Positions 1 through 64,000 of a DNA stretch of 64,000 nt are shown here, piece by piece (within the stretch, counting starts at the first letter, position 1; each line of letters opens with the position of its first letter). The position numbers were made by a program, and so were the translations under genes. Source of the stretch: Octopus bimaculoides (Eukaryota); contig NC_068983.1 in assembly GCF_001194135.2 (NCBI RefSeq), positions 110,336,767-110,400,766 of the forward strand, written 5' to 3'. The notes beneath the pieces were generated by a model that was not told the DNA's origin, made no database searches, and saw nothing but the letters and a program-made list of their open reading frames with translations.

Positions 1-315
1 CTTATATATATGTATATATGCATATATATAAACATATATATACATATATATACATATATATTTATATATGTATATATGTATATATGTTTATATATGTATG
101 CATGTATATATATCTATATATATATATATATATATGGAAAAAACATGCATATATATATATGTGTACATATAAGTATGTATACGTATTTATATATGTATAT
201 ATATGTATATGTATATATATATATTTATATAGGTATATATATATATGTATATATATGTTTGTGCATATATATATATGTATGTATATGTTTGTGTATGTGT
301 TTGTGTATATGTGTG
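1..315. repeat. (TA)n/(TATG)n-rich microsatellite, probably the expanded internal simple repeat of the adjacent SINE
   Basis: Degenerate TA/TG dinucleotide run leading directly into the SINE 3' half at 316. The two ORFs here are only repeat translations. Confidence 0.9.
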
Positions 316-490
316 AACCCCACCATCACTTGACAACCGATCTTGTCCCCGGTTCTTAGCCAATTGGCAAAATATTCCGATAGAATAAGTACTAGGCTTA
401 AAAAGAATTAATCTCGGGGTCGTCGTCGGCGAGTAAAGGCGGTACTCCAGCATGTCCGCAGTCATATGACCGAAACAAGTAAAACAAAAA
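316..490 (+). mobile_element. 3' half of tRNA-derived composite SINE
   Basis: ttgacaaccga...ccgatagaataagtactaggctt...aaggcggtactccagcatgtccgcagtc...gaaacaagtaaaa. Similar blocks recur at 2652-2870 (minus) and 27190-27310 (plus). Confidence 0.8.
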
Positions 491-562
491 AAAAAGACTA
501 TGCCATTTTGATTGCGAGCATCGCTGGTTATCTGTGCTAATATATATATATATATATATATA

Positions 563-1590
563 TTATGTCGTCAAATATGAAATCTATAGTAAGGTATATG
601 GTAAACTTTGACAGCTGCTCATTTTGCCTTATTAATCTTTGACAACCTTGTTTTTTTGTGTGAGAAAGCTGACACATCTATTTCTTTATTCAAACGAATT
701 TTGCGCTTTATAGAGTATTTATAAATCGTATTTATAGGTCGGTAATTCGCACAGTTTTGAAATATTAGTTAATGGAGTATTTCATTCTAATGGAGTATTT
801 CATTCGACACGGCAGACTGTATCTAACTGGTTTGAAAAATTTCATTCTGGTAACTTTGACCTCGCAAAAGAGCAACGCAGTCGACCAGAAACAAAGGTGG
901 ATAACAACAAACTGAAAGCCACCGTCGAGTCAGATCCATCTCAAAGCGTCCGTGAATTTTCGTTGATGTTTGGTGTTAGCAAGCAAACAATATTGACTCA
1001 CCTAGTTCAAATCGGTAAAATGAAGAAGTTGGATAAGTGGGTTCCACATGAACTCAATGAAAATCAGAAACAGCAACGTTTAGAAACCTGCATTATGCTA
1101 CTTTCTCACCACAAAAATGAATCATTTTTGAATGAAATGGTAACATGTGATGTGAAATCGATCCAATACAACAACCGTAAACATTCAGCACAATGGTTGG
1201 ACAAAGGCGAGCCACCAAAACACAGTCCAAAAAGCAAAATTCATCACAAGAAGCTGATGGTGTGTGTTTGGTTGTCTGGCGCAGGTGTGATTAATTATGA
1301 TTTCATCAGACCTGCCTCATCAATCACGGCCGACGTATACTGCAGCCAACTGGACTAAACGATGTAGAAACTTACAAAAGACAGCCTAGATTAGTCAACA
1401 GATCCACTCCTATTTTATTGCAAGACAACGCCAGACCGCACATCGCAAAAACGATATAGGCGAAACTACAGGAGTTGGAGTTGGAAGTTCTCCATCATCC
1501 ACCATACTCATCTGATTTTGTCCCCACTGACTATCACTTCTAGAATTTTTGATAGGAAAAATATTTAATTCCGAAGCTACTGTAAAACTA
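563..1590 (+). mobile_element. Mariner (DD34D) transposon, left TIR plus degenerate transposase, 3'-truncated
   Basis: Starts at a (TA)n run. ORF 897-1358 has WVPHEL and VTCD motifs. Downstream frames give QDNARPH and HPPYSSDFVPTDYH. Confidence 0.9.
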
Positions 1591-2645
1591 GAAAGCTCCT
1601 GAGGCTCACAAAGAGATGTGTGAAGTTTGTGGTGCTGATTGCTTAATAGAACGCTCAAATCAGAAATGGTTTTAAAAATTCTGTTCAGAAGATTTGTCTC
1701 TCAAAGTTGACCAACATTCCCGTCGACCAACTGAAGTTGAGGATGAGTGAATCAAAGCCATAATTAAATCTGATTGTCATATACGAGAGATTGCGGATTG
1801 TACGAGAGATTGCAAAGAGGTTTAAAATATCACACGCAACAACTGAAAATCACTTAAAATGTTTTGGACTCGTTAAGATGCACGATATTTGGAATCCACA
1901 TAAATTGAAAGCGATTCAATTAACACAACGAATCAATATTTGCGATTTGCATCTCAAATGCAATGAAATGGACCTTATTTTGAAACGAATCATAACTGGT
2001 GAGGAAGAATGGATTGTCTACAATAAAATCGATCGAAAAATATCATGGTCCAAGCGTAATGAACTAGCACAAACCATATCAAAAGCTGAATTGCATCAAA
2101 AAATATCATACTGTTAATTTAGTGGGATTACAAAGATGTTGTGTATTTTGAGCTGCTTCCAAGGAACCAGGCGATCAATTCAGATGTTTACTGTCAACAA
2201 CTAATGAAACTGAAGTAAGCAATCAAAAGAAAACGGCCAGAATTAGCAAATCGTAAAGGAATCGTGTTCCGCTATGACAACGCTAAACCACACATGTCTT
2301 TGTTAATTCGTGAAAAATTATTGGAGCTTAGTTGGGAAGTGATGTTACATCCACCATATAACCCTGACCTTGAACCATCAGATTCCTATTTATTTCGAAG
2401 TTTGCAAAATTCTTTCAATAGTAAAATTTCCAATAATGATGATGACCTGAAATCGTACTTGCTTCAGATTTTGACTGGTAAAGTCCAGAAGTTCTATAAG
2501 TGCGGAATCATACAGTTGCTACAATGATGGTAAAAGGTCGTTGAAGAAAAGGAAAAATATATAACTGATTAAAGTTCATTATTTGTATAAGAAAAAAGAC
2601 TTTTATTTCACGCTAAATACCGAAATACTTTCTTGCCAACCCGAT
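1591..2645 (+). mobile_element. Second mariner (different family), 5'-truncated, with right TIR
   Basis: WNPHKL, ITGEEEWI, YDNAKPH and HPPYNPDLEPSDSYLF motifs. Ends ...aatactttcttgccaacccgata followed by TA repeats. Confidence 0.9.
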
Positions 2646-2651
2646 ATATAT

Positions 2652-3121
2652 ATGCCTTTTACCTTTTACTTATTTCAGTAAATAGAGTGCAACAATGCTG
2701 GGGCACCACACTGGAAAGTTTTAGCTGAATGAATCGACTGCAGTATGTATTTTGTTTAAGTGTGGTACTTTTTCTATTGGTCTCTTTTGCCGAACCGCTA
2801 ATTTACGAGTCAAAGTACACCAACACAGGTTATCAAGCGGAGTTGGTGGAGGCTTAAAACAGGCATAAAAACACACGTGCCCTCCGCCACACATAATATC
2901 TTGGCTTTCTTCCAATTTCTATCAACTAAATCCACTCAGACGGCTTTGCCGGCCCGAGGTGAAAGGAGACGGAACTTGCCCAGTGTACAACACAGAGATT
3001 TGAACCAGGAGCCACACGTATGTGTGAGCGTGTGTGTATACGGTCAACTAGTAGAGTAGTTAGAGCCTCAAATGTGGTACTCTATATCAAACACTCTAAC
3101 CACTAAGCCATGTACTCTCAC
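2652..3121 (-). mobile_element. Near full-length tRNA-derived CORE-like composite SINE
   Basis: Minus strand reads A-box-like tggcttagtgg, then ggttcaaatc (B-box-like), then CORE-like ctgggcaagt, an internal TG tract, the 3' block shared with 316-490, and a (gtaaaag)2 tail. Confidence 0.8.
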
Positions 3122-4600
3122 AATATATGTATATATAGAAGAAAACATGTTTTCTTTCTTTAGTTTTCTAGCTAACCATATGATTTATTGAAATTATGTC
3201 TAAGTGTGTCAAGGAAAAGCTGAGCATTAACGAACGCCTTGAATTCATTAATATTAATCTTTAGTTACTCCAGCAACTATTTATAGTGAAAAACCAAATA
3301 AAACTAATAGCCTGTGATTTGGTGAAAACACTTCATTGCGTAAAAATAAAATAAAACGAAGCTTTTAATATGATGCTGGTACTGTTCATTTTGAGAGTGA
3401 AATACTTTTTATGCAGAATTAGTTGGAAAATCAGTAAGGTAGGACGAAATGATATGGATAATGAAATGGAAAATTATATAGAATACATGAAAAGGAAAGT
3501 GCTGTGTAATGTTTAAGTAGAGCGTTTCAGATGTCAAGTGATGAAGGGGCTACCAAGAATATTAATTACTGCAAATCCCTTATTTGTTCATGATTATATA
3601 TTTGGTACTGACAATTTCCTTTCGTTCATACATAATTCATTCTCTATTGGACCTGACATTTATGGGAAATGCAGTGAAAATAAATAAAAGATGTCTAAAC
3701 GCTGAAATTAGAGCCGCATCTGAAGTTGATGCCAAATTTTACATGACAGAAATTCTCATATCAAACACTTATGTCTCGATTCAAGTCGCTAAAATTTGGT
3801 ATTCATTATCAATGTAAGAGAATATGTGTCAGAATATTTAATCAGAGAATAGGAAATGTATACGTATGGTAATGGATGTATTTCACCTGTTGATGCAAGA
3901 ATAGATCTCTGCAATAGTTGTAGTAAATTCATTTCTACATTTAATTTCGTTACAAGATTAATTTTAAAATATTTCAAATGGATATTTTAATCAAGTAAAT
4001 TTCATATTGCAGATATAAAGCTTTATCTTTAAATTATGCTACTGCATAGAAGGATATGAAACAATTTATTCAGAAAGAAAACGATTACGTTTTGTAGTAA
4101 ATTTATAATTCTGAATGATCACATATAATTGATGGGTTAACAGTTTCAGTTGTTTATAGATTATCTGCCATTTAAACATTCTACATAAAAGTAAAAACTT
4201 TCTCAACATGATAAAGTTCAATAATTTAAGAATTTTCAGAAGCCATAGATAGTTATATAGTAAGATTAGTCATATATTTCACACATTTAATTTTACTGCA
4301 GCGGACCAATATAATGTGCAACATATAACATATTCCGTCTGAGAATTATAGTTTAGAAAGTAAGTTCCATTAACCGAAAGGTTTTAAGGTGTTCACTCGA
4401 TTTATTTTTGTGTATGTAAAAATTATTATTTGACTTGTTCAAAACACGTAGATATATTTTAAGTAAGGAAATTTAAAATAATACAATAAGAAATCGATAT
4501 AACATATAGTTTCTTCTCATCAGTAGAACCTCTTTTTATAACACTTGTCGCTGCTTGATACTTGCTTCTAGCAAGAGCGGTTTTAGATTTATACAAGTTT

Positions 4601-4602
<2 letters not shown>

Positions 4603-4652
<50 letters not shown>

Positions 4653-4686
4653 GAGGGAGAGAGAGAGAGAAAGTGTGTATGTGTGT

Positions 4687-4722
<36 letters not shown>
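4603..4722. repeat. Compound (GA)n-(GT)n-(GA)n microsatellite
   Basis: Direct reading. Confidence 0.95.
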
Positions 4723-4724
<2 letters not shown>

Positions 4725-7599
4725 AATTTTAATTTCCATGAAATACACAACAATATTTTCGCTTTAAGAAAAATTGATAGAGTGAAGTATTGGATGTCTA
4801 GGAGATTTCTACTCTACAAAACAGAGCACTTGCTGTATAATTTATTTCATTTGGCTCTCAAAATTCAACCATAACCTTGTTTGTTGAAAGTCCAGAAACC
4901 TCGCAGCTATATTTTACTGCCTAGAAAATATTTGCGACACATGTTATCAACATATATTCTAATAGAAATTTGTACGCTTTTGCAAATATAATTTCTAAGA
5001 ACTTACACAAATGATGTACGCCCGATATTCTCTTTGAGACTCTATAGATTTTTGAAGAACTGTTTACTATCTCTCTAGACATGCTCATTAGTTTATTTTA
5101 TTTTTCAAATTTCCTCTTCATTTACTCTATAAAATTAGTCTATTTTGTTTTGTACTGTTCTGAATTTCGTTTCTGAGTATCATTACTCCTAGTTGTGGTG
5201 TCATAGTTTCAAATCACCATTATTAAAATTGATGTCTTGTATTATTGAAGCAATTAAGTTTTATTTGCAAAGAAAATGATAGGTCGTTTTAGAATTGAAT
5301 GTTACAGGAGTAACTACTTCAACAATAGTTGCGAAAAAAATTCAGGAATGAGCGATCAGCCCTTTGGATTCAAAGGGTCAAAAAACGAACAATGAAAAGT
5401 ATATTTTGTAATAGCCTTAATAATGTAGTAAAATTAAAATATCTACAAAATGCGAACATGTTCCTATGCTTATTTGCCAGGAACTAACATGTTGTTTTCA
5501 AGAGTGTAAAATTTTACTGATTTAAGTCATTAGCTCTGTCAAATACGGAAAGTTATCTGTGCCTGATTTGAAACATTTTATTACAAATTTCTAAGCAATA
5601 GCATTGAACAAATTTCTCGATAAGCAATTTTATTGCATTGATTTTTTTACAAACTAAATAACAAAAGCCAAATCCCCTGCTGCGATACGACAGTCATTTC
5701 AAGTGAAGGTCATCAACCGCATAAACTGATTTTTAACATATGTGTATAAATTATTTCTTTAATTTGTTCTGTACCAAAAGATAGTTTCCGTAATATTATA
5801 TTTGACGCTGATTTATGAAAATATTAGATTGGAATGACGATTAACGAAGTTGTTATTTCTAACAGAATTATGTAACAGCGCTTTTCATTTTAGCACTGTT
5901 AAACGTTGCTACCGCTTCACATTAAAATTACTTTCGAAATTTTTGTTCTAAATTTGTACAAAATTTTGCATTGTACAGTTTGTTGAAATGTTTACTGTGT
6001 CTAGAATATCAATATACTTTGACTTTAAATATTTTTCATATTGCAATTCTAATCTATATGCAGACATATTTAATTTTTTTCATTAACCAAACTGTTATAG
6101 AATACATTTTATAAAGATGATTTATATTCAGATATTTCCAGAAGACACAAAATCTCTCTGCACTTAAATTTAATTTATTTATATCATTAAATTAAAATGA
6201 GCTATTTGATGTAAGGGCTAAGATTTATACGTTATTGAAATTGAAAAGTGATTGATAATGAAATGAAAAGAGTAATAACAGGAAGTCATGCTATAAATCA
6301 GCCAGGAATTCCTATGTTAATTATTACAAACACTAGAAATTCAATACATGCACATGTAGTCTTTGCCTAATCATATCTGATGCGGCTATATGAAGTGTTT
6401 GTTGATAAAAACCTTTAAAGTTTCTGATAATCCTAGCTGTAGAAATATTCGGTAAAAATTACATACTTTTTTACTAATCAGATTAGATTTGTCAATTGTA
6501 AAGAATATCTGTGTCTTGAATAATGTTCTTGCTCACTTTCCTCATTCCTGAAAGCTTATTACTATAGATACTAATTTATTCCAGCATTTTCTTTTAGATT
6601 GCCATATTTTGATAATTAGATAAAATGTTCTATGGTGACTCGTCAAAATTTACAACTCTAAGAAATTCTTGTTTCTTTTTACTACCTAATTTCCTTTATT
6701 TCTTTGATCGTATTTATTCTACGACTAGATGCGGTCGTAATCCAATGAGTGAAACCTTTCAAAGAATAAAAGACAAGTCTGACATGTAATAGGCTTGTAC
6801 GTAGCATCTTACTTTAAAACAATATTCAGACATATGATTTTATGCACGCTAAGTATTGTGTGACTATATTTTGACTTAGACTTTATTTTCGTTAATGAAG
6901 CACCAGCGAATGCATATTTCCTAGTACATTAAACTGACGATACCTTTTTGAACCACGTTAATGCTAAATGGTAACTAGATGACATCGGTAAATAAAATAA
7001 AATATAGCCAGGGAGGGAGATTCTGAGAGCTAGTCCTGGTTAAAAATCGTAAGCTGAAAGGGCGTATGCGTAAGATTTTGTTGAAAGAGTAAGAATGGCG
7101 ACGAAAACAGAGGTTCGTACATATATGTAATGAAACAATGTTTTTGAAATAGATTTATGTTAACTAGTGAGGTGTTTGTATTTCTAAGGAATTTTTAGTG
7201 CCTGTATTCGGTAATATAGAGCAAGACTATTTTACTGTCTTCTTTCAAAATTCAGCTTCTTCAAAGCTTATATTTAGTCAGTAAAAAATAAACGAAAGAC
7301 AATTCTATTCCATCCCATTCAATGTATACAATGTAACTGATTACTTTAGAAAAACATTTTGTTTCAGTTTATAGAAGTATGATATTGTCATCGGAGTGTT
7401 ATAATACACGGTCTCGGTTTCCTTGAACATAAGATGTAAGTTCTAATTATATAGCAATGTAATGCTTCGATACACCACGTAAAATTGCACTCTTAACACT
7501 TCTTGCAGCATATCCGAAGTATCTAGTAAAAGGAAACAACAACTTGTTACTAACAGCAAACATAATGGAAGTCGTCAAGTAATATGGGATTTAAAAATC

Positions 7600-9660
7600 C
7601 AGAACCGAACGCATAAAACTTAGTCAAAATCATTTTGTTCAAGTATAGGTACAGGACAAATATGTCTCATATAAAGTCTCAGTTAGGCTGGGACACAGTG
7701 GTGGAATAAGGATGTGGATTGTACTATAAAAAGCAAAGAGAAAGGCTAGAAAGATGATGGTTGCAGAGAATTACATCAGGCACCTAGAAGAGAGGCTACG
7801 TAACAGATTTACATAGTGAAATGAAAAGCATATAGAAAGTAGAATATTAGCCAATGTTTCACAGCGTGAATATCAGAGGTGCGTGGTGTTTCGGACTGCA
7901 AAGCAGTGTATAAGAATAGAGATGTTTTGCTTGAGAAATGTGTGCGAATGGATAATGGTATGCTTGAAGTTAGTGATTCAGAGAAGAAAGATTCGTGGTA
8001 GTACCACTATAAAAAGTTGCTATATGTAGAGAATGCATGCGAGAAGGTGAGTCTTTCAAAAATAAAACCTGAGGACCATTAGGAATTGCAGCTGAGATAT
8101 TGAAAGTATCTGGTGGAGTAGGATATGGCCTGGTAATTCGTATATTTAACCACGTTATCCAGAAAGGTGTCATCCCCGATGACTGATGTTTATTGTTATA
8201 GTTAGCTGATACAAAAGCAAGGTGATGTGTTAGAAGCAACTACTACTATCAAACTGTTTGATCAAGTGATGAAATTTACAGAGATTACAAAGATAGTTAT
8301 AGCCCAATTTATTAGGAATAGAATTAATCGTGATGAGATGCAGTTTGATTTTATATGTAGAAAGAGTTCTACAGAACCAATCTTCCTGGTGAGACAGCAG
8401 CAAAAGTATCTAGATAAAAGTAAACCATTGTACTTGATTTCCGTCGACATGGAGAAAACTTTTAACAGAGTCCCTTGGTTTTTCATTTAGTGATCTCTAA
8501 GAAAATTAGGAATAGGCGAGCGGTTTGCTAGAGCACTACAAGCCAAGTATAGTAGTGTTATGCTATCAGTAGGATTAGAATCTGCCATGAGTATAGTGAC
8601 GAATTTATGTGCTGATGACCTCATTCTTGTAGCTGAATCGGTAGTGAAATCGGTAAAGAAATTCCTAGTACGGAAGCAAAACTTGGAATCAAATGGCATA
8701 ATAATTAATCTAGGGAAGACTAAAGTTGCTGATAGCAAGAAAGTGGATAAGACTCTCTTTCTATCAAGTAAATGGGCCTGCTCAATATGGAGGAAAAGTG
8801 TTGCACCCACTGCAACTATGGACATATAAGAGGTGTAGTGAAATCACACGTAAGTTAACAGAGAAAGTCATCTTTGTATGTAGCAGATGCCCAGGGACGT
8901 TGAGCTCCAAGGATGCACTGGAATTAGACTCTCTCAAATACCCAAGAGGTTTCCTTGAGGTTGTAGTTAGTTACTGTTACTGATGTGACTAAATTAGAAG
9001 TGGTGGAAGATGTTCTGAAAGTACGTTGATGTCCTGAAAAGTTTCTGGCTTTAAGGGTATCACGAAAGGCTTGACTGGAGGTTCAAACTTCCGAGTTCTT
9101 TTACAAGGCTTAGAATAACTGAAGGAACGCTGCAACAAGTGTGTAAATCGGAGAGGGGAATATGTTGGATAAAATCCTAATTAACCAATCCTCTTGTACT
9201 TTCTCCTACCTAAATTCAGGAAATTTGCGTATTGTTGCATGAATAAAAATAGGAGGGAAGCAGGCAGTTCGGGGTGTTATTACTTCTGTTCACTAGTAAA
9301 AAGTTTCTCTGTCATAGTTAAAGGCAAATTGTATGATGCTTGCATACAAAAAGCTATCCTCCATGATAATGAGATTTGGGCCCTGAATACAGATGACATG
9401 TGTAAACTAGAATGAAATGAAGCTAGCATACTCCGATGGCTGTGCAACATCAGTGCGCACGTACGACAAAGTGCAAAAGTATTGTGGGAAAAGTTGGGAA
9501 TAAGAGGAATCAGAGTTGGAGAAGTTATGCATATGAATGAAGATAACTGTATAAAGAAGAGCCAATCGCTTAAAGTGGATGCGACGTGTGGAAGAAGGAG
9601 ACCCAGGAGAACGTGGGATTCTTTCACCTCAAGATGTTGGGTCATAAAGAGGAAATGACA
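7600..9660 (+). mobile_element. Degenerate RTE-clade LINE (reverse transcriptase region to 3' end)
   Basis: Frame fragments PGPLGIAAEILKVSG, FICRKSSTEPIFLVRQQQ, ISVDMEKTFNRVP, CADDLILVA, IINLGKTKV, KGKLYDACIQKAILHDNEIWAL and RWLCNI. Many stops and frameshifts. Confidence 0.85.
9021..9230 (+). mobile_element. Short internally deleted mariner derivative nested in the RTE LINE
   Basis: tacgttgatgtcctgaaaagtttctggc resembles a mariner TIR. gaaggaacgctgcaacaagtgtgtaaatcggagaggggaatatgttg resembles a transposase C-terminus (..RCNKCVNRRGEYV). It interrupts the LINE frame. Confidence 0.55.
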
Positions 9661-10029
9661 TCGGACCTATAACTCTGGTGATATAAGGTTTTTGAGAAAA
9701 CCGGCCCTCCTCAGCGAAACTGAGTGCTGGAAGAGCTGTGTATTTCCCCCGCCACTTAAAATATTAATTGACGCACCGTGCATCAATGAACCAAACAACA
9801 TCTCTTCTTCATGCACTTTGCTCATCTCTTCTTCCCAACCCCTGTAGTCCAACACCGCTCTGTCGTCTTAATCTCCTGTTCTGACAACTGTATCATTACT
9901 ATCCTGTCAACATCCATATGCCCATATTTCACCACTCTCTGCTTTTCTTATCTCCCTCCATTCTCTTTCATGATCAGCCTGTTCATACATTCTTGACAAT
10001 CCTATACTCCGTATATCAGTCGTGGTTAT

Positions 10030-10310
10030 GACGATGAGAGTTCTAGTTGATTCCATCAACGAGCAAGTGGTTGAGCACTCCACAAACATGAGTAACCGTA
10101 ACATAGTTCTCAGGGAGATTCAGTGTTACACAGAGTGTGATAAGGTTGGCTCTTTGAAATACAGGTACTACTCATTTTTGCCAGCTGAGTGGACTGGAGC
10201 AATGTGAAATAAAGTGTCTTGCTCAAGAACACAACTTGTCACCGGGAATTGAACTCACGTCATTACGATCGTAAGTCAAATTCCCTAACCACTAAGCTAC
10301 GTGCTATCAC
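10030..10310 (-). mobile_element. tRNA-derived CORE-like SINE
   Basis: Minus strand: tagcttagtgg (A-box), gagttcaattcc (B-box), then gttcttgagcaagacacttt (CORE-like). Confidence 0.8.
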
Positions 10311-10559
10311 AATCTTCTACTATTCCATTTATATTCATATCCTTGTACTCTGCTAGTATTCTCTGACACATCGCCACTCTCTCCCTCTTGTCTCTATCAC
10401 TCTCTTGTCTCTTTCACTCTCTTGCCTTTCTCACTATCATGACTTTCTCACACATACTCTCTCTCTCTCTCGCTCTTTTGTTTCGAATGGTACAACCATA
10501 TGTCTCCTATACAGTAAGACACTTGTTTCACTTCCTCTGTCACATTTCATACTCTAACG

Positions 10560-10840
10560 TCACATCACATGGCACAGACCACGTCCCACAATACAACTCC
10601 CCATATTAGTTGGGGGATCTTTCTCCTGCAAGGTACTCGGATCGGTGATCTCACCGGAGCTTGAGCCGCGTAAAAATCACCCAATCTATTATTTAATGTA
10701 GTTGGCATTAGGAAAGACATCCAACCATAAAACCCATGCCAAGGCAGACAGTAGATTTTGGCGCAGTCCTCAAGTTTATCAGCTCCTGACGAACCATGCA
10801 ACCCAGTGGTGACGATGATGATGATGACGATGATGATGGT
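10560..10840 (+). mobile_element. SINE/RTE-type 3' tail ending in (GAT)n
   Basis: gttggcattaggaaagacatccaacc...accatgcaaccc followed by a (gat)n tail. Confidence 0.6.
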
Positions 10841-11629
10841 ATGTATATTTAAACAACTTCCATAAAAGACTAATCAATGCCGATAGCCAGTTTAGAATAA
10901 AGAAGTCAAAGATTATAAATCATTAGCTTTAATTAAAAGGATGAGAGAAAGATTTAATTTAAAATGCGTAAATTTGTCTTTGAAGCGTGTGATTTAGTAA
11001 GGAACAATTTCAGTTCTCGAAAAATGTTTTTACGGCTCACTTGAAACTATTAAGTACATATAGACGATATATTTGACTATTAGTATTCCGTCGTTAATGA
11101 TGTTGCTAAGATCCACTATTAGTATATCTTGCACGTCCAGTATCCACCCAAAAACGAATAATGCTAGACATGAAACATCAAACATATCATCAAGATATTT
11201 GATATTTGCAAGTTACTATTAGTTTGAAACATTTTTAGAGAAATGGTAAGAAATATTTATTTTCAACGTGCGAAGATTGTCAATAAATACAGAACTGACG
11301 AAGTCTGGGTATTTGAATTTAATATCTTCCCGTGAAGCACAGCCATGCTTGCTATATCATTCAAAAATATTTTTTCGTCGTATCGTTCGATTATATCCTT
11401 GTTAGATTTCTCCCTTCTTGTATATTTTCTTTCCTATTTGATATCCTGAGGCAGGACGTGATTTTCATGTCCGACAACGACCAAAAATATCTTTACTTGC
11501 GTTATATATATTTGGCTTTTCTTGAAAACATAAGCTCCAGGCTCAAGAATACCCTGAACGTAAAATTTTATCTATGCTGCTTCTATAATTAGTTTTCTCT
11601 GTGTAATGCTATTCAATCACTTAGCAGAT

Positions 11630-11685
11630 TCCCACACAAACACAGTCCCAAGCACACGCACCCATACACACACGTGCACACACGT

Positions 11686-11729
<44 letters not shown>

Positions 11730-11880
11730 AGACACACATGCACACACATGCACACACACTTGCACACATACGAACAATCGCGCACACACAAACACACACT
11801 TGAACACATATACGCACGCAGGCGCAAACACACACATACATATAGAGATATATGTGTTTGTATACATACACATGCACGCA
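11630..11880. repeat. Degenerate (CA)n microsatellite
   Basis: Direct reading. It generates six spurious ORFs. Confidence 0.95.
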
Positions 11881-14004
11881 TAAACGTAGATAACGAACTC
11901 AAAATACATATCACGTTTTTTTTTATTATTGTTGCAGTTTATTTAATAAAATGTGAGTATTATTTATTAGTGCTCGCAGTTGGTTTCTAGACTATCAAAC
12001 GAGAAGTAGTTACGAAAGTGTCACTGTAAAACTAAACTCTTTGCCGTCAAGACCGAACTATTTTGCAAGCACAAGTTTTTCAAGAAATTAGATGTTTGTC
12101 TCGAGAGAGATAGTTACATGTTTTAGGACATTGTCATAATATAATGTATGCTAGTTACTTAATTTGGTTTCACTTAACAATAAACAGATAACAGTTTCCT
12201 GGAGGTACACAATGCACATAAGCAACTGCCAATTATAACGTGTAAGTAGCTTAATGAATTAAATAACACCTGTACCGGTAATGTAAATTTCCTGTATTAG
12301 CAGAGCAAAACTTATAAACTCTACAATAAAAATTAACTGAATTTAAGTAAAATGGGAAAACACTTATATACAAATGTAAAATAAGTGAATTCAAGGACGC
12401 AGTAATAGGAAACGAAGTAAAACTAATTTAACAATATTCCTGTTAATGCCAGTTCAAGTGTATGAATCACACGAAGCATGTGGTGGAGATTTTTTTAATG
12501 AACCATTAATGCTGTGTAATTACAGAACATTATGTGTAGTTCCGCACATCTTAGTCTATAGACAATCAGCTACAGACACCTACACAACACACTAAGTAAT
12601 TACAAACGTTATCTCCACAAATACACACGTATTAGTACTTAAAGAATTATCTCTTAAATACATGTACTTATAAACACGTTCATACTCAAATATAAAATAT
12701 TGCTTAGTATTTTAAGAGGAATATTGTCTCTTATAGATGCACTTTCTTAAACTAATTTTGCAATGGACATATAATCTGTTTAAAGAATATTTGTGAATCA
12801 GATTATATTATAAGAATAATGCTATTTTCTAAGTCTTAAAAATGCACCGCGTTAGTTGTGTTTTTGCTGATAATTGATTCCCCTCTCTTCACCTAAAATT
12901 TTTATTACCGAGCGTCTTCAAAATAGTGAATAGCACTGGTTAAAAATCAATATCATATTGAGCTAACGTGAGAAATTGTTGTAAATGTATGACAATGTCT
13001 GAAAAGGGGAGAATAATACTTTATGAATAGCATGACATAAATATCAAGAAATCCGTATGGTTAATATTTAACAAAATACCATGGAATGCCTGATACTTTG
13101 TGAGTTACCAAAGATGGAAGAATTGATAAAGTACCAGTATTCCGATAAAAAGAAAATCCTTAGTATTTCCATACGTTTTTCTCATGCTATAGTATTGAGG
13201 TCAAGATAATAGAAGTTATTTCTTACGTTATTCTGAAGATACGTTAAGGGACAATGTGCAGAATGAGGTACGCAGAAACCCTGCAACTCGTTGAAATCTA
13301 CTTCTTAGTTGGAGAAAGAAAACAAATATCTAGGCTGTCATTATGAACGAATCTCAAAGGAAATCGTCAGTAATTTCAAAGAGATAAGAAATTATTGTTA
13401 CTTAATTATACGAAGATCATATTATTTTGTTAGGAAGTTAGCAAGTATGGATATGTTAAAAGTTAATGAGACAGGGTTCAATGATGCAGGCTTTGGTGGA
13501 ACCAAATAATTTATCAGTGCTTTGTACTCCTGTATTGCTATGAGCATAGATAGTACATGTCTGACTTGTCCTCGATATTACACTTTACTGTAGGGTGTCT
13601 CATAATAAATGGGACATATAACTGTGTTTTGTTAATGCATTTTACAATTTAGTTAATGAATTAGTTCTCCAAGTCATAGTTACTTACACTGAAAGTGCAT
13701 CATATCGTTATGAGACAACCTGTATAATGAGTTCTATATTGACTTCAGAACTCATTTTAACTTACAGTTAGTAGACTTGTATATATTGCGCCTAAATAAT
13801 TATTATCTTCATAGTATAATCAAAATATATTGCGTTATATAATCTTTATATCAAGTATTGCATGCCGAATTGAATTTTATACACTATAGCTAACAAAATA
13901 AACTGGTGCTAGAGGTGTTTCATTCAAAATGAAACCAAATTAGATATTATTTCGAATTGTCAACTTTAAATTTTACATTCATCTTCCCCATTATCATTAT
14001 TACA

Positions 14005-14207
14005 ATTCTCTTCTTCTTCTTTTTCTTCTTCTTCTTTTTCTTCTTTGCACAGCTTCTTCTTCTTCTTCTTCTTCTTCTTCTTCTTCCTCCCCTTCCTCTT
14101 CTTCATCTTCCACTTCCTCCTCTCCTCCTCCTCCTCCCCCTCCTTCTCCTCCTCCTCCTCCTCCTCATCATCCTCTTCCTCCTCTTCCTCCTCCTTCCCG
14201 TCGTCAC

Positions 14208-14240
<33 letters not shown>
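14005..14240. repeat. Compound trinucleotide array (CTT)n-(CCT)n-(CAT)n
   Basis: Direct reading. Confidence 0.95.
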
Positions 14241-14829
14241 TTTAATGATGTCAGCAAACATAGCCTCTACGATTCAATTCAACGATTCTAAATATATATC
14301 ATTAAATATGCAAATGCATATTTCTTATTGTGTAACAAAAAATGTCACTGCCAATTTAAATATTTTATTGGAGTAATGAAGTTAATATTGTTTTTACTTT
14401 TGTCACCTAAAACTATTTACACTGGCAATGCAACAATGAAAAATGCTATTCTTGAATTGGAAACATTTTCTTTAAATTGAATGCCTTGTTTTCAATTCCT
14501 ATATACAATCATATTACATGCCTGAAACTAACCTATGCTGATGTTTTTGTTTAAAATATTTCCTAATTAGATTTTACTGAAATGTCAACACATGGGATTT
14601 AATTTGACTCGTTTATATTCTCTAAAATATTCTGTAAAATATTTTTCCATTTAGTGTTTCTATTTGTTTCTAGTTAAAAGCATAAATGAAGGAAAACATT
14701 ACATTGAAGTTAACTTCTCTTTTAGAAGATATGAGTTGGGTTGTGGTGTGTTAATGGTTTCTGCAAGAAAAATATGGGCAAGATAAAAAAAGAATTGTTA
14801 GCTTACTGTTTAGTTAAGAAAGAAACGGT

Positions 14830-15780
14830 AGGGCCGTGACCCTTTGTTTATTAGTGCCTCGGGGCATCATCGGACTGGAGGCCAATCCCGCCCTCTTGCA
14901 AGACAGAACTCTACCAAAGGCACCAAAGAACCATGCGACGGTGTTAAACACAAAGGCCCAGAACAAATACTAAAAGCCATCTTGTCCGCAATTCTTACGA
15001 CTTCACCATTTCGTACAGAAAAAAAAAATATTGGGGTGAAAGCTTGGTGGTAGCTATTGGTTACCAGTCTATGGGAGAGAATACCGTATTGGCAACGGAA
15101 TGCGAAAGTAGCATTTTGGTTTATTTTAAAATATACTTGATAGACAGTTGTTGTACCAGTAGAGCAGTCAAAATGAACGTGCAAAGCTTCTCCAAAAATA
15201 TAGCCTAACGTTTGTTGGTAAATGAATATTTGCCAATCGGCATAGTGGCTGTCATTTTGTTTAACTTATGATTGCTTGTGTATGTTAACACGCATAAACT
15301 ATCAGCAAAAACAATTACCAAAGTATTTTCTAGTTCTGAAATGCTTTTTCTCTGTTCTAATAATATCAGATCACCAGAACAGATCATTGTACATTTTGAG
15401 GCTTAGCTCAGTTTAATTTTATTTTAATTTACTTGTGAGTGATCTGAGACTAAGACGGGATGGATATTAATTTGTTTTCATGGTATGCACAGGGATTGCA
15501 TCATTGTACTATTGGTGTAGATTAGTTTATCATGTCCTGATTAGAAGCTGTGAGTGCGATGTCTCGTCCGGGAAGCGGTAAACGTTTGATGTCGGGTTTC
15601 TCGGTTTCAAGTGAATTATGCATTTGTATGGAGAGTTTTGAAGGAGAGATCAGTGCTGTCTTCTGCACTGGAGTGAGTTATGTTAGGATTAACGGTAAGT
15701 ACATAGATACTATTCAGAAATATGGATGCGGGATCAAAGAGCACAAAAACTGACGGATGGCTAATGCCCATAGTTGGGAT
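14830..15780 (+). mobile_element. Highly decayed RTE-like LINE reverse transcriptase remnant
   Basis: Frame-hopping fragments resemble RTE RT motifs in the expected order: TKEPCDGVKHKGPEQILKA/CPQFLRLH (cf. TKAFDTV..W.IL...CP.F), RIGNGMRK*HFGLF (cf. NGVKQG) and LF..DCLCML (cf. LFADDCAL). Similarity is weak. Confidence 0.4.
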
Positions 15781-15850
15781 AGAAGATCAAGAAATTCTCA
15801 TTGTTTAGACACGCTAAAATGTGTTGCATTTGTAAAATTCCAACAAAATT

Positions 15851-16730
15851 ACAAGGTACATTCCAGGAGTTTTGATACTTTTTCAGGAAAGATATTTATT
15901 AATTTCAAAGAAATAAGAAAACTCTAATGTCCTTCCAAGTAGGCTCGTCTGATTTCAATGCTTTTGTAGTAGCGCTACAACTGATTCGTGAACGCTCCAT
16001 GGTGGACCTCCTAAAATACGATTCCAGGACTTGTTGCAATTGCCATCTTCTCAATGTCTTCAAAACAACTGCGTCTGAGGCTCTTCTCCATCTTGGAGAA
16101 TAGCAAAATGTCACAGAGAGCAAGGTCTGAACTGACATCAGGGTGAGCGACAGTTTCGATGCCCATCTTTGTTATACAGTTGGTTATCAGGATGGAATTA
16201 TGGACTGGCTCATTGTCCTGGTGCATGTGACACCGACCCGACCTGACCTGGATTTATGCGACGAAATCTCTTCATGAACACCCTCAATACGTCCTGAAAG
16301 TTGACCACCCAGCTTGAGTGAACCCTGTGAATATTCAAGGGAGAGTTGAATTTCAGCTCTTCTTATTAACAGTTGCATTCGACTATTCACAGAAGACTTC
16401 AAATGTAACTAGTAGCGATTTCTCTTGAAAATAGACAAAATCGAACATTCTGATGTGATCGAGTACCTTTAGAAAAGGGCTTAACCCTGCACCCATGAGG
16501 TTCATGACGACTGCTTGATACATTAGGAGATGACGGTACGGTTGTATCAGCAACATAAAAGTGAGCAGCTGACTTTAGTAAAGGAAGGGAAAATCTTGAA
16601 GATGAGTCAACGTCTGGATGTGCTGAGACTGCCAGTATCCAGGAAAACAACGATTATATTCACCATGTGGTGATATCTTTCAGAGCAAATTTGAACGCAG
16701 GAAAAGGTGAAAATTAAAGTACAGACGATT
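15851..16730 (-). mobile_element. Internally deleted mariner transposon
   Basis: HQDNEPVH and HPDVSSDLALCDILLF motifs (ORF 16011-16226). TIR-like tacaaggtacattccaggagttttgatac at 15851. Confidence 0.8.
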
Positions 16731-19100
16731 TTGTAGCCGTGAGTAGTAAAGTACGCAAATTATTAATGCAGTTGTATAGACCACATAAGTCCCGAATGAG
16801 TAAGCTTGTTCAAAAGCATAATAATCGTGACCAACCCGTTATTTGCTTATGTGGATGGAATACATTCGGTTATATAGTGTTGAGTACCATATAACCGAAC
16901 ATGCCAGGACTTTGTTTTTAAATATTAGGACGTAATTTGCAGGAGTACGTAGATGCCCCATCGTTGTGTTTGTTGTAGGTGCTTGTTACACTCCAACTTG
17001 AAAGAATTTTGGGAATATCAATAAAGATGACAGGTAGTTAGTTTGTCAAACAGTTCTTTACTCATGGTATTTTTAATTGGTTTCCATTCGTATAGGTATT
17101 GAGAGAGGAAAGACGGAACCACGAATTCTCTTTGTCTCTAACCATTAGTTCGGTTTTCTTTTAAGCTACCTAGCTGTATGTCAGTAACCATGACCAGATT
17201 TCTAAACATGTTTGTTCGATGACATCAATGATGAACTGATAAAATATTATTGACAGCTTATAAAGACAACCTACTTGGAAATCAATTAATCTGTATCATC
17301 GGACTGCTGTTGCCTTATAAATGAAAGCGTAGTGAGGATAGGCATCTTGACAAAAAATTATTCTTGGTGCTTGCAACAGAACGAGCTCTACTTCAATATC
17401 AGTAGGTGTTACTAGATCGTCCCGCATTAGTTCAGGCCAAGAAGAAAGAGCTCCATGGTGAATATTGTAGCATAAGTAGTAAAGATATAATGGCTCTGAG
17501 ATCCCATGCCATTTACTTGCCGTTAGCAATTTGGATAAGCGTATTGATATTACTGCTGCTCTAGAACCAAATTATTTCTAAGGTGATTCACAGATAGCTG
17601 TAGGTTTGCAAAATCAAAAGGGGATTGAGTACATACTGAAAGAGTGAGGAAGATGGAAGAAAGGAAGGTAAAAAAATATACAACTAAAAGAGCCGGACAA
17701 CTAATGCAGGTAGAAGTTAGAAGAAGAATATAAGCATAGAAATAGATGAGTTAGCCAAATATGTTAAGATACAAAATAATTTTCCATAACATTATTTACA
17801 TTATTTACAATTGACGGATATTTGTCCTCCAGTCTCCATCAGGTGTCTTGGGGAAATTTCGAACATGGGTTCTCATTCCTAAGGTATTTTTCCTAAGAAT
17901 CTTCCTAAGATTCACAAGGATAGTATTCCATTAAGACCTATAGTGAGCTGCAGAGGATCAGCATGTCATCTACCTACCCGCTTCCTTGTGGATATAATCA
18001 GTCCATTAGCAGGAAAGTCAACATTGTACATGAAGAATTCCATCCACTTCAGAGAATTGATCAAGGATACCCCTATTGAATCCAGCCAGATGGTGAGTCT
18101 AGATGTGATGTGATAAATTTGTGCACCAAAGTCCCAACTGGAGAAGCACTATCGGTGATTCAAGAAAGACTAGTGACAGACGCCCATCTAAAGAACGCAC
18201 AATAAGAAACTTGATGAAAATGTTGACCTTCTGTGTAGAAACTACCTACTTCAGTATGGACACTGATATATATCGACCAGAGGGGCGGTTAGCTATGGGT
18301 TCGTCATTATCGCCGGCAATAGCCAATATATACATGGAATACTTTGAGAATTTGGCTTTAGGATCAACACCGCTGAAACCAACTCTATGGCTGCGATATG
18401 TTGATGACACCTTCATACTCTGGCCCCACCAGGAAGATGTCCAAGTGCCGTTAGATAATGAGAACTCAATTGATCAAGAAGAAATGATCAAGTTCAGTAA
18501 CAATCTATTAAGCAACAATTACCACACAAGCAGACTCTCCACTCCAATTAGGAAGAAAAGAGGGGATGAAACCGATAAACTGTCCACAGTCTGTCTATCC
18601 TATGTGAAAGGCATCTCGGAAAAGATACAAAGGATATGCAGCCCATATGACACCAGGACAGTATTCAAAAGTAATACAACACTTCGCAAATATCTCCTTC
18701 GAGTAAAACCACTAATAGAAGAGAATATGACTAAGAACTGCGTGTACTCCATCCCATGTAGCTGTGGTAGGTTATACAAATGTGAAACAATTCGCCCCCT
18801 CAAAATAAGGATGGAGGAACATCGCAAAGCCGTAACACTGGGAAATATTGATAAATCGAGTATAGCTTATCATGTATAGAAACATGGAGACCACCTCCCC
18901 CTGTGGGATGAAGTTAAAATAATAGACATAGAACACCATTGGAAAATACAAAAACTAAAAGAAGCAGCACATATGCCAAGACACATGAGCTTCCTAAGCA
19001 GACCAAGTGCAGATATGAACAGCATATGGGAACCGGTATTAAGGAAGAATAGGAGAATATTAGATTTATAAGCCCTAACATTCACTCCATAATTGCCCAC

Positions 19101-19165
19101 GGGCATATGGCGTAATGGTTAAGAGCGCGGGCCACTAACACCAATATTCTGAGTCTGATTCCAGC
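19101..19165 (+). promoter_or_regulatory. tRNA-like Pol III promoter cassette within the PLE tail
   Basis: A-box tggcgtaatgg (19108-19118) and degenerate B-box gagtctgattcc (19151-19162) at tRNA-like spacing. It does not fold as a complete tRNA. Confidence 0.6.
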
Positions 19166-19188
19166 TGAATAATAACAACAACAACAAC

Positions 19189-19252
<64 letters not shown>

Positions 19253-19269
19253 TTTCGAAATTTCCCCAA

Positions 19270-19315
19270 GACACCTGATAAATGCTGGAGGGTATATCAG
19301 CCGAAACGTTGTGTT
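19270..19315 (+). ncRNA. Minimal type I hammerhead ribozyme (PLE pseudo-LTR), G8A-mutated in this copy
   Basis: Stem I gacac/gtgtt, core CTGATAA, stem II gctg-gagggtatat-cagc, GAAA, palindromic ACGT stem III, cleavage triplet GTT (19308-19310). Confidence 0.75.
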
Positions 19316-19899
19316 AGCATCAAACAAGATGAGGACAAATATCTGTCAATTGTAAATAATGTAAATAATGTACATAATTTCTCATCTCTTAAATATAGAA
19401 CTGAATTTTCAGTAAGTAAAGAAAGGTAATACCACGTAATATAAGGTTGAGGTAAGAAATATCTTACTGTGAGAAACATCTGATTTAAGTTAACATGTTG
19501 GAAAAGTGACTGACGCTGAACGAACGCGCGTATGACGTAAGAGGCTGAATATATCCAACGAATGGACAGCAGTTAGAGCCGGATAGTGGTAGACAGGAGA
19601 TGGAAAACCAATGCATATTCATAGACAGGTTTGTGAGAGATAATTGTAATATTTTAATATAAATTGATTCATTACTGTGGGAGACAAATTGAAAATGAGG
19701 TAGGCTCAATTCATGTAAGGCCGGGCTACGTACGGAAATGCTGAATTTCCATGGGAAAAGCCTGTGGTGGCGAAGGGTTTAAATTTGTAGAGGCGAATCT
19801 AAAATATTAATAAGAGAAGTGTAGTCCGCTGGAAGCATTGTAGTTCAGAATTATAAGAAAAGGAACATAAAGAAAGCGTCTAATAATGCAGAAAGTTTT

Positions 19900-20950
19900 A
19901 CAAAAACCTGTATATTTCAGGCGCAAAGGCCTATCTTCAGAAGGAAGCAGTCCCGGAAATGACTAGTTACATCGATTTCGTTATTTTATTTTAAACTGCT
20001 CGGCATTTGAGTTAACAGTAGCAACACTCCAGCAGTTGGTCATTGTGACTTATTTTCACGTGGTGGTGGTGGGAAATGATGTTCGTGGCGTATGTTATGA
20101 TGTTGGATGTAGTCACCGTGATGTTTACATAGGAGCCACCGGCCCATTTCCGATCGACTGTTAAATTCCAGGTTGACGTGGCAGATTAATATAGCTTCTT
20201 TGATACGAAGGCGTCTTTTGTTCATCTCCGAGGCCAATATAGAGACATCTTTGTCTTTGGTGGTACTGCCGCATTTTCTTAAGTGTTTCGGGAAGGAAGG
20301 ACGCCTCGGTACTGAGGTACTCCTTCATTCGTACGTCGAGCGATCGGACTGTGCTACCGATGTAAAAATTGTTGCATTTGGAGCATCGTATATAGTATAC
20401 TATGTATGTACGAAGGCATATATCAGTGTCGCGAATAGGGAGGCTTTTCACTGTGCAGAACTATTGTTCTGCGCGTGACCGCCTCGTTGATAGACGTTTA
20501 CTTAGGGACGGCCATAAATGAGCCAGCAGGATATCGAGTCCTTTCCAGCAGATGACCTGGTATAGCGTGGAGGTGGTCATCTCGTTAAAGTGGGAAATCG
20601 TCACGAAGTAGGTCTTAGTGAAATCCCTTTTTCCACATGTATTTGGATTGTGTTCGTAAATGGAGTAAATAACGGACGTCCGGTATCCGCTGGTCTGAAG
20701 TACCTTCAGGAACTGAGCAGAATGTGCGTCCGGGCTGGTGTTGTCACTGCGTCTTTCGTGTCATCTCTTTATGCACATATCTTATTTTGACCCTTATGGG
20801 GAGGACCGACTTGTAATGGACGAAGAGATCCCGGTAAGGTCATTTTCAGTAGAACATCGTATTAGTTTTTCTCTTCTCCGTGATGTTTAGCCGAAAGTCA
20901 AGCAAGGGCAGGGAATCGTTGCTGCTTGGATGTTCAATGGTGAAGCTAGG
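19900..20950 (-). mobile_element. Second Penelope-like element (different family), 5'-truncated
   Basis: VYYIRCSKCNNFYIGSTVRSL (GIY-YIG) in ORF 20161-20451. Upstream FTIEHPSSNDSLPLLDFRLNI (RT thumb region) at ~20870-20945. Confidence 0.88.
19907..19944 (-). ncRNA. Minimal type I hammerhead ribozyme in the tail of the second PLE
   Basis: Minus strand: cctt-CTGAAGA-t-aggc-ctttgc-gcct-GAAA-tata-cagg. The core is intact, stem III is a palindromic AT(AT), and stem I has one mismatch next to the core. Confidence 0.65.
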
Positions 20951-22117
20951 TTCATTGTTATTGATAAGTAGACTGCAGTAAAGCCAAAGGTACTCTCGTA
21001 CACACGACGCAAATGTGCATATACTCGTGCATGTTTACCTGTGTATACGCCCCACATACATATATGCACATACACATAGATATAAATATACAAATACATA
21101 CATATAAATACTTATATAAATATATGCATGCATGTATACTTATATGTATATTATATACATACATACATACATACATACATACGATGTAATGAATATTATA
21201 CGCACACACACGATTGCGCGTATATGTGTGTGTGTATGTGTGCCTGCATTCGTGTGTTTTACTATCTGAGCTAGCCAAAATCAATGTCAAATATATTGTC
21301 TTCTACTATAGTTTTTCTTTACTCAATAAGAAAAATTAATTGATATTCTTATATTAGCTTCTGAATATCATGATTAATTATTAAGACACTGAATCAATTT
21401 TCAAAATTTTACTCTCCGATTTAGCTTTTAGCTGTCTATTTCTTGCGCACAAAATACTATCCCTAATTAAGCAGTGTTAATTAGCAAGCGCAGATCTTTT
21501 ATATTTACTGCGTGTAAAACCTTGCCAATGTAGCATTAATTAAGTTATATTTCTTAAAAGTAACAATTATATACTGCCTCAATAAACATAAATTTAAAAC
21601 AGAATTTCTATTACTTTCTACTTCCTATTCGAACGTTGTCTCTTTTTCTGCTCAAGAAAAAAATTACATAGATTTTCATTAAACTGCTATAATATTTTGT
21701 TTCGAGAAATATTAAACATAGACATTTTTTTCCTGTTATTAATTAGTCATTCGTATAAAACAATCCAAGAAATGTTACAAAGAGGCTTTAGTATGCATCT
21801 TATCAGACAGTACTCAAAATATAAAGAACTCAGTAATAACACGCTGCGTATTTAAAATAGATCCAAAAATATATTGGGAAATAGGAGAAATAGTTGTATA
21901 TGCTAAAAGAGTATTATAAAAAAGACGAGAATGATTTTATGGTTTTATTATAAATGGAGATGTCAATCTGACTTAATCAAAAGATTGGAAGAAATAGAAC
22001 AACAAACAGCTCGCCATGACTGCATGATTGAACATAACAGCAGGCGCCGCGATAACTGTCGAGCAAGAAGATTATCTAGATACATGAAATACATGGATAT
22101 ATATATATATATATATA

Positions 22118-22826
22118 NNNNNNNNNNNNNNNNNNNNNNNNNNNNNNNNNNNNNNNNNNNNNNNNNNNNNNNNNNNNNNNNNNNNNNNNNNNNNNNNNNN
22201 NNNNNNNNNNNNNNNNNNNNNNNNNNNNNNNNNNNNNNNNNNNNNNNNNNNNNNNNNNNNNNNNNNNNNNNNNNNNNNNNNNNNNNNNNNNNNNNNNNNN
22301 NNNNNNNNNNNNNNNNNNNNNNNNNNNNNNNNNNNNNNNNNNNNNNNNNNNNNNNNNNNNNNNNNNNNNNNNNNNNNNNNNNNNNNNNNNNNNNNNNNNN
22401 NNNNNNNNNNNNNNNNNNNNNNNNNNNNNNNNNNNNNNNNNNNNNNNNNNNNNNNNNNNNNNNNNNNNNNNNNNNNNNNNNNNNNNNNNNNNNNNNNNNN
22501 NNNNNNNNNNNNNNNNNNNNNNNNNNNNNNNNNNNNNNNNNNNNNNNNNNNNNNNNNNNNNNNNNNNNNNNNNNNNNNNNNNNNNNNNNNNNNNNNNNNN
22601 NNNNNNNNNNNNNNNNNNNNNNNNNNNNNNNNNNNNNNNNNNNNNNNNNNNNNNNNNNNNNNNNNNNNNNNNNNNNNNNNNNNNNNNNNNNNNNNNNNNN
22701 NNNNNNNNNNNNNNNNNNNNNNNNNNNNNNNNNNNNNNNNNNNNNNNNNNNNNNNNNNNNNNNNNNNNNNNNNNNNNNNNNNNNNNNNNNNNNNNNNNNN
22801 NNNNNNNNNNNNNNNNNNNNNNNNNN
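22118..22826. other. Assembly gap flanked by (TA)n
   Basis: N run. Confidence 1.
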
Positions 22827-25800
22827 ATATATATATATATATATATACACATGTATATACTGTATGTATTCGTGTATATATATATCTACATATATATACT
22901 TTTAAACATGCATGTGTGTGTTATATGTATGCGTGTTTGTGTGTATGTGTGTGCACTCGAGTTTATTGTTGTGTAGTCATGTCTGTTTGTGTGTCTCAGA
23001 ACATCTGCATATATATAGATAGTACTACATTTATGTCCTGCTGTAAAGAAGACTGTTCTCTTTGCGTATGCATAAAAAGAAACTAATATTGATTTTTATG
23101 ATAATCAGAGTGACGAGTAATCTTCTAGCTTCCAGAAAAAAATACTTCTCGCAAGCTGCAATATATCTTAAGAAAACAATGTTTTCTATTCAGTAATAAC
23201 TCTAGACGAAATTGGTGAAACAGGCATGCTTTATACTTGCCTCACCTTTTTTAAAGAACGTACTGGCCAATGTATCTAATCGGTTCGAGCATGCACGAAG
23301 GAAGTGCGAACATTTATTATATTTATAAACCGGTTCGATAAAACATTGAGATAGTCGGCATTATTGAATGTAATTTTGTTTATTTGTTTTAATAAACATT
23401 GTTAGATTGTGATGTGTTTTCTAATCTTCATTTTACAGAACCCCAGCTCTAAACTAGGTTACTTAAAATTTATATGCATATAGATGAAGATATTTTGCTC
23501 CTCTTTTCGCAGATATTTGATTTATTCCTATTTTGATCTGTTTAACAAATCATGAATAATAAAATAAAACTCTATATTTATTTTGCTTATGATTCGAAGT
23601 GACATAAGAAAATCATATCAGAAAGATCCAAGTATATCAATTCCCCAGTAGATAATTTATTTAATTTCTCATTTATATTCAGGCATCATGTCATAGGAAA
23701 TATCACTCTGGGGGACGCGTCGAAATATCAGGCGCAATGCAGAAAAAGTCCTTTCAACCAGCATCAATCAAAATAAGACAAAGTCACAGCAGGATATGAA
23801 GGTCAAGCGAATATGAAGGTTGTAGAACGAACACCCTTTGGATCTGCCAAACTCTACTTCACGTTTAAAAGGCTGTTGTAGAGTTCGTTGCATAAAACCT
23901 ATTTCTACTCGCAATGGGCTGGCTACTAATAATCGCCAGTCTCACACATTTCCATTGGAGAGTGCACTCACAAAATGTATAGACCAGAAACTTTGTGATA
24001 AAACCTCGTAACACTTTCTTACAGTATTGTTATTGCAAAATATAATCCTCTTAATTGGTGCTGGCCATTAATTTTTAGTGTAGGATTTTTATCGATTAGA
24101 TAAATATAACATTTATCTGAGGTTTATTTTACAATTTTTTTTAAAAATGTGTTGCAAACTTTTGCTATTCTAGAGTATGATGAATTCGAAATAATTTAAA
24201 TTGTTATTGAATTATGTTGTCAGTTGTGTTGTCGTTGCACCTGTGTCATGAAAGAATACCTTTTATTAGAAGCTTGGACTCGAAATGCAGTCTTACCTAA
24301 GTTAGAAATGTTTAATCTTCGCGAGAGGCAACAAGCCATTGTTAACGTCTAGTAGTTGAAAATGCTTGAATGATCTGATTGCAAACTGATCCTATATGTT
24401 GTGTTGTTGGTGTGTTTTGTTAATAGTGGTAATATCTATGCCTTTCTGTCATTAAATGAGAACAGATTATTATGTTTTTAATAGAGGGAGACTTTTTAAG
24501 TCTAAGTTCATGAAATTAGTGTTGTAGGTCTTTTGGGGTCAGGTAAGAAAGAAAAAAATAACACTTAATGTAAAGGGTGATATAATTCTGAATACACGTG
24601 TGTATAACAAGTGATAATGAGTAAGTGAGTTAAGGACATAAGAAAAATAGGGATTACGAAAGGGAAACAAAAGCAGAGTGACTGAAACAAACAAAAATAA
24701 ATGCGGTATACTATCTAGAGTAAAAAAAATGAAAAATAAAAAATAAGACAGGAATGTGTGGTAATGTTTACAAGCATAGATTTTTGAACAAGCAGTTTGA
24801 AGTGAATGAGGATGGTCTTGTGATGAATGAATTTATATGATGGAAATGATAATAAACTGGTAGAAAATATAATGGCTGTATTTTCAGGTCAGTTAATGCT
24901 CTTAAAAAATGGCAATAAAAAAATTTTGCAAAATTGGTAGCGATAGTCATACAAGGGACTAGAAGGACTTACTCCAATTTGGACGAAGGTGACAAATCCT
25001 TTATGTTAAGACATTATTTAGCTATACTGATAGTTAAAAATTTATGCGTTGTTATGATGGGTGAACAGTTACTGGTTAAGTTCAGCAGACGATTTTCTCC
25101 ATCCGTTGTAGCCTATTTTCTTTGCCAACATAGAAGCAGTGTAGATGCACATGAAACATTTGGATGATTTAGAATTACAATTTTGCGTATGGATTAATAC
25201 GTAAATTATAAGCGTATTTATTGCCAACGTGTCAGAGGTGAAATATATTTGCAGCCAATGTTACATGGCATAAAAGCCTCAAACTCATTAGTGTCAGATG
25301 GTTCAGGAAGAAGAGTGCTTCTGCATACTGCTGTTCATGATACAGGCTGCCATGATTAAGTTATCACTAGACAATGCAATCGACGCAGAGAATGTAATAT
25401 ACGTTATTTGTTTCTTGTGACATGAAAGACGTCAAGAGAACAAGGTAAACGTTAGTCCAAAAATATTAATAATACACAATATGAAATTAAATACGGAATA
25501 AGATTTATGTTGTGATTGTAAAATGCTTTATCAAGAGCATGTTCAATGTAAGTGAGATAAAATAAATTCAAAATTAAATTCCATCTGAGCTATGATTCTA
25601 AATTATTATGAACGTATTACTTAACTCTTGATAGTCTCTATTCGTGTGTATAGTATTATAATAATTAATGGGCAGTGAAGAGTGTAAATGTTAGACATTA
25701 ACAAGCTGGATGTGATTCTAAAGGTGAGTTGAATTTTCTTCAGTTCATATTTTAATACAATAGTATTTTTGTGAATAGGAATCGACAACGCCCCTCTTCA

Positions 25801-26949
25801 CTTTTTGGCAAAATTTAGCCTGGTAAATAATCAATATTATTGTTTATCTTTATCAGAGCGATGCATTTTCGATAAATAGTATTATACAGAGTTCTCAATA
25901 GAGAGTTCCTTTCTATCAATGTGCAAAACGTCTTAACACAATGAATAATTTTAGCATCACTAGTTTAAGTGATATAAAATCCATGTTCTTGCAGAACCTT
26001 TAATTATTCGATACAAATATTCAGAAAACAAATTAAAACGAGCAAAATATTATTTTAATTTCTCTGTCAAATTTATAACCCATATTTGATTAGGAAATTT
26101 ATGTCAATTCAATAACTTTTATTATTAGCGCTGATAAAAGAAAGAAAGGATGCGATGAAATACAACAATCGCTTTTCCTCAGGAATTCACTTACGTCCTC
26201 CAAACTCAAACTAACATTCGTATTATAGAATGGTTTGAATGATTGAAAGGGATATTATAGAAACACTTACATAATTGATCAACACTCGTTATCTATACGC
26301 AACTAAAACTCTGTGATTCCTTGCTTGCGTGCTTGCTTGCGAGCGTGCTTTTCTGTAATTTAATACAGCCAAACCGGCGCATAATGGGAAAATACTCGGA
26401 AAGGATCTCCTGAAATGTGAATACAAACGGAATAAAACAAGTTTCGCGTCAACTGGATCACGGATTCCCGAGATACGCCGTGTTTTTGGGTACCTCCATT
26501 AATAACCAAAACGGTGCATAATGGGAAAATACTCCGAATGTAACATAACCCTGAAATGGGAATATAAAATACTGTGAAAATTGTTTCTATTAATTTCATG
26601 TTTACTTTATATAACAATTCCTTTTGCATTTTTGTAGAAGTGTGCACATATACCATAAATAAATGCTGTTACTGGAGTTCAAGTCAATCGCGGAAGTTCT
26701 ATTTCTATTAGAAGCTGTAAATAATCAATAAAATCTTAAACATGAACTTGCAAACCAGATCGATGATGGCATGATCAAATTGAATTATTTAACTGAATCA
26801 TCATAAAATTAACTTTCAATTCAATGCAACTTTGAAATCAGCGTCAATGCTCTATAGCCTGAACCATTAGTGACCCAACGGATCACGTGTAGTCTAGTAT
26901 TTTATTAACGTTACGTTGAAAATGACTTATTTTCTCACACATGATTATA

Positions 26950-27310
26950 TGCTGTGTGTTTAAGAAGCCCACTTTGCAACCACGTTTTTTTAAAATCCAG
27001 TCCCACTGCATGGTGTCTTGTGCAAGTATCTTTTATTATAACTCTTGGCTGACAAATGCCAGTTGAGTAGATCTGGAAGACGGAAAATGTCTGGAAGACC
27101 ATCGTATCTCTCTCTATCTTTCTAACTATATCTGTGTGTGTGTGTGCGTGTGCGTGTGCGTATGCCTATGTGTGTGTGTATGCGTAAGTAAGTTTGTTTA
27201 TGCAACCCCACCGTTTGACAATCAATATTGGTTTGTGTAGGCTCCATAGCTAAGCGTTTCTGCAAAAGAGAAAGAGGGAATAAGTACTGGGGTTGATTTG
27301 TTTGCCAGTA
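26950..27310 (+). mobile_element. Degenerate composite SINE (same family as 316-490 and 2652-3121) with internal CT/TG tract
   Basis: ccagtcccactgcatggtgtcttgtgcaagt (B-box/CORE-like), internal microsatellite, then tttgacaatc...gaataagtactggggttgatt. Confidence 0.65.
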
Positions 27311-27475
27311 TCTTTCAATAAGTGTCTCGGCATGGACGCAATCGAAACAAATATAAGATGATATATTATAGAACTCCCTCTTCACTCTCCCTCTCTCAAT
27401 CACTCTCACTCTCTCAATCACTCTCACTCTCTCAACCACTCTCTCCCTCTCTCAATCACGCTCTCTATGTATTTA

Positions 27476-27539
<64 letters not shown>

Positions 27540-29559
27540 AAAGTCTATGAGAATTACATAATACAGATCTTGAAGTGTAAAGATGATTTTTAAAAATAAT
27601 TATTTAAAATATGTTATGAAATCTTTTATGGGGCTGTTTCTAGCTTTTTGGGGGAAGAAGTTTTATTCTAGTGTGTGGGCGCTTTCGTTTAATCGTTACA
27701 AATATAGACATTTCGAATCGTGATTTTGGATCTAAAATCTAATAACCATGCAAAACCAATACATATTCCACTCAGCACAGTAATTTTACCCATCAATTAT
27801 TGAACAGATCAAAATAATAATATTGTCTAGGTAATCTTTACAGTGTCTAAATTTTTATATGCTATTGACTCGCCTATATAAAGTTAACGATCTTCATATC
27901 TTACAAGAAACTACACGTGTCTCTTAAAGGTAAATGCAATTACTATTAGCTGAAATGTTTCCTTTGAATCCTTAATCAGAATTCTAACAAATGTAAAATT
28001 GGCTGATAAAGGCAAGGAACACAATGAAATGGTCATTGTGCATGATTTTGAAGGAAATTAAAGAAAAGTAAATCAAAGCAAGTCATTTTGTCGGTAAAAA
28101 TGAATGAAACACCGTAACGAAAAATGTCAGAAAATATTTAAATGATTCATAAATCTGAAGTTATTTGATATAGGCAAACTATTGAACAAGAAATATAGTG
28201 AAGTGGAAAATATTTGACTCTTTTTATCTGATTATAAGCTGCCAACAAATCTCATATAGCTAACTAAAACATCACTGAATTTCGTTAAAGTGACATCTTG
28301 TTTCTTTGAAAAACACCGGAATATTTTCCGTATATGTATGAGTTTTTTTTTGTTTTTTGTAGCTGGAAGATTCTGTCTCATCAGATCAAAATATATTCGT
28401 AGAAATCATATTAAAATACATTATTATATAATAAAATATATATAACATATTATAAAATACTGAAACGCACTAGACGTTGACGTTTAGGTAAGTACCATTT
28501 TATAGCAAGATATTTTGTAAAGTGTAAACAGTTAAATGTATTATTCGAATAGTATGTACCACAATTTTAATTGTTCCTCTTTTCCTGAAAGTTACTGTGA
28601 AGATGCCCTGTGTCCCTCCTTGAAAACTACGGTGAAGATACCCTAAGATACTACTTCAAATTTAGCTTATGTAACTGAATCTATTTCAGTGTAGTGTAGT
28701 GTAGATTACTTGTGTTATGGTTTTAAACAATAATATTAGTTTAAGGAAATTTAGTACACCACAACGGAAAATTGGGGTGTAATTTTACAGCTTAGTCATC
28801 ACAGCAGTTACATAATTCAAAGATGCATTAATATTATCATTTATGTATCTGTACTGAAAGGCCGTGTTGTTCAGTGACTAAGTTCCTCAATAAGTGATTT
28901 AGGACTTAATCCACAGAACAGTAGCATTAGCATGTGTCTTATGTCATAAGATTGGGTCGGCCAAAGTATTATGAAGAGAACTTGAAGGACAAATATCCCG
29001 AAGAATCTCTTTAAAGGAACTATTCCAATTCAACTTAGGTAGCACTGAATTCACAACGCCACTTTACGGTCGGATATCTTTAGCAGACTTCATTTTTCTG
29101 CAGGTATTTGGGACACGTTTATGATACAAGATAACTTCCTTTCTTCATATTATCAACCATGGAATAGCAACAACAACCAACAATTTTACATGAGAAGCAA
29201 AATATACACCTACGTTAATGTAACAGTGAGCATGCAATTCAATATAGATGTATATTCGTATTGAAAATAACCTTAATTTTCAATAATTTATAAGAAATAT
29301 TTACGAAACTCATTAAATCAGATAATAGTCGAAAAGTAAGTCTTAATATATAGATCTAGTATATGAAATGATTAACCATTTGTATATATAACTTTGAGAA
29401 TTAAAAGTGGTATCTAAAAATAAATGTGTAGTGAAGAAAATAATAATAATCGAGAACTAAAAATATTCAGGATATTTTGGTAATTACAGGGAAAATTACT
29501 GTTTTTTTATTTTTATATCAATTTTATTTTTACATAAATTTCTGAGCATAGACTTTACC

Positions 29560-30480
29560 TAAAAGGTATTTTACTTCCAGAGGAAGTAGTAGTACGCTTG
29601 ACATTTTCTGCCCGCCAAAAGCAGTGTGGTGCTCTGGTCTTTCTCTGGAGGCATTCCAGGATATCACAATATTTAACAGCAGCCGGCTGTGGGGTCAGTA
29701 CTCCTTTTAAGACGCCAGTTGAAAATTGTAAAGCTTCACCAAATTCTGAAGGCTGAAGTATTGTCTGGTCATGAGAAGAGGGACAACTATTTGACATGTG
29801 GTGCTAATCATGTACTAAGGGTGTACGTTTGCCACCGGAGATCCTCGGTAATAGAGAATCCCAGCATTTGGGACCGCCGGAAAGACCATAGCTGAGTGCT
29901 AACATGTTTAAAGGAGTTATGGTATTTTATATGATTAGTTCTTTTAATATTTTACAGTTGAATGAAATGACGTATTCCCAGTGATATATTCTTTCAAGGT
30001 TTCTGTTTATGTAATCGACATAGGTATAAGTTTAGTGTGTAGATGATGCACGGTTGAAAAGAGATAAGGAGGAATTAAAATAGATGTGACCTGCATAAAA
30101 TGGATGTTGTTGAACGTGGTAGAAAATTCATTGATATACAGAACGATGAGAGTGGAGGAAACCTGTCCCTAGAAACAGAAGAGTATACTGAGTGAAGCAG
30201 ACAGAGCTTCGAATCTTGTCCAGCAATTAAGATAAGTGACAGGAAATTACTAGCTCAATAGACGAGAGATGAGAGATGAAAAGAAACTAGAAATTCTGAT
30301 AGGAAACTTAGATGCCAGACACGGTTGAAAGCTGATGTCTCTAGAAACAACATTAATCTTACCGACCTTCTCTAAAGCGAGAGCCTGGTATTCAGCGAAC
30401 AAAAAGAGTTTGTTTCTAGTGATTTTGTCTTTGCAGAAGTGGAACTGGTGGTCATTATTCAAGTTACTGTATAATGTTGA
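29560..30480 (-). mobile_element. Decayed CR1/L2/Jockey-like LINE reverse transcriptase fragment
   Basis: Motifs in order across frames: NDHQFHF, EYQALALEKVGKINVVSRDIS, LYINEFSTTFNNIHFYAG (cf. LFIND..IHSYADD), LGFSITEDLRW, DILECLQRK. Confidence 0.7.
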
Positions 30481-33400
30481 ATAAGATTTCAGATGACATA
30501 ATTCCTAAATAACTGTAGAACAACTCTAGAATGCTTAGAGAAATGTTTGAGAAATGAATATCTCAGAGACGCCTTTGTATGAAATGTAATGATTAGGTTA
30601 GTGTTAATGTGTTTAATAAAGAGAATAATTTCCAGTTAGCTGAATTACATAAATTGTTTTTCCTGCAGATGGTGTCTCCGTGTTATTTGTTCTTTAATCA
30701 AAGTAATTTTCTAATAAATAGTATGCATTTATAAACTACTTGGCAAATTGACTTGTGAAACCGATTTTTCACTTCTCTGAGATGTTTAGTTTAGTAATTG
30801 CGCTGTGCAAACATTTTAACATAACGATTCATCTCTGTGTTAGTAATTCCAGTTGTTTTAAAGAGATAGTCATCAGAAGAAAGTAATGTCAAACATACAA
30901 GTTAGATCATTCGTTATGTGTCGTCTACACAACAATATGTTAGACTAGAAAATATAAAATGCGCTCAAGTAGAACTTACTAATCAAGTATTGCGATAAAA
31001 GATAGTGTAGTGCTAGAGATTTAATAATGTTCAAGGATTTATACATGATTTATACACGTTATGTTGTGTCAAGAAAGAAAGTATGTTTCTAAGTTATCTA
31101 AAGCACTACATACTGTTACTTTGGTAAATAGATTTCTTACATGACCATAACAATGGATTATTGTAAGAAAATATCATGTCATGAATATATACTGCTAGAT
31201 TTTTAAAATTTCGTTACAGCAATGTCCACCGTAGGAAAACCTTCAGAATTATGACAGAAGAAGTTTGATATCAATTTAAGAAAATATCGCATGTCATTTA
31301 CATGTAAAAGTTATCAATAAGTTTATTACTTTAAAGCAATTTTAAGAGTATCGATAGGATATATTTACTAATGAGGGAACACTATACAGCGGTAGTGTGG
31401 AATTCATTGATCAGACCAGGTTGACTGGTATTTCAACTTGATCTTGTTATTTATTTCACATTAAGTATGTATGCTACGAACTTGAAAAACTTGAGCTAAT
31501 CAAATAGAGGTTAATTTTACTTGTCATTTTACTTGAGTTGTCCCCATACTTTGTATTTATCCATAACTCTCGTTGACTAACACTCTCAATGCATAACTAT
31601 CATAAGCAGCATTAGATCAGTGAAATAGAACTGCTATACTGTTTCCACAAGTGTTTCAGTACTACAGCTGATATCATTAGTAACCATATTAATAACTTGA
31701 AAACTTCCACTTTATAGCAGTATATTAAATACCGATTTTATAATGATTGAATTAGTGAAGACCCTCCACGAAACAATTAAGAATGGGGAACAGAAAACGT
31801 TTCCTTTACACTTAACAAATATACTTATTAGCTAGGGTTATATGCCATTAATATATGAATACAATAGTGGTAATAACTTTGCATGTCAAGCAGCTTAAAT
31901 AAAGGCATTAGTTTCAAACATGGATTAAGCACGACTCTCACCACAGATTCACTGGTGTTTTACAGTGCTTTCTATAACAAATTAATTAGAATTTTTATTG
32001 TCATCAATATATGCTTATTTCTGACTCATTTATTAAAGAGTATTAAGACTAAATCGAAATCGGTGGAATTGGAATATAGAACCTAAATGCTTCAAATATT
32101 ATTGTTCTATATTGACTCTACAACATTATGGAGACTTTGGTACATTTCAAATGAAACAGCGATAACTCCATTCAGTCCCACAGTAAATTTTCAAATGGAA
32201 GTGGGTGCAGGTGATTATATAACACGGGATAAAACTAGCAATTATGCTTTTTACTGATTCTAGAGAGAGAAAATCGCAAAGTACATCACAGCTAAATCTG
32301 AGATTGAAATAACGTATGAGATTAAATACTGTAATATATTTCTACTGTTACATATCGTCAGCCGTCAACTCTGCATTCTTCTAATATCGAATTAATAATC
32401 ACAAATTATATGTGTAACAGCACACGACCAAGTAATTACATATTTTCAAAAGTGATTTTATGTCAAATCAAGCCGATTCATTGACCAACTTTGACATTTG
32501 CAAGTAGTGTTTTGCTTTCTGCCACTATCGAACATATCAATATAAATAATAAATGTGTTTTAATATCCTTTACTTTGCTAGAGTGACACAAATGCATATT
32601 GTTGCAATGAAAGTCAAACTCAGATGTCAATTCTATTAATCATCGCTCGTTCACATTATATGTTTCTGACAAATATATTTCACTGATGTTGTAGGAGATC
32701 TATGCCAGTTTACCACAATGCATCAGAATACATAACGGTATATTTGTATTGTTTGTAAACTCTTCGTTTGGAATTTGAAACAAACACTTCAGGAGAGTAT
32801 ACAGAACGAGAGAAAGCAATTAGACGACAACATACTAGCAAAATGTTACTGATTTTTATAAAAGATTGTATGAGATTCGGAAATAGAAAAATAAAAGCAT
32901 GTAAACTTTTTCTGAGGCATTATGTATTTCACATGAAATCGCACGAAACTAAAATTGCATCGGAGTCGTACATTCTTTATCAATGTTTACATCTACTCTA
33001 TAAATTTTACTATGCACGACGATTTATATTGCTAGTTTGTTAGACAAAGTGGCTGCCTTTCATATTCATGAACTTAAATAATTGATTCCATACTCAGATA
33101 TTAGTTAGTTGTACAAATAAACTCGCTCAGAGTTTGATATTGAAAATGCATTGAAGAAACCGAAATTGTACAAGCTGAAATTCTTCCTCGTCCATCGGAT
33201 CCACTAGCTGTACACTAAGTTGTACATATTAATGTACGACTTTTAAAGATGATTCCATACTATCTTATAAGATAATTCAATAGTATCTTCATTGTATCCT
33301 CAGGGAGAATACAATGAAGTCCCCACTCATTTCTACGCCAAGCTGTCAGTAAATTATTTAGTAAGCTGATATATTGGAGCCATGTCGTTTAAACTTTTCC

Positions 33401-34331
33401 ATGTTTACTAGCAACATAAATAGTTACAATTGAGAATAAAATTCGGATCACTCATCAGTTTGGTTTTGACTTACATCTACTCTATAACCCTCGCTTACTT
33501 GATAACATATATCACGATTTTAGTTTTTTTCTTTTTCAATCTTCTTCTTTCTACTATCAACAACTTCGACTGATATATTACCTAAGAAAGTATCAGAGTT
33601 TTGAAAAAAGTTAATCAATTTCTGATTTCTGAATAAATGCCAAGTTTCTAAAACAGTAGCTTTGTGAATATAGTTTCAATCAAGAATTTATAGGTTTCTA
33701 TAATTACGTATTGCATAAACAAAATAATAATGTATACACTGCGAAGTAGTTAGGCTTGGTTCAAAATATTTTTTTGTGGAGGACATGGTGATCTCGGAAT
33801 CTTATAACCTTACTGTAGTCTACAAAAGAAAATATAATGTCCAATAATATTCTTTTGTAATATCTATAGCTCTGAACTGATTTTACATATTTACTGTAAT
33901 GCTGACTATATATCCAGAAAAGCAAACTATAGTTTCTATTCTCTCCCTAACGCTATATGTACCGAATATTCAAACGCAGTTCGCTAATTTGTTTTGAAGA
34001 CTTTTGTTCGACAGCTATACCGATCTTAAAATAACCCCACTTACAAGCAACAAGTAAATTAGATGTACACAGACGGTAATAGTTGTCTCCTGCTTACATA
34101 AAGGTTACAAGTGACTATAAGAACACCGCCAGCGAGATAGCGTCAACTATTTCTTCCGCCACCAACAAAAGCAACATCCTTAGAACTTATGTCAATACTA
34201 CCTTCACTATCAATATTTATAAGAAAGACCAAAGATTTTTTCGTATGCCACGTTAAGAAGTCAAAGTGATTTGAGATAGTGATTTAAATATCAACACAAC
34301 CATTTTCTTCTGAAAAGCACTTATTAATAAT

Positions 34332-34710
34332 GTACGAGGTGGTATCAAAAAGTCCTGGACTACTTAAATTTAATAAAAAAAATAACTTATCTAAGTTTTA
34401 ACATCATGTCTTTCGAAATACAAACGCCACAACGCAGCAATACATTGATCCCAACGTTCTACCCACTATTGGAATCCGCCATGGTAGTCTTTTTCCGTAA
34501 GCAACATTGTTAACACAGTGTCATTTGAACTGCATTTTCATTTTGGTGATGTGATGGAAGTCCGGAGGTGCTAAATCTGGCGAATAGGATGGGTGCGGAA
34601 GCAATACTGTGTTGTTTTTGGCGAGAAACACAGGAGTGAGGAGAGCTCGGTTACAGGGTTTATTGTCATCGTGAATAATCCACTTTTTCGCACTCCACAA
34701 ATGCGACCGT
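34332..34710 (-). mobile_element. Mariner 3' fragment with TIR
   Basis: TA + cgaggtggtatcaaaaagtcctggac TIR. The minus strand carries remnants resembling DN.P.H and HP.YSPDLAP.DF. Confidence 0.7.
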
Positions 34711-35159
34711 TACCCCCAATTTAAGAAATCGATCACTGCTTTGACTCAAATCATGTGCAAAATTTTAGGAGTGGGGTTCATAACGCCCGCTCACGTTTTT
34801 ACCAAACTTGGTGTGCTGACTCAATGCAACGCAGAAATAGTATATCTGAAATTCCAGCTTACTAGTTAAAGTAGTTTCGGAGTTATGAACTTTTAAAACT
34901 ATAATCATTAGGTGTCACTAGTTTCACACTAGATTCCGCTGCCCAGATCCTTGCAAACGCAAGACAGATGTGGAATAAAAGTGTATTTATACATTTTAAG
35001 ATTACTGAATTGAAATTGCTCTTTGCAAAGGTTGAAAAACTAGGTTATTTTTAGACAGAGGCCACTACAATCATTCGATAACATACAAAATCAAAGACAA
35101 TACATAGTTTTACTTTATAGGTCTAATCCCAATTTTAAATAACTGTATAAGAAAAAGGG

Positions 35160-37200
35160 TGCTGATTCTTAGCATATTTTTAAACATAAATAATTAATAT
35201 GACTTATTAGATAGAATAAATCGAAGCTGAAGTTTCTCCTTCTTTTTACAAACATCATAAAGATCTTGAAGGGACTCTGATTTGTTCTGGGAATTTCCAG
35301 TTTTGATGGTTCTCGAATCCGAAAGTTTTTTTTATAGAGTTCAAATGCTTTTTTATGAACTTGCAGGCTACCACATAACTTCTGATAATCATGTGCATTG
35401 AACATTTGGTCAGTAAACCAAAAATCTGCCCAGCTGTAAGAGATGAATCCGAAAACATTGAGAAGCAAAACTCTTTCCTCTGGTAGAAGAATAAATGCCA
35501 AAAGAGCTAGTATTGCTCAAACATTCCATCTTGCATTACTTAAGTTGGGTATTTTTTAAAAACTTTACAGTAGAAAATTTTCTGGTTTCTTCAAAGAAAC
35601 GAAAAAGTCAAATTAAATATAAATTTGATGTCATCTCGCCATCCTGCTAATTCAGTAATCTTTTCTTCACCATTGTTGAAATTAGCTTGGAGTTTCTCGT
35701 AATTACTTAGAAGCTCTGGGATGAATGCATATTCAATATTAGGAGATGACTTTGTCAGCATCATATCCTTGATAGAGTTCTTCGTGTTGTAATGGAGGAC
35801 TTAACCCAAGAGTATCAGAGAAAATTAAAAATCTATTACAAGAAGAACTCTATCAAGGATATGAAGCTGACAACCAACAAATTGCGGTTCTTTCAAACCC
35901 TTATGAGCAAACAGACTTTGCAACTGAATAAAAACAAGTAAGCTAACCAAAGCCGACCATTTTTTTATTTGGCACACATTGCACTTGTGCAGGCAATGTC
36001 GATTTGATCGATAGTGTGAGCTATCGTATAGGACTCACATTTGAATCTGTATAAACAAATCAACTGTGTAGGTTGTTTAACCAGCGACTCAGTATGGTCT
36101 TTTGCTAAACTCACATCTGTCGTCTACGAAAGGAAGATTAACTACGCACCAAGAGAAAGAGGGAGAGAGAGAGGGGGAAAGAAAGAAGAGGAGAGAGTGG
36201 GAGAGAGAGATAAATAGGGAGAGAGAGAGAGAGGGGGAAAGAAAGAAGAGGAGAGAGTGGGAGAGAGAGATAAAGAGGGAGAGAGAGTAGAAGGGAGAGC
36301 GAGGATGATTAGGTGAGCGGGATTGTCACAGTAGTTGTTACTCTAGAATTGCTCAAATTGCTCAGTAGCTGGTCTCTTACACCAACTCTATTTCCCCGCA
36401 AGATGGTTAAATATCTCCTTCAAATTCATTGTAGTATATCTGTAAAATTTACTTCTATTGCGGCAACTTCTCACACGATGGCCTTTGACTTGTATTTTCT
36501 GTTTGACTTGTTTTATGAATAGCGGTATTTCTTTTGTCTCCTTTTATCTGTATTTTGCTTTAGCTTCTTTGCCGTCTCGTTTTCACATTCTTGTCCTTGT
36601 TAAGTTCCTCCAAGATTGATATCTCTTACTTCATTAGTTCTATTTATTTTCCTATCATTCTTGGCATTTAGGATTCCTGCAACGCAGAGATCTAGCGCTC
36701 ATTTTTATTGATCAAGCATTTTGATGAAATTACTTTAGTTGAGACATTGATCAGTTTATTGAGTTCAGACATATTAGGTTTTATTGTGTATAGAAGATAC
36801 TTGATTGCAGCGTTTACCAAACTCAACAGTTTGTTTCGTTTTTATTGTTATTTTTTTTATCGGTAGTTTTCTTTCATCCATGTTCGTCCCGCTTACGTAA
36901 GCGCATTCATTTACATTGCTTTATGCTTCAATGTCTCTCATTATTTTCTTCTAGAATTTCGTCATTGTCTATCTCATTGGTATTTGCTTCACCTATTCCT
37001 AATGTCAGTGCGATTCTTGATAACTTTCCCTCTTTAATGTGTTACTCTTTTTGTGAGTTCATTACTTCACTAAGTGGATTTTCCCCTCTTTCATTTGAGT
37101 TCAAATATTCTGTATTCATATCTAGGTCACCGTGCTAGCCTGCTAAGGCATAGGTATATGCAACAATTCTTCTTTCTATTTCTTAAGACCATATAAGAGT
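35160..37200 (-). mobile_element. Decayed R4/Dong-clade LINE (N-terminal region to RT), interrupted by a GA-rich tract
   Basis: ILLPEE, HKKAFE (cf. DYKKAFD) and K/R-rich segments typical of the pre-RT region. Confidence 0.6.
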
Positions 37201-37299
37201 TTTCACATATTTGTCTCCTTTTCATCAGTTACTAGAAAATATTCCTGATTTTGTGCTCCACCAGAGTTCACTTATTTCGCTTTATTCAACGCTAATATA

Positions 37300-37550
37300 T
37301 TGGGTTGATGCATAATTATCGCGGCTTTTTTTCAACAAATTTTATTCAACAAAAACAATAACAATATGTAACAAAAACATCTTTAAATGATTATTCCGGA
37401 GCATTTTCACCATCTAATCTAATTACTGCTTTCCATTTGTTTGGCAAACGGTCAGACCGTCATTTAAAGATGTTTTCGTTAAATATTACTATTGTTTTTG
37501 TTGAATAAAATTTGTTGAAAAAAAGCTGCAGTAATTTTGTACCAACCCAA
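37300..37550. mobile_element. Mariner-derived MITE, ~90-bp TIRs, TA target duplication
   Basis: TA-ttgggttgatgcataattatcgcggctttttttcaacaaattttattcaacaaaaacaata...atctttaaatga is mirrored by tcatttaaagat...caacccaa-TA. Confidence 0.9.
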
Positions 37551-37599
37551 TATAATGGTTCATCAGGAGGATCAGAAAAAAGACATCTTGTCCAGGAAG

Positions 37600-38845
37600 C
37601 CGTCGTGATCCGTTATTTTGTAGGAGACTGTTCCAGTTTCATATAACTTAATCCCCCGGTTTCTCTTTGTGAGGCATGAATGTTGGTTATCCGCGTTACG
37701 GCCAATGTATTATGAATTACGTCTTTTTTGCAATATATGAGGAGTTTTAAATTTTCCTTTACCGCGAAGAGATATTTTATTCGTGATAGCATAGAATTTG
37801 AGCAGGCATATTCAAACTTAAAGTGACCCGGTTATAACAATACTATGCTTCTCTTGGTGCCATACCGTCATTCGCCTCCCATCGTCATGTGTAAGGGTAT
37901 ATGTGTCACTATACAGAAATAGATTTTGCCCGCACATTTTATAATTTCTGTTAAGTCAAGAGCTATGTCCTGGTACTTTGCCATTTTTTCAATACTTCAC
38001 ATATGTGATTTCTCATAAATTGGGATGTAAAGTCAATTAGCTGGCACTTTCTATTCTTTTTGTCTACTTCTACTAACTTAGACATTCTGTCAGTTTGAAT
38101 GTTAATATCTTACAACATTTTGTACTCTTTATGTTGTACCACTTAAGTAGATTCACATTTACATAGCTTATATGTACGGTCAATCCTAGATTTCTACACC
38201 AGTTTTTATCATGGGGCAGGTCTGGATTTTTTGCAAATTACCCTTTGAATTTATTGTGCTCTATCATGCCTGTTGAAATACTCTGTAGGCGCAAGAAGAC
38301 TGCACATGGAGATAATAACTTCAATGGTTTCATTTTGTTGTTGGCATACACGACATGTTGGGCAGCTGCTGTTCTTTAATATGTTGGTCTGATAGTTTCT
38401 GTTAGGTAGGCATTGATCTTGAGCTGCTATGATAAAGCCTGTTTCTGATTTTAAACTAGAAGACACTAACCATTGATGGGTCAGGGCTTTGTCAATATCG
38501 GCACTATTAGCTCTCTATGGCTATTTCTCCTTCAGAGGTTTTTCTTGCCATTTATCAGAAATAATATCTAAGGCAGCAGTTTTAGCACGGGTTTTCATGC
38601 GCTTAGCTTTTTCTGTGCTTGTTTCTAGTACGTCTAAATCTGGAATTTGTTGTATTTGGAATTCACTTTTGTTACTGAGTATGATAATTTCTTGTTTTCA
38701 TGCTTTAAAACAAGTTTTGACACCGAGTCATCAGAGTTTTTCAGCAAGGTGTCTAGGCCAATTGTGGCAATCTTTATTGTTAATTCCAGTTGTAAAAGTC
38801 CACGGCCACCCTCTTTTCTTGTCAGGTAAAGCCGTTCTATATCTG
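37600..38845 (-). mobile_element. 5'-truncated R4/Dong LINE (RT C-terminus, zinc knuckle, RLE region)
   Basis: ADIERLYLTRKEGGRGLLQ and FIIAAQDQCLPNRNYQ..CRVCQQQNETIE.IIS.C..LAPTEY..RHD. The 5' end abuts (GAA)n. Confidence 0.85.
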
Positions 38846-38937
38846 CCTTCTTCTTCTTCTTCTTCTTCTTCTTCTTCTTCTTCTTCTTCTTCTTCTTCTT
38901 CTTCTTCTTCTTCTTCTTCTTCTTCTTCTTCTTCTTC
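38846..38937. repeat. (CTT/GAA)n microsatellite between two Dong fragments
   Basis: Direct reading. Confidence 0.97.
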
Positions 38938-39280
38938 AGTATTCTTACATTTATAACGTGCTTTCAATGCACTTCCGAGTGCAGGTCTGTGTGCCTTGGG
39001 TATGTGCTGTGGTTTGCTGTCATGCTCTTATGGTTACTGTATTGAAAGTGTTTTGCGCAGGATGTGTGCAGTGCCCAGTAGTGCAATTTTTCTGTATGTT
39101 ATATATATTTGTAAGCTTTGGTGCTTTTGTTATGTATTTGTTTGAATATTTTTTTTATCATATCTAATGCGCCTACTATGTATTCCTTCTGAATTTTCGT
39201 TTTCATTTCTATAGTTAGTTCTATGTCAGATTCTAATACTCCCAGATACTTACAACTCTCTCCCCCTTTCAATGATTGTC
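38938..39280 (-). mobile_element. Dong LINE 3' end (family shared with 45050-45275)
   Basis: ALLGTAHILRKTLSIQ* plus a 3' UTR closely similar to 45110-45272. Confidence 0.85.
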
Positions 39281-40585
39281 ATGTCTGTATTATCATCATC
39301 ATCATCATCATCATCATGAGCATGATCATGAGCGTGATTTAAACATGTCCAATTAAGCATTAAACAGATAAAGATAACGTGGCAACTTTTCGGTTTGTTA
39401 CAAATTTCACCGTAGGAAAGAAAATGTCTTTAAACCTGTATATACTAGAAACGATTTTTAAGATATGCAATACAAAATAGTTGGCAATATTGTTAATACT
39501 TTCAGCACAGTAAACATTGCGGAAATGAATGACTAAAATGATTTGTCTGTGAAATTAACTTTAATGGACCATGAAAATCGAGAGCCAAATATGTAAACTT
39601 AATGGGAATACTTGCTAAAATGAAGCCAAAAATAAAATTAAATGTGCAAATTTAGGATAGTCATTCATTGATCCTCATGTGAGAGAGATGTAATGTAAAT
39701 CTCGAAATTACTCGTCAATTTTCTCTTTAGTTTATTGTTCCATTTGCTAGTTAGTTTGACTATTCTTAATTGCTTTACTGCGAAGTATGTGAGGCAAGCT
39801 ATATTTAGTTTCTAATTTTCAATGCAACGATGCACCATCAATGTAAACAACTTTACGAAATGTTAGCTCGAAAGTGTTCAAAATAAAGCACCAGTTCTCG
39901 GTCCCTTAGTTTATTATTGTAACGAAAATTTTCCTCGGAAATACTTTGCTGTTAAATGCTGACCGTCAATAAGGAAGTCTATATTTCATCTAATACTTTA
40001 AAATGATAACAATATCCTCGTAAATAGAAAAGCCGATAGAATTTCTTGCTTAACGAAGTATTGAATCTTATCTAATAGAGCTAGTGACTAGATTATAGAC
40101 AACAACCACCTCAATAATCACAAAATAAATTTATATCCGAAGGAAAGCGTGTTCAGTTTCACTGTTTCTGTTCATTTTAGTAATAGGTTCACAAATACTG
40201 AAATGTCACAATACAAACGGAAAAAACCGTCTGATTAAAATAATCTAGGAATTTTTCTATGCTATTTTAGTTGCCCTTAATTAAATAATATGTGTGTTTT
40301 AGACACCGCGTGAGTTACCTCGTTATTCATTCTAGCTTGTAGTTACTAGAGATATTTCATGCAACTTGACTATAGCCATCAAAAATTAGACAGGGTAAAA
40401 TATTTCTATAGATAATAATACGTTTATGTATTATGTCTTCAAGTATAATTTCTGGAGATCATCTAAAATAGCCCATTTTGAACTAATTTACTTTGTGGAA
40501 ATCTCTTATTAGGTTAGTCTCTTAAATACTCTATATAAGATTTCCAGAGCAATCTTGATAATCGTAGAAATATGTGATAGAATAA

Positions 40586-42946
40586 CACTGGTCTGCATTT
40601 GGGAATTTTTTAAATATCTATTCGTAGATGCGATGTTACATATTCTTGGGTTGCTGATTTTAAATATCTAAACCATTTTGCCCTGTCACATAAAGGTGTT
40701 GAATAAAATACAAATTAATAATAATAAAATATGGGAATGTTTAAATTGTCGCTTTATTAAAAGCAAGTAATCAAGGAAAAGCACATTCTGTTAGTTTTAA
40801 GAACATATCTTTTCCAAATCAACATGAAATGAACCACCTTCATCATGAAATTAATCAGAATTATCAACATCAAACCGAACGAATGTATGAAATATGCTCC
40901 TAATGGTTAGCCTATATATTGTTTGAAAGGAAGGAGGAACCCTTTGATTTCCACTTGTGTTGTGCATCGAGACCATCACGTTTCAATGACCAGCAGTAAT
41001 CCGATATCATTCTGACATCCCATTTGCTCAGGTATCGGGTTTGCATGGTGCAAATGTCTTGATGGAACCGCTCCTCTTGTTCCTCACTGTAGCCCGCACA
41101 ATTCTTGAGAAAATAGTAAAGATGCAAGTGCAAAAATACATTTTCACACTCATTCTAAACGCAAGTTGTTGGAAACTTGATATCGGGTCTTGGATCGTCT
41201 TTTCAGACTCTGGGGAGCGGCAGCTTCGTTTTGAACGAGCTTTTTGAAGGAAAACCTGGCATTCACTTCGACACCTGCTAATGCTTCCTTAAAATCCTTT
41301 TCCTCATCAATTCCCAAATATGAGGGCATACAAAGATTCCTGCTTTTAGCTTGCCTTCACTAATACGAGGAAGCTTTGACTCCAGGCACTTGAAAAGAAC
41401 TCCATTCTTGTTCAAGGCCCCCGCAAAATTTTTCAGAAGCCCTAATTTGATGTGGAGTGGTGGNNNNNNNNNNNNNNNNNNNNNNNNNNNNNNNNNNNNN
41501 NNNNNNNNNNNNNNNNNNNNNNNNNNNNNNNNNNNNNNNNNNNNNNNNNNNNNNNNNNNNNNNNNNNNNNNNNNNNNNNNNNNNNNNNNNNNNNNNNNNN
41601 NNNNNNNNNNNNNNNNNNNNNNNNNNNNNNNNNNNNNNNNNNNNNNNNNNNNNNNNNNNNNNNCAAAACGACTCGTTTCCGGGTAAAAATCTGGTTCTTG
41701 GTAGCGAGTCGTTTTGTTAATAGTGGTGGCTGTCTGCCCTACTATCCCAAAGACACAGAAAACAGGGATACATAGTGTAGCCCTCTTGAAGATCAACTAC
41801 GAGAGCAATAACTTTTAAATCACCACAAATGAGAAAATTGTGATTATGGTCCTTGATTGCAATTATTACTGTCTTCATATTTTCGTAAGTTTCTGGCATT
41901 TAGACACTTTGGCCAAATGGCAGAGATGCAACTATATTGCCATTGTAGAGAAGAACAGCCTTTAAATTTCTGTTAGAAGAATCAATAAAGAGCCTACATT
42001 CATCTGCTTTGCATGACATCCCCATGTGTTCGATAAGGCCAGAAATATTCGAACAGAAAACTAAAGAATCTCCTTTCTCAAAGAACTGAGTTCATTCGGC
42101 TTTACGATGACGGTACCAAGTGAATGTTGTTGCAGGAGCTAGAAGATTGTGTTCCTGCAGTCTAGAGCCAAGTAACTGTGCACTCTCTTTTAGAAAGTTA
42201 AGGTCTCTAATCAGGTCACTGAGCTCAACTTGGTGGAAGAATTTGTGATAGTTATTTGTTGGTGGCTCATAGCCTACTTCCAACACATTAGTATCACTAA
42301 TATCAGACTCTGGTGAAATGAAATTTCCCGTGTCTCAGGTGGCACAGGTACAGGAATATTATCTGAGTGCGGAACAGGCCTTATTGCTGAAGGAATATTT
42401 GGGTATATTTAGCTATTTTAGTCATACAAATGTAGCAGTCATAATGGCTCATCTGTTCCCACCATACCATTGGTACTCCAATGGACATGCATTTAAGTTT
42501 TCCAAATGACCACATTTGAAGCTTACTGATGCAACTCTCGCAGGCTTTATGATATGCAAATGGTTTGTCCTGGTCTCCCAGTTTGCAGCCAAAATAAGCT
42601 AAATAGCAGCGCTTCAACAAAGGAGTAATACTACTCTGGGAATCTGAAGGGGTGAATTGCCCGCAGACATAGCAGAATATATCTGGTGAATTGATGCAGC
42701 CTGTAGACATATACATAGACTGAAAATAAAGAACAATATATTTGATTTAACATTTAGGTTAATATAAGGTAAACATTTTAATTGATCATTTACTTGTTAT
42801 ACAAAAAAAAGAGAAAAGTAACGTCTCCGTATAACTTGACAATCTGATGTAATAGAGATGGATAAAAACACAATGACTCATTATTTTTCATATATATTCA
42901 GAAAAATATACCATAGAGCCAATAAAAAAAATCATGCAGACCAGTG
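40586..42946 (-). mobile_element. Full-length Chapaev3-like (CMC superfamily) DNA transposon with disrupted transposase
   Basis: 13-bp perfect TIR CACTGGTCTGCAT at both ends with TAA duplicated on both flanks. Transposase fragments: FCYVCG..YFGCKLGDQDK, ELSDLIRDL, ICGDLKV..CFLCLWDSR, PPLHIKLGL, ERFHQDI..DYCW.L.RD. The superfamily assignment is from recalled TIR/TSD rules (CAC termini, TWA TSD). Confidence 0.8.
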
Positions 42947-43819
42947 TAATAGATAAAAGACAACGTGTCTGATGAGACCATATCTTCTATTATCATCCCT
43001 ACAATTTCAAGTGCTATCTTACGTTCTGTGTTGTATTTTATATTGATGTTTATCTAAAAGCGACTCAATGACTGGATGATCTTCTCTTACAAGTCGATAC
43101 GGAAGAATTACGACTAACCAAATAACAAAATCGAACAAGAGAATACTGTATTATGAATCACTTGGACTCTTTCATTTTCCTTCCAGTCTACGTGAAAACT
43201 AGAAGTGGCAATACATACATACATACATACATACAATACATACATACAATACATACACACATACATGTATACATAAATACATACATACAAACAAACAATT
43301 ACTCATACATACACTCACACACAGATACACACACATATATGTTTGTATATGTATATATGTATATATCAAAATAGAGAAAAATAGCAAGAAAGAAAAAAAG
43401 TGTCAATAAACAAGAAGTATGTAGTTCGAGGACGATAAAATAAGAGTGAAGATGATTTGGAGAATAAACTGGTTATATCAGCGGAGGACATGATTATTTG
43501 TAGAGACGTGAGAAACCACACAGAAAGATTTGTATTTCTAATGGATGTGCTTAAGAGTAAGTAAAAGAAAACTATATAATTTGAAAATAAGTTTTCATTC
43601 GGTAAAATGTAGCTATAACCCAGTATTTAAGATTCATTATAATTAGGGAGTAAACATATTCAATTCAGTAGAAACAGCAGGAAACTTGATGTATTATAAG
43701 TGATTGGGTATAAGTGATTGTATTATTGGGTGAGTCGAAATAACATTACTGAAACAGCAAGTAGGGTGTCTGGGAAGTATGAGAGCGGAAAGTGAGAAGG
43801 AAAGATTGAAGAAAATTAG

Positions 43820-43859
43820 GAATAATAATAATAATAATGATAATAATATAATAATAATG

Positions 43860-43949
<90 letters not shown>
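43820..43949. repeat. (AAT)n microsatellite running into an assembly gap (43950-44555)
   Basis: Direct reading. Confidence 0.97.
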
Positions 43950-44555
43950 NNNNNNNNNNNNNNNNNNNNNNNNNNNNNNNNNNNNNNNNNNNNNNNNNNN
44001 NNNNNNNNNNNNNNNNNNNNNNNNNNNNNNNNNNNNNNNNNNNNNNNNNNNNNNNNNNNNNNNNNNNNNNNNNNNNNNNNNNNNNNNNNNNNNNNNNNNN
44101 NNNNNNNNNNNNNNNNNNNNNNNNNNNNNNNNNNNNNNNNNNNNNNNNNNNNNNNNNNNNNNNNNNNNNNNNNNNNNNNNNNNNNNNNNNNNNNNNNNNN
44201 NNNNNNNNNNNNNNNNNNNNNNNNNNNNNNNNNNNNNNNNNNNNNNNNNNNNNNNNNNNNNNNNNNNNNNNNNNNNNNNNNNNNNNNNNNNNNNNNNNNN
44301 NNNNNNNNNNNNNNNNNNNNNNNNNNNNNNNNNNNNNNNNNNNNNNNNNNNNNNNNNNNNNNNNNNNNNNNNNNNNNNNNNNNNNNNNNNNNNNNNNNNN
44401 NNNNNNNNNNNNNNNNNNNNNNNNNNNNNNNNNNNNNNNNNNNNNNNNNNNNNNNNNNNNNNNNNNNNNNNNNNNNNNNNNNNNNNNNNNNNNNNNNNNN
44501 NNNNNNNNNNNNNNNNNNNNNNNNNNNNNNNNNNNNNNNNNNNNNNNNNNNNNNN

Positions 44556-45275
44556 AAATTACAAACAGATTAAATAACACCGGTATTATTACACCCAAGA
44601 ATAACAACCGAGAAGTGCGTACTGTAAGCTTGTTACGAAAAACAGACGAAGATCTGAACGTGCAAAACAATCTGACAACAGAAATAAACGAACCGGTACC
44701 CTACGAAAACGATGACCGTCAAAATAAAGTACCGGACGTTGTTCCTCATGTCCCGCAAACAAAACCAAAACGGCATAAATGGACACGTGAGGAATACATT
44801 TCGATACTATACGCCTATTTCACAGCAGTGCTCTACCCAAAAAAAACGAAAACGCAACAACACATACATATATATTATGGAAGAAAAATAATGTAAATAT
44901 AGACCTCGATAAAACAATGAACCCTAACAAACTAGCTAACATAAGAAGATATATTCTAAAAGCAAAAAAAAAATATCAGAAATAGAAATAGAACAATTGA
45001 AAGGGAAAATACANNNNNNNNNNCACCACAGACAAACATATGAATGAAAAGGAAGGCAAAACAAATATAAAGCCTGGAAATAACGACACCAGGACTTACA
45101 AATATATATAACATACAGAAAATTGCACTACTGGGTACTGCACACATTCTACGCAAAACACTTTCAATACAGTAAACATGAGAGCACCACAGCAAACCAC
45201 AGCACATACCCAAGGCGCACAGAGCTGCGCTCGGTAGTGAAGTGAAAGCACGTTATAAAAATAAAACTACTGAAC
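44556..45275 (+). mobile_element. R4/Dong LINE: N-terminal region and 3' end joined across a small gap (possibly collapsed assembly)
   Basis: KRHKWTREEYISILYAY (Myb-like N-terminal motif), a 10-N gap at ~45014, then IQKIALLGTAHILRKTLSIQ*, 3' UTR and (AAT)n. Confidence 0.8.
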
Positions 45276-45314
<39 letters not shown>

Positions 45315-45320
<6 letters not shown>

Positions 45321-45855
45321 ATCCCACGACAAGTGATACAAGCACCATCTAGAGGACGTAGTGAATGTCGAGGACATCACCATCCATTGAAACTTCCCAA
45401 TACAAACAGAAAGAAAAATTGATTCCAATCTAACAGACATTGTGATCAAGGACTACAACAGAGGAACTTATCTGTCAATAGATATGTCTGTTCCACACGA
45501 TCAAAATGTCCCAAGAAAAGAATACGATAAGTTTTCTCACTATAAATATCTGCAAATTAAAATCACAAAAATGTGGAAGCTTGTACTACGATAATACCAG
45601 AAGTAATTAGTACGTTGGGAGCTGAGAAGTATATTAAGCAACTCCCTGGTAACTGCAATCTCCGTGAACTACAAGAGATAACCTTGAATGGTACAGCCCG
45701 TATACAATGGAAAGCACTCTCCATCTAAAATGGAATGAATGTGGTGATGATTTTAACATGCATTGCAAAACAAAAGTGCCCTTGCTACTCTTGGCCTCCG
45801 GAGGATGCCCAGTACTAAGGCAGCAGAAATAAAGTTATAATGAAAAGAAACCATA
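45315..45855 (+). mobile_element. 5'-truncated Dong LINE (restriction-like endonuclease region + 3' UTR) followed by (GAT)n(AAT)n
   Basis: TDIVIKD..IDMSVPHD.N..KEYDKFSHYKYL.I.ITKMW resembles the RPD..D..P..K..KY RLE motif. Confidence 0.8.
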
Positions 45856-45868
45856 AATGATGATGATA

Positions 45869-45906
<38 letters not shown>

Positions 45907-48096
45907 AATAATAATAATGTGTATTTACGTCATACGCGCAGAACACAGTTCTTCTACGTCATTCGTGTCGGTTGCCCTTCATTGCCCCTATTTTCTGAAT
46001 AATGGGTCAGCACATGCAGAAAATGTTAGCGAACATCTTTGGTAAACAGACATATGACCAATTTACCAGATTCTTCGAGTAGTTGAAGCTGTACATTAAT
46101 ATTATTTATGAATCTAGGAAGTCTGGAAGAATTACTTACAAGAGGTAGTGTTTGATAGAAGTTGAATATTCTAATAATATCGTTGCTTTAAAATGTGATG
46201 CTGAACAGTGATTACTTTGAACAAGTGGGCACTTCTTGTGTATTTCACCATCTATATCATAATGGAAAAAGATGCTTATAAATTTGTAAGCAGTATGTAG
46301 TTTTTATTTCTGAAAGCAATTATCAAAGTCCACACTGTTTACAAAATGCTTTAAAATTCCAATTTTAATATAATTTCGAATTAACGTGGTTTTTATGTTA
46401 CTTTTGTTATTGAAGATTTCAACAAGATTTAATTTTAATTCACTACAAAACAAAATCTTAACATGCAGCATTTTGAAAGTCTTATTTTCTTGTCTCTGTG
46501 TCTTTATATTTATACGTTGCATCTATTCCTCTTATCCCTTTTCTTTCTCTATCCTTATAAAATTTCCCCTCTTACTTTTAACTCCAGTTTCTTTCCTTGC
46601 CACACTGTTTGTCTCTCTCAACCGCCTCTACAGCGTTGTTATAATTACAAAGAAGTGATAACAATATTTTTCTTTTTCTTTACCGCCTCTATTCGGATTA
46701 TTCTATTACTTTCTCTATCCTAATAATTTTCCCTCACTCTTATGCTTTTTAATGAATTACTCTTCTCTCTTTTCTCCCTTTTTTTTTTGCATCACTTTTC
46801 GTTTTCATTTTAGTTAGCCTTTCTCTATGACTTTCTTTATAACTTTCCCTCACAGGATTAAATACAATTTTTTCCATTTCGTCTCTCTCTCTCCCTTCCC
46901 CCTCTCTCTCAGCTCTGCGTCTTTTCAATTGATTTCATTAAAAATAAGTGATTATAGATTTTTTTCTTTGGGTTAATTTGAAAATATTTGTCAAATGTTT
47001 TACTCTATATTTATCGTTAGAAAAGTACATAGAAATTATATATTTCAAATTTCATTTGGTTATATGTAAATGTGCAGTCCACATTTGATTAGAACTTTAT
47101 TAACGAAAACTCCGGGTTAATTTCTATGCCTTCGTTGTGGATTTGGCGTTTATTGTTAGGTATTATATTGACCTCGCTTAATGTAGTGATTAAAATATAA
47201 TAAAATAATAGCAGTAAGATTTGTTGATGTACATTCTACATCTCATTCTTTACAAACCTACCCCTAACACCTACCAGCACTTTATCCCAAACTGAGCCAG
47301 AGCTATATCTACATGCTCAGCAGATCATTTTTGTCTATATATTCAATTTGTTTTTACTCTACATTTTAAATTTGATTTATTCGTTGCTCCAAACTACATT
47401 CACTATTCAACGTAACCTGAATATCAAGTTAGTTAATTGTTTTCTCTCCTAGAATTTCTCCTTTCTTTACCTTTTACTCTTCGTCTACTAATATAGCACT
47501 AGATCATTATTAGTAATATATCTTCAGACTTGTTATTTCTAGTTTATGAATCTTCTTTATTTAATTACAAACTCTGGATTATAATTGCATTGTACGTAAT
47601 GAAAACTGCCATGTTTTAAATTTCATATTTCTAGACCTACATTATTTACTAGTAAAATCATCTTCAGTGTTTCTCACATTTCTACACAGAAGTAATATTG
47701 CCCTATATATGCTATTATCTAATTTTTGCATGGTCTTTTATTATGTTGATCTAAGCAACAGCTATTAAATTATAATGTTTCCTCTCTTTCTCACTCTTTC
47801 AGAATCTAAATATAATTCTTTCTCGAACTTCTGAAGCAGCAGCTCTTATCTTTCTACCACAAATTCTTCTACCCCTAATACAACTAGCAGTCATTTATTT
47901 AAAAAGATACCGTTGTCATCTTCTTTATATGTATTTATATATAATTTCAATTTGGCCGACAGCTCATCTAATATTTTTAACTACGTATTTCATCAATTGA
48001 GCCAAATCTCTTATTCGCTCGAGAAACTCATTTAGAGTGACGCATGTGATCATCAGTGACGAATCATATTAATATCAGTCTCTTACATAATATCCC

Positions 48097-48185
<89 letters not shown>

Positions 48186-49289
48186 GTGCGTGCGTGCGTG
48201 TGTGTGTGCGTGTGTCTGAGTGTGTGAGTGCGTGTGCAAAAAAAGAAAAAACAATAAAAACATAAGATGCTTTACACTATGCAACATCCAAAGTATCATT
48301 GTTCATGCTGTAAATTTTACCGATATCTGCATTATTTCACAGTGTTTCAGAGCCAGTAACTGAAACGGCGGTTGATTCAACCGATAGAACTTCGACGAAA
48401 ACTCATTAACGGATGTAACCATGTTTACATACTTATTAGTTTCATAAGAACATGTTTTTATTCAATATATAATTGACTTAAAAAATAAAGCCTTTCATTT
48501 AAATTTTACATTATTAATTATCTATCAGTGAATCAATATTTATGAAAACATTTGATGACATGGATCATATGCTTGTGAATGTGATCAAAAGCATTCACAT
48601 ATTTTATGATTTCATTCCATAAACCCAAAAAGGGATGTCCTTCCTGCTATATACACAGGTTTACTTGATTTATATCAAGAGACTATTCCTTAATTACTGT
48701 AATTATTCTGCTACACTTCTCCTCACAATCTAATTACATTTAGATATATGACAGTTATTATTCAGATCTGCGAACGATATACATCAAGTAGCAGTCGTAG
48801 GAGTATGTTCAAATTCATCAGCTGATACTCCCTAAGTGAACTGTAATATTCATCGTATGATTAAAGCACAACCTTCTGAAAACATTTCAGGTAGAAGAGA
48901 TGGCATAAACTCGTTCGCAATAACATTTTGTTTTATTAATTATTGTGTGTCAACACTGTTTAATATTCCCAACGTTTCAGATAAATGGAAATTATTAATA
49001 ACTGCCAAGTGTTAAAGAAGATTAAATGGCAACCAGAATACAAACGTTTCATGTTTAGGTCGTGCAGGGATTAAAGTTAACATTACCCCAGCGAAGAACG
49101 AAAATATCCAAACAACTTAATATTAAAACTCTTAGTTTACTGTGTATACCACTCCAAACCTAGAAGATACGTGGTCCTGTTTAAGAAGGAACCATAAAAT
49201 ATACAGGTTAAAAGCTTTGTTGATTAGTGCTTGTAATATCTTTACTCACTCAAAGTGTATAATATTGCCAACGCATTTAATGTTATTCT

Positions 49290-49510
49290 TAAAATTAATG
49301 TGGTGAGCAGGTAGAATCGTTAACACGCCGGACAAAACGCTTAGGGACATGTTCGTCCTTACATTCTGTGTACACATTAGGCTGAGGCTACCATTGCCTT
49401 TCATCCATTCGGAGTCGATGCGATAAGTACCAGTTGAGCACTGGAGTCGATGTAATCGACTATCCCTTCCCACAAATTTTGAGTCACTTCGCTGCTTTGA
49501 AGAAATACAG
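49290..49510 (+). mobile_element. tRNA-derived SINE (second family)
   Basis: gtggtgagcaggtagaatcgtta...gcctttcatccattcggagtcgat...taagtaccagttgagcactggagtcgatgtaatcgact. Homologous to 52620-52790. Confidence 0.75.
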
Positions 49511-50643
49511 ACTCCTTAAAAGTTTGCACTCTCTTTTCACTATATATTCATTGCTGTCTGTGAATATTTTAGTCTTCAATGTTAGTCACTACATATTTCT
49601 TATATTTCTTGAAAAAAAAAATAGATGTACAACCCATACAATGATGAATTTAGGTAGAAGCAAACAAGTGTTAGTTATTGATCAATTAGAATGTTTGATT
49701 AGTGTTTGAGGTTAGCTTTAAATGCTCATTTGTAAAATGTCCCTTCAGAAAATTAATAAACAGATATTGTTGAACTATTATTATAGAGATCAAAGTTAGA
49801 TTCAGCCTACATATAGCATAAACAATTTTAAGTGCATGATTTCAATTACATTGATTCTGTTTGAGTCACTTGGAAATATATGCATTTGTGTTAGTGTCAT
49901 GAAAATGCCTGGCCTCTGATTTTGATAGAAATGCGGAGAAAAAAGGAATAAACGAAGCTATTAAATATTTTGGGGTAATTAATTATCGGTTTTACTTTGA
50001 ACTTCTAGCCATGTGTGCATGCCATATGGCAGCTTGATCAAACAACTCTTCTTTTAGATCGAATCTATGAGATAGACATTTCTGAACCTTAAACTATTTT
50101 GGCATTAAGAGAAACTAGCCCTTTAATGTCCATTCATTATTTTTACAAATATACGTTTATTATTTTTTTTACTTATATTTCATTCTTTAATTTGTTGCCT
50201 ATAATTCAGTCGTTAAAGCGTATACATCTTTACAACTACTCCGGTTAAAATTATTTCAGTCTTCTATTCCTTTACCTTACATACTTTATTGCAATTTCTT
50301 TTTCCCGAACTAAGTTTCTAAATTGATATAAATCTTTGACGATAATAAGGCATGCAATCTTCTAAGAGTGATATTTCATTCAACTTCTCTGATATTTAAT
50401 GTCATGCAAATAAATTTTCTTTACCACAGCTTTACTCTCAGACTGCTAGAATGCTTAGGATTGAAGTTTCTATTCCTAAACATAAAAATATATACGCGTT
50501 TTCATCTAAACGTAATTTATATTCTTGGCATGGACACACAGTCACATATTTTCGCCATGTTAGATGAATATATACGTACAAATTACTTACATGTAAAAAA
50601 TAATCATACTTATTATTGAGCCGAATTTAATTATACATATATA

Positions 50644-51911
50644 TTAGTTTGTCAAGAAAGTTCTTGCGGAATTGTTAATTTTGGTTTTAAATGATGTATT
50701 TTCAAATTAATTTTCGTTAAATTACTTTGACTTTATATACCATTTTAAAGTCCGTTTTTCGCTCTATCTAATCGCGTTACTCTTTTTCTTTTCGTATAAT
50801 TAGGTCATTATTTCTGGACGTTGAATACAACATGGACAAAAAGTAGATTCGCACAATTATCTTATTCCAGTTCAAGCTAGGCTGAAAAGCTGCTGAAACA
50901 GCTCGCTATATCAACGACACGTTTGGCCCAGGAACCACTAATGAAGGTACAGCGGTGATGAGAGTCTTGAAGATAATAAGCGTAGTGGTAGGCCATCGGA
51001 TGTTGACAACGATCAACTAAGAGCCTTAGTGGAAGCCAATCCACGCACAACTGTTCGAGAGCTTGCTTCTAAATTAGACGTAACGCACACGACAATTTCC
51101 AACTACTTGAAAGAGATTGGAAAAACAAAAATACTTGAGAAATGGGTGCCGCACGAATTGAACGACAACCCCCCCAAAAAACTCCGTTTTGAAGCGTCAT
51201 ATTCCCTTCTTTTATGCAACAAGAACGATCCGTTTCTCAACCGGATTGTGACTTACGATGAAAGGTGGATTCTTTACGNNNNNNNNNNNNNNNNNNNNNN
51301 NNNNGCTCAGTGGTTGGACGCCGATGAAGCTCCACGGCACTTCCCGAAGCCAAAGTTGCACCAAAAGAAGGTCATGGTGACTGTTTGGTGATCTGTGTCC
51401 GGTCTCATCTATCACAGGTTTTTGGATCCAGGTGAAACCATTACAGCGAAGTACTGTCAGGAAAATGGATGAAATGCATAAAAAACTCCGACAACAACAG
51501 CTAGCATTGGTCAACAGAAAAGGACCAATTTTTCTCCACGACAACGCTCGGCCGTACGTCACACAACTGACCCTGCACAAGTTGAACGAATTGGGCTACG
51601 AAACTCAGTCTTATCCGTCATACTCACCCGACCTCTCGCCTACCGACTACCACTTTTTTAAGCATCTCGACAACTTCCTGCGTGTGAAATGCTTCAAAAA
51701 CCAAGACGATGCCAAACACGCCTTCAACGACTTCATCGCCTTAAAAACGCAGGATTTTTTATGCTACTGGCATAAATAAACTTGTTTCGCGTTGGCAAAA
51801 GTGTTTTGATTCTGATGATGTTTATTTCGATTTATAATGTTTTGTTTCAGCCGAGATATGTGCATCTGAATTTAAAGATTAAAAACTGCAAGGACTTTCT
51901 TGACAACCTAA
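50644..51911 (+). mobile_element. Near full-length mariner (DD34D) with both TIRs, transposase disrupted
   Basis: TIR ttag(t/g)ttgtcaagaaagt(t/c)cttgc at both ends. WVPHEL, VTYDERW, LHDNARP and YSPDLSPTDYHFF motifs. Has stops and frameshifts. Confidence 0.93.
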
Positions 51912-52619
51912 GATATATGTGTGTGTGTGTGTGTGTGTGCGTGCGTGTGTGTGTATATACGCAAAGCGTGCGCGTTGTCGTTTGCGCAGAGGCACACTCC
52001 GACGCGCGCGCACACACATATACATGTGTAGATATAAATATGAGTCTGCGTTTCTATTTGTGTGTGTATGTCTGCGTGTGTGCGTAAGGATGTTGATTCC
52101 CATCAATTTCGCAAATGTATATTTCCGTTCTGCGATAAACGGATCTAGTTCCTCATTTAATTAATTGTCGCTAAACAACTAGATATTCTATATAGTTCTA
52201 CTTCTATCTTAATTCTCAAGCAGAATCAGATGGACAATATGTTTAACATAGCTCACCACTTGTCATTCAGATGCAATTTATGCCACGATATTCCTTAGTT
52301 TCTGCCTACTTAATATCAGTCAAATGACTCGCTTCTACCAAAGACTATCGAGGCAAAATAGAATAATTACTTAGATTTAGCTAACTCGTTAATAAAATAT
52401 TTCATTTCAGATGTTATTGCATCCACACCTTTCTATAAGGTTGCATTTCTCTTGCGTATATTTATAATTCACTCTTCAGTTTCATATATTTATGATTTGT
52501 AATAGTTGGTTTTGGTCTTATATGGCTTAATTCTAGATACAGCAAATTAGAGATTGGCTATTTGCATAACACACGATAAAGTAATTTAAGTTGTTAGAAT
52601 AAAACTTACCACACAGTGT

Positions 52620-52790
52620 TAGAAGGAGATGAGGTAGCAGAATCGTTAGCCCGCTTTACGTTCCACTAAGGTCAATTTTGCCTTTCCTCCTTTTGGGGTT
52701 GATAAAATAAGTACCAAGAGAGCACTGCTATCGATATAATCGACTTAACGTCCTTCGAAATTGCTGGCTGTGTGCCAAAATTTGAAACAA
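52620..52790 (+). mobile_element. Internally deleted copy of the 49290 SINE family
   Basis: gcagaatcgttagc...gcctttcctccttttggggttgataaaataagtacc...aatcgacttaa...gtgccaaaatttgaaac. Confidence 0.7.
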
Positions 52791-54254
52791 ATATTACTTC
52801 GTGTTATCCTATATGATATGTGAATCTATAATACTTCAAATGCAACGCTGTTTAAAATTACCAAGCTCTTAGTGAAAGTCATATATTCAGTAAGACATGC
52901 AATATTAGCGAATAACACTTGTTAATACACTCGTCATAACAAGCATTCTAGCACATGTGAAATCTATGCACATTTACGTACCGCGGCATTCCATTCTTGG
53001 CTTATATATTTGGTCTATTAAGATTGATGTTTTTTTATTAGAGGAAGCTAATAAAATGGTTTCCAATTTTGGCACAAGGCCAGCCAGGCAGTTAATACAA
53101 TGTGATATGAATTACATCTCTTTATAATTGCAATCTTACACAGTTATTTTGTTTGAACTAAACATTTGCATATTTTTCAGAAAGAATGTAAACAGTAAAA
53201 CTAGATTAATATTCTGATTATTATATTTTAGCAGTATTTAAAAGAAAGTTAAATATAGCTTTTAGTATCTTACAATACATTTTCTTGGACTAATTGCATT
53301 TTTTTGGCAATGTGTGGTATAGATATATTTTCAATACTTTGTAAACAAAGGCCTTTGTATATGCGACTGCACATTGAACCGAAGTTACTTGGTCTAAACA
53401 AAACAACTGACTCCTCACACACACGGAAAGTACTTGCAATTAAGTTAAACAGATTGTAAGAACTTGTTGTTAGTGCTGTCTGTTATAGTTTTCATTTCTG
53501 TTAGAGCTTATCATGAAGACCTATGCTAAAGGATTTCTTGCCGTGATCATTCTGTACAATATACAAGTATTTTGGTGTAAAACTATATTGTCAAATTTAG
53601 GGCGTTTGGGTGTAACATGAATAAGATTTGTCACTATCCATGAAATATCAAGCTACTATGAAGTGATCCATCGTCGGTTCTAATGCTAGTTATTTCCTCT
53701 GTGTGCAAAGGAGAAAAAATATTTCTGGAATTTAGAAACAAATCTCCGAAACTCAGGAATGTAATGGTACTTTTTCTGTTCACAGCAAATATACGTGAAA
53801 ATATCAAACTCCTGTAAATTTGTGAGACAATACCTGAACCGTATTTTGAAACAATTCTGCAATGTTCTTTGGTTTAACCCTAAGTCTAAGTGTTACGCTT
53901 CTAATGTTTGTCCTGAAAAACGCTAACTAATGAGACTTGACATTTCAACAGTCGCAATACAGTGAATCGAATCAATCTAATGCATAACCGACATATTTCT
54001 TCAGGAGCGAATTCTACCTGACACCAGAGGTGTCACAGCTAGTGATAGCAACAACTAACTCGGTCATCAAGTGATAGCTATTTACAAACCGGCAGAGTAC
54101 TCCTTGAATTGGTATCTAATTGCAATTAATAAAAAGTATTGGTATTAAAAAGAATTCAGGTAAATTTTCACCAAACAGTCACATTAGAACTTTACTGTAG
54201 CGGAAATTTTGTGGGAAATATAGATTTATGCTAAAATGATTTTCTACACTATAG

Positions 54255-54569
<315 letters not shown>

Positions 54570-55745
54570 TTGACAAACAATAGACCATCTCTTGTATATG
54601 GATGACATAAAGATTTCCCTAAAAATATTATGGAACAGAGAAACCTTCTAAAGATTGTCCATAGTTTCAGCAAGGACATTGGGATTAGTGTGGGGTTGGA
54701 CAAATGTGCCAAAATGACACTGAGAATAGACGAATTAATCAGCACTGAAAATGCTGCACTTGACATAGACACGAAATCATAAAATTAGTCCACAATAGTC
54801 CATGAGAATATCTAGGTGTAGATGAATTAGCTAAAATACAACGCACAGAAATGAAAGAGAAATTAGGAGAGAGTTTTACAGAAGAGCTAGACTAATATTA
54901 AACACTGAACTGAATGCTAAAAATAAGATAATAAGGTTAAACACGCTCGCAATACTAGTCATAAATTACAACGTAAATACAATAACCTTGAAGATCAGTA
55001 AATTGAGAAACTTAGAAGACCGAGTAAACTATTAACAGCATACCGAAGTTCCCACCCCAAAGCAGACGCACACAGAATATATGTACCCTGCTCAGAAGGA
55101 CGCCGTGGCCTGACATAGATAAAGAACTGTTATAAAATAACACTTGGACTAGAAAAGTACTTAGAAACAAAAAAAAAAAAGTGGAAGAGTACTCTATGAA
55201 GTAAAGCAACACGAGAAAAAACTCCTTTCTTTATACACAGAATTGGAGAAATTGTCAAAGTACAAAGACCTCGAAATTAAAGTATTCAAGGTGAGGAGCA
55301 TGAAAGTGAAAACAATACCAGTAATGATTGGATCATTGAGCATGATAAAAAACATATGAATAAAAACGTAGAAACTATAACTGGATCCTCAACAAAAAAA
55401 AAGAACCGTGCTAGGAACAGCCTACATACTACGCAAGACACTATCAATTCAATAATACAACTTAAACAAGACAATCCACAGTCACAGTACACACTCTATA
55501 CAACAGATACCCAACGAAATAAACTACCATCAGCAAGCCGTATAGCCAAGGCATTGCACAAACAACACAATACAAAGCACTAATACAACAAAAGACTGCA
55601 TCACACCTCATAATAAAAGAAACTGACGAAATACAATACCGGGAAGAGTTTTCACACTTCCAACAAGACAAAAGAACACACCCCAACTACACGGAGGTGT
55701 AGCATGTGATGCAGTAGAAATTTGCCTGAAACTACTAAAAGTTGA
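54570..55745 (+). mobile_element. 5'-truncated, internally deleted Dong LINE between (AAT)n and (TAC)n
   Basis: LVYG/DDIK, FSKDIGISVGLDKCAKMTL, YLGVDE, EKLSKYKDLEIK and GTAYILRKTLSIQ*, then the 3' UTR. Confidence 0.85.
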
Positions 55746-55747
55746 CT

Positions 55748-55754
55748 GCTACTG

Positions 55755-55815
<61 letters not shown>

Positions 55816-55816
55816 A

Positions 55817-55880
<64 letters not shown>
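55748..55880. repeat. (TAC)n with internal (TGC)n
   Basis: Direct reading. Confidence 0.97.
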
Positions 55881-55881
<1 letters not shown>

Positions 55882-56458
55882 AGATCAAAGCTCCTTCCCG
55901 AATCACAGGCGTGGTAATTGTTCGTAGCAAGATTACTTATTTTTGCTTGCTAAGTGGACTGCAGGAACGTGAAATGAAGTTATTTGTTAAAAAAAAAAAG
56001 ACATTCAGCGGTTCATTAATTGAAACTACAATCTTACGACAATGTGCACAAAACCTTAAGCACTAAACAACAAGAACAAGCACAGCAATAATAAAAAGGA
56101 TATGATTTGGGAGATGGAGTGGGAGTGGTTAACCACGTACTCTACATGAACAATTTAAAGCTTTATGGGGAAAATGAAGATCAACTTGGCACACTGGTGA
56201 ACACAGCAACAATTTTCAGTAATTATAGAGACAAGAAATTTAGTATCAATTAACGCACCATTTTCATACCAAAGAGGGGAAAGGTAAAGCAGAGTCAAGG
56301 ACTTAAACTGGGAGAAAGTCAGGAATACAATTATTTGGGATGTCATTATAAGTCCGAATGTTTGATGCACGTTCGAAATGGGAAACAAGTTACTCACTGC
56401 GTTTCATCACGGAGAATAGAACACGCTTGTTGGCAATTGGTGTGTATACACTTAGCTC

Positions 56459-56553
56459 AGCTCGCAGCGCCATCTTCCAAGACTGTGAAATGTTAACATT
56501 TCGAAGTAGTTGTCTCATCGGTCACAGACTCTAAGCAGACGGCACTGCAAGCT
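56459..56553 (-). ncRNA. Type I hammerhead ribozyme with extended stem I (retrozyme copy 1)
   Basis: Minus strand: agcttgcagtgccgtct/agatggcgctgcgagct 17-bp helix, internal loop, ctgtga/tcacag, core CCGATGA, weak stem II gacaactacttc, GAAA, palindrome ATGTTAACAT, triplet ATT. Confidence 0.75.
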
Positions 56554-56909
56554 AATTTTAAGAGATTACCTCTGTTATGCTTTTCTAGTGACCGTACGTT
56601 GAGTGTCAGCGCTATACGGCAGCTCACCCTACGTAAATTACGGAGGTGTTTTGCTAAGCAGTGACAACAGAAATTGCAATGTTATTGTCAGTTCGAATAT
56701 GCTTGATGCACCATGACCAAACGCAGTGAGTAGCTTGTTCCCCAATTCGAACGTGCACCAAGCATATTCGGACGGATAATAACATTGCACTTTTACTTAT
56801 CACTGGTTAGCGCTCCTTCTCCGTAATGTACTTAGAGTGAACCTCTGTATAGTGCTGCTAGTCATTCTACGGTGTCTGGAACAGCATAACAGAAGGGATC
56901 TCTTAATTT

Positions 56910-57031
56910 AGCTCGCAGTGCTGTCTACTTAGTTTCTGTGATCGATGAGACAAGTACTCCAAACGATGAAGAGACAACTACTCAGAAATGTTAACATCTC
57001 ACAGTCTAGGTAGATGGCGTTGTTGCGAGCT
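56910..57031 (+). ncRNA. Type I hammerhead ribozyme with extended stem I and partial core duplication (retrozyme copy 2)
   Basis: agctcgca/tgcgagct, ctacttag/ctaggtag and ctgtga/tcacag pairings. TCGATGA...ACGATGA duplicated core, GAAA-TGTTAACAT, triplet ATC at 56996-56998. Confidence 0.72.
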
Positions 57032-60000
57032 GATCTAGGTGTATACACACCATTTATTAACCAGCGAGATATATTCTCCATGACAAAACGAAATAAGTAG
57101 CTTGTTCCCAATTTCGAACGTGCCTCAGCATATTTGGATTGATAATAACATTGCAATTTCACTTGTCACCGCTTAGAGCTACCCCTCCATAACAATTATT
57201 TGGACATTTTGGAATCAGAGAAAGGAAGAAAACCATTTCAAAGAAGTACTTCAAAAGGATCAAATTGATACTGAAATCTAAGTCAAATTCTGGAAAGTTG
57301 GTAAAGGCAACACATTGAAGTACTCTATCAATTATGAGATGTGTGACAGGTCTTGTCAATTTGAATGGAGAGGAACAGCAAGATATTGATCGAAACACTC
57401 GGAAAATAATGTCAGTGTACAAGGCGTTGCATAAAAGTGAAGATGTGTAGTGTCTGTGTAGGAAATGTGAAAACAGAGGAAGGGGGTTGATCATTATGGA
57501 GGATTGTGTGAGCATGTACGTTCAAATCGCAAACACGAAATCTCTATAGAATTGCTACGAGCAGTAAGCAATACTTGGGGAAGGAATAGCAAAAGATGAA
57601 GTATTTGAAAAGAGAATGTAAAGGCACATGGAAAAATATATATACGCACAGTTTATGAATAATGCTCGGGCGGGAAGAGGTGAAGGCATTTGTAATTGGT
57701 TGAAAAAGGAAAATCTCAAACAAGGGAGAGAACGATTAAATATAGCTGCTCGGGATCAGGCCCTCGATATAAAGAGCACAAAATGTGGAGCTGGAACCAA
57801 CGTGTTGCCAGTGTGCAGGTTGTTCGATGACCGAAAGTAAACATACTAAGTGAATGTTCCAAACTAGCACAGAAACAATATAAATTTGGAGACGTGATAA
57901 ATTTGCAAAGATCGTCCATTAGCAAATGCATAAGCAGTATTAATTTCCATCATGACTCAATAGGTATGACCATGTACCCAAAAAGTGACTTTGTTTAAAC
58001 ATTTTGGAGATGTTTCTATTCAAATAGATTGCTTGCATGTTTCTTTTGTATTGTTTATACATATGTTGATAGTATTGGACAATGTATATATTTGTTTTAT
58101 ATTATGAAAGAATTTAAACTAATTAATCTGAATAACAATGTCCGATTTATCCATGTTGACACATTTAAAATATTTCATAACACGATACATTAAAATGGTT
58201 CTGTTCATAAATTTTCTTTTTCCAATCATTGATGCGACACCGAATATTCCATCACCCAGAAGAAATTTTGATATGTTTTGAATGTAAATATTTACATGAT
58301 TCAATATAACATGAACTGTCATTTGATATCCTTATAATCACTTCCTCTGAAATTCTTCCTATGTTGAACAAAATATGTTTAATGTCGTTTCTTCGAATTG
58401 TATTCTAGACAGAATGATAACAATGTCTATATCTCATAGTTTTCTTGAGAAATTAATGGCAGGCATGTCATATTGCTTCTAAATATTCGTATATATTTAA
58501 GTGCACTAGAGAGCTTGGATCCTTAAACATAATATTGGATGACATGAAAATATGGAACTCAAAAGCTGATTAATGCATCCATGCTACTCAGTGTCATATT
58601 ACACATGTAAAAACTACAATGAAAGTAGAAATCCTGGTAAATCTAAATTGAATAGTACTGTTCATTGCATGTTATGACAAAATCCTTGTTAACATATAGA
58701 ACTTTAAAATTTTCTCGAGATATTCAAGTTCCTTCTGTATATTTAAAACACGGAATTAATACCAATGTCAGATTATACAAGAGTTATTGGATTGAGTCGA
58801 CTTATATTTCCAAGACTGTGCTTTTATCATTCTAGACTTATTGCTTCTTAATCAATATGTTGTTGTATACCTGCTTACTTTGCTGCAAGTTTAACACAGA
58901 GAATAATATTTAACCCCTAGTGAAGGGATTTCTCTCCTGATGTCGATTTGATCGCATCCCTTATGTAACTAAAAAAAAAAATTACATTGACTTCGTACCT
59001 CTCTGTTGTGCTAAATTAAGTTTTCATACAAACCACTGAAGTACAAATCTGACACAAAGGTTTATTAATTTGATTATATCTCTTCACGAAAGAAATCATT
59101 ATTGATTTATATAAATCAATAACGATACGATACATTCCTATATATCTGAAATGCAGATAATAAAACAATATTCACCACTAATGCAGCATTAATGTTTCAG
59201 TAATAATGAATCACTAACATATAAATATAGAATGTGTGAATAATTGTTACTGTAGGTGATAAGGCCTTCACTGAAATTTTCAAGAAAGCTTCACAAATAA
59301 ACATGTTAATGTAAATTCTTTGAATTGCGAAATTTATAACATATATGCTCGTTATAAATAACTTAGAACTGAGCATATTTTCCGTCTGAAATGGAATTTG
59401 CGCTTTCCACACAGAAATTAATAAAGCAATATATTCATATTACTGAGTTTATTGATATCGCTATATTAAAGCGGTATTCAGTGGTGAAGCCCGTTTGACT
59501 TTTGGTATAATGGAATACTATTGTATCGAACCGCATTTCACAGAAATACAGTAGATATCTATTCACAGGTAGTAGATATTTCAAAAGATAACTAGCACAA
59601 TTCCAAAGCAATTCCAATGTGAATAGCTTGTACAAATAGAAATGGAACATAAGTAAAGGATACTTACATAGAGATTCTCTTATATCTGCATGCTTGCATC
59701 GGATTTTGCGGAATTCTAATTCAAAGCTGTTCACTTATTAAAGGTTTTCATGCGCATTAAAATATGTGAAGAAAATATTTTCACTTGATCTCTATGAGAG
59801 TGTACATGGGTATGAGAATGTGCAAGATGCGTGTATTACGCATGTTTGAGTTGTAACATACATGAATACACATGTATGTGTAAAAAGCCATAAATACATA
59901 TGTTTCATATACACATACATTTGATATACACCATAAACCTATATACACAAACAAAATATTTGCAGTATATACGAATGAAACACAATGATATAAGATATTG

Positions 60001-60910
60001 AAACTATATGTTGTACATGATGAATGGATCTATGTTTTTCTTAATTCATATTGTTGTAAATCAATAAGATACGCTAAGCGCACTATATGTTTACATCAAG
60101 TAAAATAATTTTTGAAGACATTGTTCGTATTTGTTAATACATTGATATTGTTAACATCATCTGATATGAGAATAATTTTAAAGGAAATGTTAATAGAATA
60201 TAACTTATTCTTAATCTCACGGAAAATACTTCCTATTTTAATCTAACTGCTAGTATTCGCTAATGATTATGTTTGCAATTATTTCGTCTAATACAAAATA
60301 GTACTAGGGTAATGATTTAATGAAAATATCTTTCGGTGGATATTACTTCAACAGTAAAGTCGGAGTCGTTGAATTCTGATAGTCTTATTCCTAAAATGTA
60401 CACTGTATCTTACGTTACATCTCTCGCACAAGTAAAAGTTGAAGAAAAACAGATATTTATGCCATCAATGATTTTAAAGTTACTCTTAGAATATGAAACA
60501 AAAACGCCTATGAAAATTAATCGTGAAATTAATAGGATGCGTACATATTTTGGAAAAGGATGTATCTTATACAAAAGCATAGATTGAGATCGACCACTTA
60601 TTTGTTTTCAGTGTCACTACAAAATGATTTCCGCAAAAAAAAAAAATGTATGCATAGATCTGCTTACCTAATTGGTGCTAATTAAAGTAACGTTATAAAG
60701 TCGATATTCCTCGGTAAATTTCAAATTCTTATGCTGAATGTTCTTTGTTACAGATATTAATGTTCTACAGAGTTTATTTTCTATAATCTACCATTGATAG
60801 CACAATTCTTCTCTAAAACGCGGGTAGAAAAAGTTCCAGAATAACCAAGAATCATTCGAAAAATCTAAATTATACAGAATAAAACTTGAACAGTTTTATA
60901 TTTAATGAAA

Positions 60911-60950
<40 letters not shown>

Positions 60951-60962
60951 ACTCTATCTGTG

Positions 60963-61030
<68 letters not shown>
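60911..61030. repeat. (CTAT)n grading into (CTGT)n
   Basis: Direct reading. Confidence 0.95.
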
Positions 61031-61033
<3 letters not shown>

Positions 61034-61552
61034 GTCTGTCTGTCTGTCTTGCAATATGCGTTGCTGTGTGTATGTTTTTGAATGTGTGTATGTGTGTGTG
61101 CGTGTGTGTGAGTGTGTGTTTGTGAATGAGCATGCGTATGTGTGTGTAACTTCATACATTAGCAGCTGATAGATATGTCAGCTTGTTAGTTGGCTGGCTT
61201 CTCCAGTCACGCTCTGCATTGTATAAACAAAGGGTTAGATAGAGTAAAAGAGAGGTGCAATGAGATTTAACAAGAGAGAAGCTGGATGAGTGCACATATG
61301 AAGAATTTAGGTAGACAATAAAAATTTTCTCAAAAATTCATATATTTCAATGAAAATTTGCAGAGATAGCTTCCGATGGCGATTAAATTTAGAATAATAT
61401 TAACATATATTGATGGCAAATATATAAATGAGAAATTTGTTACATTCAATTTCATTTAAAGATAATAAATTTTTTACTTTTGATATTAGTATTCATTTCA
61501 TGATTTAGCATAAGAATCAGGAAATTCGATAAGTATTAAATTATAATTATTG

Positions 61553-61614
61553 CCTGCTCTGCATTGACAAGGGGCAACACCCTGAAACTAGTCTGCAGAT
61601 GCCAAACCAGCAGG
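61553..61614 (+). ncRNA. Type I hammerhead ribozyme with U3-A8 core variant
   Basis: cctgct/agcagg and ctgca/tgcag stem I with a 10-nt bulge, core TTGACAA, stem II gggg-caaca-ccct, GAAAC-TA-GTC (palindrome ACTAGT), triplet GTC at 61591-61593. Confidence 0.78.
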
Positions 61615-61890
61615 GGGACATTGCTGACCTCCCCTGTTCGAAGGTTATAAAGGACACAGGTTTCGTGTGTCACATAGCTAGCTAGAGGCGATGGCTTCTT
61701 GGAGCTAATTCACGGCAGCTTTCGTCCTAATTTTGGGACTGCCATGTTGGCTTGGCGATAACTATTAATTTCCAGTACCGCTGCCGTAGTCTCCTTTAGA
61801 GAGACTTAGAAATATTAATAACTCTATTTCTGAAAACCAGTGGATAGATTCCACTGAAATTAGATAAATAACCTTCGAACAGATAGTCAG

Positions 61891-62101
61891 NNNNNNNNNN
61901 NNNNNNNNNNNNNNNNNNNNNNNNNNNNNNNNNNNNNNNNNNNNNNNNNNNNNNNNNNNNNNNNNNNNNNNNNNNNNNNNNNNNNNNNNNNNNNNNNNNN
62001 NNNNNNNNNNNNNNNNNNNNNNNNNNNNNNNNNNNNNNNNNNNNNNNNNNNNNNNNNNNNNNNNNNNNNNNNNNNNNNNNNNNNNNNNNNNNNNNNNNNN
62101 N
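61891..62101. other. Assembly gap
   Basis: N run. Confidence 1.
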
Positions 62102-62599
62102 ATATATATATATATATATATATAAGAGGGATGACATCCATTATGCTAGAAGAAAACCACCTATGTTCCAGCATCACCCTTATTATTTAAATTCCTATAT
62201 ATATTGTATATACTTTCAAAACCAAGTATATGCATCGGAATGACTTTTTGAGTAATTGAGGAAATTCAGTATCTAAATTTTACCAGTTCACCCAGATTCC
62301 GATATTCACATGTTACCACTAGAAGGACTAAATTAAGTTGCCCATATATTTCTTTTTGAATTTAAATCAATTGGTGGAACACAATTTACATCAACCACAT
62401 GAATAAGTGTTGTTTTATTGGAAAACCGTTTAAATGTCTTAGTTTGAATGCAAATTCCGTCAAATAAAATATCCGGTTTTGATTGAAAAGTACAATTTAC
62501 AACTGAAAAATATACAGCTAACACTTTTTTTCCTTTTTCACACACACACACACATCAAAGTCATAGTGAAAAGAATTCGAAAAAGTCTACTTTTGCTTT

Positions 62600-62880
62600 A
62601 AATTCTTACTCCAGAGTCCTCATCGCAGCAGCCGCATCACTCCTCTGGCTCAGAATCGTCCTGTGTTGGGTGAGACTCCAGATTTGCATAAAATGTAAAT
62701 TTCTCATCCTGTATCCAGTTTTCACCAAAGGCGGCCTTTAAGAGTAATCATTTTTCTATTCTCTGAAATCGTGACATCACTGGCAGCAACTCCGGACGTG
62801 TGATGGCTGAGCGAGGCGCTTTCTTTTCAAACTTGAGCAAACTCACACTCGTTCCAAATCAGATTTGTAATTCACTTGGC
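62600..62880. other. GC/CpG-richer non-repetitive-looking island; possible first exon or promoter of an unidentified gene
   Basis: Composition differs from the flanks. Minus-strand donor GGA|GTAAGA near 62609. An alternative plus-strand ttactccAG..TGG|GTGAGA 55-nt exon lies at 62615-62669. No recognisable protein. Confidence 0.3.
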
Positions 62881-64000
62881 TTCTTACAAAAGCATTATTG
62901 TTTTTATCTTTGATCAGAATAATGCGTTTTACATCCTGAATATGCGGCAGAGCCTTAAAATACACAGCCACAAGTTTTCTCCTCTCATACATGTAAAAGC
63001 CACCAATCACTTCACTACAACGGAATGTTTCTCGATAACACTAGTATACTTATCTGGGGAAATGATGGTCTGTAGAGATTTTAACTCATGTTCGATCCTG
63101 CCTAGTAGCCTATTACATGGTAAAAATGATTGTCCTTATACGGGAGAAGAGGAATTCTACCTGCCTTGTCTGAGCAGGAGCGGTGCACAGCCAGAGTATT
63201 GACATGGCTAGCATAATGTTATTTTTAAGTTGATCACCGCATCGATCACACTCCAGGTGTACTAGAGTCGTGTTGGATAACCACGACCCTTTACTGTGTA
63301 GTCGACAAAATCAAAAGCAAACAATGGGCAAGCGCGAAATTAAAAATATAATATGGTGACAACTTACTCATAGCAGCCCGTATATTATGTGTGTGTATGT
63401 GTGTGTGTGTATGCGTCTATGAGTGTTTGTAGGTATAATACGAAAGTATGGTGATATATTTATACAAATTAAAATTTGCATTCTGCATTTAAAGATTTGT
63501 ATCACCTTCACTTTGATTATGACGCCGAAAAGATTCTATTAAGCAATAAGACGTTTCTTCTGTATTGCTCTGTCAGAGAATAGCTGCCTTTAGGTAATTC
63601 ATTCAGGTCACTCAAATAAGTTTTGCTGACAACCTGTAAATTAAAATCAGTAGATTCATGGTACAGAAGTAAATAGACAAGGGTTCGAATGAAAATGTAG
63701 CATGTTTAATCGCAGAAATTTATCATATTCTCTTTGGTTTTACTTTTAATTCCGGCACATCAATGTATTAAAAATAGTCCATTCCTTATTATTTTAATAT
63801 ATCCGTAATTAATAAACTATCAAAATCCTCTTGTTGAAATTAGATTACAAAAGTAGAAGGACGTTTTTGTTTTTTAACGTAACAGAAGTGAATAGGAAGA
63901 GTGAACTTCTTTCAGTGTCAGAATAAACACTAAAGCGCTTGGTTGTCGAATCTAGCCTGAAATATAAAAGCTGGATTCAAAGCATAAACGAACCAATTAA

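What the first reader, a model, noticed from the sequence alone, without database searches (positions are those of the whole stretch)
56327..57203. Hammerhead retrozyme-like insertion caught with TSD and 5' inversion inside a LINE
Seen: a non-coding ~341-bp monomer present as ~1.1 inverted copies (56339-56711) plus ~1.3 direct copies (56712-57191), with one type I HHR per monomer. Repeat homology stops at both copies of ACAATTATTTGG, and that 12-mer encodes the (Y)NYL(G) motif of the host Dong RT, whose sequence resumes on the far side. This independently supports a true TSD. Established: tandem 150-400-bp HHR repeats (non-LTR retrozymes; newt satellite 2, schistosome Sm-alpha, coral and mussel repeats) yield circular RNAs and are thought to borrow an RT. 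Long TSDs with 5' inversion typify target-primed reverse transcription with twin priming. Inference: more-than-unit-length cDNA on both arms fits rolling-circle copying of a circular monomer. I do not know whether this family is described in cephalopods.
Basis: partly seen in the sequence, partly recalled or inferred. Interest (0 to 1): 0.92.

Follow-up and report, generated by a model that had tools for sequence, protein, structure and literature searches.

The report
Old Penelope-style tandem/inverted retroposon insertion
An 853-bp piece of a short non-coding repeat was pasted long ago into a dead LINE in an octopus-type genome, as an inverted arm plus a direct arm with a 12-bp target duplication.

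Summary
The structural observation is real. An exact 12-bp duplication (ACAATTATTTGG, 56327-56338 and 57192-57203) flanks 853 bp. These comprise 1.09 inverted units (56339-56711) and 1.31 direct units (56712-57191) of a 341-366-nt non-coding repeat. The joined flanks restore a degenerate LINE RT frame (..EYNYL|DILE..).

The repeat is a family. Two other loci from public read assemblies carry it as direct arrays of at least 3.3 and 1.37 units. One of them has a TSD-like 13/15 repeat.

The copies share two discrete 3' ends 40 nt apart. The window's right end equals the end of L003, and the outer end of its inverted arm equals the end of L006. More-than-unit tandems, an inverted 5' copy, variable TSDs and a 30-40-nt one-sided "tail" are the published signature of Penelope-like element (PLE) integration. 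A PLE in this same window shows that signature.

The claimed hammerhead fails. Neither window copy has a CUGANGA core, none of five family units has a helix II, and Rfam gives no hit. The hammerhead-type fold is disfavoured, and a descriptor that finds the local PLE min-hammerhead finds nothing here.

Verdict: an old, decayed non-autonomous retroposon, most likely PLE-mobilised and retrozyme-like in architecture only. Moderate-to-low interest.

The parts
56327..56338 (.). Left copy of the 12-bp target-site duplication ACAATTATTTGG. It is part of the host codons for (Y)NYL(G).
   Evidence: D7, 100% identity; 1/5000 shuffles reach a shared 12-mer; translation.
56339..56711 (-). Inverted arm. Its reverse complement is unit positions 48-366 followed by 1-80 (1.09 units). 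The outer end lies at the 'short' family terminus ..AACAT. The inner end is 5'-truncated at unit position 48.
56712..57191 (+). Direct arm: unit positions ~7-366 followed by 1-120 (1.31 units). It ends at the 'long' family terminus ..CCTCCATA(A).
57152..57191 (+). 40-nt terminal extension ('tail'), present at the right end and absent from the outer end of the inverted arm.
   Evidence: alignment of ends. Parallel ~35-nt asymmetry in the window's own PLE. Tail described in PMC8557442.
57192..57203 (.). Right copy of the 12-bp target-site duplication.
56483..56527 (-). Hammerhead-like box of the inverted arm: CUGUGA CCGAUGAG ACAACUACUU CGAAA UGUUAACA UU UCACAG. Helices I and III are present, there is C where U4 should be, and helix II is only 2 bp.
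56936..57004 (+). Hammerhead-like box of the direct arm (UCGAUGAG ... AGAAA), disrupted by the 24-nt duplication at 56947-56970.
56451..56558 (-). Long (~30-bp stem) hairpin inside the unit, with the hammerhead-like box as its apical loop (inverted-arm copy).
56905..57039 (+). The same long hairpin in the direct-arm unit.
56095..56338 (+). Host: degenerate LINE reverse-transcriptase fragment upstream of the insertion (..VNHVLYMNNLKLYGENE..EYNYL).
57204..58029 (+). Host LINE fragment downstream of the insertion (..DILESEK.., RNTRKIMSVYKALH.., RGRGLIIMED, CRLF.. Cys motif), carrying frameshifts and stops.

Best explanation
The 853 bp are one ancient insertion of a short (341-366 nt per unit), non-coding, strongly self-paired, non-autonomous retroposon. 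It went in by target-primed reverse transcription of the kind made by Penelope-like elements.

Proposed steps:
1. An endonuclease made nicks staggered by 12 bp in the host LINE. Shown by the TSD.
2. The bottom-strand 3'-OH primed cDNA at the element's 3' end (..CCTCCATAA). Synthesis ran for 1.31 units on a multimeric (or circular) template RNA. The >1 unit and the fixed 3' end are shown; the nature of the template is inferred.
3. The top-strand 3'-OH primed a second cDNA at the alternative 3' terminus 40 nt upstream (..AACAT) and ran for 1.09 units. This gave the inverted arm. The architecture and the reuse of that terminus in another locus are shown.
4. The two 5'-truncated cDNAs were joined with 0-1 nt of microhomology at 56711/56712. 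The junction is read from the sequence; the joining is inferred.

The RT/endonuclease most likely came from an autonomous PLE; this is inferred. The hammerhead-like box is at best a vestige and is not a working canonical ribozyme in these copies. The copy is now about 20% diverged between units and has no evident function.
For: TSD and architecture.

The repeat is a multi-copy family:
- phmmer with a pseudo-ORF of the unit hit ORFs through other copies: P0121 (E=4e-10, 3 stretches) and P0123 (E=9e-5). Their DNA was fetched.
- L003 holds a direct array of at least 3.3 units that ends at unit position 121, the same end as the window's right end.
- L006 holds 1.37 direct units, 5'-truncated at about position 312. 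It ends at ..AACAT, the same as the outer end of the window's inverted arm. It is flanked by a 13/15 repeat.

PLE signature in the literature: partial tandems, an adjacent inverted 5'-truncated copy, variable TSDs, a 30-40-bp one-sided tail, and non-autonomous derivatives that give head-to-tail multicopy insertions (PMC8557442).

PLE in this window:
- A PLE lies at 17789-19407. Its RT...GIY-YIG ORF has 212 homologues, including one from Octopus sinensis.
- It carries an inverted copy of its own 3' end at its 5' side, ending about 35 nt short of the true 3' end.
- The O. sinensis copy shows inverted plus partial-tandem plus body.

The RNA is strongly structured: z = -3.9 and -2.95. Animal retrozymes are argued to be PLE-derived.
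Against: - No sequence similarity was found between the unit and the 3' ends of the PLE copies on hand: the window's own copy and the copies in L001, L002, L010 and L011. No autonomous partner is identified.
- Only three loci of the family were available. The 3' boundary and TSD of L006 are blurred by decay; about 3% of shuffles reach its exact 9-mer.
- L003 and L006 show no inverted arm, though the L003 contig starts inside the array.
- The element ends in ..TAA, so use of a LINE RT cannot be excluded.
- The species of the Logan runs (SRR11869384-94) is unknown.
Confidence: 0.6

Rival explanations
1. The unit is a true non-LTR retrozyme with one type I hammerhead per unit. It self-cleaves and circularises. 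A borrowed LINE (Dong) RT copied the circle by rolling circle, and L1-style twin priming produced the inverted arm.
For: - Unit size, low GC (42.6%), tandem insertion, long TSD and highly self-paired RNA all fit published retrozymes.
- A hammerhead-like box has helix I (90% of cells paired), a short palindromic helix III (80%), GAUGAG and CGAAA in the right order.
- Only 0.9-5.6% of shuffled inserts give such a box.
- One relative (L003 unit 3) has the canonical CUGAUGAG.
Against: - Both window copies have C at U4, so this state is ancestral to the insertion.
- Helix II is absent in all five units: 40% of cells paired across the three posited pairs.
- GAAA is sequestered in the conserved palindrome GAAAUGUUAACAUUUC.
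- The hammerhead-type fold scores -2.6 against an MFE of -10.5 kcal/mol. Local folds have z of about 0.
- Rfam gives no hit in the window, L003 or L006.
- A descriptor that recovers the local PLE min-hammerhead finds nothing in the family on either strand.
- The fixed outer end of the inverted arm argues against arbitrary internal twin priming.
- The heterogeneous units in L003 argue against copying of a single circle.
Confidence: 0.12
2. A LINE-mobilised, SINE-like tandem element without a ribozyme. A non-PLE RT (for example the Dong/R4-type or another LINE of this genome) recognised the element's 3' hairpin, copied a multimeric transcript, and a second priming event on the top strand gave the inversion.
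For: - Octopus genomes hold many active LINE families, including Dong-R4.
- 5' inversions with TSDs are a known outcome of twin priming; this rests on established knowledge of L1.
- The element ends in TAA.
- No PLE partner was found.
Against: - There is no poly(A) or microsatellite tail.
- Tandem more-than-unit insertions, the 40-nt one-sided tail and the reuse of the same terminus by the inverted arm are described as PLE-specific and not seen in LINE TPRT.
- No similarity was found to the LINE fragments in the window.
Confidence: 0.2
3. A DNA-level origin: a foldback/MITE-type DNA transposon with long inverted arms, or a palindromic duplication formed after insertion of a satellite fragment.
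For: The insert is a 72%-identical palindrome over 848 bp flanked by a direct repeat.
Against: - The termini are not symmetric; the right end extends 40 nt further.
- Other family copies (L003, L006) are purely direct arrays with variable 5' truncation and fixed 3' ends, which is a retroposition pattern.
- From general knowledge, a 12-bp TSD is longer than the TSDs of most DNA transposon superfamilies.
Confidence: 0.04

Closest known systems
Non-autonomous derivatives of Penelope-like elements (for example MRC1/non-autonomous Chlamys in Chlamydomonas; PLE pLTR-derived repeats)
   Same: - Integrates as more-than-unit head-to-tail copies.
- Variable 5' truncation and fixed 3' end.
- Optional adjacent inverted 5'-truncated copy.
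- Variable-length TSD.
- One-sided 30-40-nt tail.
- No coding capacity.
- Coexists with autonomous PLEs in the genome.
   Different: No homology was found to the 3' end or pLTR of any PLE sampled here. The unit is very short (341-366 nt). The host is a cephalopod.
Metazoan non-LTR retrozymes (newt satellite 2, Schistosoma Sm-alpha, coral and mussel repeats; Cervera & de la Pena 2020)
   Same: Unit length within 170-400 nt, GC <45%, tandem organisation, TSD >4 bp, highly self-paired RNA, and PLEs as the suspected mobiliser.
   Different: The defining type I hammerhead is not present in canonical form. Helix II is missing in all five units, and the core is mutated in four of five. No expression or circularity data are available.
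L1-type 5' inversion by twin priming
   Same: An inverted 5' segment plus a direct 3' segment inside one TSD, with a junction of 0-1 nt microhomology.
   Different: There is no poly(A). The inverted arm starts at a recurrent element terminus rather than at an arbitrary internal site. Both arms exceed one unit.

Membership tests
Metazoan non-LTR retrozyme | Tandem units of about 170-400 nt, non-coding, low GC | tested here: met
   Units of 341-366 nt. There are 1.09+1.31 units in the window, at least 3.3 in L003 and 1.37 in L006. No codon-position bias: 292/331/278. GC is 42.6%.
Metazoan non-LTR retrozyme | A type I hammerhead ribozyme in every unit | tested here: not met
   No CUGANGA in the insert. 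No Rfam hit at E<=10 in the window, L003 or L006. Helix II has 40% of cells paired. The descriptor with a working positive control gives zero hits.
Metazoan non-LTR retrozyme | Target-site duplications longer than 4 bp | tested here: met
   12/12 in the window; 13/15 in L006.
Metazoan non-LTR retrozyme | Self-cleavage and abundant monomer-length circular RNA | not testable with these tools
   No transcriptome or bench data. It is unknown whether the Logan runs SRR11869384-94 are DNA or RNA.
Hammerhead ribozyme, type I | Conserved core C3 U4 G5 A6 N7 G8 A9 ... G12 A13 A14 | tested here: not met
   Window copies read CCGAUGA and UCGAUGA. Only L003 unit 3 of five units has CUGAUGA.
Hammerhead ribozyme, type I | Three helices around the core (I open, II and III closed) | tested here: not met
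   Helix I 90% and helix III 80% of cells paired; helix II 40%, with the third pair never formed. The hammerhead-type fold is 8 kcal/mol worse than the MFE.
PLE-type insertion (non-autonomous PLE-dependent element) | Partial tandem (pLTR-like) organisation with 5' truncation | tested here: met
   Described in PMC8557442.
PLE-type insertion (non-autonomous PLE-dependent element) | Inverted 5'-truncated copy adjacent to the 5' end | tested here: met
   Window 56339-56711. Absent in L006 and unknown for L003. The same feature occurs in the window's PLE and in the O. sinensis PLE copy.
PLE-type insertion (non-autonomous PLE-dependent element) | 30-40-bp extension ('tail') at one end only | tested here: met
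   The right end extends 40 nt beyond the outer end of the inverted arm. Both termini recur in independent loci. There is a ~35-nt analogue in the window's own PLE.
PLE-type insertion (non-autonomous PLE-dependent element) | Sequence similarity to the 3' end/pLTR of an autonomous PLE | tested here: inconclusive
   No blastn match to the PLE copies in the window, L001, L002, L010 or L011. Only a few of the roughly 30 octopus PLE families were sampled.
L1-type twin priming | Second priming at an arbitrary internal site of a polyadenylated LINE-dependent RNA | tested here: not met
   No poly(A). The outer end of the inverted arm coincides with the terminus ..AACAT used by L006.
Dong/R4-clade LINE (host element) | LINE reverse transcriptase homology around the insertion site | tested here: met
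   tblastn to LINE fragments in L002: E=7e-5 across the junction, and E=4e-6 just downstream of an RVT_1 gene. Pfam itself gives no hit for this decayed copy, and the 5.8-billion-protein search found nothing.
Dong/R4-clade LINE (host element) | Placement in the Dong/R4 clade by RT phylogeny, and a restriction-like endonuclease | not tested
   No reference LINE library was on hand. Only a Cys motif (CRLF..) and the resemblance to the L002 element that carries ..RRPD.. were seen.

The most novel reading that the evidence does not exclude
The family is a genuine cephalopod retrozyme lineage. Its ribozyme would be an atypical hammerhead with a 2-3-bp helix II, sitting at the tip of a 30-bp rod. 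It would still cleave, perhaps as a dimer through the conserved GAAAUGUUAACAUUUC palindrome, and produce ~340-366-nt circular RNAs. This would extend both the host range of retrozymes and the known sequence space of natural hammerheads.
Probability: 0.12. Interest if true: 0.6.

Novelty: new member of a known kind. Interest (0 to 1): 0.3.

Why it matters
The locus is a clean, fully delimited example of a very short non-autonomous element inserted with the complete Penelope-type signature: tandem, inverted arm, tail and TSD. The empty site can be read directly from a host reading frame.

Such loci help work out the still-unresolved PLE integration mechanism. They also help repeat annotators, who usually split such structures or label them 'unknown' or 'satellite'.

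It is also a caution. Retrozyme-like architecture occurs here without a recognisable hammerhead, in line with the view that the ribozyme is dispensable for PLE-type mobility. The copy itself is old, decayed and sits in a dead LINE, so it has no evident biological role.

Tried and rejected
- Rfam at gathering threshold on the whole window, and at E<=10 on the insert, on L003/L006 and on the PLE 3' ends. No ribozyme was found. Caveat: Rfam also misses the canonical-core PLE min-hammerhead in L010, so the Rfam negative alone is weak. I therefore used explicit descriptors with that PLE motif as positive control.
- Word-indexed protein search with the 77-aa pseudo-ORF: no candidates.
- Word-indexed search with the frameshift-corrected host RT: nothing at 1e-5. 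That search was effectively wasted.
- Exact look-up of the window's PLE ORF: not on record.
- Scan of JGI metagenome contigs for a conserved 24-nt family pattern: 0 matches.
- blastn of the family against four cephalopod PLE loci (L001, L002, L010, L011; ~84 kb): no copies and no PLE partner.
- tRNA-derived SINE idea: ARAGORN finds nothing.
- Coding idea, raised by a 207-aa ORF through the L003 array: rejected by the lack of codon-position bias.
- Literature search for the SRR run numbers: none found.
- The ~13-bp TSD I first read for the window's PLE is not significant (a 7-mer, reached by 18% of shuffles), and that PLE's true 3' end lies further out. I dropped that argument.
Full report
**Observation.** The 12-mer ACAATTATTTGG is present exactly twice around the feature, at 56327-56338 and 57192-57203. 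Only 1 of 5000 shuffles of the 30-nt flanks share a 12-mer. The 853 bp in between match their own reverse complement at 71.7% over 848 bp. They resolve into a left arm (56339-56711, 373 nt) and a right arm (56712-57191, 480 nt). The left arm is the reverse complement of about 1.09 units. The right arm holds about 1.31 direct units. The right-arm unit is 366 nt and the left-arm unit 341 nt, because of a 24-nt internal duplication at 56947-56970. Nothing else in the 64-kb window resembles the unit.

**Host.** Removing the insert and one 12-mer gives ..KLGESQEYNYLDILESEKGRK.. in frame. This lies about 60 residues after a degenerate YxDD box (VLYMNN, 56137-56154). The decayed host gives no Pfam hit and no hit in the large protein search. 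However, tblastn against cephalopod contigs fetched later aligns host residues 12-100 with a LINE fragment in L002 at E=7e-5. That stretch spans the junction, and the only gap is one residue after it. Residues 140-185 align with the stretch just downstream of an RVT_1 gene in L002 at E=4e-6. So the host is a LINE RT and the 12-mer is a true TSD. The 'Dong' label was not tested. Dong-R4 LINEs are abundant in Octopus vulgaris (PMC13282606).

**The unit is a family.** A phmmer search of 1.8 billion cluster representatives with the 77-aa pseudo-ORF of the unit found two ORFs that run through other copies: P0121 (E=4e-10, three stretches) and P0123 (E=9e-5). Their DNA was fetched from Logan assemblies of runs SRR11869384-94.
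- L003, read as reverse complement, is a direct array of at least 3.3 divergent units. The contig starts inside the array. The array ends at unit position 121 (..CCTCCGTAA). The window's right arm ends at the same place (..CCTCCATA|A).
- L006 holds 1.37 direct units. It starts at about unit position 312 and ends at ..AACAT (position ~80). It is flanked by ATATAGAAAGTAATA / ATATAGAAAATATTA, a 13/15 match. Its exact 9-mer is reached by 3% of shuffles.
- The ..AACAT end is also exactly where the window's inverted arm ends.

The family therefore has variable 5' truncation and two discrete 3' termini 40 nt apart. In the window each terminus is used once, one per arm. The unit is non-coding: mismatches by codon position are 292/331/278. 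Its GC is 42.6% against 34.2% for the window. It folds far better than shuffles, z = -3.9 and -2.95. The fold is dominated by a ~30-bp hairpin that is kept in all five units.

**Hammerhead test.**
- The insert has no CUGANGA on either strand.
- The only hammerhead-like arrangement is CUGUGA-CCGAUGAG-ACAACUACUU-CGAAA-UGUUAACA-UU-UCACAG (minus strand, 56483-56527). It forms the apical loop of the long hairpin.
- A relaxed descriptor finds it once. 0.9-5.6% of shuffled inserts do as well.
- Its partner in the direct arm reads UCGAUGAG...AGAAA and carries the duplication.
- Across five units from three loci, helix I is paired in 90% of cells, helix III in 80% and helix II in 40%. The third helix II pair never forms.
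- Only L003 unit 3 has CUGAUGA.
- GAAA is part of the conserved palindrome GAAAUGUUAACAUUUC. That palindrome pairs the would-be core with the would-be cleavage site.
- The hammerhead-type fold scores -2.6 kcal/mol against an MFE of -10.5. Local folds are no better than shuffles.
- Rfam reports no ribozyme at E<=10 in the insert or the relatives. Because Rfam also misses minimal PLE hammerheads, I wrote a min-hammerhead descriptor. It recovers the canonical motif in the O. sinensis PLE copy (L010) and, with one mismatch, in the window's PLE. It finds nothing in the family on either strand.

Three independent insertions derive from masters without a helix II. A canonical hammerhead was therefore not needed for mobility.

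**Mechanism.** The published signature of PLE integration has five parts (PMC8557442):
- a partial tandem copy (pLTR);
- often an inverted 5'-truncated copy abutting the 5' end;
- TSDs of variable length;
- a 30-40-bp tail at one end only;
- non-autonomous derivatives that give head-to-tail multicopy insertions.

That paper describes these features as not observed in LINE TPRT. The finding shows all of them.

The same window contains a 5'-truncated PLE at 17789-19407. Its ORF at 18121-18879 has an RVT_1 match and a GIY..CC..YIG motif, CVYSIPCSCGRLYKCET. It has 212 homologues, the only named one from Octopus sinensis. The 3' end of this PLE is repeated in inverted orientation at its 5' side. 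That inverted copy stops about 35 nt short of the true 3' end. The true end is defined by two O. sinensis copies. The O. sinensis locus shows inverted fragment, then partial tandem, then body. So the machinery and its footprint are present locally.

Classical L1 twin priming is less likely. It predicts an arbitrary internal priming site and a poly(A) tail. Here the outer end of the inverted arm is a terminus reused elsewhere, and there is no tail.

The weak point is the partner. No homology was found between the unit and the few PLE 3' ends sampled.

**Template and age.** Both arms exceed one unit, so the template was multimeric or circular. Units within the window are 78-82% identical, against 71-84% to units of other loci. 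Within L003 adjacent units are only 66-74% identical. This does not favour copying of one circle at that locus. If the window's units were identical at insertion, an intact 12/12 TSD has probability of about 0.8^12 = 0.07 (my calculation). That is tolerable, but it also fits a template that was already heterogeneous. On the octopus TE timescale (JC 0.2 is about 56 My for the PLE/LINE wave), the insertion is tens of millions of years old (inference).

**Comparison and novelty.** In architecture this is a non-LTR-retrozyme-like, PLE-type non-autonomous element. It fails the defining hammerhead test, so I do not file it as a retrozyme. Animal retrozymes are themselves argued to be PLE derivatives. 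The papers searched mention no retrozyme or hammerhead repeat in cephalopods. It is therefore a new member of a known kind, old and inert at this locus.

**Caveats.** Only three loci were available. The species and library type of the Logan runs are unknown. The L006 boundaries are decayed. No expression data were available.

Noticed in passing
window 17789-19407: 5'-truncated Penelope-like element on the + strand (RT...GIY-YIG ORF at 18121-18879). An inverted copy of its own 3' end lies at 17789-17863 and stops about 35 nt short of the true 3' end. An (AAT)n tract lies inside its 3' region at 19168-19252.
   Followed up: yes
window ~19270-19320; L010 ~10937-10985: Minimal PLE-type hammerhead in the PLE 3' region. 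It has a canonical core in the O. sinensis copy (GACAC CUGAUGA AA GCUGG..CAGC C GAAAC GUU GUGUU). The window copy is decayed (CUGAUAA). Rfam detects neither.
   Followed up: partly
window 897-1358 and 51029-51779: Two mariner-like transposase fragments (Pfam Transposase_1 and HTH_Tnp_Tc3_2 for the second). The second is split by a short N run.
   Followed up: partly
window 54590-55881: A second, different degenerate LINE RT fragment (IDHLLYMDDIKI.., weak RVT_1 hit) lies directly upstream of the host LINE. It ends in a 137-bp (ACT)n tract at 55745-55881. (ATG)n/(ATA)n tracts at 54402-54569 lie just upstream of its YMDD box.
   Followed up: partly
window ~22.1-22.8 kb, ~41.4-41.7 kb, ~43.95-44.55 kb, ~51.28-51.31 kb, ~61.8-62.1 kb: Runs of N (assembly gaps), several of them next to microsatellites. 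The window comes from a gapped scaffold assembly.
   Followed up: no
window 37296-37390 / 37460-37554: A 95-nt inverted repeat, 89% complementary, with a 69-nt spacer. It looks like a MITE or hairpin element.
   Followed up: no
window 41278-41796 (-) and 42381-42716 (-): ORFs that look like fragments of a transposon-derived protein (..PPLHIKLGLLKNF.. and a Cys-rich N-terminus ..DIFCYVCGQF..), separated by an N run.
   Followed up: no
L003 1193-1816 (locus coordinates): A 207-codon open frame runs through 1.8 units of the non-coding repeat array and was called as a protein in three Logan assemblies. This is a gene-calling artefact, but a useful one: it is how the relatives were found.
   Followed up: yes
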